From IMG/VR virus record IMGVR_UViG_3300028171_000090, positions 159,017 to 223,016 of that record: a DNA stretch of 64,000 bases; one strand, 5' to 3'. Within the stretch, counting starts at the first letter, position 1. Each line of letters opens with the position of its first letter. The notes below the pieces were generated by a model. That model was not told the DNA's origin. It was given only the letters and a program-made list of their open reading frames with translations, and did not search any database. Positions 1 through 64,000 of the stretch are shown piece after piece. Origin of the DNA: a virus (Duplodnaviria; Caudoviricetes). Both the position numbers and the translations under genes were made by a program.

Positions 1-2
1 AG

Positions 3-734
3 AAGTCTGTACGTAAACGAGTATTCATGGAAGGTATGAAGTTGGATTTAAATATTCCGATGCCTGTCATGAATGACATTACCATGCATAAGTTATCGTA
101 CTTTAATAACCGCATGGGATTAGAACTAACAGGGAAAGACTTACTGAAGTATAAGATAGTCGTGAATCTATATGACTTCTTAAACCGTAACTATATTAAG
201 GAGCGGACTCGTAAGAAGTATATCACAGATGCATTAGACAAAGGATACTTCGGATTTCTATCAGCAGACAATAACTATCTTATTATGCGTAATACAACGA
301 ATAAGATAGATAACATATTGAAACGTTATATTAACTACAATGTCATGGGGAATGAAGAGAACGTTCGTAAGTTCTATATCATGCCAAATACAGTAGACAT
401 TATGCAGGATATAGACATTCGTATTACCGAAGGTATCATGGATATCATTGGTGTATATAATCATGTCATGAATCGAAATGATGAGAATAATCTATATGTC
501 GCTGCATGTGGTAGTGGAATGGAAAGTGTTATCCGTTATCTATTACGCTTAGGTTTTATTCACTGTAACATTCATATCTACTCTGATGATGATGTGAAGA
601 TAGAGGAATACAAAAAATTAAAGAAACGTCTAAAGGGTAAATTCAGCGGTACACTAACTGTTTACTATAACAAGATAAAGAAAGATTATGGTGTACGAAA
701 AGATGAAATTGATACGTACAAGATAATAATCTAA
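3..734 (+). CDS. DNA primase, C-terminal TOPRIM region (5' end lies outside the window)
   Basis: Frame is open from position 3 (KSVRKRVF before the M at 27). TOPRIM-like motifs ITEGIMD and YSDDD. Confidence 0.7.
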   Translation, partial: KSVRKRVFMEGMKLDLNIPMPVMNDITMHKLSYFNNRMGLELTGKDLLKYKIVVNLYDFLNRNYIKERTRKKYITDALDKGYFGFLSADNNYLIMRNTTNKIDNILKRYINYNVMGNEENVRKFYIMPNTVDIMQDIDIRITEGIMDIIGVYNHVMNRNDENNLYVAACGSGMESVIRYLLRLGFIHCNIHIYSDDDVKIEEYKKLKKRLKGKFSGTLTVYYNKIKKDYGVRKDEIDTYKIII

Positions 735-744
735 AGAAAAAGAG

Positions 745-2085
745 GTGTCTGATATGGGGAAACTGAATGAACAGGTTGGCTTCATTAAAGACGCGATAAA
801 GCATAGACAGGAGCTAGACTTTACTAGCTATAGCCGATTCCTAGAATCGGCTCCTATCTTTATCACGTACTACAAACAGAATACAGAAGAATCTACGATG
901 GATTATGGTACACATAATACACAAGTATTTATTGGACAAGATTCTTCCATTCGTTATAACAGAATCAAAGAGGTTCCGTTATATGGTCTGAATATGACAC
1001 AGATAGATATATCTGAGAATGAAACAGGTACAACATCTTCTTTCGAATCAGAAGGGATTATGCTGCCTGGTACATTTAGTCCAATACCAAATGATTACTT
1101 CCAGATTGATTACATGGGTAAAGAGATTGTATTTAAAGTTACGAATGTCGTAGCAGGTACAATCAAATCCAATGAGTATGTCAAGATTGAATTTAAGTTC
1201 AATCAAATTCTGGAAGACCATGAGCAAGAAAAGCTAGACCGACAAGTAGTATCTGAGAATACATTAATCTTAGATAATGTCGGAACGGATAATAAAGCTA
1301 TAGTTAGCGATGATGCATACAAACGACTCGATACATTAAAGCGTTTGTATGAAAAATTATCTGGTGACTATATTGATCATTTTTTTGTATCTGAAGTGAA
1401 TTCTTTCATTGTCGAGTATCCCGTTGGGATAGCAGAAAGAAATGACCCCGCATACAATATCTATTTAACAAAGTTTATGATTCGTCATAACTTGTTTAGC
1501 TGTAGTGATAGCCGTGATACTTTATACTTGGATATCGAGGTAACACCTCAAAGAAAGTTCAAGTCAGACTACAATAATACAATCTTTAAGTCTGTAGAAG
1601 CGCGCTATAAGTATGATGTAGACAAGGTGTTGAACCACCAATTCTTCAATTTCATCAACGAACAGACAAGTATATTCTTTGAGCGTAGAACGGAGTATAT
1701 GTGTGTAGAATTGACTCCATATAAACTTCCATTCTATGGACCAATGTTAAGTTGGGAGATTGTAAAAGAATTAGCTGATGCTGATATTATCCCATATAAG
1801 ATGGAATACAACGTTGAGATACCTGAAGAGAACAAAGGTGAAGACCATTACTTCTCTTGCCAAATTGTTAGACCTTCTAAGCCAATCTATAACATGCAGT
1901 ATGAATTGATTCAGATTATCAAGAATCATTTAAATCATAAGAAGTCTAACTTAACAATAGACTATATGAAAACTCTAATGGAGTATGGTCAGATTAACTA
2001 TGACCCTGATACTTTTATCCTACTTCCATTAGCCCTATATATCATACAATTTGAGATGAACCAGATTCAACATAAAGAAATATAA
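745..2085 (+). CDS. Virion structural protein, possibly neck/head-closure (T4 gp14-like N-terminal half)
   Basis: 446 aa, GTG start with AGAGG RBS. Motifs ITYY..., VPLYG, PIPNDYFQI, VFKVTNV resemble neck-protein beta-barrels; recognised by eye only. Confidence 0.4.
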   Translation: MSDMGKLNEQVGFIKDAIKHRQELDFTSYSRFLESAPIFITYYKQNTEESTMDYGTHNTQVFIGQDSSIRYNRIKEVPLYGLNMTQIDISENETGTTSSFESEGIMLPGTFSPIPNDYFQIDYMGKEIVFKVTNVVAGTIKSNEYVKIEFKFNQILEDHEQEKLDRQVVSENTLILDNVGTDNKAIVSDDAYKRLDTLKRLYEKLSGDYIDHFFVSEVNSFIVEYPVGIAERNDPAYNIYLTKFMIRHNLFSCSDSRDTLYLDIEVTPQRKFKSDYNNTIFKSVEARYKYDVDKVLNHQFFNFINEQTSIFFERRTEYMCVELTPYKLPFYGPMLSWEIVKELADADIIPYKMEYNVEIPEENKGEDHYFSCQIVRPSKPIYNMQYELIQIIKNHLNHKKSNLTIDYMKTLMEYGQINYDPDTFILLPLALYIIQFEMNQIQHKEI

Positions 2086-2133
2086 TTGAATCCTTTCAAC
2101 ATAATTGTAATAAACTCTATAGGAGGTTTTATC

Positions 2134-2430
2134 ATGCTAAATGATTTAAAGAATGAATTATTGAATCGTGACCGTGTTATCGAGAACGAATCTATTTTAG
2201 CAGAAGCTTCTGGTGAAGCTCCAGAGGATAAAATGATTGAAAATATGGCTGCTCTAAATGACGGAGACCTTTCTCCTGAAGAAGAACAACAATGTGAAGC
2301 TGTATTAAAAAATATCCCTGAGTACGAAGAAGCGAACGAAGACATCACGAAAGAAGATGTTAAAGCTGCTAATCGCGTTCATGAACCAACAATCGAAGAA
2401 TTGGCTGAAAGCCTAACAATTATCGAATAG
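2134..2430 (+). CDS. Small acidic protein, possible prohead core/scaffold component
   Basis: ATG 2134 follows AGGAGG. Very E/D-rich, with several I/L-x-E motifs (ILAE, LAES). Confidence 0.5.
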   Translation: MLNDLKNELLNRDRVIENESILAEASGEAPEDKMIENMAALNDGDLSPEEEQQCEAVLKNIPEYEEANEDITKEDVKAANRVHEPTIEELAESLTIIE

Positions 2431-2444
2431 TAGGAGGAGAAGAA

Positions 2445-2795
2445 ATGAATGTTCAAACGAAAAAAGTTACTGTCCCTCATCATGGCACTTTACATGTACT
2501 TAACGGTATGCAAGGACCAATCTTGGAACCTGCGAAACTCCCATTGGACAGAGTACGTGCTCTTGTCATCACTGGAATCAAAGTGATTGAGCATCTAGAA
2601 GATGGAACTCAAATCGAGTTAAATCGCCGTAACGTTGAGAAGGACAACTCTCACCTGCAAGAGTCTTTAAAGAAAGCAGAAAAACCTGCTCCAGTTGTTA
2701 AGCCTAATGAGCAACAACAAAAGCAAAAAAATAAAGAAGAGTTTGTTAAAGACAACCGTAAGCAAGACGGTAACAAAAATAACAAACAAAACTAA
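2445..2795 (+). CDS. Hypothetical protein with K/N/Q-rich C-terminal tail
   Basis: 116 aa ORF with AGGAGGAG RBS. Confidence 0.7.
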   Translation: MNVQTKKVTVPHHGTLHVLNGMQGPILEPAKLPLDRVRALVITGIKVIEHLEDGTQIELNRRNVEKDNSHLQESLKKAEKPAPVVKPNEQQQKQKNKEEFVKDNRKQDGNKNNKQN

Positions 2796-2807
2796 CAAAA
2801 AAATTAA

Positions 2808-2845
2808 TAGATGTAGACTATGCCTAATGGTGTAGTCTACATCTA
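2808..2845. terminator. Long hairpin, probable terminator; contains AGACTATGC
   Basis: TAGATGTAGACTATGCC-taat-GGTGTAGTCTACATCTA followed by a T-rich tract on +. Confidence 0.75.
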
Positions 2846-2949
2846 TATTTTTCTTTTTCATCTTTTTATCTCTCTCTTTTTTATCTTGGAATGTTTTTGT
2901 TTATTAGTTTTTCTCTGTTTTAATTCGTTTTATATTTTTTATATATCTG

Positions 2950-3690
2950 TTTTCCTAGATGAAATGATCCCCATCATCCATCTGGATGCAGGTGAGTCCC
3001 TACGTCACCCGCGGAATGATACCCTCCGTGATGTTATATTCTAAATATATCATTCCTGAATACTTTTTTGTCTGTTTTGTGAACTGAATAAACATAATAT
3101 ATTAAAGTTTCTCCTCTCCGAGAAACTTATACAATTTTACCCATATTTTGTTACACTCGCTATCTCTCTCTTTCTTGTTGAATACGTCACATGCTGTAGA
3201 CATTAGAACGTTTCTCTAAATTTCTACCTACATTCCCCAAAACCGTACAGAGTATAAAGCTTTCCAATGACTTAGTGGTGTCTCCGAATAATCCTTCTCC
3301 GATTACTCTTCTCCTCCGATAGTATCTCCGTCCATCATTGCTTCACACCCCCTCTCGTAAGAGGGTGTGAAGGTATAGCTTTACATCTTAGTAAATCTTG
3401 TCGTGTTTGGGATGTAGTAGTTGTTACATAGCCGATGACCTGATTATAGCCAGGCATCCGTTTTAGACCTAATTAATTAGCCTTAACGTTTTTAGTCAAG
3501 GGGTTTAAGAAGTGTTAGCCTAGTAGTCTACACTAAGCTCGTCTAGCTATAAATAACATTACTACCACTATCATATATCTCTTTATCCCACACCTGTAAT
3601 AAGTACTCCTCGATGTAATCAATTGAAAATATACCTCCATCTTTTTTAGTATGGAGCGTTTAGCATAGTAGTAAAACCATTATCAACACT
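2950..3690 (-). ncRNA. Putative non-coding RNA region with GGAG-rich hairpins
   Basis: No credible ORF. Early-type promoter motif at 3690-3707 points into it. Several hairpins are present (e.g. CTTCACACCC...GGGTGTGAAG at 3341-3372), with repeated CGGAG on the minus strand. Confidence 0.4.
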
Positions 3691-3707
3691 CGTATATATA
3701 ATGTGTG
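3690..3707 (-). promoter_or_regulatory. Candidate early promoter (CACACATTATATATACGA)
   Basis: Partial match to the motif at 9510, 12690, 25776, 26318, 26728 and 51931. Confidence 0.45.
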
Positions 3708-3743
3708 CTTAAATAACGGTTTATTACTATTTTATAAAAAGGT

Positions 3744-3770
3744 ACGAATAGGGACATAATCCCTATTCGT
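3744..3770 (-). terminator. Intrinsic terminator after the RNAP beta' gene
   Basis: ACGAATAGGGA-cataa-TCCCTATTCGT overlaps the stop codon; a T-run follows on the minus strand. Confidence 0.7.
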
Positions 3771-5343
3771 CTTTTGTTAATGCATAGAACGTTTGTAAAG
3801 CTTCGTTTTCGGTACTACGGATGTTCGAGCCTGATACGTTTAGAATATTTGTTTTATTCTTAATCAGCCTGTCCAATTCACGGTTTGATTCAACACTGAA
3901 TACACCACGAATTGTTACTTGGTCACCGTCATAATCTCCACCTAAACCTTTTAGGTATAAGTTAGAGATATTCAGAGTCTCAACAAACATCGTAGATACA
4001 TGTGATGTAGGTAGTTCTAAGTCTACGTATGGATAACGTTTATAGAACTTACCATTGATTACAGCTGGTATAGTACGTGTTGTAGACAGAACTGTTATCT
4101 TATTTGGAAAGATTCCAAGATAGTCCTGTAGAGGGTAGCGCGTTATTAAAACGTGCTTATCCGCACATACTTCCGTTGCTGCTAAGAATAATATATCAGT
4201 CCATGTTGCAGGTCTATTTACAATGGTAGAAGATTCTGTAACCTCACCATTCTTACCTACACCATAACGTCCAGATATACGTAACTTCAAGTTCAATCCT
4301 TCACTATTCTCTAGTGGGATTGTCTTGTATCGGTCAGCATAAGAGTGTACATATAAGTCAATACATTTGGTAATGTATTCATCATTATATTGCTCAACGT
4401 TCGTTAGCTGTACATTTCCTAGCTCACCGGTTTTCCTACGTATCGGATAATTATCTTTACGTAGTACGATTTCTTTATAGAAGAAATCTTTTACCCATTT
4501 AATAATATAAGGAAGGAAGTTCGTTACTGCCATTGAGAGTGGTAACCCGCAACGGTAGAAGGATACTTCCATATCTTCCGGCGTTTCATCTTTAAATAAT
4601 GGAGTAGAGATTACGGCACGTACACCATAGTCAACACTTTTACCCATTACGAACTGACGGAACATTCCGTGCTTCCCTTTAATTTGGAATGTAAAGTTAT
4701 TATAGATTTCTACTAATAGATGCTGTATCTTTAATCGAGTACTGTCACCTACAATAGATAATCCCGAGTTATCGTTCTTTAAGGCAGAACATAACCGAAG
4801 TAACTTTGCATACATTTTGTTTTCTTCACCACTAGATAGTTTACCTTTGTCCATCTTATCCAATTGGATGTCTCGATAGAACGCTGGTTCTACTATCCAG
4901 AATTTGGTAAATATTTCATTCATTTTAAGACCTTTGATTAAATCAACACGGTCTGTACGAGATAAGCTCGCACTCTTTTTAAACTTAATCTTGTGGAAAT
5001 TACGTACTAGGAATGGTAAACCTGTTTGTCCGTTTTCTTCATCGACAACAATGTCTCCTTCTCCTGTAATACGTACGTGTATATTTCCTGCAATAATTTC
5101 TTCGAAACGTCGGTCTAGACGTTTCAATACTTTATATACATAAGGATGGAAGAAGTTCTCGTTCAAACTTATGTATGCAAAAATACCTTTACGATCTTCG
5201 ACTGTACGTCCGAAGATTTCAGTAGATAGAAGTCCGTCTACAGTCGGTATGTTATCACGTTCGATTAGAATCGGATTACGTACTTCTTGTAGATTATTCA
5301 CTTGAATAAACTTCTCTACATTAAATATATCAATATTCATCAA
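3763..5343 (-). CDS. Phage multisubunit RNA polymerase beta' subunit fragment (N-terminus to catalytic centre), probably virion RNAP
   Basis: Motifs DGLLSTEIFG, GKHGMFRQFVMGKSVDYGVRAVIS, ITRYP and catalytic GGDYDGD. Confidence 0.93.
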   Translation of the reverse strand: MMNIDIFNVEKFIQVNNLQEVRNPILIERDNIPTVDGLLSTEIFGRTVEDRKGIFAYISLNENFFHPYVYKVLKRLDRRFEEIIAGNIHVRITGEGDIVVDEENGQTGLPFLVRNFHKIKFKKSASLSRTDRVDLIKGLKMNEIFTKFWIVEPAFYRDIQLDKMDKGKLSSGEENKMYAKLLRLCSALKNDNSGLSIVGDSTRLKIQHLLVEIYNNFTFQIKGKHGMFRQFVMGKSVDYGVRAVISTPLFKDETPEDMEVSFYRCGLPLSMAVTNFLPYIIKWVKDFFYKEIVLRKDNYPIRRKTGELGNVQLTNVEQYNDEYITKCIDLYVHSYADRYKTIPLENSEGLNLKLRISGRYGVGKNGEVTESSTIVNRPATWTDILFLAATEVCADKHVLITRYPLQDYLGIFPNKITVLSTTRTIPAVINGKFYKRYPYVDLELPTSHVSTMFVETLNISNLYLKGLGGDYDGDQVTIRGVFSVESNRELDRLIKNKTNILNVSGSNIRSTENEALQTFYALTKDE

Positions 5344-5346
5344 GCA

Positions 5347-5682
5347 TCAGCCTTTCTCAAATGTAAGCGTAACTTTTAAACCATCAGTCTTCTTGTGTAC
5401 GAAGTATTGTCTACCTTTGTACATAATAGATTGTTCCGTACACTTACAGAAGGCTTTAAATGATTTTGCCGACGGAAAGTCGATGGTGAACTCTAATTGT
5501 CCTTTACGGACAATATTAGCTTTCGCGAAATGTTTTGGCTTTAAATCTTTAGGTACAATATTTTTTAGTAATATAAAATGTATGAATTCCTCTAATAATG
5601 TATTGCAAGTAATAGAATCAACTAACCCATCTTGATCATGAGTTAGTTGATTGAAAAGTGCGATGTTGTCGATTTGTGACAT
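5347..5682 (-). CDS. Hypothetical protein
   Basis: 111 aa, AGGAGAG RBS, abuts the beta' start. Confidence 0.7.
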   Translation of the reverse strand: MSQIDNIALFNQLTHDQDGLVDSITCNTLLEEFIHFILLKNIVPKDLKPKHFAKANIVRKGQLEFTIDFPSAKSFKAFCKCTEQSIMYKGRQYFVHKKTDGLKVTLTFEKG

Positions 5683-5714
5683 TGGTTTCTCTCCTCAACA
5701 TACACTAAAAGTCA

Positions 5715-6008
5715 TCAGACCCCTCCGCGTTCAATCGTAGCCATTAATTCTCGAGCCTGCTGTTCTCGTCCATCGTCCTGCTTCATAGAGCGGATTCTGG
5801 CTTCCATCCGCTCTAGCAGTTCTTTCTTAGTCATCTTTTCTAAGTCGTTGAGGGTAATGTCACCACGAAATAATCGTAGGACAGCATCCTCGAAATCATA
5901 ATGACCCTTTATTATAGATTGGAAGTTCGGAGCTGATGTGTCGTAAAAAGCAACGTTTCCATTGAAGGAATCTCCATGTCTTCGATCTTCTTGTTGCAAT
6001 GTGGACAT
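5715..6008 (-). CDS. Baseplate/tail assembly chaperone extension (gp51- or GT-like), possibly made by -1 frameshift from the upstream gene
   Basis: Overlaps the upstream ORF by 97 nt in the -1 frame and has no RBS at its ATG. Segment VLRLFRGDITLNDLEKMTKKEL resembles tail chaperone C-termini. Confidence 0.5.
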   Translation of the reverse strand: MSTLQQEDRRHGDSFNGNVAFYDTSAPNFQSIIKGHYDFEDAVLRLFRGDITLNDLEKMTKKELLERMEARIRSMKQDDGREQQARELMATIERGGV

Positions 6009-7309
6009 ACTACATCACGGAAACCAAACTTGATATGATATTTATCAATGATTTTCTCAATGTGAGTAGATAGTTTCACATCATCGTGCTCATCTAATGA
6101 AGATAATTCTGCAAACTTATCTTCGAAGTCTTCTAATGCAACATACTGACCATCAACAGGGTCTAATACATATACATTCTCGATGAATGGTAAGATGTTA
6201 ACTGTTACTTCATCTTCCGTCATCATTTGTTGTGTAACGTTTTGTAGCACGTCGTTTAATTCATTCCATAGAGATGGATGACGAAGGTCTACAATTGTTT
6301 TACAATGATCTAAGTAAACACGTTCGATTGTATTTACTTCAGAGTTTTCTAGTAAGTCTTTTGCATTGTTAATACCTTTAACTACGCTTAGGATAGACTC
6401 AGCAGTAACTTCATGCTTGTCATCGATAAACATTAGGCGAGAATTTGGATACTCATATTCGAACTGAGAACCACAGCCTTTGTTTGTACAGCGCATTGGA
6501 TATTTGTTAGAGTCTTGGTACGTACTACAGAATAATCCGAAGTATATGATATTAATTTCTAATAGTGATGTACAACGTAAGAACTCTTCATAAGACATTG
6601 GTCCGATACTTGTGTCAGCAATCTTCGAAAACATTTGATTGAATCGATATTCAGCTGCACGGTATGCGTCCATACTATTTAACGTTGTAGCAATATTACG
6701 TAACTCTGGAGAAGAGTAACCTTTCATAGCCGCAGCCATTCCCGTATTAGGCATAATGATTTGAGTTGTAGCTTCATTACGAGATTTACGGATACGAGCG
6801 TATGCAGTTTTACCTCCAGTTTTTGTTTTCTTAATACGAATAGAGTTTAAGTCAATTGCCGGAGCAGCTTCCTTTTTCTCTTCTTCTTCAGGTTCTTCTA
6901 CTTCAACGATTTCATCTTTGAAGTTACCTTTTTTAACATCAGCAATGTTTGCTTTAGGCTTTTCATCCTGAATGTCTTGTAGTAATTGCTTTTTAGCTTG
7001 AGCTTCTTGCTGTGCAATAATTTGGTCTTCTGAACCGTATGCACCTGCAAGTTCTTGTGCTTCTTGTTCCATCTCTCGTAAACGAGCAGTCATTCCATCT
7101 TCTTGTCCAGGCATAACACCTGGGTCTTGGAATGCTTGTGGTTCAGTACCAGGAGCTTGCGGTACTTGAGTTTCCTCTGCAACTGGTGCTGGAGGAGCTT
7201 GTGGAACCACTGGTTCTACTACAGGTGTTACACCTGCTTGCTCTTGTAAAGCATTTTCATGTGCAGCTTGTCCAGCTACTAAGTCTTTTAAACTTGTTTC
7301 ATTTGACAT
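5912..7309 (-). CDS. Baseplate hub assembly / tail assembly chaperone (T4 gp26-like) with Pro/Gln/Ala-rich N-terminus
   Basis: Two Cys pairs (YPMRCTNKGC, VVCPHC) and FGLFCSTY; adjacent to the gp25-like gene. Confidence 0.6.
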   Translation of the reverse strand: MSNETSLKDLVAGQAAHENALQEQAGVTPVVEPVVPQAPPAPVAEETQVPQAPGTEPQAFQDPGVMPGQEDGMTARLREMEQEAQELAGAYGSEDQIIAQQEAQAKKQLLQDIQDEKPKANIADVKKGNFKDEIVEVEEPEEEEKKEAAPAIDLNSIRIKKTKTGGKTAYARIRKSRNEATTQIIMPNTGMAAAMKGYSSPELRNIATTLNSMDAYRAAEYRFNQMFSKIADTSIGPMSYEEFLRCTSLLEINIIYFGLFCSTYQDSNKYPMRCTNKGCGSQFEYEYPNSRLMFIDDKHEVTAESILSVVKGINNAKDLLENSEVNTIERVYLDHCKTIVDLRHPSLWNELNDVLQNVTQQMMTEDEVTVNILPFIENVYVLDPVDGQYVALEDFEDKFAELSSLDEHDDVKLSTHIEKIIDKYHIKFGFRDVVCPHCNKKIEDMEIPSMETLLFTTHQLRTSNL

Positions 7310-7324
7310 TGATTGTTTCCTCCT

Positions 7325-7732
7325 CTAAAGGACCTGTAGGTCCGACATAGTGTAATAGTGTTTTTCTTCGACTACCTTGAATATGATATTCGATTTCTTC
7401 TGTTCATACGTGTTGATGACAGATAATCCAAATAATAGAGACTTGTCTCCTGTACGTTGGATAACAATATCATCAAGTTGAATATGAGGTAGATAAGTAG
7501 AGCAATGGATAGAAAATTGAGTTTTTATCTGTACGATACTCCCCTCAATATCTTTATATCTATAGGATGCTATATCAAAACCCATATCAGGATACAACGG
7601 ATTTGATCCCTTTTTCATCATAAACAGCGTCGCTACTTGTAGCGCATCTGCGTCAACTCCTGATTTCGTTTTGGGTTTATTAAATGGGTCTATAGATAAA
7701 AGGTGTTCTGTCTGAGGTTTTCTTGGGTCCAC
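7325..7732 (-). CDS. Baseplate wedge protein, gp25/GPW-like
   Basis: 135 aa with KKGSNPLYPDMGFDI and YLPHIQLDDIVI, the gp25 pattern. Confidence 0.75.
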   Translation of the reverse strand: MDPRKPQTEHLLSIDPFNKPKTKSGVDADALQVATLFMMKKGSNPLYPDMGFDIASYRYKDIEGSIVQIKTQFSIHCSTYLPHIQLDDIVIQRTGDKSLLFGLSVINTYEQKKSNIIFKVVEEKHYYTMSDLQVL

Positions 7733-7861
7733 TATCTCACCTCCTTAAATAGTCTATTTAGAATAATTAATATAAAGTTTAGGTTTTAAGTATTTAAATT
7801 CAATATTTACCTATTGCCGTTAACAACTAATTAACCTTATATATAGCAAGGAGGAAACAAT

Positions 7862-9496
7862 GTGGCAAAAGCTAAACGTTGTCCTAACTGTACGAGCACG
7901 TACCCAGAAATTGATGATTTATATGAGCACATAGAAGATAAACATTCAGACGCAATTCCGAAGGGAATGTCTGCTGGTCAATACTTCTACTTTACAAAAT
8001 ATCACCGTAGAAGTGGTCAGTGTGTAGTATGCTCAAAAGAAACACCTTGGAATGATAGTACGAATAAACCGTACAGAATATGTAGTCCAATCTGTCGTAA
8101 AACATACCGTGAGAACTTCTTAAATAATATGAGACGAGTACACGGTAAAGACCATCTATTAGATGACCCTGAAGTACAGAAGAAGATGTTATCAAAACGT
8201 TCTATCTCAGGGGAGTACCAATGGTCAAATGGTGCTCGTAAGGGTTATGTCGGCTCTTACGAAAAAGACTTTTTACGTTTCCTAGATATCTTTATGGGAT
8301 TTGAACCAGATGATATCCATGCTCCAGCACCTCAGATTATTGAATATGAGTATGAAGGTAAAAAGCACTTCTATATTCCTGACTTCTACATCGAGAGTAT
8401 CAATACAATCGTAGAGATTAAAGATGGTGGAGATAATCCAAATACTCACCATAAGATTCAGGATGTGGATAAAGAGAAGGAGAAAGCAAAAGACGAAGCA
8501 TTATCTAAAACTGGTCAATACAATTACATCAAGATTGTAAATAAACAGTATGCTTCCTTCATCAAGTTCCTATTAGAATTACGTAATAGTGACCAAGATG
8601 GAAAACGACGAGAAGTATTTCATCCTGTCGTAATGATTAACGAGAATGTACAAGCGTTGCAAGAAAGCGTTGTAGCTCAAAAGGATTTATTCCTAGCAAT
8701 CGTAAAACAGAATGTGCCAGGATTATCTGAAGAAGAATGTGGATGGTCAATCTGGTTCTCATTCGATTGTACATTTGACACAGTATATAAATCGTATCCA
8801 ACTACTGATATGGTTGGAGATAAAACATATGCTTGTGCGAAATTTACTACGGTAGATAAGAGTGCTGTTATTGGTGATGCTAGTTTCAATATCATGAAAC
8901 TAAAACAACCAGCATCATTAGACACTCTTTATAAGAAAGTGCAGATGCATATGAATGAACCAATGTTCTATTCTACCGAAGGTGGGTCTATACCTGGATT
9001 AGATATCATTTGGTTATTCGATGATATGCAAGGTGGTCGCTGTTTTGACCATACCGAGAAAAACATTACAAGTTGCAGTCAATTGATTAATGAATTAAGT
9101 CCAGCGTTCCAGTATCTTATGACGGTACCGAACTTAAATACATTTGACTACAATAAGTTCTTGCAAGCAGAATGTTCTGTAATTTCTGAATCAGTCATGA
9201 ACATGAATATCGATGAGCTGTACGAGACCTTTATAGGTACACCTGAACAGACTCTATTGGAATCTGATTATGAAGCAATGACTGCACCTGCACCAGAGGA
9301 AGCAGATCACTACGATTCACGTATTGATGAATATGAAAACTATATGGATCATATCGGTAAAACTTCTGGTATGGAACACCTTCATCGTTTAGGTGCTAAA
9401 ATTAAGAATGAGTTCACTGGTTCTGACAATCAACGTGAAGCTCTTATAAGAAGATTGGCTCACCGTAAACAACAATTGGTGAAGGTTAAAAGTTAA
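7862..9496 (+). CDS. Zinc-finger + TnsA-like PD-(D/E)XK nuclease (head-completion nuclease-like) with long C-terminal extension
   Basis: CPNC...HIEDKH, CVVC...CSPIC, YIPDFYIESINTIVEIKDG. Late-type promoter AACAACTAATTA upstream. Confidence 0.65.
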   Translation: MAKAKRCPNCTSTYPEIDDLYEHIEDKHSDAIPKGMSAGQYFYFTKYHRRSGQCVVCSKETPWNDSTNKPYRICSPICRKTYRENFLNNMRRVHGKDHLLDDPEVQKKMLSKRSISGEYQWSNGARKGYVGSYEKDFLRFLDIFMGFEPDDIHAPAPQIIEYEYEGKKHFYIPDFYIESINTIVEIKDGGDNPNTHHKIQDVDKEKEKAKDEALSKTGQYNYIKIVNKQYASFIKFLLELRNSDQDGKRREVFHPVVMINENVQALQESVVAQKDLFLAIVKQNVPGLSEEECGWSIWFSFDCTFDTVYKSYPTTDMVGDKTYACAKFTTVDKSAVIGDASFNIMKLKQPASLDTLYKKVQMHMNEPMFYSTEGGSIPGLDIIWLFDDMQGGRCFDHTEKNITSCSQLINELSPAFQYLMTVPNLNTFDYNKFLQAECSVISESVMNMNIDELYETFIGTPEQTLLESDYEAMTAPAPEEADHYDSRIDEYENYMDHIGKTSGMEHLHRLGAKIKNEFTGSDNQREALIRRLAHRKQQLVKVKS

Positions 9497-9509
9497 CCCT
9501 ATAATCGGT

Positions 9510-9527
9510 TATACATTATATAGATGA
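9510..9527 (+). promoter_or_regulatory. Candidate early promoter TATACATTATATAGATGA
   Basis: Near-identical intergenic copies at 12690 and 51931. Confidence 0.6.
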
Positions 9528-9573
9528 TGAAAAACATCAATATACTATTTACATAACCCAGGGGGAATAGAAA

Positions 9574-9951
9574 ATGAAAACAATGATCTTAGTAGAACGT
9601 AAGCAAGAAGAGAAAAAAGAAGCAGCGTACACAGTGGCTACGCTAGAACAATTAGCAATGGTTGTACATCGTACAATGGATATCCGATTAGAGGCTTGGA
9701 GAGGTACTATTATCGGATTAGGAGTAGAAGAAGATTATGAAGCTGAAAAGCATATCGCTTTAGCAGAAATCCTACAAGGATTACAAAGCGTTAAAATACC
9801 TGAAAGATATATCTTTACAGCAGCGTCTTCATACGTTCGTAATAAATCGAACGAAGCGGCTGAAAGATTCTATAATGACTTTATTAAACATCATGTGGAA
9901 TTCGAGTGCCAAACAATTCCGTTACGAGTGTTTGGACCATTCCCATACTAA
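9574..9951 (+). CDS. Hypothetical protein
   Basis: 125 aa ORF with GGGGG RBS, followed by a terminator hairpin. Confidence 0.7.
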   Translation: MKTMILVERKQEEKKEAAYTVATLEQLAMVVHRTMDIRLEAWRGTIIGLGVEEDYEAEKHIALAEILQGLQSVKIPERYIFTAASSYVRNKSNEAAERFYNDFIKHHVEFECQTIPLRVFGPFPY

Positions 9952-10013
9952 TAGATAAAGGAGCTAATCGCTCCTTTATTTTTTTAATAACTTAAATTGA
10001 GAGGAAGATTATA

Positions 10014-11090
10014 ATGATGAATAAATACTATAAAAACTATGCTCCGAGAACACCAAAAGAGATAAAGGCTGATGAGGAGATTACAATGAAAACTAGAACT
10101 GAAAGTATTAAAAACCTTGCAAGAATTATGCTAGGTGAATCAGCAACTATTCGTGTACATAATACGGATAACTTCCAACGTTATTCGTCTACAAATTTTG
10201 CATTCGTTATTGGAGATAACGTAAAAGAAATCTTGAGCGAATTCATGTCAGGATTAGATCATGGACGTGCAAGAGTAAAAATTGTTAACATGGATGCTAA
10301 TCGAGAGGAAATGAAAAAGTCTCTTAAAAGTATGATGTATAATCCTGATGAAGTAATAGATAAATCGGGTATGACAATGGTAAATTTAAATGCGAAATAT
10401 TTCGTAGAACAATTGGTACATTCATTACCATATCAAGGCGATACATTATATCTTATTGAGGGTGACTGTATGGGTAAAGTTATGGAACGTGATATGGACT
10501 TCTATAAACGATATCCTATCATTGGGTTTGAATCCAATAACCTAGCTGAAAGTGAAGGTCGAGATTTATCCCTAATAGAAGTATTTAAAACATTGTGGAC
10601 AGAAGCTATAGCGAAAGAGCAAGCTAATGTACCATTACAAGAAGTAGGAATTCGTAGCGGTAGAAAGTATGGTGTAAGCATTGATGATGAAGGAACGATT
10701 CTAATCAAGAAACGTAAGGATGTAGATTTCATGGATGCGTATGCCGCTACACATAAACTCTTAAAAGAGTATCACCGAGCAGGTAATACAGAAGCGATGA
10801 AATATGAATTAGCAAAATTATGGTATATGCTAATCATCATTGAGTCTGAAGTATTATATGTAAAAGGTATGAAGAAGATGCTAGTATCAGAAGAGAAACA
10901 ACGTGAAGCCGGTAAAGCTAGATCGTTTATTATCAATGACTTTAAAATGTATCTTCGATACGTATTACAACATGAAAAGAATTTTAATTTCCAAGAATAC
11001 TTTAATACAACTCCATTCGGAGAAGATGTAATTAAATTGGATAAAAAGACTATCGATGTATTAAAGAGTTTATTTACAATGATATTCTAG
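10014..11090 (+). CDS. Hypothetical, probably virion-associated protein
   Basis: 358 aa, GAGAGGA RBS, helical C-terminal domain (MKYELAKLWY) and a PLQE site. Confidence 0.6.
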   Translation: MMNKYYKNYAPRTPKEIKADEEITMKTRTESIKNLARIMLGESATIRVHNTDNFQRYSSTNFAFVIGDNVKEILSEFMSGLDHGRARVKIVNMDANREEMKKSLKSMMYNPDEVIDKSGMTMVNLNAKYFVEQLVHSLPYQGDTLYLIEGDCMGKVMERDMDFYKRYPIIGFESNNLAESEGRDLSLIEVFKTLWTEAIAKEQANVPLQEVGIRSGRKYGVSIDDEGTILIKKRKDVDFMDAYAATHKLLKEYHRAGNTEAMKYELAKLWYMLIIIESEVLYVKGMKKMLVSEEKQREAGKARSFIINDFKMYLRYVLQHEKNFNFQEYFNTTPFGEDVIKLDKKTIDVLKSLFTMIF

Positions 11091-11100
11091 GAGGTAGACT

Positions 11101-11412
11101 ATGACACAATTAGATGAACTTATGGAAACTTCAAGATTCATTCATACTGAAATGGACTTGAACCACAAACTAAAACACCTGACTTCTTATATAGGAAGTC
11201 GGGTGTATAGATTTGGAGATGAAATTATTACTCAGATATTCTTTCTTGAAGCTCTTTCGATGAGAGACGATGAAGAAGATTTCGTGTTACAATTTGTCGA
11301 AAACAAAATACCCTATAAAAAGAAACATGACTCGGGTATGGTTTTGGTATATAATATAGATACAAAGAAAGCTGAAAGAATATTACGAATTAGAAGACCA
11401 GAAAAATATTAG
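11101..11412 (+). CDS. Hypothetical protein
   Basis: 103 aa, AGGAGG RBS. Confidence 0.7.
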   Translation: MTQLDELMETSRFIHTEMDLNHKLKHLTSYIGSRVYRFGDEIITQIFFLEALSMRDDEEDFVLQFVENKIPYKKKHDSGMVLVYNIDTKKAERILRIRRPEKY

Positions 11413-11423
11413 GAGGAAATAAA

Positions 11424-12047
11424 ATGACAAAATTATATCAATCAAAAAGAAAACCTGAAACAATGGTAGAAGCGATTTGGAAACGTCCATTTGAGAATAT
11501 TCCATTTTTCTACATTTCACCAAAATCAAAAGATGATATTATGAAATTAGAACCTGATAATCGTAATACATTCCTATTTACTAATATACATGAAGCAATA
11601 TTCGATTACATTAATCGCTTTGGGAATGATCATAAATTTGGTACATATTATGTGTACATGTTATCACCTGGTGCTCATATTACACATTATATTATGAAGA
11701 ATACAAATCCTAATGAAGAGTTAAGCTTCTCTTGCCAGATGTTACAACCTGTATTATTAAATTATGTGAAACCTATTCATGTCGATGCGATAATAGAACA
11801 TGGGAAAGAGTTAGTTGATTTAACATTTTCATTCGGATTAAGTCATGAAAGATATGAGTATTCAGAAGTACAACAAAATGTATCTAGATGGAGAATGGAA
11901 TTTATGACAGCTAATATAGATAATATAAAAAGACACATAAATACAAAGTATGATAAGACACTTAATAATATTACTAAGCAATCATGTGCACTAGCAGAGG
12001 TTAAATTTAGAAAAACAATGAAACGATTAGTAAAGGGGAATAAATAA
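11424..12047 (+). CDS. Hypothetical protein (possible degenerate ADP-ribosyltransferase-like fold)
   Basis: AGGAGG RBS. Pattern FFYISP..LEP..FLFTNIHEA..YYVYML; the fold call is weak. Confidence 0.5.
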   Translation: MTKLYQSKRKPETMVEAIWKRPFENIPFFYISPKSKDDIMKLEPDNRNTFLFTNIHEAIFDYINRFGNDHKFGTYYVYMLSPGAHITHYIMKNTNPNEELSFSCQMLQPVLLNYVKPIHVDAIIEHGKELVDLTFSFGLSHERYEYSEVQQNVSRWRMEFMTANIDNIKRHINTKYDKTLNNITKQSCALAEVKFRKTMKRLVKGNK

Positions 12048-12048
12048 T

Positions 12049-12681
12049 ATGACTAACTTAGTAAAATCAAATATGTTTGTATACATTACAGATAAACTAG
12101 AGCCTAGTATAACGCTAGACTCTTCTTCGTTTTTACATAACTATATTAATCCAGCTCATGCTATGTGCTATAATGGTCCACAGGATACATTATACGTATA
12201 CACGTTAGTAACAGAGCATGACTTTGACTACAATTGTTTGATAGATATAGGCGACCCAGGTTATATGAAACTGATTACAAATGAACCTGTAACAGTCGAG
12301 CCTAGATATCAGATGGATAGAGGTGTAGGTGGTATATATGCTATCAAACCATTTAAAGAAAAAGTGACTAACCGAGGTCTATATTATGATAAATTAACTA
12401 CTCATATTAATCTTGTATTTGGTAAATTCCGAGGTTACTGTGGGTTAGTAATAACAGATTACTGTGGAGTAACAGGTGCTAAGATTACATTTACATTAGG
12501 TAACAATGATATCCAATTAGATGACGACCAGATGGCATCGAACCGACTTATAAAAGAATTACGTAAATATTCTCACAAACGTACAGACCTAAGAATTTAT
12601 GTTAAAGATGAATTACTGTGCGTTGATGTAAGTGATATAAAAATAGCTCATCAAATAGAGCGTATGGAAAATATAAATTAA
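12049..12681 (+). CDS. Hypothetical protein, possible paralog of 11424-12047
   Basis: Pattern FVYIT..LEP..FLHNYINPAHA..LYVYTL. Confidence 0.5.
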   Translation: MTNLVKSNMFVYITDKLEPSITLDSSSFLHNYINPAHAMCYNGPQDTLYVYTLVTEHDFDYNCLIDIGDPGYMKLITNEPVTVEPRYQMDRGVGGIYAIKPFKEKVTNRGLYYDKLTTHINLVFGKFRGYCGLVITDYCGVTGAKITFTLGNNDIQLDDDQMASNRLIKELRKYSHKRTDLRIYVKDELLCVDVSDIKIAHQIERMENIN

Positions 12682-12689
12682 AAAATAAG

Positions 12690-12707
12690 TATACATTATA
12701 TTGATGA
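12690..12707 (+). promoter_or_regulatory. Candidate early promoter TATACATTATATTGATGA
   Basis: 17/18 identical to the 9510 copy. Confidence 0.6.
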
Positions 12708-12795
12708 GCAAATGAATATATTATGCTCAATTTAAATCATTGCGCAATGATTTAGACAAAACAAAATTAGACAAATAAGAGGAGGAGTTTCTATT

Positions 12796-13524
12796 ATGGA
12801 ACTTAACAAAATTCAATTCAAGGCTAACTATCAAGTAATGACTTTATCTACAAAGGATGTAGAGGTCGCACTAAACAAATCTTTAGATGGACTTAACCGT
12901 TACATGGGTAGCCGCATTATCGTAGCAAACAATCGTTTGATCACACAAATTGCATTCGATGCAAGAACAACGGTTGTAGTGCGTAACAATATCGCACGTC
13001 GAATTGGTGCAGAAAACGCAATCCAATTAGCACCTGAATTAAAAGAAGAATGGATTGGCAAATTAATTCAAGACCCAAGAGTACAAGAAACACCGATTCA
13101 TGAAATGAAGAATCGTATTGTAATTACTCTTGATTCATTATTAGTAATGCAAGCTCTAATCCAAGGTGATGATGATAATAAGATTTATCAAATTGGTAAC
13201 CTTGCTGAGTTAGGAGATAACGTAGGTGCAATTACATTATTCCAATTTGAGAAGGAAGTTGTAAACCGCGTTAAGAACTTAAAGCCACAAGGCACAAAAG
13301 ATATGGACGATTACAATTATGACTACAAAGAAAATAATCAAGGTGGTCATAATAACAATAATCAAAACCGTAATCAAGGCGGTAACAACAATAACCGCAA
13401 TCATCACCAAGGTGGAGGAAATCGTAACCATCAAGGTAACCGTAACCAACATCAAGGCGGCGGTAAGAAGTTTGAGAATGGTGGACGTCCACAACATAAC
13501 CAAGGTGGCATGAGACAATACTAA
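12796..13524 (+). CDS. Hypothetical protein with N/Q/G/H/R-rich disordered C-terminus
   Basis: GAGGAGGAG RBS; six (N/H)QG(G/N) units in the last ~65 aa. Confidence 0.75.
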   Translation: MELNKIQFKANYQVMTLSTKDVEVALNKSLDGLNRYMGSRIIVANNRLITQIAFDARTTVVVRNNIARRIGAENAIQLAPELKEEWIGKLIQDPRVQETPIHEMKNRIVITLDSLLVMQALIQGDDDNKIYQIGNLAELGDNVGAITLFQFEKEVVNRVKNLKPQGTKDMDDYNYDYKENNQGGHNNNNQNRNQGGNNNNRNHHQGGGNRNHQGNRNQHQGGGKKFENGGRPQHNQGGMRQY

Positions 13525-13607
13525 TAAAACAGGAGAGTAATGGAGAAATCCATTACTCTCTTTTATATTTATTTAAACTTATATTTTTTTGGAAAGGGGT
13601 CATTCAT

Positions 13608-13985
13608 ATGGCTTGGAAATCTAAGAAAGAATATGTACCAAATTTTGAAGTCGTGGAGAATTGCGGAATCATTGAAGAGAAAGAAGATTCTAATTGGGGT
13701 GTAGCTTTAGCTCGTGTTTCATGGGCAGGTAAACCACCAGCATATGATATCCGTGACTTTAATCTTTCTACTATTGATTTAGAGAAAGAGAAAGTTCGAA
13801 TGGGTAAGGGTGTTACTCTATGGGATGATGAATCTATGGATCGTTTAGCACATCTGTTAATCGAGATGGGATTCGGTGACCCAGATACAATCGAAGATTT
13901 AATAGAGGAACGTAGTTCTTTTTACACTCTAAATGATAAACCAAAGAAGAATAAGAAACGTAAAGTAAAAGCAATTAGACTATAA
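13608..13985 (+). CDS. PC4/YdbC-like single-stranded DNA-binding protein
   Basis: ARVSWAGKPPAYDIRDF...RMGKGVTL, the PC4 family pattern. Confidence 0.75.
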   Translation: MAWKSKKEYVPNFEVVENCGIIEEKEDSNWGVALARVSWAGKPPAYDIRDFNLSTIDLEKEKVRMGKGVTLWDDESMDRLAHLLIEMGFGDPDTIEDLIEERSSFYTLNDKPKKNKKRKVKAIRL

Positions 13986-14003
13986 GCAAAAGGGGAAATA
14001 ATA

Positions 14004-15077
14004 ATGATATTCGAACCAATTTTAAATGAGCATAAAATCCGATATGACCTATTACATCAATTTGTAGCAAGTCATTTCAAAGAAGGAAGAAAGTTAAATA
14101 TCTATATTAACTTAGATTCTATCTTTAAGAGATTTTATAAACCAGCAACGGTAGAATGTATTCATGATATGAATGAACGAGAAAAGATGGAAATGACATC
14201 AGCGGTAATTAACTTAGTATCTCATTATAGACACTTCTTCTGGAGCTACTATCAAGTACCAACTCGTTTCTATTTCTACTTTGCAAATCAGGCACCATAT
14301 ATTAATCAACAGTTCCATCCAGGTTATATGGAAGATACCATGGATGCAAAGAGAACCAATCATCCTGATTACGGTGGAGTTAATCGTACGATATTATTAA
14401 ATATGAAATATATCAGTATGATATCTATCTATATCAAAGATTGTTATTGTATTCCGAATAATGGAATTGAGCCAGCATTAGTACCTTATCACATCATGAG
14501 AAAGGACAAAGACAATACAGATATTTGTCATCTAGTTCTCACGAAGGATGAGTTTGATTATCAGTTATTAAATGCGGCTAAGAATACACTTGTATTACGA
14601 ATGAAGTATCTGGATAGCTATATGATAAATAAAGATGAGATTTATCATGAGCGTTTAAGTAAGATTAAATATCGTCCAGAAACACAATTCAATCCGAAAC
14701 TCTATTCTTTACTATTAGCTTTTAGTGGCGTAAAGTCTCGTAGTATAAAAGCAATTAAAGGATATGGGTTTGTCAATACAATGAAGAAATTGGACAAAGC
14801 ATTCCGTGCCGGTATATTACCAAATAAATATATGACAGATATGATGACAGTATGTGATGCTATCGATTTTCTTGAAATGTATGGAGAGGTAAAGGATCGG
14901 TTTACAGCTATTGATTTAAAGACATCTTACAAGATGTTAAGCCCTGGAGCTTTAGAAGGAATCGAGCTTTGTTTGTTAGACCGTTATGATAACAGCTCTA
15001 TAATGGAGTTAAACGATACGTACTTTAGAAATAATCCAATCGAATTAATTCGATTAGAAGAAGGAGTCGGTCTTTAA
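14004..15077 (+). CDS. PIN/5'-3' exonuclease (T4 RNase H-like) family protein, possibly degenerate
   Basis: IYINLDSIF, GIEPAL, VLTKDEFDYQLL and an H3TH-like segment (AFSGVKSRSIKAIKGYG). Confidence 0.55.
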   Translation: MIFEPILNEHKIRYDLLHQFVASHFKEGRKLNIYINLDSIFKRFYKPATVECIHDMNEREKMEMTSAVINLVSHYRHFFWSYYQVPTRFYFYFANQAPYINQQFHPGYMEDTMDAKRTNHPDYGGVNRTILLNMKYISMISIYIKDCYCIPNNGIEPALVPYHIMRKDKDNTDICHLVLTKDEFDYQLLNAAKNTLVLRMKYLDSYMINKDEIYHERLSKIKYRPETQFNPKLYSLLLAFSGVKSRSIKAIKGYGFVNTMKKLDKAFRAGILPNKYMTDMMTVCDAIDFLEMYGEVKDRFTAIDLKTSYKMLSPGALEGIELCLLDRYDNSSIMELNDTYFRNNPIELIRLEEGVGL

Positions 15078-16309
15078 TGGCAGTTACATCATTATGTAAA
15101 TACACGATCGACGACATAGGTATTATATTTGAGGATGGTTCTACAGCAACCATCCTTTCTAATAATATCTCGTCGATATTTATTGAAAAAGATTACAATG
15201 AAAATTTTTTGCCTATTTTGGCTATCAATACAACAATCAGTCCAAAGATACAGGCAAAGATTCGACAGAATCATTCTACTGTCAAATGTAAAGTGAAGGT
15301 GAATCGTTTCCTTGTCCGTAATAATCAAGACATGGGAAATAAGAAGTTCTTAAAGCCTTATATTGATGATGTCTTTAATATTAATATAGATGACGTATCA
15401 CCGATACGTGAGAATCTAGATGATAAGACACCGGGCTATGAGCAATCACCTCAGAAAGATGCTACGAATCTTACACTATATTTATTCAAGCAAGCTCATA
15501 TTGATAAGAATAAACAAAAACTAAACTATATCGTAAATAATGCGACTATAGCAGAGACCTTTACGTATGCATGTAGTGAGGTTGATGTAAAGAAACTTTT
15601 AATCAGTGATCCGGATAATAATAACATTTATCCACAGATTATTATCCCATCATTTACCCTACAAGGTGTAGCGGATTACTTACAAAAGGTGTATGGTATT
15701 TATAGTAAAGGATACATGATGTTCCATGACTTTGATACCCTATACTTTATTAATAGATATCTAAGATGTACAGCTTGGCGAGCAGGTGAAATAAAACGGG
15801 TATACATTCATGTAAATGAAAAAGATACTCCTGAATATACTGACTTAGGTGGCTGGAGTGATGATAGTGCAAATACATACCACTTCAATACCAATGCCAA
15901 ACCTACGATTACAAGTAAAGCAAAAGAGATTCAGGATACGTTATTCGATACCTTACATGTCGTGAATACATGGACGGGTAAAGTGGATATGCATAAGTTA
16001 AATCTACCGATTAAGAATACGAATTCCGTTCATACCTTAAATGATAGATATGATAACCCAATGGCTATCGAAGCCTTTAAGTATAGCTTAGAGGAAACAA
16101 ATACAATTGTGGATATCACTCTAGTCGAGCCTGACTTAGAGATATTGACACCGAATAAAGAATTCTATTTAGATATGAAGTTTAAGAATACCGCATACAA
16201 AGTATATAATAAGATTTATAAACTTCATAAGTTTACAGCAGCATTCCAAAGAACGAGTGGTTCTGAATACTTATCTTGTAATGCAGCGTGTCAATTAAAA
16301 AGCGACTAA
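15077..16309 (+). CDS. Baseplate hub protein (gp27/gp44-like)
   Basis: 410 aa, beta-rich, SSIFIEKDYNENFLPILAI N-terminal hub pattern. Confidence 0.5.
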   Translation: MAVTSLCKYTIDDIGIIFEDGSTATILSNNISSIFIEKDYNENFLPILAINTTISPKIQAKIRQNHSTVKCKVKVNRFLVRNNQDMGNKKFLKPYIDDVFNINIDDVSPIRENLDDKTPGYEQSPQKDATNLTLYLFKQAHIDKNKQKLNYIVNNATIAETFTYACSEVDVKKLLISDPDNNNIYPQIIIPSFTLQGVADYLQKVYGIYSKGYMMFHDFDTLYFINRYLRCTAWRAGEIKRVYIHVNEKDTPEYTDLGGWSDDSANTYHFNTNAKPTITSKAKEIQDTLFDTLHVVNTWTGKVDMHKLNLPIKNTNSVHTLNDRYDNPMAIEAFKYSLEETNTIVDITLVEPDLEILTPNKEFYLDMKFKNTAYKVYNKIYKLHKFTAAFQRTSGSEYLSCNAACQLKSD

Positions 16310-16329
16310 TACCGTAATTGGTATTAGTC
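16304..16329. terminator. Bidirectional terminator between convergent genes
   Basis: GACTAATACC-gtaatt-GGTATTAGTC; same stem as the array terminator at 62855. Confidence 0.8.
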
Positions 16330-16340
16330 ATATTTTTTTA

Positions 16341-18539
16341 TTAAAAAGTGTAGATGGTATAGATGAAGTTCATCTTTGCTTGGGTAATCAGATTCATTTC
16401 CGTAATGTATTTTACATACTCCATTCCATAAATCTCAGTACCTTCATTCACATCATTATACTCTACAACAGATTCTCGTAAGTGTAGATATTCTAGTACT
16501 TCCGTACTTTTAATTTCCACTTCATATTTATCAGCTTGCTTCTTAATTCTACGAGCCAATTCACCTTTCTTGTCATCAGGACAATGCTTGAAGAATTGAA
16601 TCGCTTTGATAACGTGCTGACGATCTGTTAATGGATACTTTCTTTCTTCTGGTAATCCAAACTCTTCATCCTTCAACTCTTTACGTTCTTTCGTTGTTAA
16701 TGCAGCTTCTTGTAATCGACATAAATGAGCTGGCATATTAAATACAACGTAAGGGTAGTTATCCGCAATAGAGTTATATAACGATTGTAGTTTTACCTGT
16801 AAAGCTAGGATAGCAGATTTATCGTTATCCTTTAATCCATACGTATTCAATACGGTATCCGTATAGTAATCGAGATGGATAGGCATAGATGAATCAATCA
16901 TTAAGTCCTCTTGAGCAGATGGGCTGATATACGTTAAGGTACGTACATATTGATTCAATTCATTTACTTGCTGGTGATAATCTAGAATCATGACACTTAA
17001 TAAGTTATTGTATTCGTCCTGAATCAGGTCACTATACATTGTGTCATGAACCATAGAGGATACACCTTTCTCAAACTTATTAACTACATCTTCCAATACT
17101 TTTAATTCCTCTGGAATTGTCGTTACAATCTTGCTAATAATAAAAGCAAGATTACCTTCTTCTTTCATGTATTGAGAGTTAATATCTATAATGGTATTAT
17201 TCGCAATTCTATCTACAGCTTTATATAACTGAGAATGATTCGCACTATAATCTGCCATAATAGATGATAACGGTTTCTCAGAAGAACCCGGTGTTACATA
17301 GGTTTGACTCAACGTACTTAGCTTACCAGTAGGAACACTAGCAGCATTATGAATGATACGTTGGAATGGTCCTTCATTACGAGAGCCTGCATCAATCACC
17401 GCTAAGATAACGTCTTTATATAAACGATTTAACTCTTTTATATTTGCTCTGACATTATCGATGAAGGATTGACGATTTTTAAGGACTTGCTCACTGAGTG
17501 TATACATATCATCGAAGTTATATCCTTTATCGTGATAGATATAGTACTCTTGTAGGAGACGGTTCATCTCTAGAATCGTTCTTCTATAGTTAGAGACGGT
17601 AACCATAGGGTTGGTACATTCTGAGAGTGAATCACGCTCTGATTTAAGTTGAAATGCATTCTCAATACAGACACGCAATGCATCATACATAACCTTTGTC
17701 TTATAGTTATAAGCGTCTATTGTATGAGATAATAAACCATTCATCACACGGAACTTAAAGTCTGTGTATGAATACATCTTCTGTACTTTATCATCCGTTG
17801 TTTCTCCAGCAGGGAACAATTGACGAATGTCTTCTATAGAATAATATAGACATTGTGTAAAGAAGTGTTTTAATTTCTGAATCAAGGAAATAATGTTATC
17901 AAATGATATCTTATCAATTTGATAGCTATCAACCAATGTCATTAAATCTGTGACAGAGTTTTTAGTTAGCTTCATTGTCTCCGTTGTGTACTTGATAGAT
18001 GTTTCCATTTTCTTATAGAAAGCATCTACTTCTAATGCACCAGCTCCAATAGACTTACCTCGAATCTGGTTTAGCGTAGCTTGTAAATTATAAGGAGTTT
18101 TAAATGCTTTCTCCTTTACATTGAACTTTAGATTCTTGTCAACGAATGTGTCGATGAATGTAAAGTTCGGAATGTTTGCATATGTTTTTGCATCGAACTT
18201 TGCAACCGTGATATCATAAGAATCGTTTGTCTTATTGAAATACTCTACCACTTTTACAAACTCACTATTGAATCGATTCTTCATATTCTGTAGTGTGATA
18301 TAATTCTGACGATAAATGGTACGAACGAATACTTCCCGTTTATCTAAGAATACATTGATATCTTTAATGTATGAGCGATATGCTTCTATGTCAGATGTAT
18401 AGTCATCACTTACCATTTTACCAATCTCATGAAATACCCGTACAACGGATTCACTAATCGCGTGAAGTTCATCATATAGATCAAGTTCCGTTACTGTATT
18501 ATCATAGCGTGGTTCTGCTACGGATTTAGATAATATCAT
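16341..18539 (-). CDS. Large helical virion (head) protein with C-terminal DUF6582-like motif
   Basis: Starts MILS like the neighbouring paralogs. C-terminal ERKELKDEEFGLPEERKYPLTDRQHVIKAIQFF; L-x-E sites. Confidence 0.55.
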   Translation of the reverse strand: MILSKSVAEPRYDNTVTELDLYDELHAISESVVRVFHEIGKMVSDDYTSDIEAYRSYIKDINVFLDKREVFVRTIYRQNYITLQNMKNRFNSEFVKVVEYFNKTNDSYDITVAKFDAKTYANIPNFTFIDTFVDKNLKFNVKEKAFKTPYNLQATLNQIRGKSIGAGALEVDAFYKKMETSIKYTTETMKLTKNSVTDLMTLVDSYQIDKISFDNIISLIQKLKHFFTQCLYYSIEDIRQLFPAGETTDDKVQKMYSYTDFKFRVMNGLLSHTIDAYNYKTKVMYDALRVCIENAFQLKSERDSLSECTNPMVTVSNYRRTILEMNRLLQEYYIYHDKGYNFDDMYTLSEQVLKNRQSFIDNVRANIKELNRLYKDVILAVIDAGSRNEGPFQRIIHNAASVPTGKLSTLSQTYVTPGSSEKPLSSIMADYSANHSQLYKAVDRIANNTIIDINSQYMKEEGNLAFIISKIVTTIPEELKVLEDVVNKFEKGVSSMVHDTMYSDLIQDEYNNLLSVMILDYHQQVNELNQYVRTLTYISPSAQEDLMIDSSMPIHLDYYTDTVLNTYGLKDNDKSAILALQVKLQSLYNSIADNYPYVVFNMPAHLCRLQEAALTTKERKELKDEEFGLPEERKYPLTDRQHVIKAIQFFKHCPDDKKGELARRIKKQADKYEVEIKSTEVLEYLHLRESVVEYNDVNEGTEIYGMEYVKYITEMNLITQAKMNFIYTIYTF

Positions 18540-18606
18540 ACATATCTCTCCTTTAATTAAAATAAAGAATAAGATATACTCCGAAGAGTATATCTTATCG
18601 TTTTAA

Positions 18607-19758
18607 TTACATTTGGCTAAGGATTTGGTCAAATAAGCTGCCTTCACCTTCAACGCCAGCTGATTCGTTTAATTTTTTCTTTCCACCTTTACGGTTATGG
18701 ATAAGAAGTTTTTGAGCAATATCACGAGATTGAGCAATATTACCTTTAGCAGCATCTACTTGGTAACCAGCAGTAGTAGAAAGTAATCCTAATGCTTGTT
18801 GGTTTAATCCAGCGTAGAAGCGTAGTAATTCAGCAGCTACTGAGAATGCATCACGAGAACCGCCTTTTTCTTGGTCAGCTGTGATTTTGCCTGCGCCACC
18901 ACTAACAGCTTTTTCAGCTTTGCCAACCCAATCAACAGCCTGTTTGAAGGCTTTGTCAGCAGCAGTAGCTGATTTTTTGATTGCAGCAAGAGATTTATCT
19001 TTGCCTTCGATTGTAGCAACGATATCAGAAACAGATACAGAAATCTTTTTCTTTTCTTCTCCGCCACGTAATTTGTTAAGAACTTGCGTTTTGTATTCGC
19101 CTTGTTCTCCATCTCCACCAACAACAGCTTTACGTACTTCGTCGAATACTTCTTTAGTAAGTTCTCCACGTTTTTCAAGTACTTCTGTTTTAGCAGCTTT
19201 TGCACCTTCAGTGCCCATGTTGTGTAAGCTAGAAACTACAGATTCAGGAGAATCTAATTTCACTTTAGCTTTACTAGATACATGAGAATTGAATGAAGCA
19301 TGGAATGTGTTAGAAATTGTATCAAGGTTGATCGCATCTAATTTGTAATCGAATCCTTCGTATTCGAAATCTAATGTAGATGCTTTTTGTAATTCAGCTT
19401 TATATTTAGTTAAGAATTTGTCGTCCTTCATCACTTTAGATAAGTGTAATTGAACGTTGCTGAAGAATTCTTTAACTTTAGCCCACATTTTCTTGATAGC
19501 AGCCATAATTTTACCGAATACACCAGTCATAGCAGCTTCTTGTAGGTTTTGCATTTCTTCTACGTTAGACTCAGCTAATAGAGCGATTGATTTGTAATCA
19601 ACAGCGTTCATAGCTTTGCTAATGTTATGCATTTCAGTCATAGATTCTGAAACGATTTGCATCGCGCCAGCACCTGATGGTGCATAACCATGTTCTGTAG
19701 CTACTACATCATGATTCTCAAGCGTAGCAGACTCATTTAAAAGAGTTGATAAGATCAT
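18607..19758 (-). CDS. Internal head (inner-body-like) protein, paralog 1
   Basis: MILSTLLNES propeptide, IKKMWAKVKEFF motif, own AACA-N6-TA promoter (19807-19818). Confidence 0.65.
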   Translation of the reverse strand: MILSTLLNESATLENHDVVATEHGYAPSGAGAMQIVSESMTEMHNISKAMNAVDYKSIALLAESNVEEMQNLQEAAMTGVFGKIMAAIKKMWAKVKEFFSNVQLHLSKVMKDDKFLTKYKAELQKASTLDFEYEGFDYKLDAINLDTISNTFHASFNSHVSSKAKVKLDSPESVVSSLHNMGTEGAKAAKTEVLEKRGELTKEVFDEVRKAVVGGDGEQGEYKTQVLNKLRGGEEKKKISVSVSDIVATIEGKDKSLAAIKKSATAADKAFKQAVDWVGKAEKAVSGGAGKITADQEKGGSRDAFSVAAELLRFYAGLNQQALGLLSTTAGYQVDAAKGNIAQSRDIAQKLLIHNRKGGKKKLNESAGVEGEGSLFDQILSQM

Positions 19759-19880
19759 TATAAATCTCTCCTTTTTTTCATATATTAGAACTAAAGTTCT
19801 TTTGATTATAAATATGTTTGATTGTTAAGAAGCACAAATAGATAAGAACGGTAAATTACTACCGTTCTTACCCCTATTTA

Positions 19881-20909
19881 TTAGCCTTTATAACGAATTG
19901 CAGATGCAATTACTTTTTTGTATTCTGTGAATTGAGCTTTTTCAAGATCAATGCAGACACCAGTAACAATGTTATACACGTTTAATGAACGTTGTGTAAC
20001 ACTAACTGCTTCACGAGCAGCAGCAACTGATAAACTAGCGATTTCTTTTTTCGCAGTATCAGAGATTTTGTTAGCATCTGTTTGTGCTTTAGAGATAGCT
20101 TTATTAGTTTCAGCAATTGCTTTGCTATAAAGTTTATCTGTATCAGTTTGAGCTTTCTTGATTGTTTTAGATTGTTTGAATTCTTTAATGAATGCAATCA
20201 TATCTGTAACAGAAGCGAATTGGAAGCCTTTGATTGTTTTCTCTTCTCCGGCAACTTCTTCTTTTACATGCTTCGCAAACTCTTGTTGAGACATTTCGTC
20301 GTTACTGTTAGCAGCTTCACCTAGAAGTTTAGCAACAGATACTTCTTTCATTTCTTCGATAGTCTTTTTGATTGCATCAGCATTGTCACCGATTTTAACA
20401 TCAGTTACACTAGCTTCGATAGCTTTTTGCATTACGTTTGTAGCATGAGTATGGAATTTTTCAGCCGCACCAGTTTTCCAGTTATGACCTTTATATTCGA
20501 AGTTAGAGTAGTCTTTACCTTTTAACTCCTTCTCATACTTGTTAATGATAGAAGCGATATCACGAGTAGATGCTTCTACGTTTTTCAATAGGTTAGCAAA
20601 CCAACCTTTGATTTTAGCCCACATACGTTTAATCATTTCGATTGCTTTCGTGAAGTAACCAGAAACAACTGATTCGTTTAATTTTTCATATGCAGCTTCG
20701 TTACCGTTTAAGTTGATAGCCAATGCAGCTTGTTCAGCTAACATAATGTTTTCTTCAACCTCGTGCTCCATTTCTTGGTGCTCCAATAAGATAGCTTGGA
20801 TACCAGTCATATTTGGCGTGTAATGAGGTTTAACAATAGCGTCAACTGTTTCTTGAGTATTTTCACTTAATAAAGTTGAATTCTCAGATAATAGTGTAGA
20901 TAAAATCAT
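19881..20909 (-). CDS. Internal head (inner-body-like) protein, paralog 2
   Basis: Start at 20909 after an AAGGAGAG RBS. MILSTLLSEN, IKRMWAKIKGWF; promoter 20936-20947. Confidence 0.65.
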   Translation of the reverse strand: MILSTLLSENSTLLSENTQETVDAIVKPHYTPNMTGIQAILLEHQEMEHEVEENIMLAEQAALAINLNGNEAAYEKLNESVVSGYFTKAIEMIKRMWAKIKGWFANLLKNVEASTRDIASIINKYEKELKGKDYSNFEYKGHNWKTGAAEKFHTHATNVMQKAIEASVTDVKIGDNADAIKKTIEEMKEVSVAKLLGEAANSNDEMSQQEFAKHVKEEVAGEEKTIKGFQFASVTDMIAFIKEFKQSKTIKKAQTDTDKLYSKAIAETNKAISKAQTDANKISDTAKKEIASLSVAAAREAVSVTQRSLNVYNIVTGVCIDLEKAQFTEYKKVIASAIRYKG

Positions 20910-21023
20910 TTTATCATCTCTCCTTTTTCGTTGATTATAATGATGTTTTAATGTCAAATTACATATACGACAAAAAAAGAAGTAAGGACGGCTAAATACC
21001 GTCCTTACCCTTTATTATTTGGA

Positions 21024-22145
21024 TTATTTACCGCTGTGGCGGATAGCTCCAGCGATAGCACCTTTAAATTCTGCAAACTTTTCTTTCTCTAGGTCGATAC
21101 AGATACCAACTAGAGTAGTGTAAGCTGTTAACACGTTTTTCGCGTCATCAAGGTTATGTTTAGCATGAGCTAATTTACCAGCAGATGCATCGCGAGCACC
21201 AGTTTTGTCACCGCTAAGGCTATTAGCGTGAGCTTGGATGTCTTTGCGAACTTGTTCTGCTTCCTTGATTGTAGTTGCAAACATTTTGTCTACATCTTTA
21301 CGTGCAGCAGTAATCGTTTTGTTGTTTTTAAAGTTCTTTAAGAAATCAATCATTGTAGATAAAGCAATAGCGCTGAAGTTTTTAATAGCTTCTGCTTTGC
21401 CTTCACCTTTAACTTTTTCTCCTAAAGTAGTTTTTGCTTCAGAAGCAGATAACCCGTCACCATCATGACTAGGGTTAGTTGAACCGTCAACTAGAGCTTT
21501 AATCCATACAGATGTAGGAACTAATTGCTCTTTATGAGCAGTTTCGTTTTTCGTACGACTTTCAGCCGCAGCTGCTTTACGTTTATCAGTTTCATAGTTA
21601 GCTTTTGATCCACCAGCTTTACCGTTAACCCAGTCGTTTGCTCCTTTTGTACCAGCAGCAAGACTAGCATTGATTTTCGTTGCAGTAGCAGCGATGCCTT
21701 CATGGACTTTGTCAGCACCCTGTACCCATTTGTGACCATTGTATTCGTAATTAGAGTAGTCTTTTCCGTCTAACTCTTTACGATATTTTTCGATTAATTT
21801 GTTGATATCACGTGTAGCTGTTTCGAAGTGTTTGAAGATGTTTACAAACCATCCTTTTACTTTAGCCCACATTTTCTTCAGCATGTTAACGAATTTTGTG
21901 AAGTAGTCAGAACCCATGCTTTCGCTTAATTGCTCAGCGCGCTCTGTTTCACCTTTGAAACCTAATGCGAATGCAGCTTGTTCCATTAACATTACAGTTT
22001 CGTCTAAACGGTTACCCTCTTCTTGCGTTTCAAGTAAGATAGATTGGATACCTGTAGAGTTAGCAGTAAAGTGTTCGCTAATGATAGCTTCCACATCGAT
22101 TGCCTCTCCAGTAAAGTTCTCATTTAATAATGAAGAAAGAATCAT
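21024..22145 (-). CDS. Internal head (inner-body-like) protein, paralog 3
   Basis: MILSSLLNEN, LKKMWAKVKGWF; promoter 22192-22203. Confidence 0.65.
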   Translation of the reverse strand: MILSSLLNENFTGEAIDVEAIISEHFTANSTGIQSILLETQEEGNRLDETVMLMEQAAFALGFKGETERAEQLSESMGSDYFTKFVNMLKKMWAKVKGWFVNIFKHFETATRDINKLIEKYRKELDGKDYSNYEYNGHKWVQGADKVHEGIAATATKINASLAAGTKGANDWVNGKAGGSKANYETDKRKAAAAESRTKNETAHKEQLVPTSVWIKALVDGSTNPSHDGDGLSASEAKTTLGEKVKGEGKAEAIKNFSAIALSTMIDFLKNFKNNKTITAARKDVDKMFATTIKEAEQVRKDIQAHANSLSGDKTGARDASAGKLAHAKHNLDDAKNVLTAYTTLVGICIDLEKEKFAEFKGAIAGAIRHSGK

Positions 22146-22211
22146 GTAAATCTCTCCTTTTTCTTTTAGATTAAGATAGAATATCTTCAGTTATAGTCAT
22201 GTTGACTTGTA

Positions 22212-23204
22212 TTAAGCTAAACTGAATCCGTTGGAACCCGTATCCATAGCATTCGAAGATGTTTTTAGTTCATTGAAGTCAATTTTCTGACTTACATCTT
22301 TACGAGCTTGCTTTTCACTTGTATCGGATTTGATACGGAACTTATGAGACCAATCACGAATCTTCTTAGCGATACGTTCTTGATTACTCACTACAGTTTT
22401 CTTTTTACCTTGTGTAGATTTGTTATCATTATAGCGTAATGAGTTCGCATTCAATTCTAGGAATTGAGCTTGAGCATCTAAGTACTCAGATACAGACATA
22501 CGCATATGATACATATAATAGATTAATTCACGGATAACTGGAGTAATGGCAACTAGAGTACCAACTACAACAGCAGATGTCGCAACAGACGCACCAATGA
22601 ATTTTTCTGCATTTAGCATTGTATCGAAGAATTTATTAATCTCACCCTTCTGTACGTTTGCATTGAACTTGTCCAGATTTTCTAATAATAAGAAGTCTGA
22701 ACTATGGCTACGTTTTTGAATCTCTAACGCCGCATTGAAATCTCCACCAGGAGTTTTCACGAAGTCTACCATTGTGTAAATTAAGATATTCACACCAGCA
22801 ATGATAGACGCTGAGATTGTATTATAAAGCACTTGAATTAATGAGATATCTTGACTAAATCCAAGCATGAATTTATTCTTATAATGCTCAATATTATGAA
22901 GTGCTGTGTTGATTGTATCTAGTTGTGCTAGATGCACAATTCCAGCTTTTTGTTTTAACTCACCTAATAGATCGATAGAGTCACGTAACGTTTGGAATTG
23001 TGGAAGTTTTGTAATATCACCTTTTGTTTCAGGGATATCACCGAAATCAACGAACTTATATTTCTCTAACATTGTTTGATATAATTTCGTGATTAGTTTA
23101 TCACTGATTTCGACTTGCTCAGCTTCATTTAAACGGTTTAGTTCCATACGAGTCTTGTAAGACTCTTGTAACATTTCGTAGTTAAATTGTGAAGCAATAG
23201 ACAT
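22212..23204 (-). CDS. Virion structural protein with hydrophobic segments
   Basis: MLQES/LNEA sites near the N-terminus; hydrophobic IIAGVNILIY and FIGASVATSAVVVGTLVAITPVI. Confidence 0.55.
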   Translation of the reverse strand: MSIASQFNYEMLQESYKTRMELNRLNEAEQVEISDKLITKLYQTMLEKYKFVDFGDIPETKGDITKLPQFQTLRDSIDLLGELKQKAGIVHLAQLDTINTALHNIEHYKNKFMLGFSQDISLIQVLYNTISASIIAGVNILIYTMVDFVKTPGGDFNAALEIQKRSHSSDFLLLENLDKFNANVQKGEINKFFDTMLNAEKFIGASVATSAVVVGTLVAITPVIRELIYYMYHMRMSVSEYLDAQAQFLELNANSLRYNDNKSTQGKKKTVVSNQERIAKKIRDWSHKFRIKSDTSEKQARKDVSQKIDFNELKTSSNAMDTGSNGFSLA

Positions 23205-23219
23205 GTGGTTTCCCTCCTA

Positions 23220-24833
23220 TTACATTTTACCTAAGATTTGCATGATATTCTTAACTTCTCTAGCTTGGTTAGAGTTTTCTCTTTCTAGAGATGTGTAAGA
23301 GTATTGTTGGAAATCGGATTCTCCATCGTACATGAAGTATGCAATTTCAGATGCTGTATCAGCAACGACGAATGAGATTAAGAAATACTCACTCATTAAT
23401 TTACGTACAGTAGTCGTTGACATTAAATCAACTGAATGCTCGTTACGTATTTTATGCACTTCATCCATTGTAATAACAATTGTGGAGTTAGGTAATAATT
23501 GATTTTTTGTATTTAGTTTACGTAATAGACTAGAACGTTTGCTACGACGACGTAACACTGTCCACCATCTAGAATCGCTAAACTTACTATTTACATCCTG
23601 ACGGATGTTATTAATTGCGAATACAAAGTCTTTGAAGAACTCTGTTTCACCTGTAGACCAGCGTAGGAAGTTAAAGATAGCATTCCCACGAGTTACTCCA
23701 CGTACTAGGTTTTGTTCAATAGATTCAGACTTGATTGTATGGATGATTGTTTTAACTCCAACCATGTAATCCACAGCTTCTAAATCTCCTAGTTCATTAC
23801 GGAAGTATGTTTTAATATGAAGCATTGTTGGAACCATTTCATTTGCTTTCTTTGCATCGTTATCAGATAGGTTATCTTTTGGTACGATGTCATAAGAAGA
23901 CGTTGCAGTTGAGTTACGTCCCATTAATGCTTGCGTAGGAGTATCTTCATCAAATGTATGACCATCCTCAGATAAGATACGTTTGCCGTACGTATTGTAA
24001 CGGTTGTTCAATGTTGCACTTTCAGACATAACCGAATAGTTTTGCTTACGCGTTTTATCATTCAGTGTGTCTTCACGGAACCAAGGAGTATACTCTTTTA
24101 ATTGATCACGGTTCATGACAGCACATTCTTGAATGATTCTCTCACGGTTAATCTCTTTCATATTCTTCACATCAATAGGTGGTGTTAGAATATATTGATA
24201 CGTACCATTTGTTTGGTTACGTAACATAAATGCTTCTTGTAGCTTTGTTCCTTCATGCAGAATCATACCACTGAAACCTTGTAGTTTGTATACAGCACGG
24301 TTTGGATTCTCAGCATAGAACTCAGCTAGTAATTCATCGATAGATGGGTCTTCGTCATCTTCGTACTCGTCAGTTGCCACAATATCAAGATTATCTTCAT
24401 CTTTTGTTGCTTCCATTAACATAGCACGGAACTCTCTATCTAATTGTACAGCAGCGTTACGAGTCTCTACATCCATTTTAGGAAGTTTGAACTTTGGCTT
24501 TACTGTAACACTTTCATTGAATACGCTAGATACGCTTTGGTTCGGCATGTTTTGATGCAGACCGCGTAAGAATGCTTTTACATCTCGTGAATCTGTTACA
24601 GAATCGATAGATGTAATAACACGGATAAAGGAAACGAATTCTCGTTCTAACGCTTTACCCATCATCGTAGCTTCTTCTAAAGATAGTGATGCGGAACATA
24701 GTACAGGGAACTGTAAGATACCCTTTCTAGCTTCAGATGCTACTGAGCCTTTTGTGTTTACTTTGAATTTACCTTCAGACGCAGCAGATTTTGCATCACG
24801 GAAAATATCGTGAATGTCTCTTATGATAGTCAT
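23220..24833 (-). CDS. Virion structural protein (head, likely protease-processed)
   Basis: 537 aa, AAAGGAGG RBS, late promoter; multiple (F/L/M/I)-x-E sites in an acidic middle linker. Confidence 0.55.
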   Translation of the reverse strand: MTIIRDIHDIFRDAKSAASEGKFKVNTKGSVASEARKGILQFPVLCSASLSLEEATMMGKALEREFVSFIRVITSIDSVTDSRDVKAFLRGLHQNMPNQSVSSVFNESVTVKPKFKLPKMDVETRNAAVQLDREFRAMLMEATKDEDNLDIVATDEYEDDEDPSIDELLAEFYAENPNRAVYKLQGFSGMILHEGTKLQEAFMLRNQTNGTYQYILTPPIDVKNMKEINRERIIQECAVMNRDQLKEYTPWFREDTLNDKTRKQNYSVMSESATLNNRYNTYGKRILSEDGHTFDEDTPTQALMGRNSTATSSYDIVPKDNLSDNDAKKANEMVPTMLHIKTYFRNELGDLEAVDYMVGVKTIIHTIKSESIEQNLVRGVTRGNAIFNFLRWSTGETEFFKDFVFAINNIRQDVNSKFSDSRWWTVLRRRSKRSSLLRKLNTKNQLLPNSTIVITMDEVHKIRNEHSVDLMSTTTVRKLMSEYFLISFVVADTASEIAYFMYDGESDFQQYSYTSLERENSNQAREVKNIMQILGKM

Positions 24834-24938
24834 AAGTCACCCTCCTTTAAGAATTAATACAAAAAAATATTAATATCATGTTACAGTGTATAAAACGTAT
24901 ATGAATGCAGTTGCCTACATTCATATACGTCTACTATA

Positions 24939-25739
24939 TTACGCTACATATTTATCATTGAAATATGCCTTTACTACTTCTTTCTTATACATTGAATCCT
25001 CAGATAACTCATCTTCAATACGATGCATGATATCTTCTTTCGTAGCTGTTACTGCCAGTTTACTCATTTCAACAATTGTTGACATTTCTTCTATAATAGA
25101 TTTAATCATTTCTGGAATATCAACATCGTCTTTCAATTGCTTATTAACAGCCACACCACAATCTTTTAAGTATCCGATTGTACTACTAAATGATTGAGGC
25201 ATAATAAGATGAGCTTTTAATACAAGTGCCATTGTCATATCTTTCGGCTTTGCCTTCGTCAGGTTATTGAAGTTATACATTAAACCTTGACAAGCTTCAT
25301 CGAAATCATCTTCGTCCTCATCTGTATATATTTTAGTAAAGTCATATTTACCTAATGCGTCTTCATTTATCAATAATTCAATTACTCGAATGACATCATC
25401 TGTTTTATACATTCTCTTGAATTGGCTAATAATAACGTCTCTTCGAGTCGTTGTATCAGTATCCAATGATTGCATAACAACTGGTTTATCTTCCATTTCA
25501 TTCTCCTTCATAACCTCATCGATTACACCATCTAATCCTTTCGGAGCTAGTCCCTGTAACGATTTCAGATTACTCTTTCCATCTTCTCCTTCAAGAGAAA
25601 CTCTTTCAGATACATCCTTAGCATTCTTTGGCTTTTCCTCTTTTACCTTTTCTTCTTCTTTCTTTAGTTCTGGGTTGCGTGTAGCAACATCCTTTGCATT
25701 TCTAGTTCCTGTAGTTCCTGCATTTCTTCGCGTAGTCAT
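24939..25739 (-). CDS. Hypothetical acidic protein
   Basis: 266 aa, GGAGGA RBS, early-type motif at 25776-25793. Confidence 0.7.
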   Translation of the reverse strand: MTTRRNAGTTGTRNAKDVATRNPELKKEEEKVKEEKPKNAKDVSERVSLEGEDGKSNLKSLQGLAPKGLDGVIDEVMKENEMEDKPVVMQSLDTDTTTRRDVIISQFKRMYKTDDVIRVIELLINEDALGKYDFTKIYTDEDEDDFDEACQGLMYNFNNLTKAKPKDMTMALVLKAHLIMPQSFSSTIGYLKDCGVAVNKQLKDDVDIPEMIKSIIEEMSTIVEMSKLAVTATKEDIMHRIEDELSEDSMYKKEVVKAYFNDKYVA

Positions 25740-25868
25740 TTAAGTATCCTCCAATGAGATTTTATTTTTTGTTATTCATAAAGATAATATATATTTGTAA
25801 CATAGCCTAATACGTTTCTACGTTCCCAAAAAAATAAGAGAGCACATGTGAATCTTTATATCATACTT

Positions 25869-26129
25869 TCATCCTCGAAAGTATATGGACTCATCTAACC
25901 GAATGGCAACGTCTTTTGATTTGCGAACTTTCTTCTTCTTTTTCTTCTTCACTTTAAATGAATGATTATAATCATAAGAATAATTGCGTTTATTATCTAC
26001 AACCTTATGAGCTGTATTCGCTGCAAGTTCAACTGCAAATTGTACGTTGTCTGGATCACATCCTTTATCGGTTAGTGTCGAATAAGCGTAACCCGCTATT
26101 AAGTTAATTCCAATATTTAATAATGACAT
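25869..26129 (-). CDS. Small hypothetical protein with poly-Lys tract
   Basis: 86 aa, GGGGAG RBS. Confidence 0.6.
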   Translation of the reverse strand: MSLLNIGINLIAGYAYSTLTDKGCDPDNVQFAVELAANTAHKVVDNKRNYSYDYNHSFKVKKKKKKKVRKSKDVAIRLDESIYFRG

Positions 26130-26386
26130 AAGTAAACTCCCCCAGTATACATGATGTATGCTGGTGTGAATATAATCTATATTTAATCACACCAAACGCT
26201 TTCTATAATAAACTGTCTCATACCGAACCCTTGGGTTTATTACATGACGGCTATGACGAACAGGACTAGATAGTTGGCGGTGGATACAATTAGATATATT
26301 TTATACTCACATGTGTCTCACATGGATAATGTATACTTGAAAAAGGGGTTAACTATTATAGGATCATACAAAAAAAAGAAGAGGTA

Positions 26387-26695
26387 TTACACCTCTTCTC
26401 CCCCATGTCTTTGACGAAACCCTTCCCAGAACTCAATCATATCAATATCAGTAAACGATTTATTGATATTGAATAAAGGTTGAAATGCTTCCTTTATTCG
26501 CTTATCTTCCTTTCGGACTTCTCGCTTCTTTCTTGATGCTCTCATTCTAGCTTCCATGTAACCTCTAGACATTGGACGTGTTAACATGTGTATGCTCGGA
26601 TTTTGTCCGTCAGGATATTCCATAATACATACTCTTTGTACATCGTCCCCTTGTAACATATTATCACCTAGTTTTGCAAGTTTGTGTGTAGACAT
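26387..26695 (-). CDS. Hypothetical protein
   Basis: 102 aa, GGAGGGA RBS, early-type motif at 26728-26745. Confidence 0.7.
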   Translation of the reverse strand: MSTHKLAKLGDNMLQGDDVQRVCIMEYPDGQNPSIHMLTRPMSRGYMEARMRASRKKREVRKEDKRIKEAFQPLFNINKSFTDIDMIEFWEGFRQRHGGEEV

Positions 26696-26846
26696 TGATG
26701 TCCCTCCATAGTAATAGTTTTTAGTCTATCATAGAGATAATATGTATTTTAAATAACTGCTATTACGATAAGTATTATATAGTAGGTCTGACAGAATGTA
26801 TAGCCCGAACAGCTTTGTAATAACACGTATAGAGAGGAGGATATCT

Positions 26847-27743
26847 ATGGCATGGAGTGAAGAAGCTATAAGAGATAGACATAATATAACAGCTAACTCT
26901 TATTTAAGTAATATTAATAACTTAAACCGATTTAAACTCCGCTATCCTGACTTTGAGTTAGAGAATACGCAAGGTCATGTATTCTTTACAAGACCTGACC
27001 TAAATATCTTTGAAGAAGGTCCAGGGACAATTAGTAAGCAGATTATCAATCGATATGAATTCGTAGACCGTTTAGAATTCGATATCGAACTATTTAAATT
27101 CCTGAAAAATGGACAAGGTGGTTCATTCATTAATCCTATCTCCAACTATGTAGAGAACTTTGATTTATCGGACGAGATAATTAAAACTCGTGAAGAATCA
27201 GAAACTACGAATGATTGGAAAATCATGTACGGAGGTAGACAGAATGAATCGTTAGCAGCCAATACCATTACGTTAAACTATCGTGATGATCGTAACTTGA
27301 CAATCTATAAGTTACATTATATTTGGCTTGAGTATATACATTTAATTTCATTAGGTATCATAAAACCGATGCCTCACAACCGTATTAAGAAAATACTGGA
27401 TTATGCCGCTTCTGTATACTTCTTCCTAACAGCGGAAGATGGAGAGACGATTATCTTCTACTCTAAGTATACTGGTGTATTCCCAATGAATAAACCTTCT
27501 AGCGCTTTATCATGGGCAAAAGGTAGTCACCGTCCACCTAACTATTCGATACAATATCAGTATTCGTTTAAGAAGGATATGGACCCATTAGCTATCAAGG
27601 ACTTTAATAACATATCAGGTTATGTAAAAGGTTCTGGTTACACACCAGTCTATGACAAGTCACTAGGTTTAATGGCAAAGACTTGGGCATCGAATGCCTT
27701 TGTTGAAAAAGTAGGACGTGGATACAAATTACGATATGTATAA
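26847..27743 (+). CDS. Tail tube-like / tube-initiator baseplate protein
   Basis: Start after GAGGAGG. GHVFFTRPDLNI, ITLNYRDD, LDYAASVYFF, YSKYTGVFP fit the tail-tube fold pattern. Confidence 0.6.
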   Translation: MAWSEEAIRDRHNITANSYLSNINNLNRFKLRYPDFELENTQGHVFFTRPDLNIFEEGPGTISKQIINRYEFVDRLEFDIELFKFLKNGQGGSFINPISNYVENFDLSDEIIKTREESETTNDWKIMYGGRQNESLAANTITLNYRDDRNLTIYKLHYIWLEYIHLISLGIIKPMPHNRIKKILDYAASVYFFLTAEDGETIIFYSKYTGVFPMNKPSSALSWAKGSHRPPNYSIQYQYSFKKDMDPLAIKDFNNISGYVKGSGYTPVYDKSLGLMAKTWASNAFVEKVGRGYKLRYV

Positions 27744-27757
27744 GAGAGGTGCTATAA

Positions 27758-30490
27758 ATGGCAGGAACTACAAGTAAAACCATTGACCGTACGACCAAGT
27801 ATAAGTTAATGGACTACTGGTTAAATACCATGTCACCACAGTACTTTGACCAACAAGCCTTATCGTTATCTAATGTAGGTATGTTTGGTTATATGAATGC
27901 TGTCATGAGTGATAACTTCGAAGCTATGACAAATGAAACATCTGTACTATATAATGAAATATTCCCTAAGAAAGCTCAGTTACCTGAATCTATCTTAGGC
28001 TATGCCGCACAGTATGGATTAGAAGAAATTAATGCAACACCGGCTGTAATGGAATTTGCGATTGCTATCCGTGAAGATATCATGTTAGAGAACTTGATAC
28101 AACAGGATGGAGATGCTTTCTTTATCATCGATAAAGATAGTGAAATCTATGTCGAAGACATTCCTTATATGCTGGACTATGATGTAAAGATTAACGTTAA
28201 GTATCGTGATGGGAAACCTATCTATTCAGCCCTATATACATTAGGAGAACGAGATAAACCTGAAACGATTATCTTAAATCCACTGAGTGAGATTACCGAT
28301 AAAACAAATCCATACTTACGTATTACATCGATGAAAGGTGAAGACGACCAAACTTATGTGTACGTATTCGTACGAGTAAGACAGGTTGCAAAAACATTAA
28401 TCTCTAAGACTATCTTTAATGATGACTTTATTGATTACTATACATTTGACTTTGATTACAATGGAATGCTTGCTGACTTCTATGTATTATATAAAGAGCC
28501 AAATGGTACAAAGTATATTCAGCTAGAAAAACGAATCGTTGATTCAGCTCCAGCAGAGAAACCATTCTGTTGGTATCAATACCGAGATGACGATACGATT
28601 ACAATATCCTTCTCGACAATGATTCGACATTTCCGTCCAGCGTTTAACTCTGAATTAGTCTTTGTTGTATTTACAACAAATGGAGAACGTGGTAACTTCA
28701 CATACACTGGTAACAATATTCGTATTGTACCAAAGTCTGAAATCTATGATTACCGTCGTGTAATTATGTTACCATACAAACTAACAGAGAGTGAAGGCGG
28801 AAAAGATAACTTAACATTCCCACAGATTAAGCAACAAACATCTTTACTTGCTACAACGGGATACAATATCGCTACAGCGATTGACTTAAATAATTACTTC
28901 ACTAGTATTGAGAAAGGTGCTTCTCGATTCTTATTCTTAAAGAAACGTGATGATATCCTAGACCGATTATTCTCAGCATTCGTTCTATTCCGTGATAGAA
29001 ATAAAAATATCATGCCAACGAATACAATGAACCTGAAGATATCAGAAAATCAATATGATTTATATGAAGAGAGTACAAAACGTTATACCTTACGAGCTGG
29101 TAATACTTTCGTATACGATGGTGCGAATCGTCAGTTACGATTAGAGAAAGACCCAGCTAAGTTAAAGAATGAACGTTTCGTTTATAAGAATCCATTTACG
29201 ATTGTAATGAATAAAGTTCCGTATTCTGTTACCTACTATTTAAATAGTATGGATAAGACATACCTAACGGACTTTAAGTATATCAATGAATCAGCGATGT
29301 ACAACTTCATTACCAATAACATCCGTATTCAACGTGATGCAATTAATGGAGAGAATAAATATAAGATTACATTTAAGATGAAACCAAACTCAACGGTTGA
29401 TCCAAACTTTATTGCGAAGTTTGATAACCCTGATGTGAATAAGTTCTTAGAAGCAACAGGGAATCTCGTTGTAAAAGGAATCTTTATGGATGATAAAGAA
29501 GAGATTCAATATCACATGGATTTCAAAATGGTTGATTATAGTCGTACACAGAATGAAGCATCATTTGAAGGCTACATTGAAACAGATGACTACATTTCAG
29601 CAGTTAACTATATGCGTACGATTAACTCTGTAAGTAAAGCATGGGAAACACCAAAGCAATCGAAGATTCTAATTGAAGCATCTAAGATTAACTTTGGTCT
29701 TGTGGTATATTGTAAAGAGGATGATCCGAAATACTATAAAGGGGTTGACCAAATCCCTGGTATGGAAACTTTCTCTGTTACAAATATGTATCGCGTACCA
29801 CAGCAAATTGACATTATCAATAACATGTCAGACATCATGCGTTCTCATTTAGAAGTAGTACCTATCCCACCAGTGGACCCAGCAGACCCAATGAAAAATG
29901 GATTCTATTATATCATCAAAGAGGTTCCATTCGTGAGGGCGGACTACATCTCTATTAAGGAGTATACATTCGATTTCGTGAACCAAGCGCTCGATGTATC
30001 GTACCTATTGCGTCGTGAAACACGTAGGTTAACGAATAACTTCTCGATAGACTATAAGCTTTATAACACATTCGGTAAATCTTATTACTTCTACATTAAG
30101 AATAACCCTGAATTGAAATTGGATCGAGTTAATATTGATTTCTATATCTGGGTGAAACTAAATCCAAATAAAATGCAGGATGAGATTCTGAAAAATAATG
30201 TGAAGAATTATATTAAGGAATATATCGAATCTATCAATGATACGGAGAACTTCCACGTATCGAACTTACTACGTAAGTTAGAGAATGATTTCAAAGATGT
30301 GCTATACACTGAGTTCCAGCATATCAATGAATATGCTCCAGATGTACAGACTATCGAGAAACAGTTCCCATTAAACTCTGTAGATTATCCAGAGTTAGTC
30401 CGTAACTTCGTACCGGAATATCTATGTATTGATAAAACATATCATAACAGTGTACAAGTTACCGACAAAGTCATCATCAAATACATTTAA
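27758..30490 (+). CDS. Baseplate wedge subunit (T4 gp6 / baseplate J-like)
   Basis: 910 aa; N-terminal GMFGYM..NEIFPKKAQLPESILGYAAQYG matches the gp6 family pattern. Confidence 0.7.
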   Translation: MAGTTSKTIDRTTKYKLMDYWLNTMSPQYFDQQALSLSNVGMFGYMNAVMSDNFEAMTNETSVLYNEIFPKKAQLPESILGYAAQYGLEEINATPAVMEFAIAIREDIMLENLIQQDGDAFFIIDKDSEIYVEDIPYMLDYDVKINVKYRDGKPIYSALYTLGERDKPETIILNPLSEITDKTNPYLRITSMKGEDDQTYVYVFVRVRQVAKTLISKTIFNDDFIDYYTFDFDYNGMLADFYVLYKEPNGTKYIQLEKRIVDSAPAEKPFCWYQYRDDDTITISFSTMIRHFRPAFNSELVFVVFTTNGERGNFTYTGNNIRIVPKSEIYDYRRVIMLPYKLTESEGGKDNLTFPQIKQQTSLLATTGYNIATAIDLNNYFTSIEKGASRFLFLKKRDDILDRLFSAFVLFRDRNKNIMPTNTMNLKISENQYDLYEESTKRYTLRAGNTFVYDGANRQLRLEKDPAKLKNERFVYKNPFTIVMNKVPYSVTYYLNSMDKTYLTDFKYINESAMYNFITNNIRIQRDAINGENKYKITFKMKPNSTVDPNFIAKFDNPDVNKFLEATGNLVVKGIFMDDKEEIQYHMDFKMVDYSRTQNEASFEGYIETDDYISAVNYMRTINSVSKAWETPKQSKILIEASKINFGLVVYCKEDDPKYYKGVDQIPGMETFSVTNMYRVPQQIDIINNMSDIMRSHLEVVPIPPVDPADPMKNGFYYIIKEVPFVRADYISIKEYTFDFVNQALDVSYLLRRETRRLTNNFSIDYKLYNTFGKSYYFYIKNNPELKLDRVNIDFYIWVKLNPNKMQDEILKNNVKNYIKEYIESINDTENFHVSNLLRKLENDFKDVLYTEFQHINEYAPDVQTIEKQFPLNSVDYPELVRNFVPEYLCIDKTYHNSVQVTDKVIIKYI

Positions 30491-30519
30491 CAACATACTA
30501 AAATAGTATAGGAGGGGTT

Positions 30520-31485
30520 ATGATGATTAAATCAGAACAACCTAAGTTCAAAACGTTTAGCCGTAATTACAAAGGTAATGCCCACCAAGCAGGTATGGGA
30601 TTACAGAAAGAAATGGAGTTAAACGAATCAACGCGTATTGACAACGAATTACAAGATCGTCAAAGCTCAATGAAGAACTTTGTTTCACCGGGTGCAAGAC
30701 GTGAGCAAGAAGCTCGTCTAACAGAAGCATACCATAAGTCTTTATCTCAAGTCTTATTAGAGTCTGCTGTTGCGGATATCTACATTCAAGCCTTACCAAT
30801 TGACGAGCATGTTAAAATCGAGAAGCGTCCACAGTTATTACAATATGTGAGTGAGAGCTTCCAACAAGAGTTTGGTGCAGATGCTACAAAGACAATGAAG
30901 AAGTTCGGTGAGAAATCTGAATTCCTACACATTCTTTGTGAAGCTGTAAAAGAAAAGGTAAGCCAAAAAGTAAAAGAGCAACGTCAAGCACAAACACTTG
31001 AGAATCGTATTGAATCTATTACAGATTGCGATAACAGTGTGAAGATTGATGTTGAATCTAAACTAGGTGTACAAGAAGTAACAAATGTTATCAAAGACAA
31101 AGTTACAAAAGTAGTAGCCGATGAAATCAAAGCACAAGAAGAACAGCAGCAACTGGTTCAAGATATTGCTGGTGCAAAATCTCTTAATGAGAGCGCTCGT
31201 TTAATTCCGAAAGCTCCTGTAGAAGAGTTCACGATGTTCAAGAGTATGATGATTCATAATCATAAGGAAAGCTTATCTGAAGCAATGCAAGCAGAGGGTG
31301 GAACTGATTATGTGAATCTGAATGAATCTGGCGCTTACAGTGTAGACATGGAAATGATTCTTGCTGAATCTATCATGCAATACACAATGATGGAAACATT
31401 CTATACATTACGTATGTCTGATTACTCTCGTACTGAATTACAAGAAAAAGCACGTAAGTTAGCTTACGGTAAAAAAATTGGATAA
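30520..31485 (+). CDS. Virion/prohead protein rich in L-x-E sites (scaffold-like)
   Basis: LNES x3, LTEA, LLES, LCEA, LSEA, LAES. Confidence 0.5.
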   Translation: MMIKSEQPKFKTFSRNYKGNAHQAGMGLQKEMELNESTRIDNELQDRQSSMKNFVSPGARREQEARLTEAYHKSLSQVLLESAVADIYIQALPIDEHVKIEKRPQLLQYVSESFQQEFGADATKTMKKFGEKSEFLHILCEAVKEKVSQKVKEQRQAQTLENRIESITDCDNSVKIDVESKLGVQEVTNVIKDKVTKVVADEIKAQEEQQQLVQDIAGAKSLNESARLIPKAPVEEFTMFKSMMIHNHKESLSEAMQAEGGTDYVNLNESGAYSVDMEMILAESIMQYTMMETFYTLRMSDYSRTELQEKARKLAYGKKIG

Positions 31486-31524
31486 AAAGTCCCGATAGGT
31501 CTCTATGACCTATCGGAATTCTTT

Positions 31525-31932
31525 TTATAGATAGATAGCAAACATGCCATCCTCTTCGTATTTTACTTCTAATAATCGTTTCAATTCATCACGGTCATCT
31601 GTAAATGTACCGTCTGTAATTAGATGATCATTAATAAAAGTATATGTAGCCTCATTAATTAATGAGACGATTGTCTCAGGTTCTTTCTCGAACTTTTGAC
31701 GACCTTTCTTTGATAAGGAAATGAATATGTAGTTCTGACCAGCTTTAAATAGCTTCATGAACTTTCCGTCTGTATAACAAGACTTACATACCATTTCTAA
31801 TTGCTTTTTATCGACACTGTAGTGTCGGTGGTAAGTGCCACGAATCTTTTGTCGATTCGTGCGTTTTCTCCCCATAATGTTAAAATCTGATTGACCTAAT
31901 AATCCCATATCAAGTTGTACTGCCTTCGGCAT
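31525..31932 (-). CDS. Hypothetical protein
   Basis: 135 aa, GAGAGGGG RBS. Confidence 0.7.
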   Translation of the reverse strand: MPKAVQLDMGLLGQSDFNIMGRKRTNRQKIRGTYHRHYSVDKKQLEMVCKSCYTDGKFMKLFKAGQNYIFISLSKKGRQKFEKEPETIVSLINEATYTFINDHLITDGTFTDDRDELKRLLEVKYEEDGMFAIYL

Positions 31933-31946
31933 TGTAATTCCCCTCT

Positions 31947-32627
31947 CTAGTTTTCATGATATTCTCTTATTAGCCCATTGTCTTTCATCTCTTTAAATGT
32001 TTTACTTTTTAGAATCGCCTTTTTATTAAATTCACTATCGAATGTTTTATCATATTGTACGATAATCTCCATTCGAGGTTTTGTAGAGTAATACTTCTCT
32101 ACCGTTGCTTTCACTACGATAGCATCATCAATCCAGATACTACCATTCATAATGTCTGTTGTTTTACCTAAGTTATCCCAGTCAGGTTTCTTTAATGGAA
32201 GTATCTTTTCAGCTTCTGCTAATATCTTCTCATTCTTTGTCATACCTGACGAAGGCATTGGTAAATAGTATTTACACTTTAATCTACATGCAGTATAGAT
32301 AATATCTACTGAACCAAAATTCTCAATAAGATATTTCCGAAAGAATTTATTCATTGCGTCCGCATTTGGTACGTATGTATGAATATGGTTTCCCATCCGT
32401 CTATATCTAGGACGTGACGCACCTTTCGGAACGGTATATAAAACAAACTTTAGTTTGTGTCGCTTTATCTTATTAATATGGACAACGTCCATCATTAAAT
32501 CGCGTAGTTTGGTTTCAGTAATATTATTCATCATAGTCATGATGCGTTCATAAAAGTCGTTTGATACGACTTCGTATTTTTCATATTCTTGTTCTATACT
32601 CACTCTTTTAACTTTTTTCTTCCCCAT
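31947..32627 (-). CDS. rusA: RusA-like Holliday junction resolvase
   Basis: KKPDWDNLGK...IWIDDAIVV...EKYY catalytic pattern. Confidence 0.85.
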   Translation of the reverse strand: MGKKKVKRVSIEQEYEKYEVVSNDFYERIMTMMNNITETKLRDLMMDVVHINKIKRHKLKFVLYTVPKGASRPRYRRMGNHIHTYVPNADAMNKFFRKYLIENFGSVDIIYTACRLKCKYYLPMPSSGMTKNEKILAEAEKILPLKKPDWDNLGKTTDIMNGSIWIDDAIVVKATVEKYYSTKPRMEIIVQYDKTFDSEFNKKAILKSKTFKEMKDNGLIREYHEN

Positions 32628-32694
32628 GATATTCTCCTTTTTATAAAATATATCAGTAGGTACACTATTACAGTGTTATCCTACTGATAGAAAG

Positions 32695-34332
32695 TTAACG
32701 TAAATAAGAGCGTAGCTTATTACCTACAGACTCTAACATTTTACTTGCAACGTCACCTGGAATATCAGTTACTTTGTTTTGTAACCATGCTTGATACATC
32801 GTTAACTTACGTCCGATATCCGGTTTGTTTATATTGATACCACAAGTTGTACCGATGAAGTCCAAGTATTCAGTGTTTGACATAGCTGATACATCGGTAG
32901 CTCTAGCAATACTTAGATTTTCATATAAGTCTTTTAAGCTGATAGATACATCTATCTCTGTCGGTAATCCTTCTGAACTCCATCCACCTTGTGCGGCTTT
33001 CTTAATGTTAACGCTTTCAACCATTCCCATGTTACAGTTGAACCATCCTTTACAGAATGCACGGATTAAGAATGGATGCATATAGCCAGCACGACCAACT
33101 TGTCGTGGGAAGGAGAATGCAATAATATGGAATAGTGGTACCATAATATTTGTAAAGATACTTTCCTTATCCCCATAAGGTGATACTAGACGTATCTCAA
33201 TATTATACCCTTTACCATATTGTGAATCTTTCCATACTTCAGGATACGCTACGTTCGCACCATTTACGATGGTTAGACCGTAATCAACCATCTGGCTAAT
33301 AACAGCGTTATTCGTGAAGTTTACAGCATTGAATACTTTACGTACAGCACCATCATAAGAAGCTTTAGAAGCATCTGTGATAGCTGTATCATTCATTGCG
33401 TCACCCATTAAAAATCGTAATTCTTTTACCATTCCTTGCGCTTTACCAGATAAACCTTCTACAAGAGATGATTGCTCTGTCGCATTACTTGAACTTTCAT
33501 TAAATGATGTTTGTCCAGCATTTATATAGAATGGTACACTTGGTTCTTCACCAAGGAATGAGAATAAACCTTTTTCACTACTATATGGACTCTTTGTTCC
33601 ATATGGGTCCCAACTGAAGTTCTTATAGTCGGTACCGGTATCATAGGCATTTGATCTACCTAATCCTAAGTAGATAGCGCCTAGACGACATAAACTGTTT
33701 ACATAGTGAATGTAATCGGTATAAGCGGTTTCGAACTCATAATAACGTCCGTGACTTTTACCTGTAATAATATCATCTAATGTGCCAGCTTCACCTGTTC
33801 CTAACGAACCGATGAAACCTTGTTTAATTTTTTCTTTATCTTTCCCTGTACCGCCAAGCTTCGCTCGTCCTGGGGTAATAACTAACATCGATAAGTCCGT
33901 CATGATTGTATCTAAATACGTTCTACCGTAATCTGATTTAGACGGTCTTGGGTCAGCTGTTGGGATAAATTGATGAGGCATACCTAGAATGAAGTTCATG
34001 TTACCAATCTTCTCCATACTATAATCTGCACTTGTAAATAGTTTTGCTATTTCTGCTTTTTCAGCATCTGTTAATGGTGGTGGTCCAGGCGGTGTAGCAG
34101 GAGCTGGACTTGTACTATTTGCATTATTATTTGGGTCTAAGTCCTTTTTCTTTACTACCCATTCACCAGATGACCATCCACCACGGTCATGTTTATACCA
34201 ACCGTTTTTATATTCAGTTGCAATAACTTTCGTACCTTTTGGTAAACGTCCAACAATCGCATAGTTTGTACCTGGACCAGTACGTACACGCAAAGGTAAT
34301 GTATTGGTTGCAACTTCCATTTCATACTTCAT
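32695..34332 (-). CDS. SH3b-domain baseplate/tail tube-junction protein (gp48/54-like)
   Basis: N-terminal LRVRTGPGTNYAIVGRLPKG..WYK..GWSSG (SH3b), Pro-rich linker, tube-like C-terminal domain (YPEVWKDS, PFLIRAFCKG). Confidence 0.65.
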   Translation of the reverse strand: MKYEMEVATNTLPLRVRTGPGTNYAIVGRLPKGTKVIATEYKNGWYKHDRGGWSSGEWVVKKKDLDPNNNANSTSPAPATPPGPPPLTDAEKAEIAKLFTSADYSMEKIGNMNFILGMPHQFIPTADPRPSKSDYGRTYLDTIMTDLSMLVITPGRAKLGGTGKDKEKIKQGFIGSLGTGEAGTLDDIITGKSHGRYYEFETAYTDYIHYVNSLCRLGAIYLGLGRSNAYDTGTDYKNFSWDPYGTKSPYSSEKGLFSFLGEEPSVPFYINAGQTSFNESSSNATEQSSLVEGLSGKAQGMVKELRFLMGDAMNDTAITDASKASYDGAVRKVFNAVNFTNNAVISQMVDYGLTIVNGANVAYPEVWKDSQYGKGYNIEIRLVSPYGDKESIFTNIMVPLFHIIAFSFPRQVGRAGYMHPFLIRAFCKGWFNCNMGMVESVNIKKAAQGGWSSEGLPTEIDVSISLKDLYENLSIARATDVSAMSNTEYLDFIGTTCGININKPDIGRKLTMYQAWLQNKVTDIPGDVASKMLESVGNKLRSYLR

Positions 34333-34395
34333 GATTCCACCTCTTTTTTAAAAAATAGTAGAATGCGTAGAGAAATTAATCTCTACGCATCATGC

Positions 34396-37300
34396 TTAGT
34401 ACTTTTTCCCTTTGGCAATATTTTTGGCTGATAAGTATCCTCGTTGGACGGGATTACTATTTCTATCTTGTGTAGTCAAAACATTGAATGGATTTGCATC
34501 CACAGCCATTATATTGACGGGAGTCTCTGAATTGGTTGAATCCTTATCGTTACTATCGTTTTGAGTTTGTACATTGTTTTGCACTACAATATTATGTTCC
34601 TTCTGTGCTATTTCAGACGTGTTATCACGTATCACATCAGTGTTTCCTGCGATGCGTTCAAGCACTTCTAGCACCTGAGCATAGCCCATATTAGAAGAAT
34701 ACTCTTTTGCAATGCGTGAATCTGTCAACGCTTTATTCATTCTGTCCGCATCTCTAGAGATGGTTCTAGATAAGAAGCTACTAATTTGAGAACCATCCAT
34801 AGTGTTTGGTTTCGCAGTAGGAGCTTGAGGCGTTGGATTTGCTTGCTTATACACATTTGTAACCTTAATCTTAGGAGCTTCTAAATTCAGCGGAGCTGAA
34901 GTATCTTCTCCTTCACCACCATTACCAGCACGTTGCGTTGCCGTGTTTGGCATCGTATTGAAACGTGTAAGGTTATTCTGACGAACATAGGTTTTTAAGC
35001 GTTGAGTATAACCGTCACCAACTGTTGCATAGTGAGGTAATAATCCATCGATAGAGCGCTGCCAATCGCTTGTCATAACGCCAGAGTACCATTGAGGGTT
35101 ACCTGCAATAGTTTTTGCACCATGGTTGATGATACCATCATTGATACCAGTCATACCACGGAATCCATCCATGATACTTACTCGACCGCCACCTGATCCT
35201 TCGTGTGTTTTCGTATTAATAACAGGTCCTTTATAAGTTGAACCCTCTTTAATACCGAATACGTTATTTAGGATTGTACTTTTACCCCAACCAGATTCTT
35301 CAATTGCTTGTGCGATTGTAGTAGATGCTGGGATATTATAGTTCTTTTGGTTCTCAATTGCTTGAGGTGCAACTAGATTAATGAATCCTTCTTTACCTAG
35401 TTTCAAGTCACGTATGTTTTCACCTTTGTTACCACGGTAAACCGGGTTTCCTCGTTTGGTCTGACCAATTTGAGGACCAATAGGTTGCATGTCATACGGA
35501 GTTGGTTGTCCAGGTTTAATGTCGCCTACAACGCCACCTGTTGGACCACTAGTTGCATTTGGTGCTGGACCTTGAGCTGTAACCTCTGGTTCATATTTCG
35601 ACGGATCGAATTCTTTACCAGTCATTGCAGACTCAGCTAAACCAGCCGTATACTTACCGTATTGAATAAATGCATCCATAAGAGTTGGTTCTTTTTGCTG
35701 AACAGCCGCAGCTGTCATTGTTTGACCATCTGGCATTGTTACACCTGGAGCTGTTGTGATGCTTCCAGATAAACCTTTACCATTCTTAGTTGCTACCCAT
35801 GCATTACGCATTGATCCGAAGATTGTGCTTGTAGGGTATTCAATACTACGTTCTCTACTTACAGGGTCATTTACAATAATCTTCGTACCATCTGGAGAAA
35901 CTCCACGACCTACGATGAAGTGACCACCGCTTGTAAATGGTTTTCCACCTCGACCAGACATAACAACAGGTTTTCCATCACGAAGTGATTGAAGGATTCT
36001 GTCTTTGTTACTGCCAGCATCTTCGAAGTTTACACCATACGCGTTACCAATTGCTTTCCAGTAAGACCATGCAGTACCTGCACCTGGAACACGGTGACCG
36101 TGTTTAACAGACCAGTCAGCGGTCTCTGGAGGAGTAATCGCTTTATTGTTAAATGAACTTAATACCATTGCGGCTGAAGTCGGACCACAACCTGCAACTT
36201 TAATTGAATCTGCACCATACATTGTACTAGCCCAACGAGGGTCACCTTGTGAGTAGTACACCATACCGTTTGCAATGTCTCCAGAACCAGGGTTTGTAGA
36301 AACTCCATCCTCTGGACCATTACCAGCTTGACCTGTACGATGTCCATATAACTTATTACATTCTTCACCAATGCAGTCTCTAGAACTTAATCCATTTCCT
36401 GCACGGCTTGTATTTCCGTTACGTTGGTTTGCATCTTGCTGTTGACGATCTTGAGCGCCACCGAACACACTACCGAGTGCATCCATGCCTTGCTCAACTT
36501 TATTACTACCCCAATTCCAAGCGGATTTTGCACCGTTAACGATTCCAGATCCAAGGTCTTTTGCACCTTCAACGACACCGCCAACAAATGATGATTCACC
36601 GTTACCGTTCTTCATGTTAAACCAAGAACCTAGGGTAGAGTTTAGATTATCTAAACCTTTGCCTATACCTTTCGTTACATCACTTACGAAGCCTCCAGTG
36701 TCTTTTAACAGACCATTCCACATGTCCGAGAAACCTTTAGCTACATCGCCTGCAACTTTACCGATAGAATCTCCCCAAGAATTTAGTTTCTCAGATGCAA
36801 TATCTGATAACTTCATAGGGTTCCCATCTTTATCTTTCTTACCTAATAATCCACCGAAGTAGTCATCCATTTTACCAGGAGCTTTACCAATCCAATCGAC
36901 CGTGTCCGAAGTCCACTTACCGATGTCTTTTCCGATACCTTTCCACGTTTCCGCAACAAGTGTACCAATATCTCCTGCAACGCGAGCTGCTTCTTTAGAG
37001 TATTTATTCCATGTATTAGATATACCTTTAGACAATGGAATATTATTTCCTTTTTCATCTTTCATGCCAAAATAAGCACCCATTGTAGCATCGGCTGCTG
37101 TGACACCTAAACCAATATTCTTTTTAGTTTTATCTTTGAAGTCTGTAAATTGTTTACTTGCGTCATCCCAAAGAGATTTAGCAGAGTCTTCAATTTTTAA
37201 TAGGAAACCTTTCGTAGTCTTAGAAGCATCTTCGGAGTCAATTAGACCTCCAGTAATCATTTCAACGAATTTACCTTCAGCTACAGAAATACGGTCACTA

Positions 37301-40300
37301 ATGTTTAACTTAACGCCGTCTTTTAATCCAAGCTGTTTATGAACTTCGCTGTCATTGAATGCTGCGAATGGAGTACCTGTTGTTACGAATTTCTTCGCAC
37401 CATTATAAGCTTTTCCTGCTCCGTCAGCAATTGAACTTCCAACTTTCTTCGCACCGTTCCATGTGTTACTAGCGACTGTAGCTACGCCAGAACCAAATGA
37501 TTTAGCGCCGTCTACAACTTTACCAGTAACAGAACCAGTTACGTCTGCAATTTTCTTACCAACAGATTTAGTACCCTCCCAAGCGGCAGAACCCCATTCT
37601 TTGGCTTTATCAATACCTTTATCCATGAAGTTAGCATTAACCTTCTTATTGTATTGATTTGCAGTAAGTTGCTCTTTCTTATCTTTACCTTCGTTGTATT
37701 TATTAAGTTGATTTGTGAATTGACCTTGAGCCTGAGCTAATGTCTCTTCGTCTTTCTCATCACCTAAAGCATTGTAAATAACTTCAGCGATAGACTTAAT
37801 AGGTACAGTACCGAATGTAATATTGTTATCCACCATGTTAGCTAATGTTGCAGCACGTTTCATGGAGAACGTTGGTGAGAAATCTGGCGGTAATTGGAAT
37901 ATCTTATTTGTATCCATAGCTCCGAATATTGCATCAGAACCTAATAAGATACCTGTAGTAATACCACCTGTCACAGCACCAGTACTTAGAGCGGCAACAC
38001 GAGCTGCTGCTTTCGGTCCTACTTTTTGAGCGATAGTTGGAGCCATTTTCGTAGCTATATCCTTCATCGCTTGTGCTGGATTAGACTTAAATGCTTTACC
38101 GATAACATCTAGAGAAGACTCTACACCTTTACCGATAGCATTCTTTTTAACCTCACGTATTTTAGAGTTAACGCCATATGTTACAACGCCTTCCCCTACA
38201 GTTTGTACGAGAGATTGATTTTCAGATTCAGACCCCATTAGGTTTTCGTTAACAGTGTCGCCACCTAACATTAAGCCACCTATTAGAGCACCACCTGTAA
38301 GAGCTGCACCTAACGGTCCACCCATCTTAGGTAGTTTGAATCCTTTCTTAGGAGCTGTAGCTCCAGCAGTTCCTCCACCTGGGAATGGGATAACGTTTCC
38401 ACGTCCTCCACCACCACCTGGTGTAGTAGGTGCTTTACCACCTTTACCACCAAAGAACTTACCTACTAATGGTAATCCTGCTAATACTGCACCGGCACCT
38501 CCAGCTGCTTTACCAGCCGCGCCACCAGCGCCTCCTTTTCCACCTTTACCTCCCTTGCCACCAGCTCCAGCGCCTGCGACCGTTGGTCCGCCTTTGCCTC
38601 CAAGTCCTCCCACCGGAAGTAACTTAGCAAGTTTAGCTAATAATGAACCAGTACGAATACCGTCCCATAGATGCGTGAATAACTTCATCGCAGTCTTTAA
38701 GAATGGAATTAATAATGTACCAGCAAATGATAATAGCTTACCTAAGAATCCGAATCGAGAAGCTGAATCCTTTTGCATTAAGCTATAGATTTTAGGAACA
38801 GTTTCGGCTGAAACAGTTTGAATCGAACGGAACTTCGCTTCAATTGATTCTTTCGCACGAATAGCCTGCTCACTAAGGATATTTTTAACATCTTTAACAG
38901 GAGATTTAGGAGCTGTAACCTCAGCAGGTTTCGCTTCAGGTTTGTCCTCATGTTTTGTTTCTTCTCCGCCACCTTTGAATAAAGATGTGATTTTAGAGAA
39001 TACTCCACCTTTCTTCTTAGTTCCTTCTGTAGAAGCCGCATGTGCTCCGAAGAATTGTAAGAATCCAGGTCCTCCCATTCTCATGCCACCACCAGCAGGT
39101 CCTGTTGTAGATGGTCGTTGCACCCTTTCAGATACACCATCGCCAGGTCCACCGTCTTTGCCACATGTGCAAATACCGAAGTTCGGTTGGGACATGATAG
39201 TCTTAATGTCAGATAATAATGAAACCATTTTATCTTGACGTTTATTAAATTCAGTGTCTGCAATCTTAGTGATTGTGACAGAATATTTCTTCTTCGTTTC
39301 ACCATTCATTCCTAACTTTCCAGCTAAGAATTTAAATGGAGAAGTAGCAATATTCCAAACACCTTTAGTTATAGTCTTAGCGAATGTCCATACCGCTTTA
39401 CCAGCATCAACTAATACTCCAATAAAAGCAGGGATTGCTTTCATTGTCATTTTCGTGATACCTAACGTTATTTCACCCACACCTTTAATCATTGAACCTG
39501 TAAAGTGACCTACACCATAAGCTAACTCACCTACAGCTTTACCAACGCCTTTTGTGAGACCGTAAACGGCACCACCGACACCTTTGATAATTGTATTCAA
39601 TGCATTGAATGAAGTCTTAACAACTCCAACAGCTGCTGCTGCAATTGGTTTCAATCCTTGTACAAGAACGTTACCTGCCGCTGCTACTGCTCCCAGAATA
39701 CGTCCTGGAAGTTTAACTACTTCAGTTGTTACTTTTCCAATGATGTTAAGTGTACCTGTCACCAAGTTACTGATCATCTTAATTGGAACTGCTGCAACTT
39801 TCATTAAAGCATTTAATGGTGTTGTTACAAGAGATTTCAAGAATCCTGTAAACTTACCAAATAAGCCTTTACCTTTCTTATTACCTCTACCAGATTTAAA
39901 TAAACCAGGCATTACAGACGGTAATCCAAATTGCTCAACGAGAATGTTAGATACCATTTCTGTATGGTAACCGACTCCATGTAATTGACCGTGAACTTCA
40001 TCACGAATATCTTGTACATTTTTGTCGATTCTAGATAATGTCAGAGACATATCTGTAATTGCTGTTACTTGCATAATCTTTGTCGCACTTGTAGCTTTCT
40101 TAGACGTTTGCTGATATGAATTATGGTTATCCATATCACGAATATCATCTAAGCGATCATCGTCAGGGTCATCGCCCGAGGCAGCCTCCCCATCTGATGA
40201 AGAACCATCTTTATTATTACTTTGCGTATTTGGTTGACGATTATTATTAGAACGACGGATACGTCTGTTACGACGAGGTTTTCTCTTCTTGGTTTTATTA

Positions 40301-43300
40301 TTATAAGATGGACCACCGTCATTGTTATTCGCACCATTACTAATAGTAGTAAGGATACTATCTAACTTGTCATTGACACCTTCTAATAAATCGTTACCTT
40401 TATCTTTTACATCACCTTTCCATTTGTCAAACTCGTTCTTAACTTTCTCAGTAGCTTCATCAGCTTTCTTACGAGTGTTGTTAATCAGGGTTTTAATCTT
40501 ACTATCTCTTGGAGATGTAGTAGTTTCTTCCCCTTCATATTCAAATGGATCGTAGTCTACAGAATCATCATGTTTCTTATTACGTTTGAAACGAGATTTA
40601 ACTTTATCAGTGAAGATACTGTAAATGTTATTTAAGATATCAACCGTACGGTCGAAGCCTTTCTTCGTTTCAGTCGTATTTGTATCAATTGCTTCCACTT
40701 CAGGTGGTTTGATGTTACCGAAACCATCTTTAAGTCCTTTACCGAACTTGTGATTGTGGACAGCTTGTTTTACATATGGATTAGCCATATCATAATCATA
40801 CTCACGTAAGATTTCAGACATGTCTTTTGTACGCTGTTTCTTCTCTTTGTTAGAGAGTTTCTTTTCAGCGTGCTTAATCTTTTCAGCTTTGTCACGTTCT
40901 TCTTTGTCCGCTTTCCATTGGTCATAGTAAGTTGCAACATTTTGCTTGCGTTGTTCATCTAAGAATCCCATAGCAAGACCGTTTAATCCTTTAACAGGAG
41001 CTGAGATAATTGCGCCGATAGCTTTACCAATTCCTCCGAAGAGTTTACTAGAAAGCTTTTTCAGTGGGTCCATAAAGTAATCATTCATAACTTTCCCGAA
41101 TGGTTTACCGAAAGATTTTTCAAAAGTCTTATCAGCAGCCGAAAGCATACCTTTAAAGAATCCTTTTACTTGATCTTTTAATTGACCTGCAATAATCTTG
41201 AATTGAGCTTTAACAGGGTCTAATGAATCCTTAATTGGGTTCAAGATATGTTTTACACCCCAATGACGAATACCTTCAAACATCTCGCTCATCTTATTTT
41301 TGAAAGGTTCTAATATTTCGAACTTCGTCCATAGTTTCAATTTACCAAATAGACCACCTTCACGTTTTTCAGTTTCAGGGTCTTTCTCACCAAATAAGAA
41401 ACCTTTTACACTATCTGTTTGAGAAGCGATACCAATACCTAAACCAAGTACAGATGCACCGATTACTCCACCTGGAAGTAATAATGAACCTAAAGCACCT
41501 AAGCTAGATTGGAATGCTAATCCACCAACTGTCGCAATACCAGCGATTGGGACAGCAGCTTTTAATTTCTTCATATGCTCGTTAGTGATGATACCGCCTT
41601 TACGTTTACCATCTCCGTCATCTTCACCGAATAACCAGTTCTTGAATTTCTCAGACTGAGCAGCAAAGCCGACCCCAGCACCCATGAATGACCATAGTAA
41701 CATGCTACCTGGTAATAACATACCAGCTCCAGCACCTACTAATCCATGACCTAACATAGATGGAGCATATTTTTTCATAGAGTCTACATATTGCTTTTTA
41801 ATTACACCGTTATCCTTACGAGTACCATCTTCGTTTTCTTCACCAAATAACCAGCCTTTAAATTTATCTGATTTCGCAGCGAATCCAACTCCTGCACCTA
41901 AGAATGACCATGTTAACATACCGCCAGGTAAGAAGAAACTTGCTAACGCACCAGCACTAGCTGTACCAGCCATTGATGGAGCATATTTCTTCATAGCGTC
42001 AACGTATTGCTTTTTAATAACTCCGTTATCTTTACGATTACCGTCACCTAAGTCTTCGCCAAATAACCAGTCTTTTGCTTTATTAGAAGATGTTACATAG
42101 CCAGCCGCGCTACCTATTAACATGCCTCCCATGATACCGAAAGGTCCCATTAAACCTGTAATACCGCCAATGATTGCACCTGCACCCATTTTAGGCATAT
42201 GGTCTTTAATATGCTCATTGTATAACTTACCAGCAGATTGTTTATCAGGGTTTTCGCTACCGAATAATCCTTTATTGAAAGATGTAAATGATTGCTTAAC
42301 AGAGTTTAATGCTTCTGTTAATAATCCACCTTTACGACGAGTACGTTCAATATATTCACCGTTAGCATCGAATCCAGTCTCTGTGAACTTTTCTCCGAAT
42401 AATGAGTCCATTGTCCATTTCGTACGAGCTTTAAAGAAGTCTTTCACATTACCCATGACATTGTCTTGACGTTCATCAACTTTCTTACCCGTTACACGAC
42501 TGGTGTAGCCTTTACCAGTAAAGAAGTTATTTGTTTGATCAACCATATCACGGATGTTATCATAAACGCCTGTAGCGATACCACCTTGACGTTCATTCGT
42601 TGCGTCTAATCTACCAAATAAGAAGTCCATACCTTTGGTATAGGCACCTTTAAATTTAGGAGTTAGACTCTTTTCAAGCTTAGGCATAATACCTTGCTTT
42701 TTATCAAATAACTTATCATGTAAAGGATCAAGAACTTTATCAGTCATATAGTCCGAGAACTTATTTAACTGCTTTTGTAATCCTTGTAAAGAGAAGTCTA
42801 GAACTTTCGTTCTTTCTCCATCAATACCGGCAGAACCTTTACCGTATAAGCTTTCATATAATCTGTCATTTACATCATCTAGGATACCCGATGCAGCTTT
42901 ACCTGGTAACGTAATAGTAGACTTACCTCCACGTTTCAGTTTTAGTAATGTATCTACTGTTTTATTTCCTAGATATTGACGCATAGTCTTTTCAAACTTC
43001 TTACGCTTCGCAGCGTTTTCATCATCTTCATCTTGCTTTCTACCTGACATACTAGAAGCCATGATACCCATAATGGATGTCATATTTAAGTTACTAATAT
43101 CAGATATACCACCCATCAGTTTACCTTTTAAATTCTTTGCTTGCTCTTTTAATTGGTCTGGGGTAGATTTATATACACTGTGGTCGCCAGCACCTGAAAC
43201 TGAATCTTGTCGTAAACTACGAACTTCTTCATGGTACTGTGTTAGACGTTCATCCATATAGCGATAGTCTTTTGTACCAACTTGTTTACGAGAGCGAGCA

Positions 43301-45204
43301 TGCTGATTTACTTGGAATGGATATACTTTTATACCTTCCAGTAGGATGGTACGTACATCACGTAAATAACCGAATATAGTCTTACCATATTCGTCAGATG
43401 CCTTTAATAGCCCTCCCATGACAGGAAGCTTCTCGTCATAGAACTGGTCAGCCTTAGAACTATTGTTCATAGCACCATAGCCAGTCATCGCCATATTCTT
43501 ATTATTATCTTCACTAATCATTTTCATTTTCTTACGAGCTTCATAGATGTTGGTATTAGAAGACATACGTGTTTCTCTATCAAGACCACTAAACGCAGCC
43601 ACTAATAGATTGAACATGTTTTCTCCGCCTTCTAATTCTAAACCATGTCTACCTCGCATTTTATCATAGTCCGCTTTCGAAGGATTAAAGAATACTCCTT
43701 TGTCCACAAGCGTCTTGATAAACTTATCTAAATCGCCATCTACCATTCTACGAGAATCTTCATCCTCAAATACGAATGATGACATACGACGCTTCATACC
43801 ACCTTTGATATCACTCATTGGGATATAAGCATTTGCTTCGTTGTCTTTGATAGCTTTATTTATACCAGACTTATTAGAGAAATGTCCCGTTTGATAGTTA
43901 TAGATTAACTCAGGCGTATTCGATACAGCAGAAAGGATTTTACGTAAGTAAGTTGGAATAACTTCTACGATAGCCTGACGTGTAACGCCGTCAAAAGGAA
44001 CAGGTCCTTTTACATACACACCTGGATTAGCAGCAGCCTTTTGGTCAGGCTTCACTCCTAATATCTTAGCCGCTAATTGGACAAGCATGTTGTCACTTTC
44101 GTTACCAGCATTATCTAATTTCAATAATCCTGATGTAGCATAGTTCTTTAGCGTCTTATCTAAGCTTTTTAGTGATTTCTCGAAATCTTTTGGAGTTGCT
44201 TTTTTAGCTAGTAATTTAGGTAAAAAAGATAAAGGTGAGCCAGCTAGACCCATCATTAAGTTAGAATCCTCACCAGCGAATCCTAACATACCTCCAATAT
44301 TATTTTGCCATTCATCCTTGGCTTGTTTCTTAACCTGCTTAATATACTCCGCAATATTAATAGAACCTTCGGCTCCAATAATATCTTCAATCGGATTTAC
44401 CTTTGTAGTCTTAGATGAATTCTGGCTATCATTATAGCCTTTGTACATATTGCGTTGCATCTCAGTAACTTCCTGATTCAATGCTTTCACTTCACGTAGA
44501 AGCTGAGCTGTATCAGTAAAGTATTGACTAGATGTATTGAAATGTGATTGCATATTATTTGTGAAATCAAATAGACCTTTCACGTGAGAAGAAATCTCAC
44601 CGAGTCTTTGATTGATTTCATTATGCATTCTATACTGAGTTACAGTCGATACTCGATGTAACTCTTTTTGTGTTTGTGCAACATAGTCTGCACCGGTAAC
44701 TGTAGCTGACGCAATACGAGTACCGATGTTATTAATGCTACTAATCGTAGCCTTAGTCGTAGCCAATTGGTTAACAGTAATACTCTTAGCCATTGTAGCA
44801 GTACCAGAGTCCATTTGACCTTTTCGTTCAAGGTCATCGAATTCACTAGTATCAAAAAGATTGTCGAAGCCCATCGCTTTCATTTGATATTCGGCTTCGC
44901 GTTCAGGATCATAGAGATTACCTGTTTTCAGGTCGCGCATTGCATTGTCTCGCATCTCACGGATTGCCTTCATAGTTGAAGACTGATCGATAGACGTGCG
45001 AGTTGTAGATAAGATCGATTTAAAGTTACGTACATCGGTAACAATCGACTTCGCAATGTCACTATTGTTTTCTTTATACTCTGTCATGGTTGGAGCCATT
45101 GATTTAAAATGGTCTACAAATCCATAAGTAACAGAACGTCCTACGTTCTTGATGTAGTTAGGGACGGCTTTATACCGGTCCTTTCTAGGTTTGTTATCTG
45201 CCAT
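34396..45204 (-). CDS. Tape-measure / tail-associated lysin with C39 peptidase and GH73 glucosaminidase domains
   Basis: 3602 aa, helical with Gly-rich hydrophobic segments. YYSQGDPRW..GCGPTSAAM..GHFIV (C39); IPASTTIAQAIEESGWG..NNVFGIK..YAT (GH73). Confidence 0.85.
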   Translation of the reverse strand: MADNKPRKDRYKAVPNYIKNVGRSVTYGFVDHFKSMAPTMTEYKENNSDIAKSIVTDVRNFKSILSTTRTSIDQSSTMKAIREMRDNAMRDLKTGNLYDPEREAEYQMKAMGFDNLFDTSEFDDLERKGQMDSGTATMAKSITVNQLATTKATISSINNIGTRIASATVTGADYVAQTQKELHRVSTVTQYRMHNEINQRLGEISSHVKGLFDFTNNMQSHFNTSSQYFTDTAQLLREVKALNQEVTEMQRNMYKGYNDSQNSSKTTKVNPIEDIIGAEGSINIAEYIKQVKKQAKDEWQNNIGGMLGFAGEDSNLMMGLAGSPLSFLPKLLAKKATPKDFEKSLKSLDKTLKNYATSGLLKLDNAGNESDNMLVQLAAKILGVKPDQKAAANPGVYVKGPVPFDGVTRQAIVEVIPTYLRKILSAVSNTPELIYNYQTGHFSNKSGINKAIKDNEANAYIPMSDIKGGMKRRMSSFVFEDEDSRRMVDGDLDKFIKTLVDKGVFFNPSKADYDKMRGRHGLELEGGENMFNLLVAAFSGLDRETRMSSNTNIYEARKKMKMISEDNNKNMAMTGYGAMNNSSKADQFYDEKLPVMGGLLKASDEYGKTIFGYLRDVRTILLEGIKVYPFQVNQHARSRKQVGTKDYRYMDERLTQYHEEVRSLRQDSVSGAGDHSVYKSTPDQLKEQAKNLKGKLMGGISDISNLNMTSIMGIMASSMSGRKQDEDDENAAKRKKFEKTMRQYLGNKTVDTLLKLKRGGKSTITLPGKAASGILDDVNDRLYESLYGKGSAGIDGERTKVLDFSLQGLQKQLNKFSDYMTDKVLDPLHDKLFDKKQGIMPKLEKSLTPKFKGAYTKGMDFLFGRLDATNERQGGIATGVYDNIRDMVDQTNNFFTGKGYTSRVTGKKVDERQDNVMGNVKDFFKARTKWTMDSLFGEKFTETGFDANGEYIERTRRKGGLLTEALNSVKQSFTSFNKGLFGSENPDKQSAGKLYNEHIKDHMPKMGAGAIIGGITGLMGPFGIMGGMLIGSAAGYVTSSNKAKDWLFGEDLGDGNRKDNGVIKKQYVDAMKKYAPSMAGTASAGALASFFLPGGMLTWSFLGAGVGFAAKSDKFKGWLFGEENEDGTRKDNGVIKKQYVDSMKKYAPSMLGHGLVGAGAGMLLPGSMLLWSFMGAGVGFAAQSEKFKNWLFGEDDGDGKRKGGIITNEHMKKLKAAVPIAGIATVGGLAFQSSLGALGSLLLPGGVIGASVLGLGIGIASQTDSVKGFLFGEKDPETEKREGGLFGKLKLWTKFEILEPFKNKMSEMFEGIRHWGVKHILNPIKDSLDPVKAQFKIIAGQLKDQVKGFFKGMLSAADKTFEKSFGKPFGKVMNDYFMDPLKKLSSKLFGGIGKAIGAIISAPVKGLNGLAMGFLDEQRKQNVATYYDQWKADKEERDKAEKIKHAEKKLSNKEKKQRTKDMSEILREYDYDMANPYVKQAVHNHKFGKGLKDGFGNIKPPEVEAIDTNTTETKKGFDRTVDILNNIYSIFTDKVKSRFKRNKKHDDSVDYDPFEYEGEETTTSPRDSKIKTLINNTRKKADEATEKVKNEFDKWKGDVKDKGNDLLEGVNDKLDSILTTISNGANNNDGGPSYNNKTKKRKPRRNRRIRRSNNNRQPNTQSNNKDGSSSDGEAASGDDPDDDRLDDIRDMDNHNSYQQTSKKATSATKIMQVTAITDMSLTLSRIDKNVQDIRDEVHGQLHGVGYHTEMVSNILVEQFGLPSVMPGLFKSGRGNKKGKGLFGKFTGFLKSLVTTPLNALMKVAAVPIKMISNLVTGTLNIIGKVTTEVVKLPGRILGAVAAAGNVLVQGLKPIAAAAVGVVKTSFNALNTIIKGVGGAVYGLTKGVGKAVGELAYGVGHFTGSMIKGVGEITLGITKMTMKAIPAFIGVLVDAGKAVWTFAKTITKGVWNIATSPFKFLAGKLGMNGETKKKYSVTITKIADTEFNKRQDKMVSLLSDIKTIMSQPNFGICTCGKDGGPGDGVSERVQRPSTTGPAGGGMRMGGPGFLQFFGAHAASTEGTKKKGGVFSKITSLFKGGGEETKHEDKPEAKPAEVTAPKSPVKDVKNILSEQAIRAKESIEAKFRSIQTVSAETVPKIYSLMQKDSASRFGFLGKLLSFAGTLLIPFLKTAMKLFTHLWDGIRTGSLLAKLAKLLPVGGLGGKGGPTVAGAGAGGKGGKGGKGGAGGAAGKAAGGAGAVLAGLPLVGKFFGGKGGKAPTTPGGGGGRGNVIPFPGGGTAGATAPKKGFKLPKMGGPLGAALTGGALIGGLMLGGDTVNENLMGSESENQSLVQTVGEGVVTYGVNSKIREVKKNAIGKGVESSLDVIGKAFKSNPAQAMKDIATKMAPTIAQKVGPKAAARVAALSTGAVTGGITTGILLGSDAIFGAMDTNKIFQLPPDFSPTFSMKRAATLANMVDNNITFGTVPIKSIAEVIYNALGDEKDEETLAQAQGQFTNQLNKYNEGKDKKEQLTANQYNKKVNANFMDKGIDKAKEWGSAAWEGTKSVGKKIADVTGSVTGKVVDGAKSFGSGVATVASNTWNGAKKVGSSIADGAGKAYNGAKKFVTTGTPFAAFNDSEVHKQLGLKDGVKLNISDRISVAEGKFVEMITGGLIDSEDASKTTKGFLLKIEDSAKSLWDDASKQFTDFKDKTKKNIGLGVTAADATMGAYFGMKDEKGNNIPLSKGISNTWNKYSKEAARVAGDIGTLVAETWKGIGKDIGKWTSDTVDWIGKAPGKMDDYFGGLLGKKDKDGNPMKLSDIASEKLNSWGDSIGKVAGDVAKGFSDMWNGLLKDTGGFVSDVTKGIGKGLDNLNSTLGSWFNMKNGNGESSFVGGVVEGAKDLGSGIVNGAKSAWNWGSNKVEQGMDALGSVFGGAQDRQQQDANQRNGNTSRAGNGLSSRDCIGEECNKLYGHRTGQAGNGPEDGVSTNPGSGDIANGMVYYSQGDPRWASTMYGADSIKVAGCGPTSAAMVLSSFNNKAITPPETADWSVKHGHRVPGAGTAWSYWKAIGNAYGVNFEDAGSNKDRILQSLRDGKPVVMSGRGGKPFTSGGHFIVGRGVSPDGTKIIVNDPVSRERSIEYPTSTIFGSMRNAWVATKNGKGLSGSITTAPGVTMPDGQTMTAAAVQQKEPTLMDAFIQYGKYTAGLAESAMTGKEFDPSKYEPEVTAQGPAPNATSGPTGGVVGDIKPGQPTPYDMQPIGPQIGQTKRGNPVYRGNKGENIRDLKLGKEGFINLVAPQAIENQKNYNIPASTTIAQAIEESGWGKSTILNNVFGIKEGSTYKGPVINTKTHEGSGGGRVSIMDGFRGMTGINDGIINHGAKTIAGNPQWYSGVMTSDWQRSIDGLLPHYATVGDGYTQRLKTYVRQNNLTRFNTMPNTATQRAGNGGEGEDTSAPLNLEAPKIKVTNVYKQANPTPQAPTAKPNTMDGSQISSFLSRTISRDADRMNKALTDSRIAKEYSSNMGYAQVLEVLERIAGNTDVIRDNTSEIAQKEHNIVVQNNVQTQNDSNDKDSTNSETPVNIMAVDANPFNVLTTQDRNSNPVQRGYLSAKNIAKGKKY
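41345..42625 (-). repeat. Internal protein repeats in the tape-measure gene
   Basis: WLFGEDLGDGNRKDNGVIKKQYVDAMKKYAPSM and WLFGEENEDGTRKDNGVIKKQYVDSMKKYAPSM, plus four looser (F/W/S)LFG...R.GG copies. Confidence 0.85.
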
Positions 45205-45242
45205 CTACATTCACCTTCCTTTACTATAAAGTGAATAACTAT

Positions 45243-45254
45243 TATATAGATGTT
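45243..45254 (-). promoter_or_regulatory. Late promoter AACATCTATATA for the tape-measure gene
   Basis: AACA-N6-TA directly after a terminator. Confidence 0.65.
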
Positions 45255-45269
45255 TTAACAAAAAAAATA

Positions 45270-45295
45270 GAGTACACAGGTTTCCCTGTGTACTC
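45270..45295 (-). terminator. Intrinsic terminator
   Basis: GAGTACACAGG-tttc-CCTGTGTACTC with a T-run on the minus strand. Confidence 0.8.
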
Positions 45296-45301
45296 CGTAT
45301 A

Positions 45302-45874
45302 TTATTGACCCAGCTCGCGCAGAATCTTTTTCATTGATTTAGATACCTTGCCGTCAGCGTCAATCTCTTCGCGATTCCATTTCGCACAAGTAGATTTTTG
45401 ACCCAGCTTAGCATGAGGTTTAAGACGTACTTTATTTTCTTTTTTCGGATAAGACTTGATCTCTTCTTCTTGTGGTTTCAGGAAGATTTGAGCAGTAATA
45501 TCTTCTTTATCATAAATTCTGTAATGGCGACCAGTTTTATTGTAGTAATAAATGAAATCATTCATGAAGTCATACATTGCATCTAGGTCTTTGCCACTGA
45601 ATTCGTAAGTTGTTAGCATTGTGTCTGCTTCTTGTTTATCTACACCGTAATCGATTAATACGTTACGTAAGATTTTACGGAAGCCTTTAACCGGCTGCGT
45701 TTCAATTTTAACAGCTTCACCTTTTTCCACTTTCATTACATGTGAAATTAATTCAGGATCGTTTAGGTAATCCTTGATAAGGTTATTGAATACTGTACGT
45801 GAGAATGTACGCTTTACCAGATTTGCTCTTTCCGTTGCTACACTTTGTAAGAATTTTGATTCTTGTTTACTCAT
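45302..45874 (-). CDS. Hypothetical protein
   Basis: 190 aa, GAGGAGG RBS, AACA-N6-TA upstream. Confidence 0.75.
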   Translation of the reverse strand: MSKQESKFLQSVATERANLVKRTFSRTVFNNLIKDYLNDPELISHVMKVEKGEAVKIETQPVKGFRKILRNVLIDYGVDKQEADTMLTTYEFSGKDLDAMYDFMNDFIYYYNKTGRHYRIYDKEDITAQIFLKPQEEEIKSYPKKENKVRLKPHAKLGQKSTCAKWNREEIDADGKVSKSMKKILRELGQ

Positions 45875-45967
45875 TTTAATTTCCTCCTCAAGATTAATTT
45901 CTCAGGTATATTATTGTTATTAATTAATAGTTTACGATATATTATTTTATAATCATGCTTATAGGGC

Positions 45968-46783
45968 TTATCTTAGCTGATCAATCAGACGTAAGATGAA
46001 CTCTTCCGGCTCGTTTGGTTCGAATTGAGAGTTATGTTTCTCAATGAATTCACCGTTTAAGCAACGAACCTTATGCTTATTGTTTTCCCAATCTTCATCA
46101 TCGATATCCCAGTAAGTTAATTGAACTTCTAGGTCTGGGAAGTAGCGAGAAACGAATAAAGCAAATCCTTCTACATGATCGTATAGTGTATCGAATCTAT
46201 AGAAATAGCTACAAGCCATCCATAGAGTCATTTTAACGTCATCCATTTTAACTGGTGTACCGACATCTTTTGCAAATTGGATAATCTTTTCATCGATAAA
46301 GTTTGTACCGAATGATTGTCCACGGTAATCCAGTAAGTCCTGTGCTGAACCAGCTAATAGGTTTAACATATCATAACGAGAATATAACTCCTCGAACTGC
46401 TTATCCTTTTTCGCTTTATGTGCAGCCCATTCATCTTCAGTCATTTTAAGATATTTGTATAATCGCTCTAAGCTCATTTTAAACCAACGAGCCATTGCTG
46501 TTTCATCATCTGTAGCACGACTCTTTTCAGGGAAATCTACATATGAAATATTTTCAGATGCGAACCCTAATACGTCAGCCAATGTTACATCATTAACCAT
46601 TCCAGCTAATGTCATACGTTCAATATTTGAATGGAAGTATAAGAAGTCAAGTAATTGCTGATTACGCAATCCTTGACGGCGCTTAATCGTATCCACGTTC
46701 CCCTCAAATACTTCTTCAAAACGTTGTTTTTCCATCATCAAAGGATGTACTAACGTCATCTCGTTTCTATATCTTTTAATCAT
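45968..46783 (-). CDS. YubB/DUF1281-like protein (diverged)
   Basis: C-terminal YRFDTLYDHVEGFALFVSRYFPDLEVQLTYWD resembles the YubB ferredoxin-like domain. Confidence 0.5.
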   Translation of the reverse strand: MIKRYRNEMTLVHPLMMEKQRFEEVFEGNVDTIKRRQGLRNQQLLDFLYFHSNIERMTLAGMVNDVTLADVLGFASENISYVDFPEKSRATDDETAMARWFKMSLERLYKYLKMTEDEWAAHKAKKDKQFEELYSRYDMLNLLAGSAQDLLDYRGQSFGTNFIDEKIIQFAKDVGTPVKMDDVKMTLWMACSYFYRFDTLYDHVEGFALFVSRYFPDLEVQLTYWDIDDEDWENNKHKVRCLNGEFIEKHNSQFEPNEPEEFILRLIDQLR

Positions 46784-46832
46784 GTTATCTCTCCTCTATG
46801 TGTTATATAGTCCTCATAATACTGTTTGAGGA

Positions 46833-47804
46833 TTATATTTTATCTAAGCGTATTGCTTTTGCTTTCCGTATGTTAAGATGCTTGTAAATGTTTTCTTTAG
46901 AAATATATCCTTCACAATCATCTATAATATCTTCTAAAGTCATTTCCATATTATCTTTCATATCACGTACGATATCTTCATCAGCCCAGTCTTGGAATAA
47001 ATGGAATCCTGCATACGATTGTCCATCGTACCAATCTTGCTCAATTAAGTCTCCTGCAAAATATTTTAGACGACCTGCTATCATCATACCAGGCTCATTA
47101 CATTCTAAATCAAACTCTAGTTTTGGATACATCTCAGATATCTTTGCAAGAAATATATCTGCTGGCGACCATGCTGTTTCAAATTGACATAATATACTTG
47201 TATCAGTAATCTGCTCAATATGTAAGTCAGCAGGGAATGTCCACTTCTGACCCAGATTCAATAGATTGAAATAATATGCACTTAGTTGGTCATTGTAACC
47301 TCTCACTTCGGGGATTGGTAATCCTTCTCGATATCCTACAAGTGGAGGTGGTTCTACTAAATTATGAAAACTGTATTTATTTGGTTCCGCAGCCTCATAC
47401 CATTTTTCTCGTAATAATCTACGGTTTGCTAATTGCTTCTTAGATAGATTCATTATTTCGTAAATATTTTTAATAAATTCTTTGAAGTAATCATTAAAAG
47501 AATCGACCCCATCTCTCTTGAAGAATGGATAGGTAATTAAATTCTCTTTCTGATCAAGAAAATCAATATCAGATATATTCATATACGCGAAGTGAATGAT
47601 ATCTCTAATTTTCTGTTTTCCATGTGTATTATTTAACTTATCTTCCATTGCAGCATATATTGCACACATATCTAAAATACGTAATGTAGGTAATATTACT
47701 TTATCATGCAATGGATTTGCTGGCTTTATCCACCGTTCATGAAATGCTTGTATCTGATCTTTCGGTCCATTAATATAAATAGAGTTAAAGCAATAGTTAG
47801 GCAT
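46833..47804 (-). CDS. YubB/DUF1281 (Api92-like) ferredoxin-like domain protein
   Basis: MPNYCFNSIYING start; LGQKW..FETAWSPAD..ISEMYPKLEFDLECNEPG..AG. Confidence 0.8.
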   Translation of the reverse strand: MPNYCFNSIYINGPKDQIQAFHERWIKPANPLHDKVILPTLRILDMCAIYAAMEDKLNNTHGKQKIRDIIHFAYMNISDIDFLDQKENLITYPFFKRDGVDSFNDYFKEFIKNIYEIMNLSKKQLANRRLLREKWYEAAEPNKYSFHNLVEPPPLVGYREGLPIPEVRGYNDQLSAYYFNLLNLGQKWTFPADLHIEQITDTSILCQFETAWSPADIFLAKISEMYPKLEFDLECNEPGMMIAGRLKYFAGDLIEQDWYDGQSYAGFHLFQDWADEDIVRDMKDNMEMTLEDIIDDCEGYISKENIYKHLNIRKAKAIRLDKI

Positions 47805-48226
47805 TACTCCTTACCTCCATTGATTACTTTCAATATAGCTTTGTCTGGATGTTCTGGCATCTCAAACGTGCCACCAAACTCATCTGAAGTAATAACGAAC
47901 TCTTTATTTTGATCTTCAAATACTTGACCTACCATTAATGCGAATTGTAAACCACCAATAGTAAATCCATATTGCTCTACGAAATCTTCCGGGAATTCAT
48001 CCTTTTCCTCAAAGGCAAATGAAGCCTTGACCATTTCTAAGAATCTATCGATTACCTTATTATACTCTTCAGAGTTAATAGATACACCGTTTAACATTGC
48101 GAAGTCTTCCATGATTTTATTCTCAGTATCTCTATCTTCAGCTAATCGAATATCTGTAAATGCCTTCTCGATTAATACCTTTAAAGTAATTGCATACTTA
48201 TCATTTAATTTTACATTTGTTAACAT
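47804..48226 (-). CDS. Hypothetical protein
   Basis: 140 aa, GGAGG RBS, TAATG-coupled to the next gene. Confidence 0.7.
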   Translation of the reverse strand: MLTNVKLNDKYAITLKVLIEKAFTDIRLAEDRDTENKIMEDFAMLNGVSINSEEYNKVIDRFLEMVKASFAFEEKDEFPEDFVEQYGFTIGGLQFALMVGQVFEDQNKEFVITSDEFGGTFEMPEHPDKAILKVINGGKE

Positions 48227-48256
48227 AGCTGATTCCTCCTGATATATGTGTTAGTA

Positions 48257-48604
48257 TTATACTGCGAATGATGCTCCTGTTTTCTTTAGTTCTATCATTT
48301 GGTCATATGTATCTTCCATTACTTTAAGGAAGTGATATGTACCTTCATCTGGACCTATTACAATTGGGAAGAACTCATGTTTCTCTCTTCCTTCATAGAA
48401 GTAATCCATATGAGTCAATACTTCCCCAACTCGGAATACAAAGTCAGGATGATTGGTATCGATACCTTTCATAGAAGGTAGACAAGGGAGAAACTTCTCC
48501 CTTGCCTCCAATCGCTCTTTGTCTTCTGTAGCTTCAAAGATTCGATATAAGAATCCTGAAACCATTGTCTTTAAATTTGAATAACGTTCATCTTTGATTT
48601 CCAT
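48257..48604 (-). CDS. Hypothetical protein
   Basis: 115 aa, TAATG-coupled to the upstream gene. Confidence 0.7.
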   Translation of the reverse strand: MEIKDERYSNLKTMVSGFLYRIFEATEDKERLEAREKFLPCLPSMKGIDTNHPDFVFRVGEVLTHMDYFYEGREKHEFFPIVIGPDEGTYHFLKVMEDTYDQMIELKKTGASFAV

Positions 48605-49101
48605 TACTTATTCTCCTCCCATTTTGCTTCTAAGGATTTGACAGTATTAACGATAACGCTATTTAATTGATCGCTAATACCAAAGCGTTCTTTATTTACT
48701 TCAATACTCTTATAGATGTCACCATTATCATGACGTTTACAAGCAGCATACCAGTCACAAACCATTTCAACTAAATCGATTAGACACATACCTTCAATTC
48801 CATTTTCATAGAATTCTGGATGATGACTATTTACTTCATAGTGATGATTGATACCCGGCTTAATACGGTTTAATGATGCTTTATATTCAGGTGACCCATA
48901 AGTCAGACCTTTTAAGCAATCTGTAGCTTCTGTAAAGTATGGGTATTCTTCATCGCTGAATTTACTATAGTCGTGCTCGATAGCACGTTTTGTTAAGTCG
49001 GTAATCATATATGTCATACCTTTACCAACTTCAGCTTTATGTTTTAATGTATCCCTTACATGCGAGTTTGCTACAACTGTTGTATCGATAGTGTCGTTCA
49101 T
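48604..49101 (-). CDS. DUF5662 family (HD-like) protein
   Basis: HDYSKFSDEE, HHYEVNSHHPE, DLVEMVCDWYAA. Start at 49101 after GAAGGA. Confidence 0.75.
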   Translation of the reverse strand: MNDTIDTTVVANSHVRDTLKHKAEVGKGMTYMITDLTKRAIEHDYSKFSDEEYPYFTEATDCLKGLTYGSPEYKASLNRIKPGINHHYEVNSHHPEFYENGIEGMCLIDLVEMVCDWYAACKRHDNGDIYKSIEVNKERFGISDQLNSVIVNTVKSLEAKWEENK

Positions 49102-49148
49102 TTTTGTTCCTTCTTTCCCATCTAATATATTTTGAATTGCTGTTCCAA

Positions 49149-49868
49149 TCATTTCGATTCCTCCATTTTCCTTGTAATATGATAAGCTTGCACCATAGTG
49201 CCGTTGCTAGTTTCCAATAAACTCGGTTCAATAGCTAGACTGGTACAACTTAAATTTAACAATTCTCGTAAATGATTTACATTCATATCTGCTCTGTTTC
49301 TTTGATGTCCATTACTATACTCTCGTATAGTTTCTCTTCCCAGATAATCTTTCACATATACTCGAACGTGTATACCAGGATGTGCCGCAGTAATCATAGG
49401 CATCGGTTCTAATATATCAGCATCCGTAATAAGCGTTATATGCGTTCGATCATCTGTAGAGATTGGAGTTATTGTAATATCTTTAATTAATTGTAGTAAA
49501 CTCCCTTTTGTCTCAATAGCTGATTTACTACATAAAGCTGTAGCTTGTGAAAGGTGTTCGCCTCTCATAAGTTTAAAGAATTCTCTTGTAATCTCTACCG
49601 CTTTCTCTATTGGAACCCCATTAAATAATTTATAATTATCAATAATATAATTGATACATTTAAGTACTTCCCCATCTGCTCGATCAGGATCATTTAACAT
49701 AAGTTCGACATGCTCTAACATTTTATTCGCTAATAATAATCCTGGTCGATAGTTACTCATAGCATATTGAAACCCAATCATTGAATTAGTTACAAGTGTT
49801 GAATCTATTCCTTGTAAACCTATGATTGAGATTTTGTATTGGGTAAATCCTCCGTACAATTCTGCCAT
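49149..49868 (-). CDS. Hypothetical protein, remote YubB-like paralog
   Basis: C-terminal ITLITDADILEPMPMITAAHPGIHVRVYV aligns by eye with the neighbouring genes. Confidence 0.5.
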   Translation of the reverse strand: MAELYGGFTQYKISIIGLQGIDSTLVTNSMIGFQYAMSNYRPGLLLANKMLEHVELMLNDPDRADGEVLKCINYIIDNYKLFNGVPIEKAVEITREFFKLMRGEHLSQATALCSKSAIETKGSLLQLIKDITITPISTDDRTHITLITDADILEPMPMITAAHPGIHVRVYVKDYLGRETIREYSNGHQRNRADMNVNHLRELLNLSCTSLAIEPSLLETSNGTMVQAYHITRKMEESK

Positions 49869-50028
49869 TTTTAAGCACAACCTTTCTAGGAAGAGGTGTT
49901 AATTTAATATCACACTCTTCCAGATTTATTTTCTTTCCCGTATCTGTAATTGCAGTAAGTGAACCACGAAGGGTAACTGTTTTACCGTAATCGATTAAAA
50001 CAATACCATCATCTGGATGCATTTGCAT
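49786..50028 (-). CDS. Small hypothetical protein
   Basis: TAATG-coupled to the upstream gene, but overlaps the downstream gene by ~80 nt. Confidence 0.4.
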   Translation of the reverse strand: MQMHPDDGIVLIDYGKTVTLRGSLTAITDTGKKINLEECDIKLTPLPRKVVLKNGRIVRRIYPIQNLNHRFTRNRFNTCN

Positions 50029-50954
50029 TATAGAACTCCACTATTAGGAATTTCTTTTAATAATAATTCCGCATAAGTTTTAGCACTATTATTTTTAAGA
50101 AATTTATCGAACTCTGCGATATTCGGTATTAAGTTACGACGACGTAATTCTTTTGAAGTTAAATCGATATCTTTAAGTAATTGCGTGCCTTCTGGAGTAT
50201 TTGCAACCTCAGGGTTGATATAATAGCTACCAATATCGAATACGAATGTTAATTTAATATCACCCGATTTCTTTGTAAGCTCATTCATTGTTGCTCTAAC
50301 CTCATCATCGGTCATAGATTTAAGTTTATTCTCAAAGTCGTTTGGAAATAACTCTGTCCCATTTTGAAAGTAACGACGATTAGGTTCATTATAGTTAAAT
50401 CTAGGAACTGAATAAATTACAAATGTGAAGTCTGGATGTAATTTTGTTAACTCGTCCATATGTGTAATAACATCAACATCACTTACAAGTCGCAGTTGTA
50501 CAGTGTTTGGTGTTTCCTGCATAATAGTCAATGATTCTAATTGATTAAGTAAATTAGATACTTGATGACCAAGATGTATTGCAGTTGTTGAATGTTTTTG
50601 TATAGTAATATTTCTTACTTTACTATCCATTTTATCAAAGATAAAACGTGTCATTTGTACTGCTTTATCTAAAGTCAATTGATAAAATAGATTATAATTG
50701 TCAACGATGAAATCATATATAATCATTGTAGACTGATCGAAAGCTTGTATACCAAATTTATTTGGGTCTAATTCTTTCAGAATTTGATGCAATAATTCAG
50801 TGCTTGTTAAGAATGATTTTAATTCATGTTGGAAATGTTCTCGTTGTTTGTATTGGAAGTCTGGTCCTTGCACTGGCACACCATCTCCATCAACCATAGA
50901 TATATTATATACATTTAATCCTGCAATTGTTTTAATTTCGAATTCGTTTGTCAT
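50028..50954 (-). CDS. Hypothetical protein, remote YubB-like paralog
   Basis: VQLRLVSDVDVITHMDELTKLHPDFTFVIYSV; AAGGGAG RBS. Confidence 0.5.
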   Translation of the reverse strand: MTNEFEIKTIAGLNVYNISMVDGDGVPVQGPDFQYKQREHFQHELKSFLTSTELLHQILKELDPNKFGIQAFDQSTMIIYDFIVDNYNLFYQLTLDKAVQMTRFIFDKMDSKVRNITIQKHSTTAIHLGHQVSNLLNQLESLTIMQETPNTVQLRLVSDVDVITHMDELTKLHPDFTFVIYSVPRFNYNEPNRRYFQNGTELFPNDFENKLKSMTDDEVRATMNELTKKSGDIKLTFVFDIGSYYINPEVANTPEGTQLLKDIDLTSKELRRRNLIPNIAEFDKFLKNNSAKTYAELLLKEIPNSGVL

Positions 50955-51006
50955 TTTAATTAGCTCCCTTTATTTTAAGTCTAGTTTTATATAAAGCAGT
51001 TCCAGC

Positions 51007-51624
51007 TTACTTAGCTGGAACTACATCTTTCAAATTGATCATTTCTGTAATTGTACCATGCTCATCAAACACAAGTTTCATATGCTCATGTCCGTTGTTG
51101 TACTCTAATTCAAAGCGACATTCTTCATGGTACAGAATAACCTTCTTAATATTTTCTACAATACTACCTACTGTAAATCTATGTAATGTAGCAGTATATT
51201 TATCTACTTCTGTAAATGTAGGAGTGAATAAACACTCACGTAGTTTAAGATATTGATTTTGCAATTCTTCTAATGTCCAAGTTTTAGATAAATCTTGAAC
51301 GTACATAAGACGTTCCTCACGGAAGTCATTTAATACTGTTGTTTTATCTGCACAGTGATTGATTCGACCGAAGTTTTCAATTAAGAATTGTACATCGTGA
51401 ATCATCCCTTTTCGAATTAATTCAACATCAGCTTTTGAGTCAGTTATTTTTAATCGATGAAAAGCTTCAACGCTTTTTATGTCATCCCCAATCTCTTTAA
51501 ATAGTGCCATATTAATTTTAGCAGCATATTGACCGATTGAGAATTGTAAAGAATTCATAGCACGAACTACTTTCGTACCTTCGTTATAATTAAATGTAAC
51601 TGTATTTTCTACTAAATGAAACAT
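51007..51624 (-). CDS. Hypothetical protein, remote YubB-like paralog
   Basis: MFHLVENTVTFN start; LHRFTVGSIVENIKKVILYHEECRFELEY; GAGGAGG RBS. Confidence 0.5.
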   Translation of the reverse strand: MFHLVENTVTFNYNEGTKVVRAMNSLQFSIGQYAAKINMALFKEIGDDIKSVEAFHRLKITDSKADVELIRKGMIHDVQFLIENFGRINHCADKTTVLNDFREERLMYVQDLSKTWTLEELQNQYLKLRECLFTPTFTEVDKYTATLHRFTVGSIVENIKKVILYHEECRFELEYNNGHEHMKLVFDEHGTITEMINLKDVVPAK

Positions 51625-51674
51625 TTCAATTCCTCCTCATAATATAAAAATAATAGGTAGACGAATTCGTCTAC

Positions 51675-51896
51675 CTACTTTAGGCGTACAGCTTTAACTT
51701 TACGCACATCTTTTTTGGCAATCTTTTTCTTTGCCTTTTTCTTCTTTGTATCTTTCTTTTTCGTGTCCTTCTTTGCTTTCTTAGCTCCATGAAGGTCTAC
51801 AATGTTATCTAACACTGGGTCAATCTCTCTTACATCTTGTAAGTCAAAGATTGCATTAATAATGTCTCTATTGACATCTAAAAATTGGACGCTCAT
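51675..51896 (-). CDS. Small Lys-rich protein
   Basis: 73 aa, GAGGAG RBS, early-type promoter upstream. Confidence 0.65.
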   Translation of the reverse strand: MSVQFLDVNRDIINAIFDLQDVREIDPVLDNIVDLHGAKKAKKDTKKKDTKKKKAKKKIAKKDVRKVKAVRLK

Positions 51897-51930
51897 TGTA
51901 ACGTCTCCTCTCTATATTAATTATTTTATT

Positions 51931-51948
51931 TCACCTATATAATGTATA
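51931..51948 (-). promoter_or_regulatory. Candidate early promoter TATACATTATATAGGTGA
   Basis: 17/18 identical to the 9510 copy; heads the leftward accessory cluster. Confidence 0.6.
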
Positions 51949-52031
51949 CTTAAATATATTTTCCATTTTTAGGGAATCACTACTATACGGCGTTCCCCTA
52001 ACGTTATGTTGGCTTGGTTATATAATACTAC

Positions 52032-52043
52032 AACATCACAATA
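52032..52043 (+). promoter_or_regulatory. Late promoter AACATCACAATA for the RNAP beta gene
   Basis: AACA-N6-TA, 45 nt before the AAAGGAGG-preceded ATG. Confidence 0.6.
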
Positions 52044-52088
52044 GATTCTATACGCGTTATAACGCACTATAAAGGAGGATCATAGTAA

Positions 52089-55000
52089 ATGATTAAAATA
52101 CAGGACATGACGAATTTAAAACTGTATCGTAACGCTAAAATTAATTTGCGTACGGATGCACAAGACCCACTCCGTGACCAATTATTCTACTTGAACTCAG
52201 GTACAGTTGAAGACAGTATTGATATGATGAATAATTTTCGTTTCCAAAATAAGCAAACGTTTAAAGCATATCATATCGACCATATATACAGACTGAAGTT
52301 CTTTGGTCACACTACAAATACAATTTTCCATACGAAAGCCGTTTATGACAGAATACGTCAAGGAGCTTTCGGTATTAAAAAGACTTTTCTTGATAAAGAG
52401 TCTTATCGTCGCGATAACTTATTTGCAGAACTATTTAAGTACAATGAATTCTTCTATAAAGATGCCGAGTCATCTCAAGCAAGAGGAGACCGTTTAATCG
52501 GCGCGTACTTAGAAATGTTACAGCAAGTGGATGCTGAATATGCACCATTCTATAATCAACGTACAATGATTATTGATTTAGAGCAATGGGATGTAGACTT
52601 AAAGTCTCAAAGCGTATATCGTTATACAGCAGCAAGTAATCCATTTGAATTAGTAATACACATGATGGAACGATTCCCAATGGAGTTCCAGCAATTAGGA
52701 TTCGATATCCTATTAGTAGATGGTATGACAGCGATTCGTATTATTCCGAATCAATGTGATAAAACATCTTACAGTATGTTACGCAGCTCATTGATCCGTG
52801 TGGATCAAGTACGTCAACAAGCAAGACGTAGTCGTCCAGCTTATGTTGAGAAAATGAAGAAGGCTGTTAGTGTAACTGAGAATGATGCAAAAGAAACATT
52901 AACATCCGAGATTACTTCTGAAATCAAATCAGGATTAGAGCAAGGTGGTATTACTCGATTCTCCTTTGCTGGAGATGAAGTAGAACGTGAGATTCCTGAA
53001 GACGTTCAGAAGAAAGTACAAGAAGCCGTAGATAAAGCTATGGAAGATAAAGAAGACCTTGATGACGAAGAGATTGAAGCTCTGAAAGCAAAAGTCAAAG
53101 AGGAAATGGATGAAGATAAAGAATTGGTGAAAATGGTAGAGTTAAGTAAAACTGACCGTATCACAAACGTTATGTCAAATAGTAATATTAAACGTAACAA
53201 GATGCTGGCAGAGAAACAAGCTTCTCTTAAAGTGAATAGCCAAGGTAAAACAATCGACCAAATCTTAGAAGAAACAAAAGAAAAGACATTAACTCCTAAG
53301 AAGTTAAAGGTTGATACCATTAATAAGAAGATGCAAGAGTTAACGCTTCCTAACTTTGAGAAAGAATATAATACGAAGTTAATGGAAAAAGACACGTTAA
53401 TGATTCTAAACTTCTTTAAAGACCGTTCTATCCCTGTCTATATCTTAGACATTAAAAAGGAAGATACGTCTGACCAGTTTAATAAGAAAGTTACGTATAC
53501 GGTTAAAATGGAAAGTGCTGACCGTGAACGTCATACGATAAAATTTGATTTACCAAAATTTACAAATGAGCAATTCTTATTCTTAAATGGTAATAAGAAA
53601 TCGCTTGTCAAGCAGTTATTCCTAAAACCGGTATCCAAAACGGGTCCAGATGAAGTTCAGATTTGTACCAACTACAATAAGATATTCATGACTCGTATCG
53701 GGAATAAACTATCTCCAAAAGTAGAACGTATTAAGAAAGGTCTTAATGAGTATAAAGGGAAGACTATTCAAGTACGTGATGGGGATAATCGTCTAGCAAA
53801 CTCTGATTATAAAACAACGATCGAGTATGATGAACTTGGTTCTAACTATATGGATCTTGCTATTGGTAATACTCATATTCACTTTAACCAAGATGAGATT
53901 CGTAAATTCTTGAAATCCAAGAAAGTAAATTTAAAAGTAAATGATGATATCTTACCAATTGGTTATGTATTAAGCGGTACGGCTGTGAAAGAAGTTATCT
54001 ACTTAGATACAGTAAAAGACCGTATTATTGACCATAATAAATCAGTGGCTGATTTTATCATTGATAGTGTAGAAGCAACACGTCCTGGATTTAAAGAAGA
54101 TATCAATAAATTCAGTGTCGGTAAACGTTACCTATACACAAAAGTAAAAGTTATGAATAAGAACGTTCCATTGATTCTATTCTTAGCTTACTTAGAAGGA
54201 TTAACAAAGACGATGCAGAAAGCTGGTATCAACTATACATTCTCTGATACACGAGTGGTCTTAAAAGGTCAAGATAAGATTGATAAAGAAATCATTGCAT
54301 TTGCAGATGGTTACTTAATCTATGACCGTTATCCAACTCGTAATTCATTACTAATGAATGCAATGAGTATCGTGAATACAAAAGACTATAACTATTCAGA
54401 TTTCGATAGTAAAGATGTATACTTAGAAATCTTCCAAAACTTATTAGGCGTTCGTATGATTGCTAATGCCTTCGACAACTTCTATGACTTATTAATCGAC
54501 CCGATTACAAAAGAAGTATTAGAAGACTTGCAAATGCCAACAGACTTTGTAGAGCTATTATTATATGCAAATAGTCTATTGGAAGATAACGTTTATACAA
54601 AAGAAAATGATTTAGCTCTATATCGTATTCGAAGCAATGAGTTAGTAAATGCTTATTTATATAGCTCATTAGCGAAAGCATACGAACGTTACCGTATGAC
54701 AGCAGGAAATAAGACTCCTGTTAAAATGAGTATCCCTCAGGATGATGTCATTAAGAGTATGGTAATGAGTCCAATTGTAGAGGACTATAGTACATTAAAT
54801 CCAATATCAGAGGCAGAGAAATTACGTACTGTCGGATATAAAGGATTGAGTGGGATGAACGTGGATAGAGCCTTCACACTATCTAAACGTGCCTATGATA
54901 AGAGTATGAAAGGTATCTTATGTATGAGTACCAATCCATCAGGTGCAGTAGGTATTACCCGTGAGTTAGCACTGGATGCAAATATCTTATCACCACGTGG

Positions 55001-56009
55001 TTATTTAAAAATGGCTGATAAAGATTCTGACTTAACGTCTACGAATCTATTTGGTGTATCTGAATTACTTGTACCAATGTGTGCACAGAAAGATGACTCA
55101 CCTCGTACAGCCATGAACTACGTTCAGAATAAACATATCATGCCATGTAGAAAGTATGATCCATTACTTGTAGGTAACGGTTCAGAAAAAGCATTGGCAC
55201 ATATCATCTCCGATGACTTTGTATTCAAAGCAAAAGATGATGGTAAAGTTATGGAAGTAGATGAAGAATTAAATACCATTGTTGTAAAATATAAGAACGG
55301 TGAATTCGATGTTATCGAAACTGGTTCTAAGGTATCGAAGAACTCTGGTGGTGGATTCTTTATCTCTAATAAACTAGAGTCAAAACTAAAAAAGGGTGAT
55401 TCATTTAAGAAAGATGATTTCCTAGCAATGAATACACAATTCTTTAATGAAGACCAAGATAGTGGCGCTACGTATAAATTAGGTACGATGGCGAAAGTTG
55501 CTATCATGAGTGGTTATTACACATATGAGGATAGTGTTATGATTACCGAAAAACTTTGCGATGATATGACAACGAACGTTATCGTAAAGAAAGATGTCGT
55601 ATTAGGACCTAACTCTAACATTGGTTATATGGTAGAAAAAGGGCAAGCGATTGAAGTTGGACAACCTTTATTAATCTTCGATAACTCGTATGAGGATGAA
55701 GGGATGAATAAAGTATTAGCAGCAATGGATGAAGAATTGTCTGCTGAGATATCCAAACTAAGTAAGATACCTGTTAAGTCCAAATATAGTGGAGTCATTG
55801 AAGATATTAAAGTCTACATCACTGTAGATGAATCTGAATTATCTCCAAGTATTAGACAAATTATTAAAAAGATTAACGCTCCTGTTATTAAGAAAGGAAA
55901 GTTAATTGGTAAGCATACTGATGTAACGAAAACGGATATTAGTACATATCCAGTTACAAAGACAGAAACAGCTAACGGTAAGATTAAAGGTGTGGAAGTC
56001 GGAGAGGGT
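52089..56009 (+). CDS. Phage RNA polymerase beta subunit, exon 1 (1307 aa; spliced product 1396 aa)
   Basis: KPVSKTGPDEVQ, GILCMSTNPSGAVGITREL, DDSPRTAMNYVQNKH, AKVAIMSGYYTYEDS. The ORF-track tail KSIALYKSL is intron read-through. Confidence 0.9.
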
Positions 56010-56241
56010 AAAAGTATTGCTCTCTATAAATCTCTCTAATTGCTGGGAACTCTCACTGAGACAATCAGCAGCGAAGCCTTTAAATAGGAACGTTCAACGA
56101 CTATTCCGAAAGGAAGTAGGACACAAGCGTGTTCGAAACGGGAGACACTCGTTAGAGTGAAGATATAGTCTAGTCTGCATGGTGACATGTAGAAGTTCAT
56201 AAGAGAACTGGTTCAGTGTAGCGAACTGAATTGAATATACG
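56010..56241 (+). mobile_element. Group I intron 1 (232 nt, ORF-less, IA2-like)
   Basis: 5' exon ends GGAGAGGGU and pairs with IGS GCUCUCU (U.G). P/Q elements AAUUGCUGGGAA and AAUCAGCAG, R element UCAACGACUA, P7.1/P7.2 hairpins, S element AAGAUAUAGUCU, terminal G. AGUAU pairs with exon 2 GUACU (P10). Confidence 0.9.
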
Positions 56242-56313
56242 GTACTAATAGAATTTTATATTAACTATGAAGATCGCATGGGAGTCGGCGATAAGTTGAC
56301 TTTCTTTACGGCT
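56242..56313 (+). CDS. RNAP beta exon 2 (72 nt micro-exon, VLIEFYINYEDRMGVGDKLTFFTA)
   Basis: In frame with exon 1; contains the conserved GDK motif. Confidence 0.88.
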
Positions 56314-57361
56314 GGGTAACAGGGTCCTTTATCTGGTGACAGATATCGAAAACTCCTTTAATTGCTGGGACATCTTACCGAGACAATCAGCAGCCAAGCA
56401 TTATCATGTATAATTCTATAACATTACAACACCTTTATAAGAGGTGAATGATTATGAGAAAAACTGAAATATTTAAACTAATTACATTACCTGATATAAA
56501 ACCTAGATATTGGGTTAGTAACATGGGAAGAGTTTATAATAGCAAATCTAAAAAGTATCTTAAAGGTAGTCCTGATAAAGATGGGTATATTAGGGTTAAT
56601 TTAACTAAATTTAATGGAAAAAAGAAAACTCTTAGAGTGCATCGATTAGTAGCTATTTATTTTATTAAAATTAAGAGACCTGATCAAGATCAAGTTAATC
56701 ATAAAGATGGTGTAGTTTCTAATAACGATCGTTCTAATTTAGAATGGTGTACTAATGAAGAGAATAAAGACCATTCTATTAGAACCGGGTTACGGTGGTA
56801 TCATAAAGGTGAAGATGTATCACATTCATTTTTTACTAATGATCAAGTGCATCTAATATGTAAGATGCTTGAAAAAGGCAACTCTTATAAACAAATAGCT
56901 AAAAAATTAGATTTAAAGTTTAATGAAAATTTAGTTAAACTATTATATACAATAAAAAGTGGTTCATCGTGGAATCATATATCAAAAGATTATAATATAC
57001 CTAAAAAATCTATGAATCAGGTATTTACTAAAGATGACATACACAGATTCTGTCAATTGATGGAACAAGGGTATGGTAATACTGAGATTGCTAAATTAAC
57101 TACGGGCGTATTAGATATTCCTAAAAATAAAATTATAGGAACTTTAAATCAGATACGTTTTAGAAGATGTCATAAAAATATTTCTAAAAATTATACATGG
57201 TAAATGAAGGTTCAACGACTATTCCGAAAGGAAGTAGGGTGCAAGCGCATTCGAAATGGGGAGCATCTCATAGAGATGAAGATATAGTCTAGTCTGCATG
57301 GTGACATGTAGAAGTTCATAAGAGAACTGGTTCAGTGTAGCGAACTGAATTGAATGTTTCG
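56314..57361 (+). mobile_element. Group I intron 2 (1048 nt) with HNH ORF in the P6 loop
   Basis: AAUUGCUGGGAC, AAUCAGCAG, GUUCAACGACUA, AAGAUAUAGUCU and a terminal G before TTA AAA GGT. Splicing restores GDKLTFFTA-LKGIV. Confidence 0.88.
56454..57203 (+). CDS. Intron-encoded NUMOD4-HNH homing endonuclease (I-HmuI-like)
   Basis: YWVSNMGRV (NUMOD4), VHRLVA..VNHKDG..NNDRSNLEWCTNEENKDH (HNH), two C-terminal HTH-like repeats. GAGGTG RBS and own AACACCTTTATA promoter (56428-56439). Confidence 0.92.
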   Translation: MRKTEIFKLITLPDIKPRYWVSNMGRVYNSKSKKYLKGSPDKDGYIRVNLTKFNGKKKTLRVHRLVAIYFIKIKRPDQDQVNHKDGVVSNNDRSNLEWCTNEENKDHSIRTGLRWYHKGEDVSHSFFTNDQVHLICKMLEKGNSYKQIAKKLDLKFNENLVKLLYTIKSGSSWNHISKDYNIPKKSMNQVFTKDDIHRFCQLMEQGYGNTEIAKLTTGVLDIPKNKIIGTLNQIRFRRCHKNISKNYTW

Positions 57362-57559
57362 TTAAAAGGTATCGTGTGTGAGGTAACTCCTCGCGGACAA
57401 GAGCCATTCAGTGAGTATAGACCAGATGAGGAAGTATCAGCGTTCTTATCTCCAATATCTATACTTGCCCGTATGACTGGTAGTGTTATGGTCAATATGG
57501 CGCTGAATAAGTTATTAATTGAATTGAAGCATCAATGTAAAGAAATTTACGAAAGCTAA
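57362..57559 (+). CDS. RNAP beta exon 3 (65 aa)
   Basis: LKGIVCEV...SPISILARMT corresponds to the beta KG..V...NP.S..SRM region. Confidence 0.88.
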   Translation, partial: LKGIVCEVTPRGQEPFSEYRPDEEVSAFLSPISILARMTGSVMVNMALNKLLIELKHQCKEIYES

Positions 57560-57560
57560 T

Positions 57561-57590
57561 AGAGATAGAGGGATGATACCCTCTATCTCT
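57561..57590 (+). terminator. Intrinsic terminator after the RNAP beta gene
   Basis: AGAGATAGAGGG-atgata-CCCTCTATCTCT followed by TTATTTT. Confidence 0.8.
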
Positions 57591-57633
57591 TTATTTTAAC
57601 AATTTATTATACTTACAAAGGGGGGTTATGTAA

Positions 57634-58470
57634 ATGACAATTTACGGTAAATGGGATTTTAGAAATAAACCTGGTGGATTTGTTTTTGATGAAATATCAG
57701 GCAAACGTCCAGCATATATATGGTATGCTAAACAAACATCGAAAGGTGCCCTATTAAATGAAGGTAATGGAACGAATAGTTATATATCTCTACACCATCC
57801 AGATTGGAATGATGTTAAACCGTATGAAATTATAAAACCAAATAAACCATACTCCATTCAAATAACATATGAACCGACAATATTAAAAGATACTCCATCA
57901 TGGATATTTTCCACACCTAATATAAATTCAAATGGAATGAATGGAGTATATATCGAAATACAAGGGACTAATCTCTACTATTCTGAAATAGGTTATAGAA
58001 TAGGGATTAGAGAATTAGTTGAAATTCCAAATGCGGTAGAAATAAATAAACCTAATATACTAACATTGTATGATCCAGGTGTAGCAGGTGAAGAAATTAT
58101 ATTAAAAAATAATAATTTAAAGATAAAGCAAATACGTAAAACTAACTTAACATATGTGGGTCCAACAAATAATGCAGGAAATCAATCGGCTGATATAAGT
58201 TTAGGATTTAAAAATTTTGGCGCATTACCTTTTCATGGATATATTGCAGACTTCATGATATCAGATGAGAAACCTAAATTCGATCAGAGTTTAATTGTCT
58301 ATGAAAATATAGCATACTCATTTAACTCGGAAGGTATGATAATAGAATGTGGACCAGTAGACTCTATTACATCAGAAACCTTTGATACTTATGGGTTCTC
58401 AATACAGGATATGCCTATGGGTAAATGGAATAAGGATAAATTTAGTATTATTACAAAGAAAGAAGGTTGA
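57634..58470 (+). CDS. ConA/LamG-like jelly-roll protein, paralog 1 (tail fibre/accessory virion protein?)
   Basis: KWDFRN..DEISG, ISLGF..FHGYIADFMI, C-terminal ETFDTYG; late promoter 57598-57609. Confidence 0.55.
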   Translation: MTIYGKWDFRNKPGGFVFDEISGKRPAYIWYAKQTSKGALLNEGNGTNSYISLHHPDWNDVKPYEIIKPNKPYSIQITYEPTILKDTPSWIFSTPNINSNGMNGVYIEIQGTNLYYSEIGYRIGIRELVEIPNAVEINKPNILTLYDPGVAGEEIILKNNNLKIKQIRKTNLTYVGPTNNAGNQSADISLGFKNFGALPFHGYIADFMISDEKPKFDQSLIVYENIAYSFNSEGMIIECGPVDSITSETFDTYGFSIQDMPMGKWNKDKFSIITKKEG

Positions 58471-59294
58471 TTAAAATGGCTAAATTAATATTAAAATTCG
58501 ATTTAAGAAATCAAACAAAAGTTGATTTAAATAATACTATATCAGATTTAAGCGGTAATGGTAATAACGGTATAATCACATACCTTGGAGGAAAATATGA
58601 TAAATCGCTTGGATTATTTATTCCTGGCAATTCATTTATACGGGTGAATAATAAGGATTTAATTAAGCCATTAAAAGATTATTCTATTAGATGTGTATGC
58701 CGTAAAGTACAACAATCTGAATTTGGTCCTACGATAAATATAGTAACCAATAGAGCGAATAGTGGACTATTTCCTTATTTTACATTCTATCAGCCAGGAA
58801 GTACAAATTTGGCATTATGGAATTATGGTAGCGGAGGGATTGTAGGTCCTTCTGTAAATTTGAGCGGTGTAACGCATAACTATTCCGGTGAAACTGATTT
58901 CGATTTTCGTATCATAATAGATGGGACTAACTCTAAAGCTACGCTGACTGAAGCTTTACAAGATAAAACATTTACAGATACATTTTCAAACACCCTTGCA
59001 GGGGATTTAGGATTTATTAAAATATTTAATATTGGTAGTGGACAAAGTTGGTGGCTACAACAAATTGAAATTTACGAAGGTGTATATAATTTTAAAGATT
59101 TAACTCTGATCTTAGATAATAATCATAATGTATACACTATTAACGGCAATGGTAATTTAGAAGTTATTGCGAATGAATTTGATTTAGTCCCAAATACGTT
59201 TGAAACATATGGCAAGCCTGTATCGGAATATACTAATATAAAAGATAAGTTGCAAATAGATAACTATAAAATTATTACATTGCAGAAGGGTTGA
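58467..59294 (+). CDS. ConA/LamG-like jelly-roll protein, paralog 2
   Basis: LKFDLRN..ISDLSGNGNNG, C-terminal NTFETYG. Confidence 0.55.
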   Translation: MIKMAKLILKFDLRNQTKVDLNNTISDLSGNGNNGIITYLGGKYDKSLGLFIPGNSFIRVNNKDLIKPLKDYSIRCVCRKVQQSEFGPTINIVTNRANSGLFPYFTFYQPGSTNLALWNYGSGGIVGPSVNLSGVTHNYSGETDFDFRIIIDGTNSKATLTEALQDKTFTDTFSNTLAGDLGFIKIFNIGSGQSWWLQQIEIYEGVYNFKDLTLILDNNHNVYTINGNGNLEVIANEFDLVPNTFETYGKPVSEYTNIKDKLQIDNYKIITLQKG

Positions 59295-60157
59295 TTGAAA
59301 TGGGTAAATTATATTTTAAATATGATTTTAGAAATACGAAATCGGTACCTACTAGAATCTATGATGAAGCTACAGGTCGAGAATTTCTAGTGCCTAGGGC
59401 TACTTCGATGGTAGCATTACCCGAAGGTCTTAGATTCAGTAATATAAATAGTACTCACATATACACAACCAGTAAACGAGTATTACCTGAAACAGCGGTA
59501 CCTCATTACTATAAAATATTATTCAGTGCTCCTAAAACGAATTATAACCAATATATTATTAATACTGGATATTTATATACTCCAGTTGGTGTAAGTTTAC
59601 AAATGGGCGATTCGTCACATGTAAATATCGCAATTACTCCTGATAGAAAAGTTTATTATGTTGAAAGACAATATGGTACTATGGAGCATATCAAATTACT
59701 TACTAATAACACAATAACCGATGGAATGAATGAACTAATCATAAGTGATCCAGGAAAAGCAGATCAGTCAGTTCAAATTATACTTAATGGAGAAGTGACC
59801 GAAGCTGTTCGTGAGTATGATCACATTGTTACAGAATTTAATAAATCAAATTTCCTAATAGGGTCGGCTCAACCTGCGGTAGATTCATCAGTATCATTCA
59901 ATGGAGTTCTAGGATATATGGAAATTGGTGAAGGGCTATATACTCCTACTAAATACCTACTACAAAGTGAAAATAAAATATTCTTTGTAGGTAATGATGG
60001 ATATATGAGTGAAGCTGGTGAAGATTCAATGTCTGACGCTCAATTGAATATATTATTTGAAACAAAAGGAGTTAAATCCATTAATGAACTATTAGAAGGA
60101 GTAAATAGATCCAATTGGACAAATCGAAGTTTTAAAATATTATTACAAGAGGGATAA
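59291..60157 (+). CDS. ConA/LamG-like jelly-roll protein, paralog 3
   Basis: FKYDFRN..IYDEATG, FLIG..FNGVLGYMEI, C-terminal ILFETKG. Confidence 0.55.
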   Translation: MIEMGKLYFKYDFRNTKSVPTRIYDEATGREFLVPRATSMVALPEGLRFSNINSTHIYTTSKRVLPETAVPHYYKILFSAPKTNYNQYIINTGYLYTPVGVSLQMGDSSHVNIAITPDRKVYYVERQYGTMEHIKLLTNNTITDGMNELIISDPGKADQSVQIILNGEVTEAVREYDHIVTEFNKSNFLIGSAQPAVDSSVSFNGVLGYMEIGEGLYTPTKYLLQSENKIFFVGNDGYMSEAGEDSMSDAQLNILFETKGVKSINELLEGVNRSNWTNRSFKILLQEG

Positions 60158-60208
60158 ATAATTATGATACCTATAACACCATAATATTAACTTAGAGGAG
60201 GAAATATT

Positions 60209-61909
60209 ATGAGTTTATTTAAGAAATTATTCGGATTAAATCCTGAGCCACAAAAAGAACCTGTAAAAGAGATTAAGGAGGATAAACTAGATTATAAAAA
60301 AGACTTTGATGAGTTCTTTGCTTATCTAGAGAAACCTTTTACTCCTGATGACACAATGGTTCTTAGAGATTTTATTTATAAAAATAGAACCTCAATAGAA
60401 GGTATTGGAAAAATTTCAATACATATGAAACCATTAGAGAAATTTATTAATGAAGCTACATTTATGGAATTGCTACGATTAACAATTCTAAACTTCTATA
60501 ATTTCCCTAATCGCAAACACTTTATTCTAGTAAAACTACAACGTAGTATTGCATTAAATGAGTGTGAAACATTAATGAATAGAGCTGCGGGTGCATACTT
60601 AGAAGCTTTAGATTTAGGTGATAACTTATTCTTTAGCAATAAAATGAGAATGACTGAAGACTATATCAAAGAACGTAATGCTCATACTAGTGAAAAATAC
60701 ACTACCGATGTACCGACTATACCTTCACATCAGAAAACATATGAAGAGAGTAAAAGAGGCAGGGAGCCAGAACATAAATTTATTGCAGACGTAGCAGATA
60801 AAGCTGTACGGGAAATGGATGCAAAGATAGTAAGAGAACTTCATCCAGGGACTCCTGAACACGATCAAATTATGGCTGATATTGCTGAAGGTAATCTAGT
60901 TCCAACTGCAATTAATTATCCTGATAGTGAAAACGTTAAACCCTATACTGGACCAGTAGAGTTAGATTTAGCTCGTACACATCCGGCTAAAGATTTAAAA
61001 GAATTGGAAAAAGAATTATTTAAGCAACCAGGTGCTTCATTTGTAGACCTGAAAGGTTTATCTGCAATTGAACTTCAAGAGATAATAGAAGCTAGTAAAA
61101 GAGCAATAAAATCTGTTGATGTGACAGTAGATTTACAAAATGAAGATTTATTAGGTGCACATAAAAAATTAGTAAGTGCATCAGCTACCGCTATGGTAGA
61201 CTATCAAATATTTAAAGCTTTAGATGGTAAAGAGCGTAAAGCTACTAAAGACCTTGCTAAGGATATTGATAAAAAATCCGTAGAAATGTTTGCGTCTACT
61301 GAGTCTGAAGCTGAAAAAGAAAATCCTAGAAGCCCTGGGTTTATAGATTCTACAGTCTATAAAGAATCAGGTATATTTGCACCTGTAGCAGAGTATGGAC
61401 CAGATGAGGAAACAAAAGAAATGAAATCGTCTGGCGCCATTCAAAACTACGTAGAAGAATCATTTGAAATTATTCCTCGTCCTACAATCAGTGCGATTGC
61501 TAGAACAATGAAAGAGGGATTAGAGAAGTATGGATACCGTAACTATATGGGAATCCCTAAAGAAGAACATATTGGACGAGCAATTCGCCATATGTATGCT
61601 TACCTAGATGGAGATACAACTGAGGAGCATTTAGCTCATGCTATCACACGTTTAGGGTTTGCAGTTGAAATGAAACACATTGAAGAACAAGAGGGTAGAC
61701 ATGAATTGTTCCCTCATCTAAAAGATGTGTTAAAGAAAGAAGAATCAAATTCAATTATAACAGATTATATCACTACACATAGTACAGCCCAAGTTTCTGA
61801 CATGACAGTGAGAGCTAAAGCTCAATCTATGTTTGATCTAGGTAAAGGTCAAAGTTTAGAGAAACTTCGTAACGATAGTGTAGAGAAGCTTCAAGGAGAT
61901 AGAGTATAG
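60209..61909 (+). CDS. Large protein with C-terminal DUF5664 (dATP/dGTP diphosphohydrolase-like) domain
   Basis: PRPTISAIARTMKEGLEKYGYRNYMGIP..AIRH..YLDG..EEHLAHA at about 61475-61680. Confidence 0.75.
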   Translation: MSLFKKLFGLNPEPQKEPVKEIKEDKLDYKKDFDEFFAYLEKPFTPDDTMVLRDFIYKNRTSIEGIGKISIHMKPLEKFINEATFMELLRLTILNFYNFPNRKHFILVKLQRSIALNECETLMNRAAGAYLEALDLGDNLFFSNKMRMTEDYIKERNAHTSEKYTTDVPTIPSHQKTYEESKRGREPEHKFIADVADKAVREMDAKIVRELHPGTPEHDQIMADIAEGNLVPTAINYPDSENVKPYTGPVELDLARTHPAKDLKELEKELFKQPGASFVDLKGLSAIELQEIIEASKRAIKSVDVTVDLQNEDLLGAHKKLVSASATAMVDYQIFKALDGKERKATKDLAKDIDKKSVEMFASTESEAEKENPRSPGFIDSTVYKESGIFAPVAEYGPDEETKEMKSSGAIQNYVEESFEIIPRPTISAIARTMKEGLEKYGYRNYMGIPKEEHIGRAIRHMYAYLDGDTTEEHLAHAITRLGFAVEMKHIEEQEGRHELFPHLKDVLKKEESNSIITDYITTHSTAQVSDMTVRAKAQSMFDLGKGQSLEKLRNDSVEKLQGDRV

Positions 61910-61993
61910 GACATATGTCCTATACTTTTCTTTATTATTATTAAAATTAATCTATTTTATAATAATAAGTTACTACACGTCTAACATAGTAAT

Positions 61994-62290
61994 GAGATAG
62001 ACCCACCAGAGAGACAGAGAGGCTAGGAGATTGTAATATTAATCTTCTACCTCTCTGGTGGGGTATCATCGGAGGCGGGTGGGAATAGATAAGTGTTACC
62101 CGAACCGAAGGGAAGGGGAACATGCACTAGAAGAAAGAAGTGCGGTCCTCCCCGAAAGGGGGAGGGCGCTTTAAAGTTAGAATAATAGACACGAGAGAGG
62201 GAGACGAAGCTCTGAGAGGTGAGAGGAGCGAGAGCCCCGGGAACCCGAAAGGGAGAGGAGGTTCCGCCGAGGAACTACAGCACTTTCTCT
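61994..62290 (+). ncRNA. Putative GC-rich structured non-coding RNA
   Basis: Promoter AACATAGTAATG (61983-61994). 12-bp stem CCCACCAGAGAG/CTCTCTGGTGGG, GAAA-capped hairpins near 62150 and 62244-62253, no ORF. Confidence 0.55.
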
Positions 62291-62338
62291 AAATACAGTC
62301 AAAATCTCTTAGATTTTATATAGTTTTACAATCTTTCT

Positions 62339-63982
62339 AACAGTGTATTAGGGTACTGGTAAAGGTCCCTATGCAAATTTATTACTTGAAAGAGAAATAG
62401 ATTCTATACAAACTAAAAACTTTCATTCCAACATTTTTAGTAAACCTTTTCAGAATCTATTATCTCTAGACTATGCATCCGACTATACCTTAATTGGTAT
62501 AGTCAATTTTATTTTAATATATAACTAACATATAATTACATAAGTGTCTATGTGTAAATTCTTGTGTGAAACGAATGTTATTATTAAACCCTTAATAAAT
62601 TTCATAGACTATGCCGAGTATAACCTCTCCCAGGTTATACTCATTATTTTTTAATATTATGCTAACATTTTACTAATCTAAACATCATTTGCTTCATAGC
62701 AAATTACCTCATAGATTATGCCGACCATCACTTCCCCTAGGAGTGATGGTTAATTATTTTTTATTATTACTATAACATAATAATAACCTTAATAGGATAA
62801 GATTACCCACATAATCTTATAACAATTGCTTACACAAACCTGTAAGACTATGCCGACTAATACCTCCGGGTATTAGTCATTTTATTTTTATACATAAGCA
62901 ACATTATTATAACCGTGATAACCTCAAATATTCATGGTCTTACTCGTGATATGAATTTTGTCATTTTATAAGTTTCTTAGCTTATGAGACTACGCTGGTC
63001 AAAACGAGGCATCAATTTTTCCAAATTGATTTGCTTTCCTTCCGTTGGGAATTACCAACTAAATTCCATATAAGGGTCCTGACTATGCACGAAGAAGCCA
63101 CCGTTTGGCTTCTTCACTATTTTACGTCATTTTATATTTTAATATAAAGATAACAAAGTATTAGGTTGCGTAACAATACTGGAGCGTAACCGAGACACAA
63201 GCTGGTATCTGTTGATTCATTCGAACGACGGTACTCCTGATATAATTTATTATGTATTTAAGACTATGCAGACCATACCTTCGGGTATGGTCACTATTAT
63301 TTTCTATCTTAGTAACATTATTATAAGACTTAGTTCTGTTTGTGTTTGTTGATATTTTTCAAATATCACGGAAAGAACTCCATTTATAGACTATGCTCCT
63401 TTCAAATTTTAATGTTTATTATTTTTGTAGTTTTAGGGAGACTATGAAGAGTACAACCTTAGCGGGTTGTACTCATTTTATTTTATTGTAATAACATATT
63501 ATTAGTGGACTAGCGCCACAGTGATTCTATTTGGTGTATTTAAGACTATGCCCTTCGTTTATAAAAGTACTTAGATGAAAAATACCAGTAGATTATGCAG
63601 AGTATAACCTTAACGGGTTATACTCAAATTTATTTTTAATATCGCTATAACATAATAGTATGAGAGTGAGTATCTCATATATTCAAAAGTGTTTATAGAC
63701 TAAGCCTATCGATTTCAATGATAAACTAAACCCTACTATTTATTTATCATTACAGAAGAACCCAGAGAGGTTCTTCCCTTTCTTTTGTCGTTTATGATAA
63801 AGTTTTACTAAGTAGGTAACATATTATTAGTTGATGTATGATGGTAACAAACGCGATACTTCATTTCCTTTTGAATCTAGACTACGTGAAGATTTTTACC
63901 TAACTGAATGATGATTACTACTACTTTTTTACACATAAAATCCATCACCAACTACTGAGTATAACCTTAACGGGTTATACTC
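62339..63982 (+). ncRNA. Tandem array of >=10 small-RNA transcription units sharing an AGACTATGC motif
   Basis: 10 AACA-N6-TA promoters, 13 AGACTATGC-like motifs and 10 terminator hairpins with T tails, in repeating order. No ORFs on +. Confidence 0.8.
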
Positions 63983-64000
63983 CTTTATTTTATTTTTTAC

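Follow-up and report, generated by a model that had tools for sequence, protein, structure and literature searches.

On comparative evidence, a non-coding gene of ~320 nt near the end of the window (the 64,000-nt stretch of DNA analysed here, which is the final 64 kb of a 223-kb, 90%-complete virus record with 35% GC) represents a real and new family of structured phage RNA, falling in none of the families tested. The gene lies on the plus strand at 61994..62316, with its 3′ end placed by prediction at 62310-62330, and it very probably makes a transcribed, folded RNA. Its own late promoter, the lack of a conserved ORF, the conserved fold and the fixed place at the head of a small-RNA cluster are all shown by comparison of homologs. 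The initial annotation had proposed a structured-RNA gene heading the array, and synteny, promoter conservation and covariation agree in pointing to one. Few structured RNAs reach this size, and those that do often carry out unusual biochemistry. The family appears confined to one uncultured clade, and what is said below of its function is read from sequence.

The source is an uncultured, AR9/LPJP1-like jumbo phage from soil. Its RNA polymerase beta gene is nearest to those of Listeria phage LPJP1 and AR9/PBS1, its lysin is nearest to Bacillus phage lysins, and its host is probably Bacillus-type. Upstream of the RNA gene, and outside the RNA unit, lies a gene with a dATP/dGTP diphosphohydrolase domain (PF18909; 60209..61909, plus strand) that serves as a synteny anchor; its intrinsic terminator (61901..61938, plus strand) insulates the RNA gene in the window genome. 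Downstream, an array of ~17 promoter-tag-terminator small-RNA cassettes occupies 62339..64000 (plus strand) and continues ~0.75 kb beyond the window end in the related sequence L006. Positions 7435-14584 of L006 are absent from the genome record, and comprise the end of the array and, beyond it, conserved sequence that encodes RNase HI and a weakly Nudix-like product. ARAGORN detected no tRNA genes in the window or the genome record. The polymerase beta gene of the window is interrupted at 56000-57330 by sequence of a group I intron, which carries an HNH-type gene and has a duplicated 3′ core; in several relatives the polymerase gene is uninterrupted (1396 aa).

Transcription is predicted to start at G61994, because the extended late promoter (61964..61994, plus strand; non-virion RNA polymerase type) matches the AR9 late consensus, whose final base is the start site (PMC5312081). 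The promoter core, AACA-N6-TG at 61983-61994, lies right at the island start, as the initial annotation had noticed, and ~20 bases upstream of the core are also conserved in both clades of homologs described below. Since the 3′ helix pairs with 62298-62310, the gene reaches ~62310-62330; the interval first marked out (61983-62290) thus captured a real island but closed ~25 nt too early. The island is the most GC-rich non-coding stretch of the 223-kb genome, in which the gene is single copy. It is 64% purine, and its GC content, 51.6% for the interval as a whole and 45-57% in individual 60-nt lines, is lower than the 55-65% first estimated. The earlier statement that there is no ORF holds for conserved frames only: small ORFs are present (e.g., 50 aa at 62140-62292), none is conserved across homologs, and one-base, frameshifting indels between homologs exclude a shared reading frame. 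A 26-aa Arg/Lys-rich ORF in the homolog L015 was rejected as a gene product, as the sequences of L032 and L034 shorten it to 10 aa. The rest of the genome contains no antisense target of at least 15 nt. In both clades, a further copy of the core of the clade B array tag lies 5 nt before the RNA's promoter (61970-61977), and the tag may therefore resemble a promoter DNA element. In L034, a NUMOD4/HNH endonuclease gene (8268-8807) is inserted directly before the promoter.

Homologs were sought by anchoring on the upstream gene and on the polymerase, which recovered ~four lineages with RNAs 60-99% identical. Clade A is comprised of the window phage, L031 and L010-L012, and clade B of L015/L016/L021, L017/L018, L034 and L032. 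Identity is 83-99% within clade A and 81% between the two clade B types compared; between the clades, the RNA is 60-64% identical, whereas identity of the polymerase gene is 78%. Zero to two other genes (plus the HNH gene in L034) separate the RNA from the anchor gene, yet the RNA always abuts the array. All copies share the 5′ hairpin, a GG-run loop with its closing stem, GNRA-type hairpins, unpaired stretches of purines only, and a 3′ rod that includes a three-way junction. In clade B, 98% of cells are paired (41-62% in slid controls), with seven double-changed pairs and a covariation score reached by none of 500 shuffles; in clade A, 99% are paired, far above slid controls, with four double-changed pairs and covariation above all 500 shuffles, and these statistics lean high in both clades, given ~four independent lineages, kinship that inflates covariation, and structures derived from the same alignments. 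Structure-preserving changes are found in both clades and there is no coding signal, as expected of a structured non-coding RNA gene, with few lineages contributing. The copy in L017 carries a 42-nt insert that includes a GAGA-capped hairpin.

Beyond these lineages, database searches of 50,697 GenBank phage records, IMG/VR and GTDB genomes returned no homolog, nor did BLAST against the whole genomes of AR9, LPJP1, SA1, BpSp and phiR1-37. A covariance model and a profile HMM, run on AR9, LPJP1, SA1 and two relatives from IMG/VR, were likewise negative, and the imperfect alignment behind the model means that remote homologs may escape it. Pattern matches in L022-L028 proved to be unrelated GC-rich coding DNA.

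The predicted fold has a minimum free energy of -113 kcal/mol (z -4.97), equalled by none of 100 shuffles, and in six of six homologs the promoter strand folds better than the opposite strand (z -3.6 to -8.1). Unpaired bases are 85-94% purine (six copies). All parts of the fold lie on the plus strand. The 5′ hairpin, H1 (61996..62067), has an 8-nt purine bulge and a 12-bp core helix (62002-62013 with 62051-62062) that bears out the long hairpin originally noticed there, and it shows compensatory changes in both clades. It is followed by a G-tract (62071..62083) of four GG runs with 1-nt spacers, held in the loop of a short closing stem (~62064-62070 with 62088-62091). ViennaRNA predicts a quadruplex here, which would have two tiers; the tract has the joint-top G4Hunter-like score in the genome, and a G-tract with 1-nt loops appears in 2-5% of shuffles. 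Spacers and stem sequence turn over among homologs while the pattern of four or more GG runs is kept, and in L032 the closing stem is wholly replaced in sequence, with stem and GG runs retained. If this conserved, stem-capped tract is a true quadruplex, it would add to the few natural cases in which a phage RNA quadruplex has a function.

Hairpin H2 (62093..62123) contains G/A-rich internal loops, and its equivalence across clades was judged by eye. Hairpin H3 (62136..62172) is capped by GAAA(G), and homologs have GNRA-type loops at the same place; GAAA-capped hairpins are thus present, as the initial annotation had described. A purine-rich single-stranded linker with a conserved UUUAA (62170..62192; ~75 nt in clade B) leads into the 3′ rod domain (62193..62310), which consists of outer helices, a side hairpin (62210-62225), and an inner helix (62227-62234 with 62283-62290). 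At its apex, a three-way junction combines a 3-bp GNRA hairpin (GAAA loop; 62244-62253) with a second hairpin (62260-62276) that is longer in clade B, and ACUAC lies at 62274-62278. The rod covaries despite its distance from the promoter, and contains many G-U pairs. Two stems from the initial annotation are probably wrong registers: the inner AGAGG/CCTCT stem shares its 3′ bases (62050-62054) with the outer helix, and so is an alternative register rather than a nested stem, and the nested GGAACC...GGTTCC pairing is absent (six best domain folds; 4/4 homologs), with the hairpin at 62260-62276 preferred.

Comparison with known RNAs supports the novelty of the family. Rfam 15, including RNase P, SRP, tmRNA, 6S, GOLLD, ROOL, OLE, riboswitches and ribozymes, gave no family at the gathering threshold and best scores of 14-18 bits, which is chance level, in both clades. 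The earlier remark that no tRNA, tmRNA, RNase P or SRP signatures were recognised is upheld by the lack of any ARAGORN or Rfam match. A tRNA is marked by its acceptor stem, T arm and CCA end and a tmRNA by its tag frame; ARAGORN detected neither kind of RNA in the window or genome, and neither the window nor L032 keeps the GGAUUCGA-like string. The S domain of SRP RNA is a rod with a GNRA hairpin, and in helix 8 a symmetric CAGG/AGCA internal loop beside the GNRA stem binds Ffh. The window RNA is alike in that its long rod terminates in a junction bearing a GNRA hairpin of 3 bp, but differs in having no Rfam match, no Alu domain, and no such loop in the flanks of 62244-62253 or of the homologous hairpins. 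As for retron/DRT ncRNAs, the reverse transcriptase domain PF00078 is absent from the 90%-complete record, and no such Pfam match occurs among the scanned neighbour genes. CsrA, TRAP, Hfq-type AG repeat and Shine-Dalgarno motifs are not enriched over shuffles, which argues against a CsrB-type, TRAP or Hfq sponge. Several apparent likenesses (the tmRNA 5′ end, RNase P CR-V, glycine and TPP riboswitches, the hairpin ribozyme, the 23S L11-binding region, and group II intron domain V) were rejected, as they are not kept across homologs. Literature searches on RNA of AR9-like giant phages found nothing relevant.

The RNA is also comparable to several phage and plasmid RNAs. Kayvirus lncRNA1/2 (PMC7698491), GOLLD and ROOL (PMC5737381) are likewise protein-free, with their own promoter, a multi-helix fold and a place in a phage RNA-gene cluster, and abundant lncRNAs adjoin phage tRNA genes (PMC7698491). 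They are longer, however (525-581 nt or more, versus ~320 nt here), and are distinguished from the window RNA by its tagged small-RNA neighbours, lack of tRNA genes, extreme purine bias, G-tract, and lack of an Rfam match. The ARRPOF and GEBRO motifs (PMC5737381) are similarly GC-rich and structured and derive from plasmid replication regions, but they are plasmid-borne rather than phage-borne and gave no covariance-model match. sRNA005 of the Pseudomonas giant phage 201phi2-1 (PMC11512511) is a conserved structured RNA of phiKZ-like giant phages, although it is <250 nt and comes from a tail-gene 5′ UTR, a context unlike that of the window RNA.

We assign a probability of about 0.45 to the reading that we favour most, a free-standing late non-coding RNA acting as a stable scaffold or decoy for protein binding. 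A free stable RNA fits the covariation of the 3′ rod, the presence of GNRA hairpins, the insertion that L017 tolerates, and a location heading an RNA cluster (as for the Kayvirus lncRNAs and GOLLD/ROOL). The phage non-virion RNA polymerase would start at G61994, and the 5′ hairpin and stem-capped G-tract could then block 5′-to-3′ decay (by RNase J1, in a Bacillus-type host), while the 3′ rod and a U/A-rich tail would end transcription and shield the 3′ end. The GNRA hairpins may dock domains, leaving the nearly pyrimidine-free single strands open for a phage or host protein, and a candidate for this partner could be a factor that reads the array tags.

Each locus has ~17 tagged cassettes, and the tag differs by clade with an ACUAY core kept. 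The large RNA contains ACUAY once, partly within a helix; at this site, eight letters of the clade B tag are present in the RNA of clade A, and six of the clade A tag in that of clade B. A shared reader protein, recognising the RNA and two tagged arrays through the ACUAY core, would make this a late-infection ribonucleoprotein hub without a known counterpart, an idea that we consider doubtful. Direct base-pairing of a tracr-like scaffold with the tag, one of the functions first suggested, is very improbable. Beyond adjacency, its support is an 8-bp match in three clade B copies that is lost in L032 and clade A; in every homolog, duplex energies with both clades' tags are no better than those of shuffles (p 0.15-0.97), and the longest complement between RNA and array is 9-10 nt. 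As tag pairing does not exceed chance in either clade, a tracrRNA is largely refuted; changes in the tag are not matched by changes in the RNA, and the record, as noted, has no PF00078 reverse transcriptase. A new class of ribozyme or processing enzyme, with either the array RNAs or itself as substrate, would draw on the multi-helix fold with its GNRA loops and three-way junction, on the ACUAY string common to the RNA and both clades' tags, and on its fixed place beside small-RNA genes, much as processing RNAs adjoin tRNAs. We regard this as improbable, since no known ribozyme family in Rfam matches, identity between the clades is 60-64% with the few invariant blocks mostly helix strands, the cassettes have their own promoters and terminators and so need no processing, and the second array has no such RNA alongside. 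Slightly less probable still is a cis-acting DNA element (a packaging site or single-stranded DNA hairpin signal) with incidental transcription. Under DNA parameters, too, the strand is predicted to fold (z -3.7 and -6.9), and several loops could be GNA mini-hairpins, but the G-U-rich helices, the strand-specific folding and the conserved promoter exactly at the fold start speak against a purely DNA-level role, and of the cis elements first suggested, the origin survives as an RNA-primed one.

The free-RNA reading does not itself account for the extreme RNA:DNA hybrid stability of the unit, a property central to the main rival explanation, which we consider possible, though on the unlikely side: a transcription-primed replication origin, like ColE1 RNA II or the mitochondrial CSB II primer. 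The G-tract would nucleate an R-loop (perhaps as a hybrid quadruplex), the purine-rich body would remain hybridised to the template, and either termination or cleavage by phage RNase HI would leave a 3′-OH beside AT-rich DNA. To our knowledge, no replication origin has been mapped in AR9-like giant phages, and a true origin here would be a concrete, testable one for the group. ColE1 RNA II and T4 oriF/oriG share with this locus a promoter, a folded 5′ part, a G-cluster ~80 nt downstream, a hybrid-prone purine body, an AT-rich flank and an encoded RNase HI. The mitochondrial LSP-CSB II primer is alike in the same respects and provides a precedent (PMC3488243), although the window RNA has no sequence likeness to any of these, has a covarying 3′ rod, and has no antisense regulator in sight. 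The promoter, G-cluster, hybrid-stable body and AT-rich flank of an R-loop-primed origin are all present as sequence properties: for stability of RNA:DNA hybrid over DNA duplex the best 60-nt window is in the top 1e-5 of both strands, though hybrid scores in part restate base composition, and both flanks of the gene are among the weakest 0.04-0.12% of duplexes, though AT-rich flanks are ordinary for promoters and terminators in this genome. Homologs all score -0.29 to -0.34 per nt, where group I introns and the RNA islands of AR9 give -0.10 to -0.17, and the G-tract, with its joint-top score, lies in a single-copy unit. The distant relative L005 has a non-homologous G-run and polypurine non-coding unit (3190-3400, minus strand) at a gene-divergence point before its polymerase beta gene, with the strongest hybrid-forming score among those compared. 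However, the best hybrid-forming stretch falls inside the covarying 3′ rod in most homologs, a non-coding unit of this kind is absent from AR9 and SA1, LPJP1 having only a G-run, in AR9 and LPJP1 the RNase HI gene also adjoins this neighbour gene, so that its closeness is inherited synteny, and GC skew tracks gene direction without an origin-like switch.

The stretch was found in 15 soil metatranscriptomes; libraries that contain the phage include SRR7500503 and SRR8437431. In two fragmented ones, the contig over the RNA gene is the deepest in 6 kb, at ~2.5x the upstream gene (24 versus 9.6, and 47 versus 17.5), values that derive from contigs without strand or ends; in two others, the RNA gene lies within long contigs of flat depth. 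The depth is a weak hint of expression, because nearly the whole phage assembles from these RNA libraries and DNA carry-over is possible. A contig break at the predicted start site was rejected as a transcript end, being explained by a strain variant (L019). The near-complete assembly from RNA libraries is itself of interest: if the DNA contains uracil, like that of AR9, this could explain the rarity of the phage in DNA collections.

Other islands were observed in the window and in related phages. At 2830-3760 (minus strand) of the window, a second long non-coding gap follows an RNA-polymerase-like gene, with hairpins, a purine-rich tail and then a terminator, and its hybrid score is the second-best on that strand. 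A G-tract of LPJP1 at 139319 was rejected as a like unit, as it falls in an apparent group II intron. Elsewhere in LPJP1 (75857-76670; L064), two runs of six G lie upstream of the polymerase beta gene, between a late-type promoter and DNA that is very AT-rich. In AR9, an unannotated GC-rich non-coding island of ~390 nt (KU878088.1, 207945-208330, minus strand; L087) adjoins g242, RNase H (g241) and a tRNA at 208905; it has no Rfam match and no likeness to the window RNA, and is a candidate RNA in a cultured phage. AR9 also contains, at 35575-36330 (L049), two tandem, near-identical non-coding units of ~370 nt with a G-run start and no Rfam match.

What the first reader, a model, noticed from the sequence alone, without database searches (positions are those of the whole stretch)
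62339..64000. Array of >=10 self-contained small-RNA cassettes: promoter - variable segment - AGACTATGC - terminator
Seen: AACA-N6-TA boxes start at 62339, 62527, 62664, 62774, 62900, 63152, 63314, 63493, 63649 and 63818. AGACTATGC or a 1-2 nt variant occurs at 62468, 62606, 62713, 62845, 62987, 63080, 63261, 63388, 63439, 63543, 63590, 63697 and 63879. Hairpins with T tails occur at 62481, 62616, 62723, 62855, 63091, 63271, 63449, 63600, 63755 and 63957. Units recur every ~110-250 nt; the segments between are unrelated to each other, and the array reaches the window edge. It is not a CRISPR array (9-nt repeat, variable spacer length, a promoter and terminator per unit). Inference: a library of short late RNAs with a constant 3' handle for a shared protein. 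Candidates are a reverse transcriptase priming at the handle and copying the variable part, an RNA-guided effector, or an anti-defence decoy system. No such effector is visible in this window.
Basis: partly seen in the sequence, partly recalled or inferred. Interest (0 to 1): 0.93.

Follow-up and report, generated by a model that had tools for sequence, protein, structure and literature searches.

The report
Jumbo-phage arrays of small-RNA genes
An uncultured soil jumbo phage carries two protein-free arrays of about 17 mini-genes for small RNAs, each with its own late promoter and terminator and a shared 9-letter tag; relatives keep the arrays but use a different tag, so something specific probably reads it, though what it does is unknown.

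Summary
The window is the end of a 223-kb phage contig. A second array (six promoters, ten motifs) lies on the minus strand at contig 26.8-28.2 kb.

AGACTATGC (up to 1 mismatch) precedes 8 of 15 array terminators and none of 183 terminator-like hairpins elsewhere.

Both arrays are syntenic in uncultured relatives. In the close clade the orthologous bodies are 76-94% identical, against 64% at four-fold sites, and show compensatory helix changes. A more distant clade keeps the grammar, but all copies in both arrays read TTACTACA(G/T).

This concerted switch points to a co-evolving reader of the tag. My best reading is a battery of stable late small RNAs whose tag marks the 3' boundary for a shared, unidentified protein (processing or binding).

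No reverse transcriptase or known RNA-binding or RNase family was found in the contig or beside the relatives' array, and transcription is not shown.

Rivals are a DNA-level nickase site (tf/LUZ24 nick-site likeness) and PeSL-like regulatory cassettes.

This scan has noted ORF-free small-RNA cassette arrays in other phages before.

The parts
61970..61979 (+). Motif-like copy TTACTACACG, 3 nt upstream of the U0 promoter. Conserved in relatives at the same place (TTACTATGCG, TTACTATACG, TTACTACACACG).
61983..62325 (+). Unit U0. Promoter AACATAGTAATG (61983-61994). G+C- and purine-rich structured RNA of about 330 nt. Terminal hairpin GGTTCC...GGAAC followed by TACAGC (AACTACAGC at 62273-62281). 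Weak A+T-rich hairpin 62300-62318.
   Evidence: Conserved in both relative clades. 15 of 65 predicted pairs show double compensatory changes. No Rfam family. Single copy in the contig and not found in AR9 or LPJP1.
62339..62513 (+). Unit U1. Promoter 62339-62350, body, motif AGACTATGC 62468-62476, terminator hairpin 62480-62505 plus T-run.
   Evidence: Ortholog in L075/L076/L106 with an extra motif-bounded segment. Body fold z -2.7.
62527..62652 (+). Unit U2. Promoter 62527-62538, motif 62606-62614, hairpin 62615-62643.
62664..62760 (+). Unit U3. Promoter 62664-62675, motif AGATTATGC 62713-62721, hairpin 62723-62751.
   Evidence: Body fold z -4.9.
62774..62888 (+). Unit U4. Promoter 62774-62785, motif 62845-62853, hairpin 62854-62879.
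   Evidence: Body 94% identical to the L106 ortholog.
62900..63125 (+). Unit U5, two segments. Promoter 62900-62911, motif AGACTACGC 62987-62995, motif TGACTATGC 63080-63088, hairpin 63090-63116.
   Evidence: Body 92% identical to the ortholog; its first ~120 nt are nearly identical. An internal hairpin is replaced by a different hairpin.
63152..63302 (+). Unit U6. Promoter 63152-63163, motif 63261-63269, hairpin 63270-63293.
   Evidence: Body 91% identical, with the helix CUGUUG/CGACGG kept as CUGUUG/CGGCAG in L106.
63314..63485 (+). Unit U7, two segments. Promoter 63314-63325, motifs 63388-63396 and 63439-63447, hairpin 63447-63476.
63493..63635 (+). Unit U8, two segments. Promoter 63493-63504, motifs 63543-63551 and 63590-63598, hairpin 63599-63626.
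   Evidence: A near copy of its motif+hairpin lies on another 10-kb contig of run X2 at phage-like depth.
63649..63786 (+). Unit U9. Promoter 63649-63660, motif AGACTAAGC 63697-63705, hairpin 63754-63777 (48 nt after the motif).
63818..63992 (+). Unit U10. Promoter 63818-63829, motif variant AGACTACGT 63879-63887, hairpin 63956-63983. The contig ends at 64000.
   Evidence: A Logan contig of run X2 ends at the same base.

Best explanation
The region is one of two arrays of genes for small, stable, non-coding RNAs made late in infection.

Each unit is read from its own AR9-type late promoter (AACA-N6-TA, presumably used by the phage's non-virion RNA polymerase). It gives a unique, often hairpin-rich body of 40-170 nt and stops at an intrinsic terminator.

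The motif AGACUAYGC (UUACUACA(G/U) in a sister clade) marks the 3' boundary of every body segment. It usually sits 0-4 nt before the terminator hairpin, and sometimes lies between two body segments of one transcript.

I infer that the motif is read on the RNA by one shared, phage-clade-specific factor, most likely a protein. That factor would either cut there (3'-end maturation, splitting two-segment transcripts) or bind the motif plus the hairpin base as a handle.

The terminator-promoter junctions between units also act as recombination joints at which segments and whole genes are gained and lost.

Shown: the anatomy, restriction of the motif to the arrays, conservation, purifying selection with compensatory changes, and the concerted motif switch.

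Inferred: transcription itself, late timing, RNA-level reading of the motif, and what the RNAs do.
For: 1. Grammar. There are ten units in the window and a second array of six promoters and ten motifs on the opposite strand. All elements are co-oriented.

2. Promoter. The same AACA-N6-TA box sits 20-40 nt upstream of SD+ATG of many genes of this phage. It is the experimentally defined late promoter of the related phage AR9 (PMC5312081). The phage encodes multisubunit RNAP subunits.

3. Motif specificity. It precedes 8 of 15 terminators inside the arrays and 0 of 183 outside. Elsewhere it occurs at background frequency.

4. Conservation. Both arrays are syntenic in relatives.

5. Selection. Orthologous bodies are 76-94% identical, against 64% at four-fold sites of the neighbouring RNAP gene. 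Hairpins are kept through double changes.

6. Concerted switch. AGACTATGC occurs 12+10 times (G000) and 8+4 times (close clade), and 0 times in clade B. TTACTACA occurs 22, 21 and 7 times in clade B arrays.

7. Variation inside clade A is mostly C/U at motif positions 4 and 7.

8. Six of 12 bodies fold better than shuffles, z -1.9 or lower. Most start with a stem-loop within 1-3 nt of the predicted start, a known stabiliser of Bacillus RNAs (my own knowledge).
Against: - No transcript ends or levels could be read. The RNA-library contigs cover the whole 18 kb evenly and could be DNA carry-over.
- No candidate reader protein was found. Hfq, ProQ, PemK, RegB, RNase III and RVT_1 are all absent from the contig.
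- Predicted accessibility of the motif is mixed, with unpaired probability 0.12-0.70.
- One conserved motif copy lies just upstream of the U0 promoter, outside any predicted small RNA.
- Half of the bodies are not more structured than shuffles.
- The motif resembles a known DNA nick-site consensus.
Confidence: 0.5

Rival explanations
1. The motif acts on DNA, not RNA. It would be the recognition site of a phage site- and strand-specific nicking endonuclease or another DNA-binding protein, as with the localized nicks of phages T5, phiKMV and tf/LUZ24. The arrays would be clusters of such sites on the non-template strand.
For: The nick consensus of phage tf and LUZ24-like phages is 5'-TACT/RTGMC-3' (TACTATGAC in LUZ24/PaP3). 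It is strand-specific and thought to co-evolve with its nickase (PMC3517423). G000's GACTATGC(M) shares ACTATG with it, and clade B's TACTACAGC shares TACTA and the same purine/pyrimidine pattern. The concerted switch fits a co-evolving enzyme. A motif copy lies upstream of the U0 promoter, outside a small RNA. A 223-aa gene right of the array in clade B has weak language-model likeness to HNH and T5-nickase clusters, which is a lead only.
Against: Known nick sites are spread along one strand of the whole genome. Here the sites are packed into two ORF-free arrays on opposite strands and follow local transcription. They hold a fixed place 0-4 nt before terminator hairpins. No HNH (Pfam) match was found in the contig, and the 223-aa protein has no Pfam hit. 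The conserved bodies and hairpins are not explained by nick sites.
Confidence: 0.12
2. The arrays are hyperplastic regions built from mobile terminator+promoter cassettes, a late-promoter analogue of the PeSLs of T4-type phages. The bodies would be leftovers of lost small genes or spacer DNA. Any RNAs made would be by-products, and the motif would be merely part of the duplicated cassette.
For: The repeated part is a composite of motif, hairpin, T-run, about 12 nt and the promoter, with conserved spacing. Between relatives, whole motif-bounded segments come and go. Different genes are inserted at the junction before U0 in L075 and L114. PeSLs are described as doing exactly this (PMC2839356, PMC4122927).
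Against: The bodies are more conserved than four-fold sites, and U5 more than the RNAP coding sequence. Their helices are kept by compensatory changes. There are no ORF remnants. The hairpin sequences differ between units while the 9-mer is kept, and the 9-mer is replaced in all copies at once in clade B. Passive duplication does not predict that.
Confidence: 0.15
3. The RNAs would be templates or guides for an effector: a reverse transcriptase priming at the handle, or an RNA-guided nuclease using the variable part as guide.
For: The layout is constant tag plus variable part. Bodies turn over quickly between clades (not alignable by blastn in clade B).
Against: No RVT_1 match in the contig. 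No RT or nuclease family among eight genes right of the array in clade B, only RNase H. The bodies have no complementary targets in the phage's own genome beyond chance and no match in phage records. Body lengths are irregular and many bodies are internally folded, unlike guides.
Confidence: 0.04
4. The RNAs are decoys. They would be abundant stable RNAs that display the cleavage or binding site of a host sequence-specific endoribonuclease (a toxin-antitoxin or abortive-infection RNase) and soak it up late in infection. The tag would differ between clades because the hosts' enzymes differ.
For: The tag is clade-specific. Clade B's UUACUACAU contains UUACU and UACAU, which I recall as the sites of Kid/PemK and of Bacillus/Staphylococcus MazF. 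This is my own knowledge and was not checked here. The RNAs look built for stability.
Against: The clade A tag matches no RNase site that I know. The phage's own genes do not avoid the tag. The unique, conserved bodies are not needed for a sponge. The host is unknown.
Confidence: 0.1

Closest known systems
Phage stable small-RNA and tRNA gene clusters (T4 tRNA region with RNAs C and D; T5; tRNA cluster of Listeria jumbo phage LPJP1)
   Same: A compact ORF-free row of short RNA genes in a large lytic phage. In the distant relative LPJP1, four tRNA genes lie in an ORF-free stretch that also holds AACA-N6-TA boxes. In AR9 the single tRNA gene is late (PMC5312081).
   Different: There are no tRNAs at all in this contig. 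Every unit has its own promoter and terminator. A shared 9-nt tag sits at the 3' boundary. No Rfam family matches.
PeSL cassettes of T4-type phages (promoter-early stem-loop; PMC2839356, PMC4122927)
   Same: A composite terminator stem-loop plus promoter is repeated many times in a plastic region. Relatives differ by gain and loss of what lies between the cassettes.
   Different: PeSLs flank small protein genes and carry host sigma-70 early promoters. Here the cassettes carry the phage's late promoter, flank non-coding conserved bodies, and include an extra sequence tag that is not part of the hairpin.
CRISPR arrays and solitary repeat units (RNA anti-CRISPRs)
   Same: Constant and variable parts alternate, and segments are gained and lost between strains.
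   Different: The constant element is 9 nt, not 23-55. The variable parts are 40-170 nt and irregular. Each unit has a promoter and a terminator. There are no cas genes and no spacer-like matches.
Localized nick sites of phages tf/LUZ24 (5'-TACT/RTGMC-3'; PMC3517423)
   Same: A strand-specific 9-mer with an ACTATG/TACTA core that differs between related phages.
   Different: Those sites are scattered over one strand of the genome, inside genes as well. Here they are confined to two arrays, follow the direction of transcription and abut terminator hairpins. Nicks were not tested.
Type III toxin-antitoxin ToxI-like repeat RNAs
   Same: A multi-unit RNA is cut at a short sequence by a dedicated endoribonuclease.
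   Different: ToxI is a tandem array of identical 34-36-nt repeats next to a toxN gene. Here the bodies are unique and toxN was not looked for.

Membership tests
CRISPR array | Direct repeats of about 23-55 nt with regular spacing and spacers of uniform length | tested here: not met
   The constant element is 9 nt. Motif-to-motif distances are 47-182 nt.
CRISPR array | One leader promoter for the whole array; cas genes nearby | tested here: not met
   Each unit has its own promoter and terminator. The neighbouring genes scanned with PHROGs or Pfam gave no Cas family.
PeSL (T4-type promoter-early stem-loop cassettes) | Composite motif of a terminator stem-loop directly followed by a promoter, repeated in a plastic region | tested here: met
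   Hairpin, T-run, about 12 nt, then TAACA-N6-TA recurs at every junction. Relatives differ by indels of whole segments.
PeSL (T4-type promoter-early stem-loop cassettes) | Cassettes flank small protein-coding ORFs and carry host-type early promoters | tested here: not met
   No ORF of 60 aa or more lies between the cassettes. The promoter is the AR9-type late box.
Phage tRNA gene cluster | Units fold as tRNAs | tested here: not met
   ARAGORN finds 0 tRNA or tmRNA genes in the window and in the whole contig.
Retron or other RT-linked ncRNA | A reverse transcriptase gene beside the ncRNA | tested here: not met
   No RVT_1 match in the 223-kb contig. None among the genes right of the array in relatives. 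About 10% of the genome is missing.
Any Rfam family | Covariance-model match at or near the gathering score | tested here: not met
   The best matches in the arrays score far below the gathering score, E 1.1 or more.
Site-specific nick sites (tf/LUZ24 type) | Consensus 5'-TACT/RTGMC-3' | tested here: inconclusive
   GACTATGC(M) and TACTACAGC share the ACTA(Y)(R) core but differ at 1-3 positions.
Site-specific nick sites (tf/LUZ24 type) | Sites on one DNA strand only, spread along the genome; physical nicks in virion DNA | tested here: not met
   The sites cluster in two arrays on opposite strands. The presence of nicks is not testable with these tools.
Type III TA antitoxin RNA (ToxI-like) | Tandem identical repeats of about 34-36 nt next to a ToxN-family gene | tested here: not met
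   The bodies are unrelated to each other. No tandem repeat is visible in the sequence read. A toxN gene was not searched for.

The most novel reading that the evidence does not exclude
The arrays are the RNA half of an undescribed phage ribonucleoprotein system. It would be a library of at least 17 stable late small RNAs plus one large structured RNA, each carrying a clade-specific 9-10-nt handle. An unknown co-evolving phage protein would read that handle and use the unique bodies as guides, decoys or adaptors against host functions.
Probability: 0.2. Interest if true: 0.85.

Novelty: new variant of a known kind. Interest (0 to 1): 0.66.

Why it matters
Jumbo phages of the AR9/phiKZ type run their own transcription, yet almost nothing is known about non-coding RNAs made by their RNA polymerases.

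About 3.5 kb of this phage, roughly 1.6% of the genome, is devoted to some 17 promoter-to-terminator RNA mini-genes under purifying selection. All of them carry a short tag that is swapped in concert in a sister clade. That is the signature of a specific reader and is not described for any phage RNA cluster I could find.

It would also give a handle on similar ORF-free 'mini-cassette' arrays that this scan has noted in unrelated phages.

If the tag instead turns out to be a nick site, it would link the long-unexplained localized nicks of phage DNA to transcription units.

Tried and rejected
1. Exact two-motif pattern scan of IMG/VR. It gave 62 loci, about the number expected by chance. The dense ones are tandem repeats in coding DNA or iterons, unrelated to this array.

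2. Nucleotide searches of both arrays against 50,697 phage records, in near and distant modes. No match.

3. Protein-pattern search with the 566-aa neighbour in IMG/VR found nothing. The RNAP beta search found only distant kin at 35-40% identity.

4. AR9 and LPJP1 whole genomes. No motif cluster and no promoter-dense ORF-free array; AR9's ORF-free stretches have at most 2 promoter boxes.

5. Antisense targets of the unit RNAs in the phage's own genome by blastn-short. The best hits (34.2 bits or less) are within the range of shuffled controls, up to 38.2 bits.

6. A duplex-energy scan against all translation-initiation regions timed out and was dropped.

7. Laying contigs of four soil metatranscriptome runs. 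All 18 kb are covered, with contigs up to 242 kb, so the libraries may hold phage DNA. No ends, strand or level can be read. Depth differences between bins and one contig ending at the last base of the U3 motif (62721) are not evidence.

8. A complement of the tag inside U0, as for a tracrRNA-like partner. Clade B has GUAGUAGG at one place, but the aligned place in clade A does not match its tag, so this was rejected.

9. Known reader families in the contig. RVT_1, ProQ/FinO, Hfq, PemK/MazF, RNase III and HNH (Pfam) gave no match. The RegB search was uninformative because its control did not ring. PF26848 is not in the library.

10. U0 pattern scans of viral, metagenome and genome collections found only this clade.

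12. Weak Rfam hit RAGATH-27 on the minus strand (24 bits against a gathering score of 76), taken as chance.
Full report
WHAT AND WHERE

The window is the last 64 kb of a 223,016-bp linear IMG/VR phage contig, about 90% complete. The phage is a jumbo phage with multisubunit RNA polymerases (PHROG matches to RNAP beta subunits). It is distantly related to Bacillus phages AR9/PBS1, Staphylococcus jumbo phages and Listeria phage LPJP1, with 30-41% protein identity over RNAP beta. Neither array matches any of 50,697 deposited phage genomes at the nucleotide level. The DNA is held by about 20 soil runs, 14 of them labelled metatranscriptomes.

CHECK OF THE OBSERVATION

Ten units run from 62339 to 63992. 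Each has:
- an AACA-N6-TA box;
- a unique body;
- one or two copies of AGACTATGC, or a 1-2-nt variant;
- a 9-12-bp G+C-containing hairpin followed by a T-run.

Twelve of the window's 25 matches to the motif (up to 1 mismatch) lie here, all on the + strand. Shuffles of the whole window gave a mean of 13.5 and a maximum of 22. The array stretch has 12 promoter boxes on the + strand and 1 on the - strand. No ORF of 60 aa or more is present, there is no tRNA and no Rfam family matches. The bodies share nothing with each other but the motif.

1. The array starts earlier. An AACA-N6-TG box at 61983 precedes a purine- and G+C-rich RNA of about 330 nt (U0). Its helices are supported by compensatory changes in relatives: 15 of 65 predicted pairs change on both sides.

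2. There is a second array on the minus strand at contig 26.8-28.2 kb. It has six promoters and ten motif copies, and lies between late-looking small genes and a convergent polyphosphate-kinase gene. An earlier first-stage note on this genome had flagged it.

3. Single units of the same grammar occur elsewhere. One is clear, at contig 114326-114440 (+). Another is likely, at about 1300-1370 (-).

4. The repeated part is really a composite of tag, hairpin, T-run, about 12 nt and the next promoter. Only the tag and the promoter have a fixed sequence.

5. The array reaches the window edge because assemblies break in it. The G000 contig, a Logan contig of run X2, and the contigs of three relatives at array 1 and two at array 2 all end inside an array. 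Run X2 also holds a near copy of the U8 tag+hairpin on a separate 10-kb contig at the phage's depth, presumably from the missing part of the genome.

IS THE PROMOTER REAL?

The same box, often as TAACAT(A/T)nTA, sits 20-40 nt upstream of SD+ATG of many genes of this phage. AACA-(6N)-TA/G, with the last base as the start site, is the experimentally mapped late promoter of AR9, attributed to its non-virion RNAP (PMC5312081). Its use here is an inference from homology.

IS THE TAG JUST PART OF TERMINATORS?

No. A simple scan found 183 terminator-like hairpins outside the arrays, and none has the tag within 16 nt upstream. Inside the arrays 8 of 15 do. Outside the arrays the 7- and 8-mers of the tag occur at Markov-expected frequency, neither enriched nor avoided.

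RELATIVES

Homologues of the 566-aa gene left of the array (Pfam dGTP_diPhyd_N) led to syntenic contigs.

Close clade (L075, L076, L106):
- RNAP beta DNA is 85% identical and four-fold sites are 64% identical.
- It has U0 and orthologues of U1-U6 with the same tag.
- Body identities in aligned columns are 83, 76, 86, 94, 92 and 91% for U1-U6. The first ~120 nt of U5 are almost invariant. The bodies therefore evolve more slowly than silent sites.
- Helices are kept through changes. In U6, CUGUUG/CGACGG becomes CUGUUG/CGGCAG. In U5 an internal hairpin is replaced by a different one. In U1 the 5' stem AGGG/CCCU becomes AGGCU/AGCCU.
- Whole tag-bounded segments are present or absent in U1 and U3.
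- Different genes are inserted at the junction before U0 in L075 and in a strain variant, L114.

Distant clade (L077/L078, L104/L105, L116):
- RNAP beta DNA is 78% identical.
- A 2.9-kb array sits at the same place with 16-17 promoters, U0 and the same grammar.
- The bodies are no longer alignable, and the tag reads (Y)TTACTACA(G/T)(C/T).

Array 2 is likewise conserved next to the polyphosphate-kinase gene, and its tag follows the clade. Counts on the sense strand:
- AGACTATGC (up to 1 mismatch): 12 and 10 (G000), 8 and 4 (close clade), 0, 0 and 0 (clade B).
- TTACTACA (up to 1 mismatch): 22, 21 and 7 in clade B.

So about 30 dispersed copies changed together. The shared core is ACTAY.

WHAT THIS MEANS

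The units are conserved above the neutral level. Many are structured: six of 12 bodies have fold z of -1.9 or lower. Most begin with a stem-loop next to the predicted start. They are therefore best read as genes for stable small RNAs, not as junk between regulatory cassettes.

The tag is specific to these RNAs. It marks the 3' edge of each body segment, before the terminator or between two segments. It was replaced in concert in a sister clade. That is what is expected if one trans-acting reader with an evolving specificity recognises it. Within clade A the commonest variants are C/U changes at positions 4 and 7.

I therefore commit to a battery of late small RNAs whose tag is read on the RNA by a shared phage-specific factor, either for 3'-end processing or as a binding handle together with the base of the hairpin (confidence about 0.5). 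What the RNAs do afterwards is open. I found no self-targets, and the host is unknown.

WHAT ARGUES AGAINST THIS, AND THE RIVALS

- Transcription is not demonstrated. The 'RNA' runs are held as contigs that cover all 18 kb laid, with contigs up to 242 kb. DNA carry-over cannot be excluded, and ends or levels cannot be read.
- No reader protein was identified. RVT_1, ProQ, Hfq, PemK, RNase III and HNH are absent from the contig. The genes right of the array in clade B are unknowns plus an RNase H.
- A real rival is a DNA-level function. The nick sites of phage tf and LUZ24-like phages have the strand-specific consensus TACT/RTGMC (TACTATGAC), thought to co-evolve with the nickase (PMC3517423). 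This is close to GACTATGC(M) and TACTACAGC. One tag copy sits just upstream of the U0 promoter. A 223-aa neighbour in clade B has weak HNH/T5-nickase-like features. Against it: the clustering in two arrays on opposite strands, the fixed place before terminators, and the conserved bodies.
- The PeSL-like reading (PMC2839356, PMC4122927) explains the plasticity but not the selection on the bodies or the concerted tag switch. I think both are true: the junctions do act as recombination joints.
- The reverse-transcriptase and guide readings have no support.
- A decoy for a sequence-specific host RNase remains possible but untested.

COMPARISON AND NOVELTY

The closest known things are phage tRNA and stable-RNA clusters and PeSL cassettes. 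Membership of CRISPR, retron, ToxI, tRNA-cluster or any Rfam family fails on defining features (see the membership table).

This scan has noted ORF-free promoter-to-terminator mini-cassette arrays in other, unrelated phages, so the general architecture recurs. The new elements here are the shared boundary tag, its concerted switch between clades, the two co-evolving arrays and the leading large structured RNA.

I rate it a new variant of a known kind, with about one chance in five that it is the RNA half of an undescribed RNP system.

Noticed in passing
window 61983-62325: U0 is a conserved G+C- and purine-rich structured RNA of about 330 nt with GNRA-type loops, behind a late-type promoter at the head of the array. 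It has covariation support, no Rfam family and a single copy. It was found only in this phage clade in viral, metagenome and genome collections.
   Followed up: partly
window 56010-57362: Group I intron sequence (two Rfam Intron_gpI matches, 98 and 41 bits) with an HNH homing-endonuclease ORF (56448-57203) interrupts the RNAP beta gene. The relatives L075, L076 and L077 lack the insert. An RNA-library contig joins 56009 to 57365, which could be the spliced RNA or an intron-less strain.
   Followed up: partly
G000 contig 24585-26783 (+), next to array 2: The phage encodes a full-length polyphosphate kinase (PPK1 domains on the clade B orthologue). It is convergent with the second small-RNA array and shares a bidirectional terminator with it.
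   Followed up: no
G000 contig 114326-114440 (+) and about 1300-1370 (-): Solitary units with the same grammar lie outside the arrays: AACA-N6-TA, a short body with a 5' hairpin, AGACTATGG or AGACTACGC, then a hairpin.
   Followed up: partly
junction at window about 61940; L075:11456-12283; L114:107-775: Strain and clade variants carry different extra genes, each with its own AACA-N6-TA box, inserted between the terminator of the 566-aa gene and U0. Loose ends in runs X2 and X7 mark the same junction, so it looks like a hot spot for cassette insertion.
   Followed up: partly
window 60209-61909: The 566-aa protein left of the array carries a dGTP_diPhyd_N (PF18909) domain in its C-terminal third. 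Its N-terminal two thirds are poorly conserved even in close relatives (74% identity over 37-39% of the length).
   Followed up: no
LPJP1 (MZ422438.1) 128100-128740: In the distant relative LPJP1, four tRNA genes (Tyr, Ser, Asn, Met) lie in an ORF-free stretch that also holds AACA-N6-TA boxes. This shows that this promoter type drives RNA genes in the group. G000 has no tRNA gene.
   Followed up: partly
run X2, 10,096-nt contig (record 23): A near copy of the U8 tag+hairpin (window 63590-63626, 3 differences) sits in other flanks at the same depth as the phage. It is probably a further unit in the unassembled ~10% of the genome.
   Followed up: no
L077:16886-17557 (clade B, second gene right of the array); paralogue in G000 contig 9219-9620 (-): This 223-aa protein of PHROG 12252 has no Pfam hit. 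It shows weak language-model and fold likeness to HNH endonucleases and to T5 nicking-endonuclease clusters. It is a lead for the nick-site rival only.
   Followed up: partly

Follow-up and report, generated by a model that had tools for sequence, protein, structure and literature searches.

A nine-letter word within and at the ends of late non-coding transcription units of an AR9-like jumbo phage: a candidate RNA tag

In an uncultured soil giant phage, an AR9-like jumbo, about 30 copies of a nine-letter box (consensus AGAYTAYGC) lie inside promoter-to-terminator units, all of them on the sense strand, and about half of those in its arrays are found in mid-transcript. The box is enriched in these units, is independent of their terminators and promoters, is conserved at its internal sites and is replaced by another word in a distant clade. 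The explanation that we tentatively favor, holding it somewhat short of probable, is that AGAYUAYGC acts as an RNA tag: it would mark where each module of these late non-coding RNAs ends on its 3′ side, and a factor evolving in step with the phage clade would recognize it by sequence. The reader would most likely be a phage RNA-binding protein or endoribonuclease. A single-box cassette would then consist of one module (a variable body and its box) closed directly by a terminator, and a two-segment cassette would be a single transcription unit formed by two stacked modules or by one module with a box-less tail. The internal box would do the same job as the terminal one, be it binding or cutting, and that job would not be termination. 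That cutting alone takes place at the box seems rather unlikely.

The DNA analysed here, a 64-kb stretch referred to as the window, is the final part of a 223,016-base IMG/VR record estimated to be about 90% complete. The nearest cultured relatives of the phage are the AR9/PBS1 group, Staphylococcus phage S6 and Listeria phage LPJP1, at 31–41% identity. The phage encodes its own multisubunit RNA polymerase, as a 1316-codon ORF (52089–56039) matches the phage RNAP beta subunit. A group I intron lies at the 3′ end of this ORF (56000–56192, 98 bits) and is followed by an HNH homing-endonuclease ORF (56448–57203); the intron is the sole match at the gathering threshold in an Rfam 15 scan of the window. 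The box-bearing array fills the end of the window and continues beyond it. A contig from a different sample (L030), identical to the window over the last 2.1 kb of the latter, carries three further cassettes at its positions 8340–9050, about 760 nt more of array, and then the next gene. Several independent assemblies (this record and the starts of contigs L169 and L170) stop within one repeated array terminator hairpin, at window positions 63957–64000, so the end of the record is an assembly break and not the end of the genome. A second array is located on the minus strand at 26.8–28.2 kb of the genome, and two lone units at about 114.3 kb and 1.3 kb carry the remaining boxes. The second array adjoins a phage polyphosphate kinase gene (genome 25563–26783; contig L001 49–1269), recognized by its PPK C-terminal domains (E = 7e-73).

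The array within the window is organized as follows (window coordinates, all on the plus strand):

61983..61994 (+), late-type promoter of the first array unit, AACA-N6-TG; kept in 5/5 sister loci, where the upstream AATAA(A/G)TTACTA is invariant
61994..62296 (+), lead RNA of about 300 nt, GC- and purine-rich, structured; heads the array in every sister phage
62339..62504 (+), c1, single box: promoter 62339–62350, box 62468–62476, terminator 62481–62504; two-box in L036/L037
62527..62642 (+), c2, single box: box 62606–62614, terminator 62616–62642
62664..62751 (+), c3, single box: box 62713–62721 (AGATTATGC), terminator 62723–62751; two-box in L036/L037
62774..62878 (+), c4, single box: box 62845–62853, terminator 62855–62878
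62900..63115 (+), c5, two segments: promoter 62900–62911, internal box 62987–62995, terminal box 63080–63088, terminator 63091–63115
63152..63292 (+), c6, single box: box 63261–63269, terminator 63271–63292
63314..63474 (+), c7, two segments: promoter 63314–63325, internal box 63388–63396, terminal box 63439–63447, terminator 63449–63474
63493..63625 (+), c8, two segments: promoter 63493–63504, internal box 63543–63551, terminal box 63590–63598, terminator 63600–63625
63649..63776 (+), c9: promoter 63649–63660, internal box 63697–63705, second segment, box-less terminator 63755–63776
63818..63982 (+), c10: promoter 63818–63829, internal box 63879–63887, second segment, box-less terminator 63957–63982

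The RNA bodies of the cassettes are mutually unrelated and have only promoter, box and terminator style in common. The lead RNA contains GNRA-type loops, and its consensus fold includes 11 base pairs that are changed on both sides; it is kept in all the sister phages that we reached via flanking proteins (L036, L037, L038, L040, L150 and L168). Neither the lead RNA nor the array corresponds to an Rfam family, either at the gathering threshold or at E up to 10, where the array gives noise at E above 1.

An initial annotation of the window had singled out c5 and c7–c10 as cassettes with a motif in mid-transcript, and it placed every one of their elements correctly: the five promoters, the internal motif of each cassette, the three second motifs and the two terminators that lack a box. 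The internal boxes read AGACTACGC at 62987, AGACTATGC at both 63388 and 63543, AGACTAAGC at 63697 and AGACTACGT at 63879, with 0–2 mismatches to AGACTATGC and 0–1 to the degenerate consensus. The second, terminal boxes of c5, c7 and c8 read TGACTATGC (63080), AGACTATGA (63439) and AGATTATGC (63590) and end 1–2 nt before the terminator stems. In the single-box cassettes the gap between box and stem measures 1–4 nt, the very spacing that had been proposed for them. The proposed absence of a terminator behind the internal copies also holds, since the best hairpin starting 0–4 nt after each has a folding energy of −2.6 kcal/mol or weaker. For c9 and c10 only five-letter cores occur 1 nt before the stems (ATTAC at 63749–63753 and ACTAC at 63951–63955), and these were noticed post hoc. 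Segments are 37–154 nt long, the second ones of c7 and c8 being 42 and 38 nt.

What do these cassettes share with the transcription program of AR9? Words of the form AACA-N6-TA begin exactly at 62900, 63314, 63493, 63649 and 63818, and AACA-N6-TA/G is the late-promoter consensus of the AR9 non-virion RNA polymerase (PMC5312081). AACA-N6-TA is also present upstream of many protein genes of the window phage, at leader distance. AR9-like early promoters (ATATATATTAT-N6-G) occur separately in the genome, one of them directly after the array. The box matches neither ATATATATTAT-N6-G nor AACA-N6-TA/G and was discarded as an early or late promoter of AR9 type; with both promoter classes found separately in the genome, the box belongs to neither. 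An early-type promoter word (ATATATCTTAT-N6-G) is situated inside the second array at genome position 27236 on the minus strand, before a stretch that has boxes and lacks a late promoter, and some units may thus be made early. In AR9 itself, late start sites were mapped before annotated genes (PMC5312081), whereas a box-bearing non-coding array is described neither in that transcriptome paper nor in the publications covered by a full-text literature search.

The concentration of the box in the arrays is well above chance. Allowing one mismatch at most, the window holds 25 matches against 13.5 ± 3.6 in shuffled sequences, none of 100 shuffles reaching 25, and 12 of the 25 are within the last 1.6 kb, all on the plus strand. 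The two arrays together contain 15 internal and 13 terminal boxes by manual listing, with which an automatic tally agrees, so that internal copies are the rule and not the exception. In all 28 boxes, internal and terminal alike, G2, A3, T5, A6 and G8 are present. The proximity of the terminal copies to terminator stems could suggest an accessory of intrinsic termination. As a control, hairpin-plus-T-run terminators were collected and the box was sought within 16 nt upstream: it precedes 0 of 85 terminators outside the arrays and 9 of 15 inside, although the terminator stem style of the arrays is common to the whole genome. This led to rejection of the accessory and makes the box specific to the array RNAs and no part of the termination signal.

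Hairpins other than terminators do tend to follow the internal copies. Taking all the phages, 43% of internal boxes and 15% of random positions have a hairpin of −4 kcal/mol or stronger starting 0–4 nt downstream (Mann-Whitney p = 0.004). The five internal boxes of c5 and c7–c10 lack such a hairpin, so “box plus hairpin” describes a tendency that individual boxes need not follow. In predicted accessibility the box is unremarkable (0.44 against 0.42). An 8–9-nt single-stranded box with a hairpin within a few nucleotides on nascent RNA recalls the lambda nut site (boxA and boxB hairpin). Differently to nut, the hairpins here are variable and mostly terminators, and dozens of copies stand at unit ends instead of one near the promoter. 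A nut-type antitermination site was rejected, as the hairpins after the box vary in both stem and loop sequence.

The sister phages place the box in an evolutionary frame. The closest, L168, is about 96% identical, has the full array and keeps all five internal boxes. Four box substitutions separate it from the window phage, each of which either exchanges C and T at position 4 or brings position 9 to the consensus; the terminal box of c7 reads AGACTATGC in L168, and c5 is unchanged. L036 and L037 are more distant (87% DNA identity in the RNAP gene). Between the window and L036, c5 is 91% identical, as is c6, and both c5 boxes read AGATTACGC in L036. In L036/L037, c1 and c3 each possess an extra module of segment, box and small hairpin that is absent in the window, so that modules come and go as whole units. 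The distant clade of L038, L040 and L150 shares the synteny and the lead RNA and uses TTACTAYA as its box, both before terminators and in mid-transcript. One of its transcripts contains four such boxes, and at least one cassette of the L038 clade is orthologous to a window cassette yet carries the TTACTAYA box. This single concerted switch, internal and terminal together, is the main argument for a specific reader and for the internal copies being read too. As the relatives show only two box types, the argument for co-evolution rests on one switch. Words resembling TTACTAC, the box of the other clade, are also seen in the window, in the second segment of c10 (63917–63923) and in the invariant stretch upstream of the lead RNA promoter (61975–61981); they may be due to chance or be remnants of an older box type.

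These comparisons also bear on whether the internal copies work at all. It is conceivable that neighboring cassettes fused upon loss of a terminator and the next promoter, leaving an idle internal box as a relic. Near relatives do differ by the gain or loss of modules, c7 and c8 have short (42 and 38 nt), AT-rich second segments that resemble decayed spacers, and the five internal boxes here have no hairpin behind them. However, internal boxes, 15 of them in this phage, are as conserved as terminal ones at every invariant position, and both L168 and L036 retain them. The distant clade has its own box at internal sites too, for which relics would need continued selection or conversion after the switch. 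We consider relics very improbable. The internal half of the copies, the 0/85 control, the shared invariant positions, the conservation in L168 and the replacement of the box between clades all speak for a functional element separate from termination, in agreement with what the initial annotation had deduced from the internal motifs.

Additional sister arrays proved scarce. A metagenome scan with the lead-RNA motif gave mostly chance hairpins, and the real cases were L059 (a strain variant), L095 (identical to the L038 contig) and L150 (of L038 type). Scanning viral contigs for the box-plus-stem pattern returned only chance matches and a coding KDYA-type repeat, and protein-anchored loci in viral contigs were either not found or were without an array.

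If the box is a tag on RNA, as we favor, what reads it? Among the conserved neighbor genes scanned, a search for RNA-binding and RNase families returned none but RNase H, plus one sub-threshold Nudix-like match; a reverse transcriptase, one of the possible partners named at the outset, was likewise not found among these neighbors. Duplex energies between the box and the lead RNA are no better than for shuffled boxes, and anti-boxes within the same transcript do not exceed controls (p = 0.43). Anti-Shine-Dalgarno words in the segments are in no clear excess, with 15 in 2.45 kb (sense strand of array B) compared with 4.7 per kb in the genome. The box can also pair over six letters with a conserved stretch of 16S rRNA, which we dismissed as chance-level. 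The array stretch is contained in 24 soil metatranscriptome runs, as contigs, in which RNA ends are not visible. These contigs bridge every internal box and break mostly at hairpins; one of them is 242,788 bases long, and DNA carry-over is possible. In run X3 positions 62009–62095 are uncovered, which was not taken as evidence. That the reader acts on RNA and not on DNA, that it is a protein and that it cuts are inferences.

Pairing with another RNA offers a different way of reading the box. It could be the shared seed of sibling regulatory sRNAs that pair with one complementary target, a host RNA or a phage RNA outside the record, an internal copy simply giving an RNA two seeds. A promoter of its own, a short conserved single-stranded motif and a terminator are the architecture of a sibling sRNA. 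Within the box, most of the variation consists of C/T exchanges at positions 4 and 7, where a G in the partner would tolerate both, and a box that differs between clades is expected if the target differs. Against this, the motif and its complement occur outside the arrays at about the chance level (about 7 matches, on both strands, versus about 6.7 expected by our own base-composition estimate), and the minus-strand copy that we checked, at 202005, is in sense orientation within a minus-strand reading frame. The pairing searches with the lead RNA and within transcripts, which covered phage sequence only, gave nothing beyond controls, and the RNA bodies are mutually unrelated yet individually conserved, unlike those of true siblings. 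We regard the shared seed as quite doubtful.

The nearest known kind of RNA is the sibling sRNA family, although the array departs from it in several defining features. Examples of such families are Qrr1-5 of Vibrio, LhrC1-5 of Listeria and Yfr2 of cyanobacteria. Like the array, these consist of numerous small genes, often adjacent, that run separately from a promoter to an intrinsic terminator and have a short motif in common. Several promoter-terminator genes with a conserved motif are thus present here, but whole-body homology is absent: the bodies are unrelated and 9 letters are common, and there are about 30 copies in a virus, stackable modules and a motif that switches as a set between clades. 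Csr/Rsm sponges (CsrB, RsmZ) provide another comparison, as they also combine a short motif on non-coding RNAs with occurrences beside ribosome-binding sites. In the window phage a protein gene has a box 1 nt ahead of its ribosome-binding site (genome 98481–98489; contig L006 1501–1509), and this box is kept in sisters with 88% and 66% protein identity (L171 and L172). A near-copy adjoins the SD of a second mRNA leader (genome 2532–2540); two leader sites are near what chance would give. In contrast to the sponges, which have many motif copies per RNA, each transcript here has 1–4 boxes, the bodies are individually conserved, and no cognate binding protein was found.

Alternatively, the box could act on DNA, as the site of a strand-specific phage nuclease or DNA-binding protein that would produce a localized nick (like those of T5 and tf), a roadblock or a point at which DNA synthesis starts on the strand that transcription displaces. 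A reader at the DNA level would account equally well for the strand bias and for the change of box between clades. Pseudomonas phage tf is nicked at the consensus TACT/RTGMC, with TACTATGAC in relatives (PMC3517423), and the box core ACTATGC resembles both. This likeness was noticed post hoc, for a 9-letter word. A protein encoded near the array is relevant to this possibility:

L030 10022–10690, just past the window end: 223-residue protein (AR9 g242, phrog_12252); paralogue at genome 9123–9659 (−)

The gene is two genes after the array beside RNase H in all sisters, and the protein has an invariant HH, H133 and H148 and a near-invariant H152. A structural model built from 78 relatives reaches a pLDDT of 93 (36 when built from 5 sequences). 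Its best structural matches are the T5 nicking endonuclease SciA (9qgx_A: Z 5.5, rmsd 4.5, 113 aligned) and the GVE2 HNH endonuclease (5h0o_A: Z 5.5, rmsd 2.8, 87 aligned), with more HNH enzymes lower in the list, which suggests that the protein may be HNH-like, and a language-model search puts it close to HNH enzymes and to the family of the T5 nicking endonuclease. However, these Z values are low, there is no Pfam or PDB sequence match, and Foldseek gives nothing at E up to 0.001. In cultured phages the family is found only in AR9/PBS1-like jumbos (e.g. AR9, PBS1, phiR1-37, S6 and LPJP1), in two places per record, and is beside RNase H in AR9 and LPJP1. Yet a DNA similarity search of the phage collection revealed nothing like the array, no array was seen in the first 50 kb of LPJP1, and the paralogue in the window phage is 17 kb from the second array. 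It is thus possible that the 223-residue protein is unconnected with the box. The boxes share with the T5 (SciA) and tf interruptions a short asymmetric one-strand word, ACTATG in the case of tf, and a nearby gene for a possibly HNH-like protein. They depart from them in layout: known single-strand nick sites are dispersed over the genome, whereas the boxes, about 30 in number, are grouped in arrays at 40–150-nt spacing inside promoter-to-terminator units. A site of action on DNA appears quite doubtful, slightly more so than the shared seed.

The processing idea of the initial annotation is modelled on CRISPR pre-crRNA, in which Cas6-type cutting takes place at a short conserved element, often with a hairpin, between variable segments of multi-unit transcripts. 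Here the conserved part is 9 nt instead of 23–50, segments are 37–154 nt, structured and conserved, and most units have their own promoter and terminator. A CRISPR array was rejected: 9 nt are common, segment length is not uniform and segments are orthologous between phages (see c5 and c6 above); no cas-like gene was found among the neighbors scanned. The wording of the initial annotation, which had the motif acting as a repeat between spacers, thus fits loosely as to arrangement, but not as to the segments, which mostly have their own promoter and are conserved between sisters instead of hypervariable. An ambitious form of the favored reading, which we think unlikely, is a ribonucleoprotein system of AR9-like jumbo phages. 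About 30 late RNAs headed by the ~300-nt RNA would share the 9-nt handle, and a co-evolving phage factor would cut multi-module precursors, in a Cas6-like manner, into handle-tagged RNAs that might serve as guides, regulators or virion cargo.

A possible trace of such an island exists in AR9. At 207.9–209.0 kb (L173 9705–10800), an unannotated, ORF-free stretch of about 560 nt follows the g242 homologue and starts at a late-promoter-like word; it may be the counterpart of the RNA island here. The sole tRNA gene of AR9 comes after this stretch, also behind a late-promoter word.

To our knowledge, giant phages have hardly been explored for small RNAs. In this one, some 30 late-promoter non-coding units that share a clade-switching word take up about 2% of the 223-kb genome, and the internal copies are the key clue, as they separate the word from termination and define the working unit as “segment plus box”, a unit open to stacking, gain and loss. 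The array box is a falsifiable lead and not an established mechanism. Should a phage factor indeed bind or cut at the box, a virus that encodes its own RNA polymerases would have a novel means of producing or addressing a whole set of RNAs. Should the box prove to be a site of nicking or priming on DNA, transcription units and DNA ends would be connected in phages of the AR9/PBS1 group.
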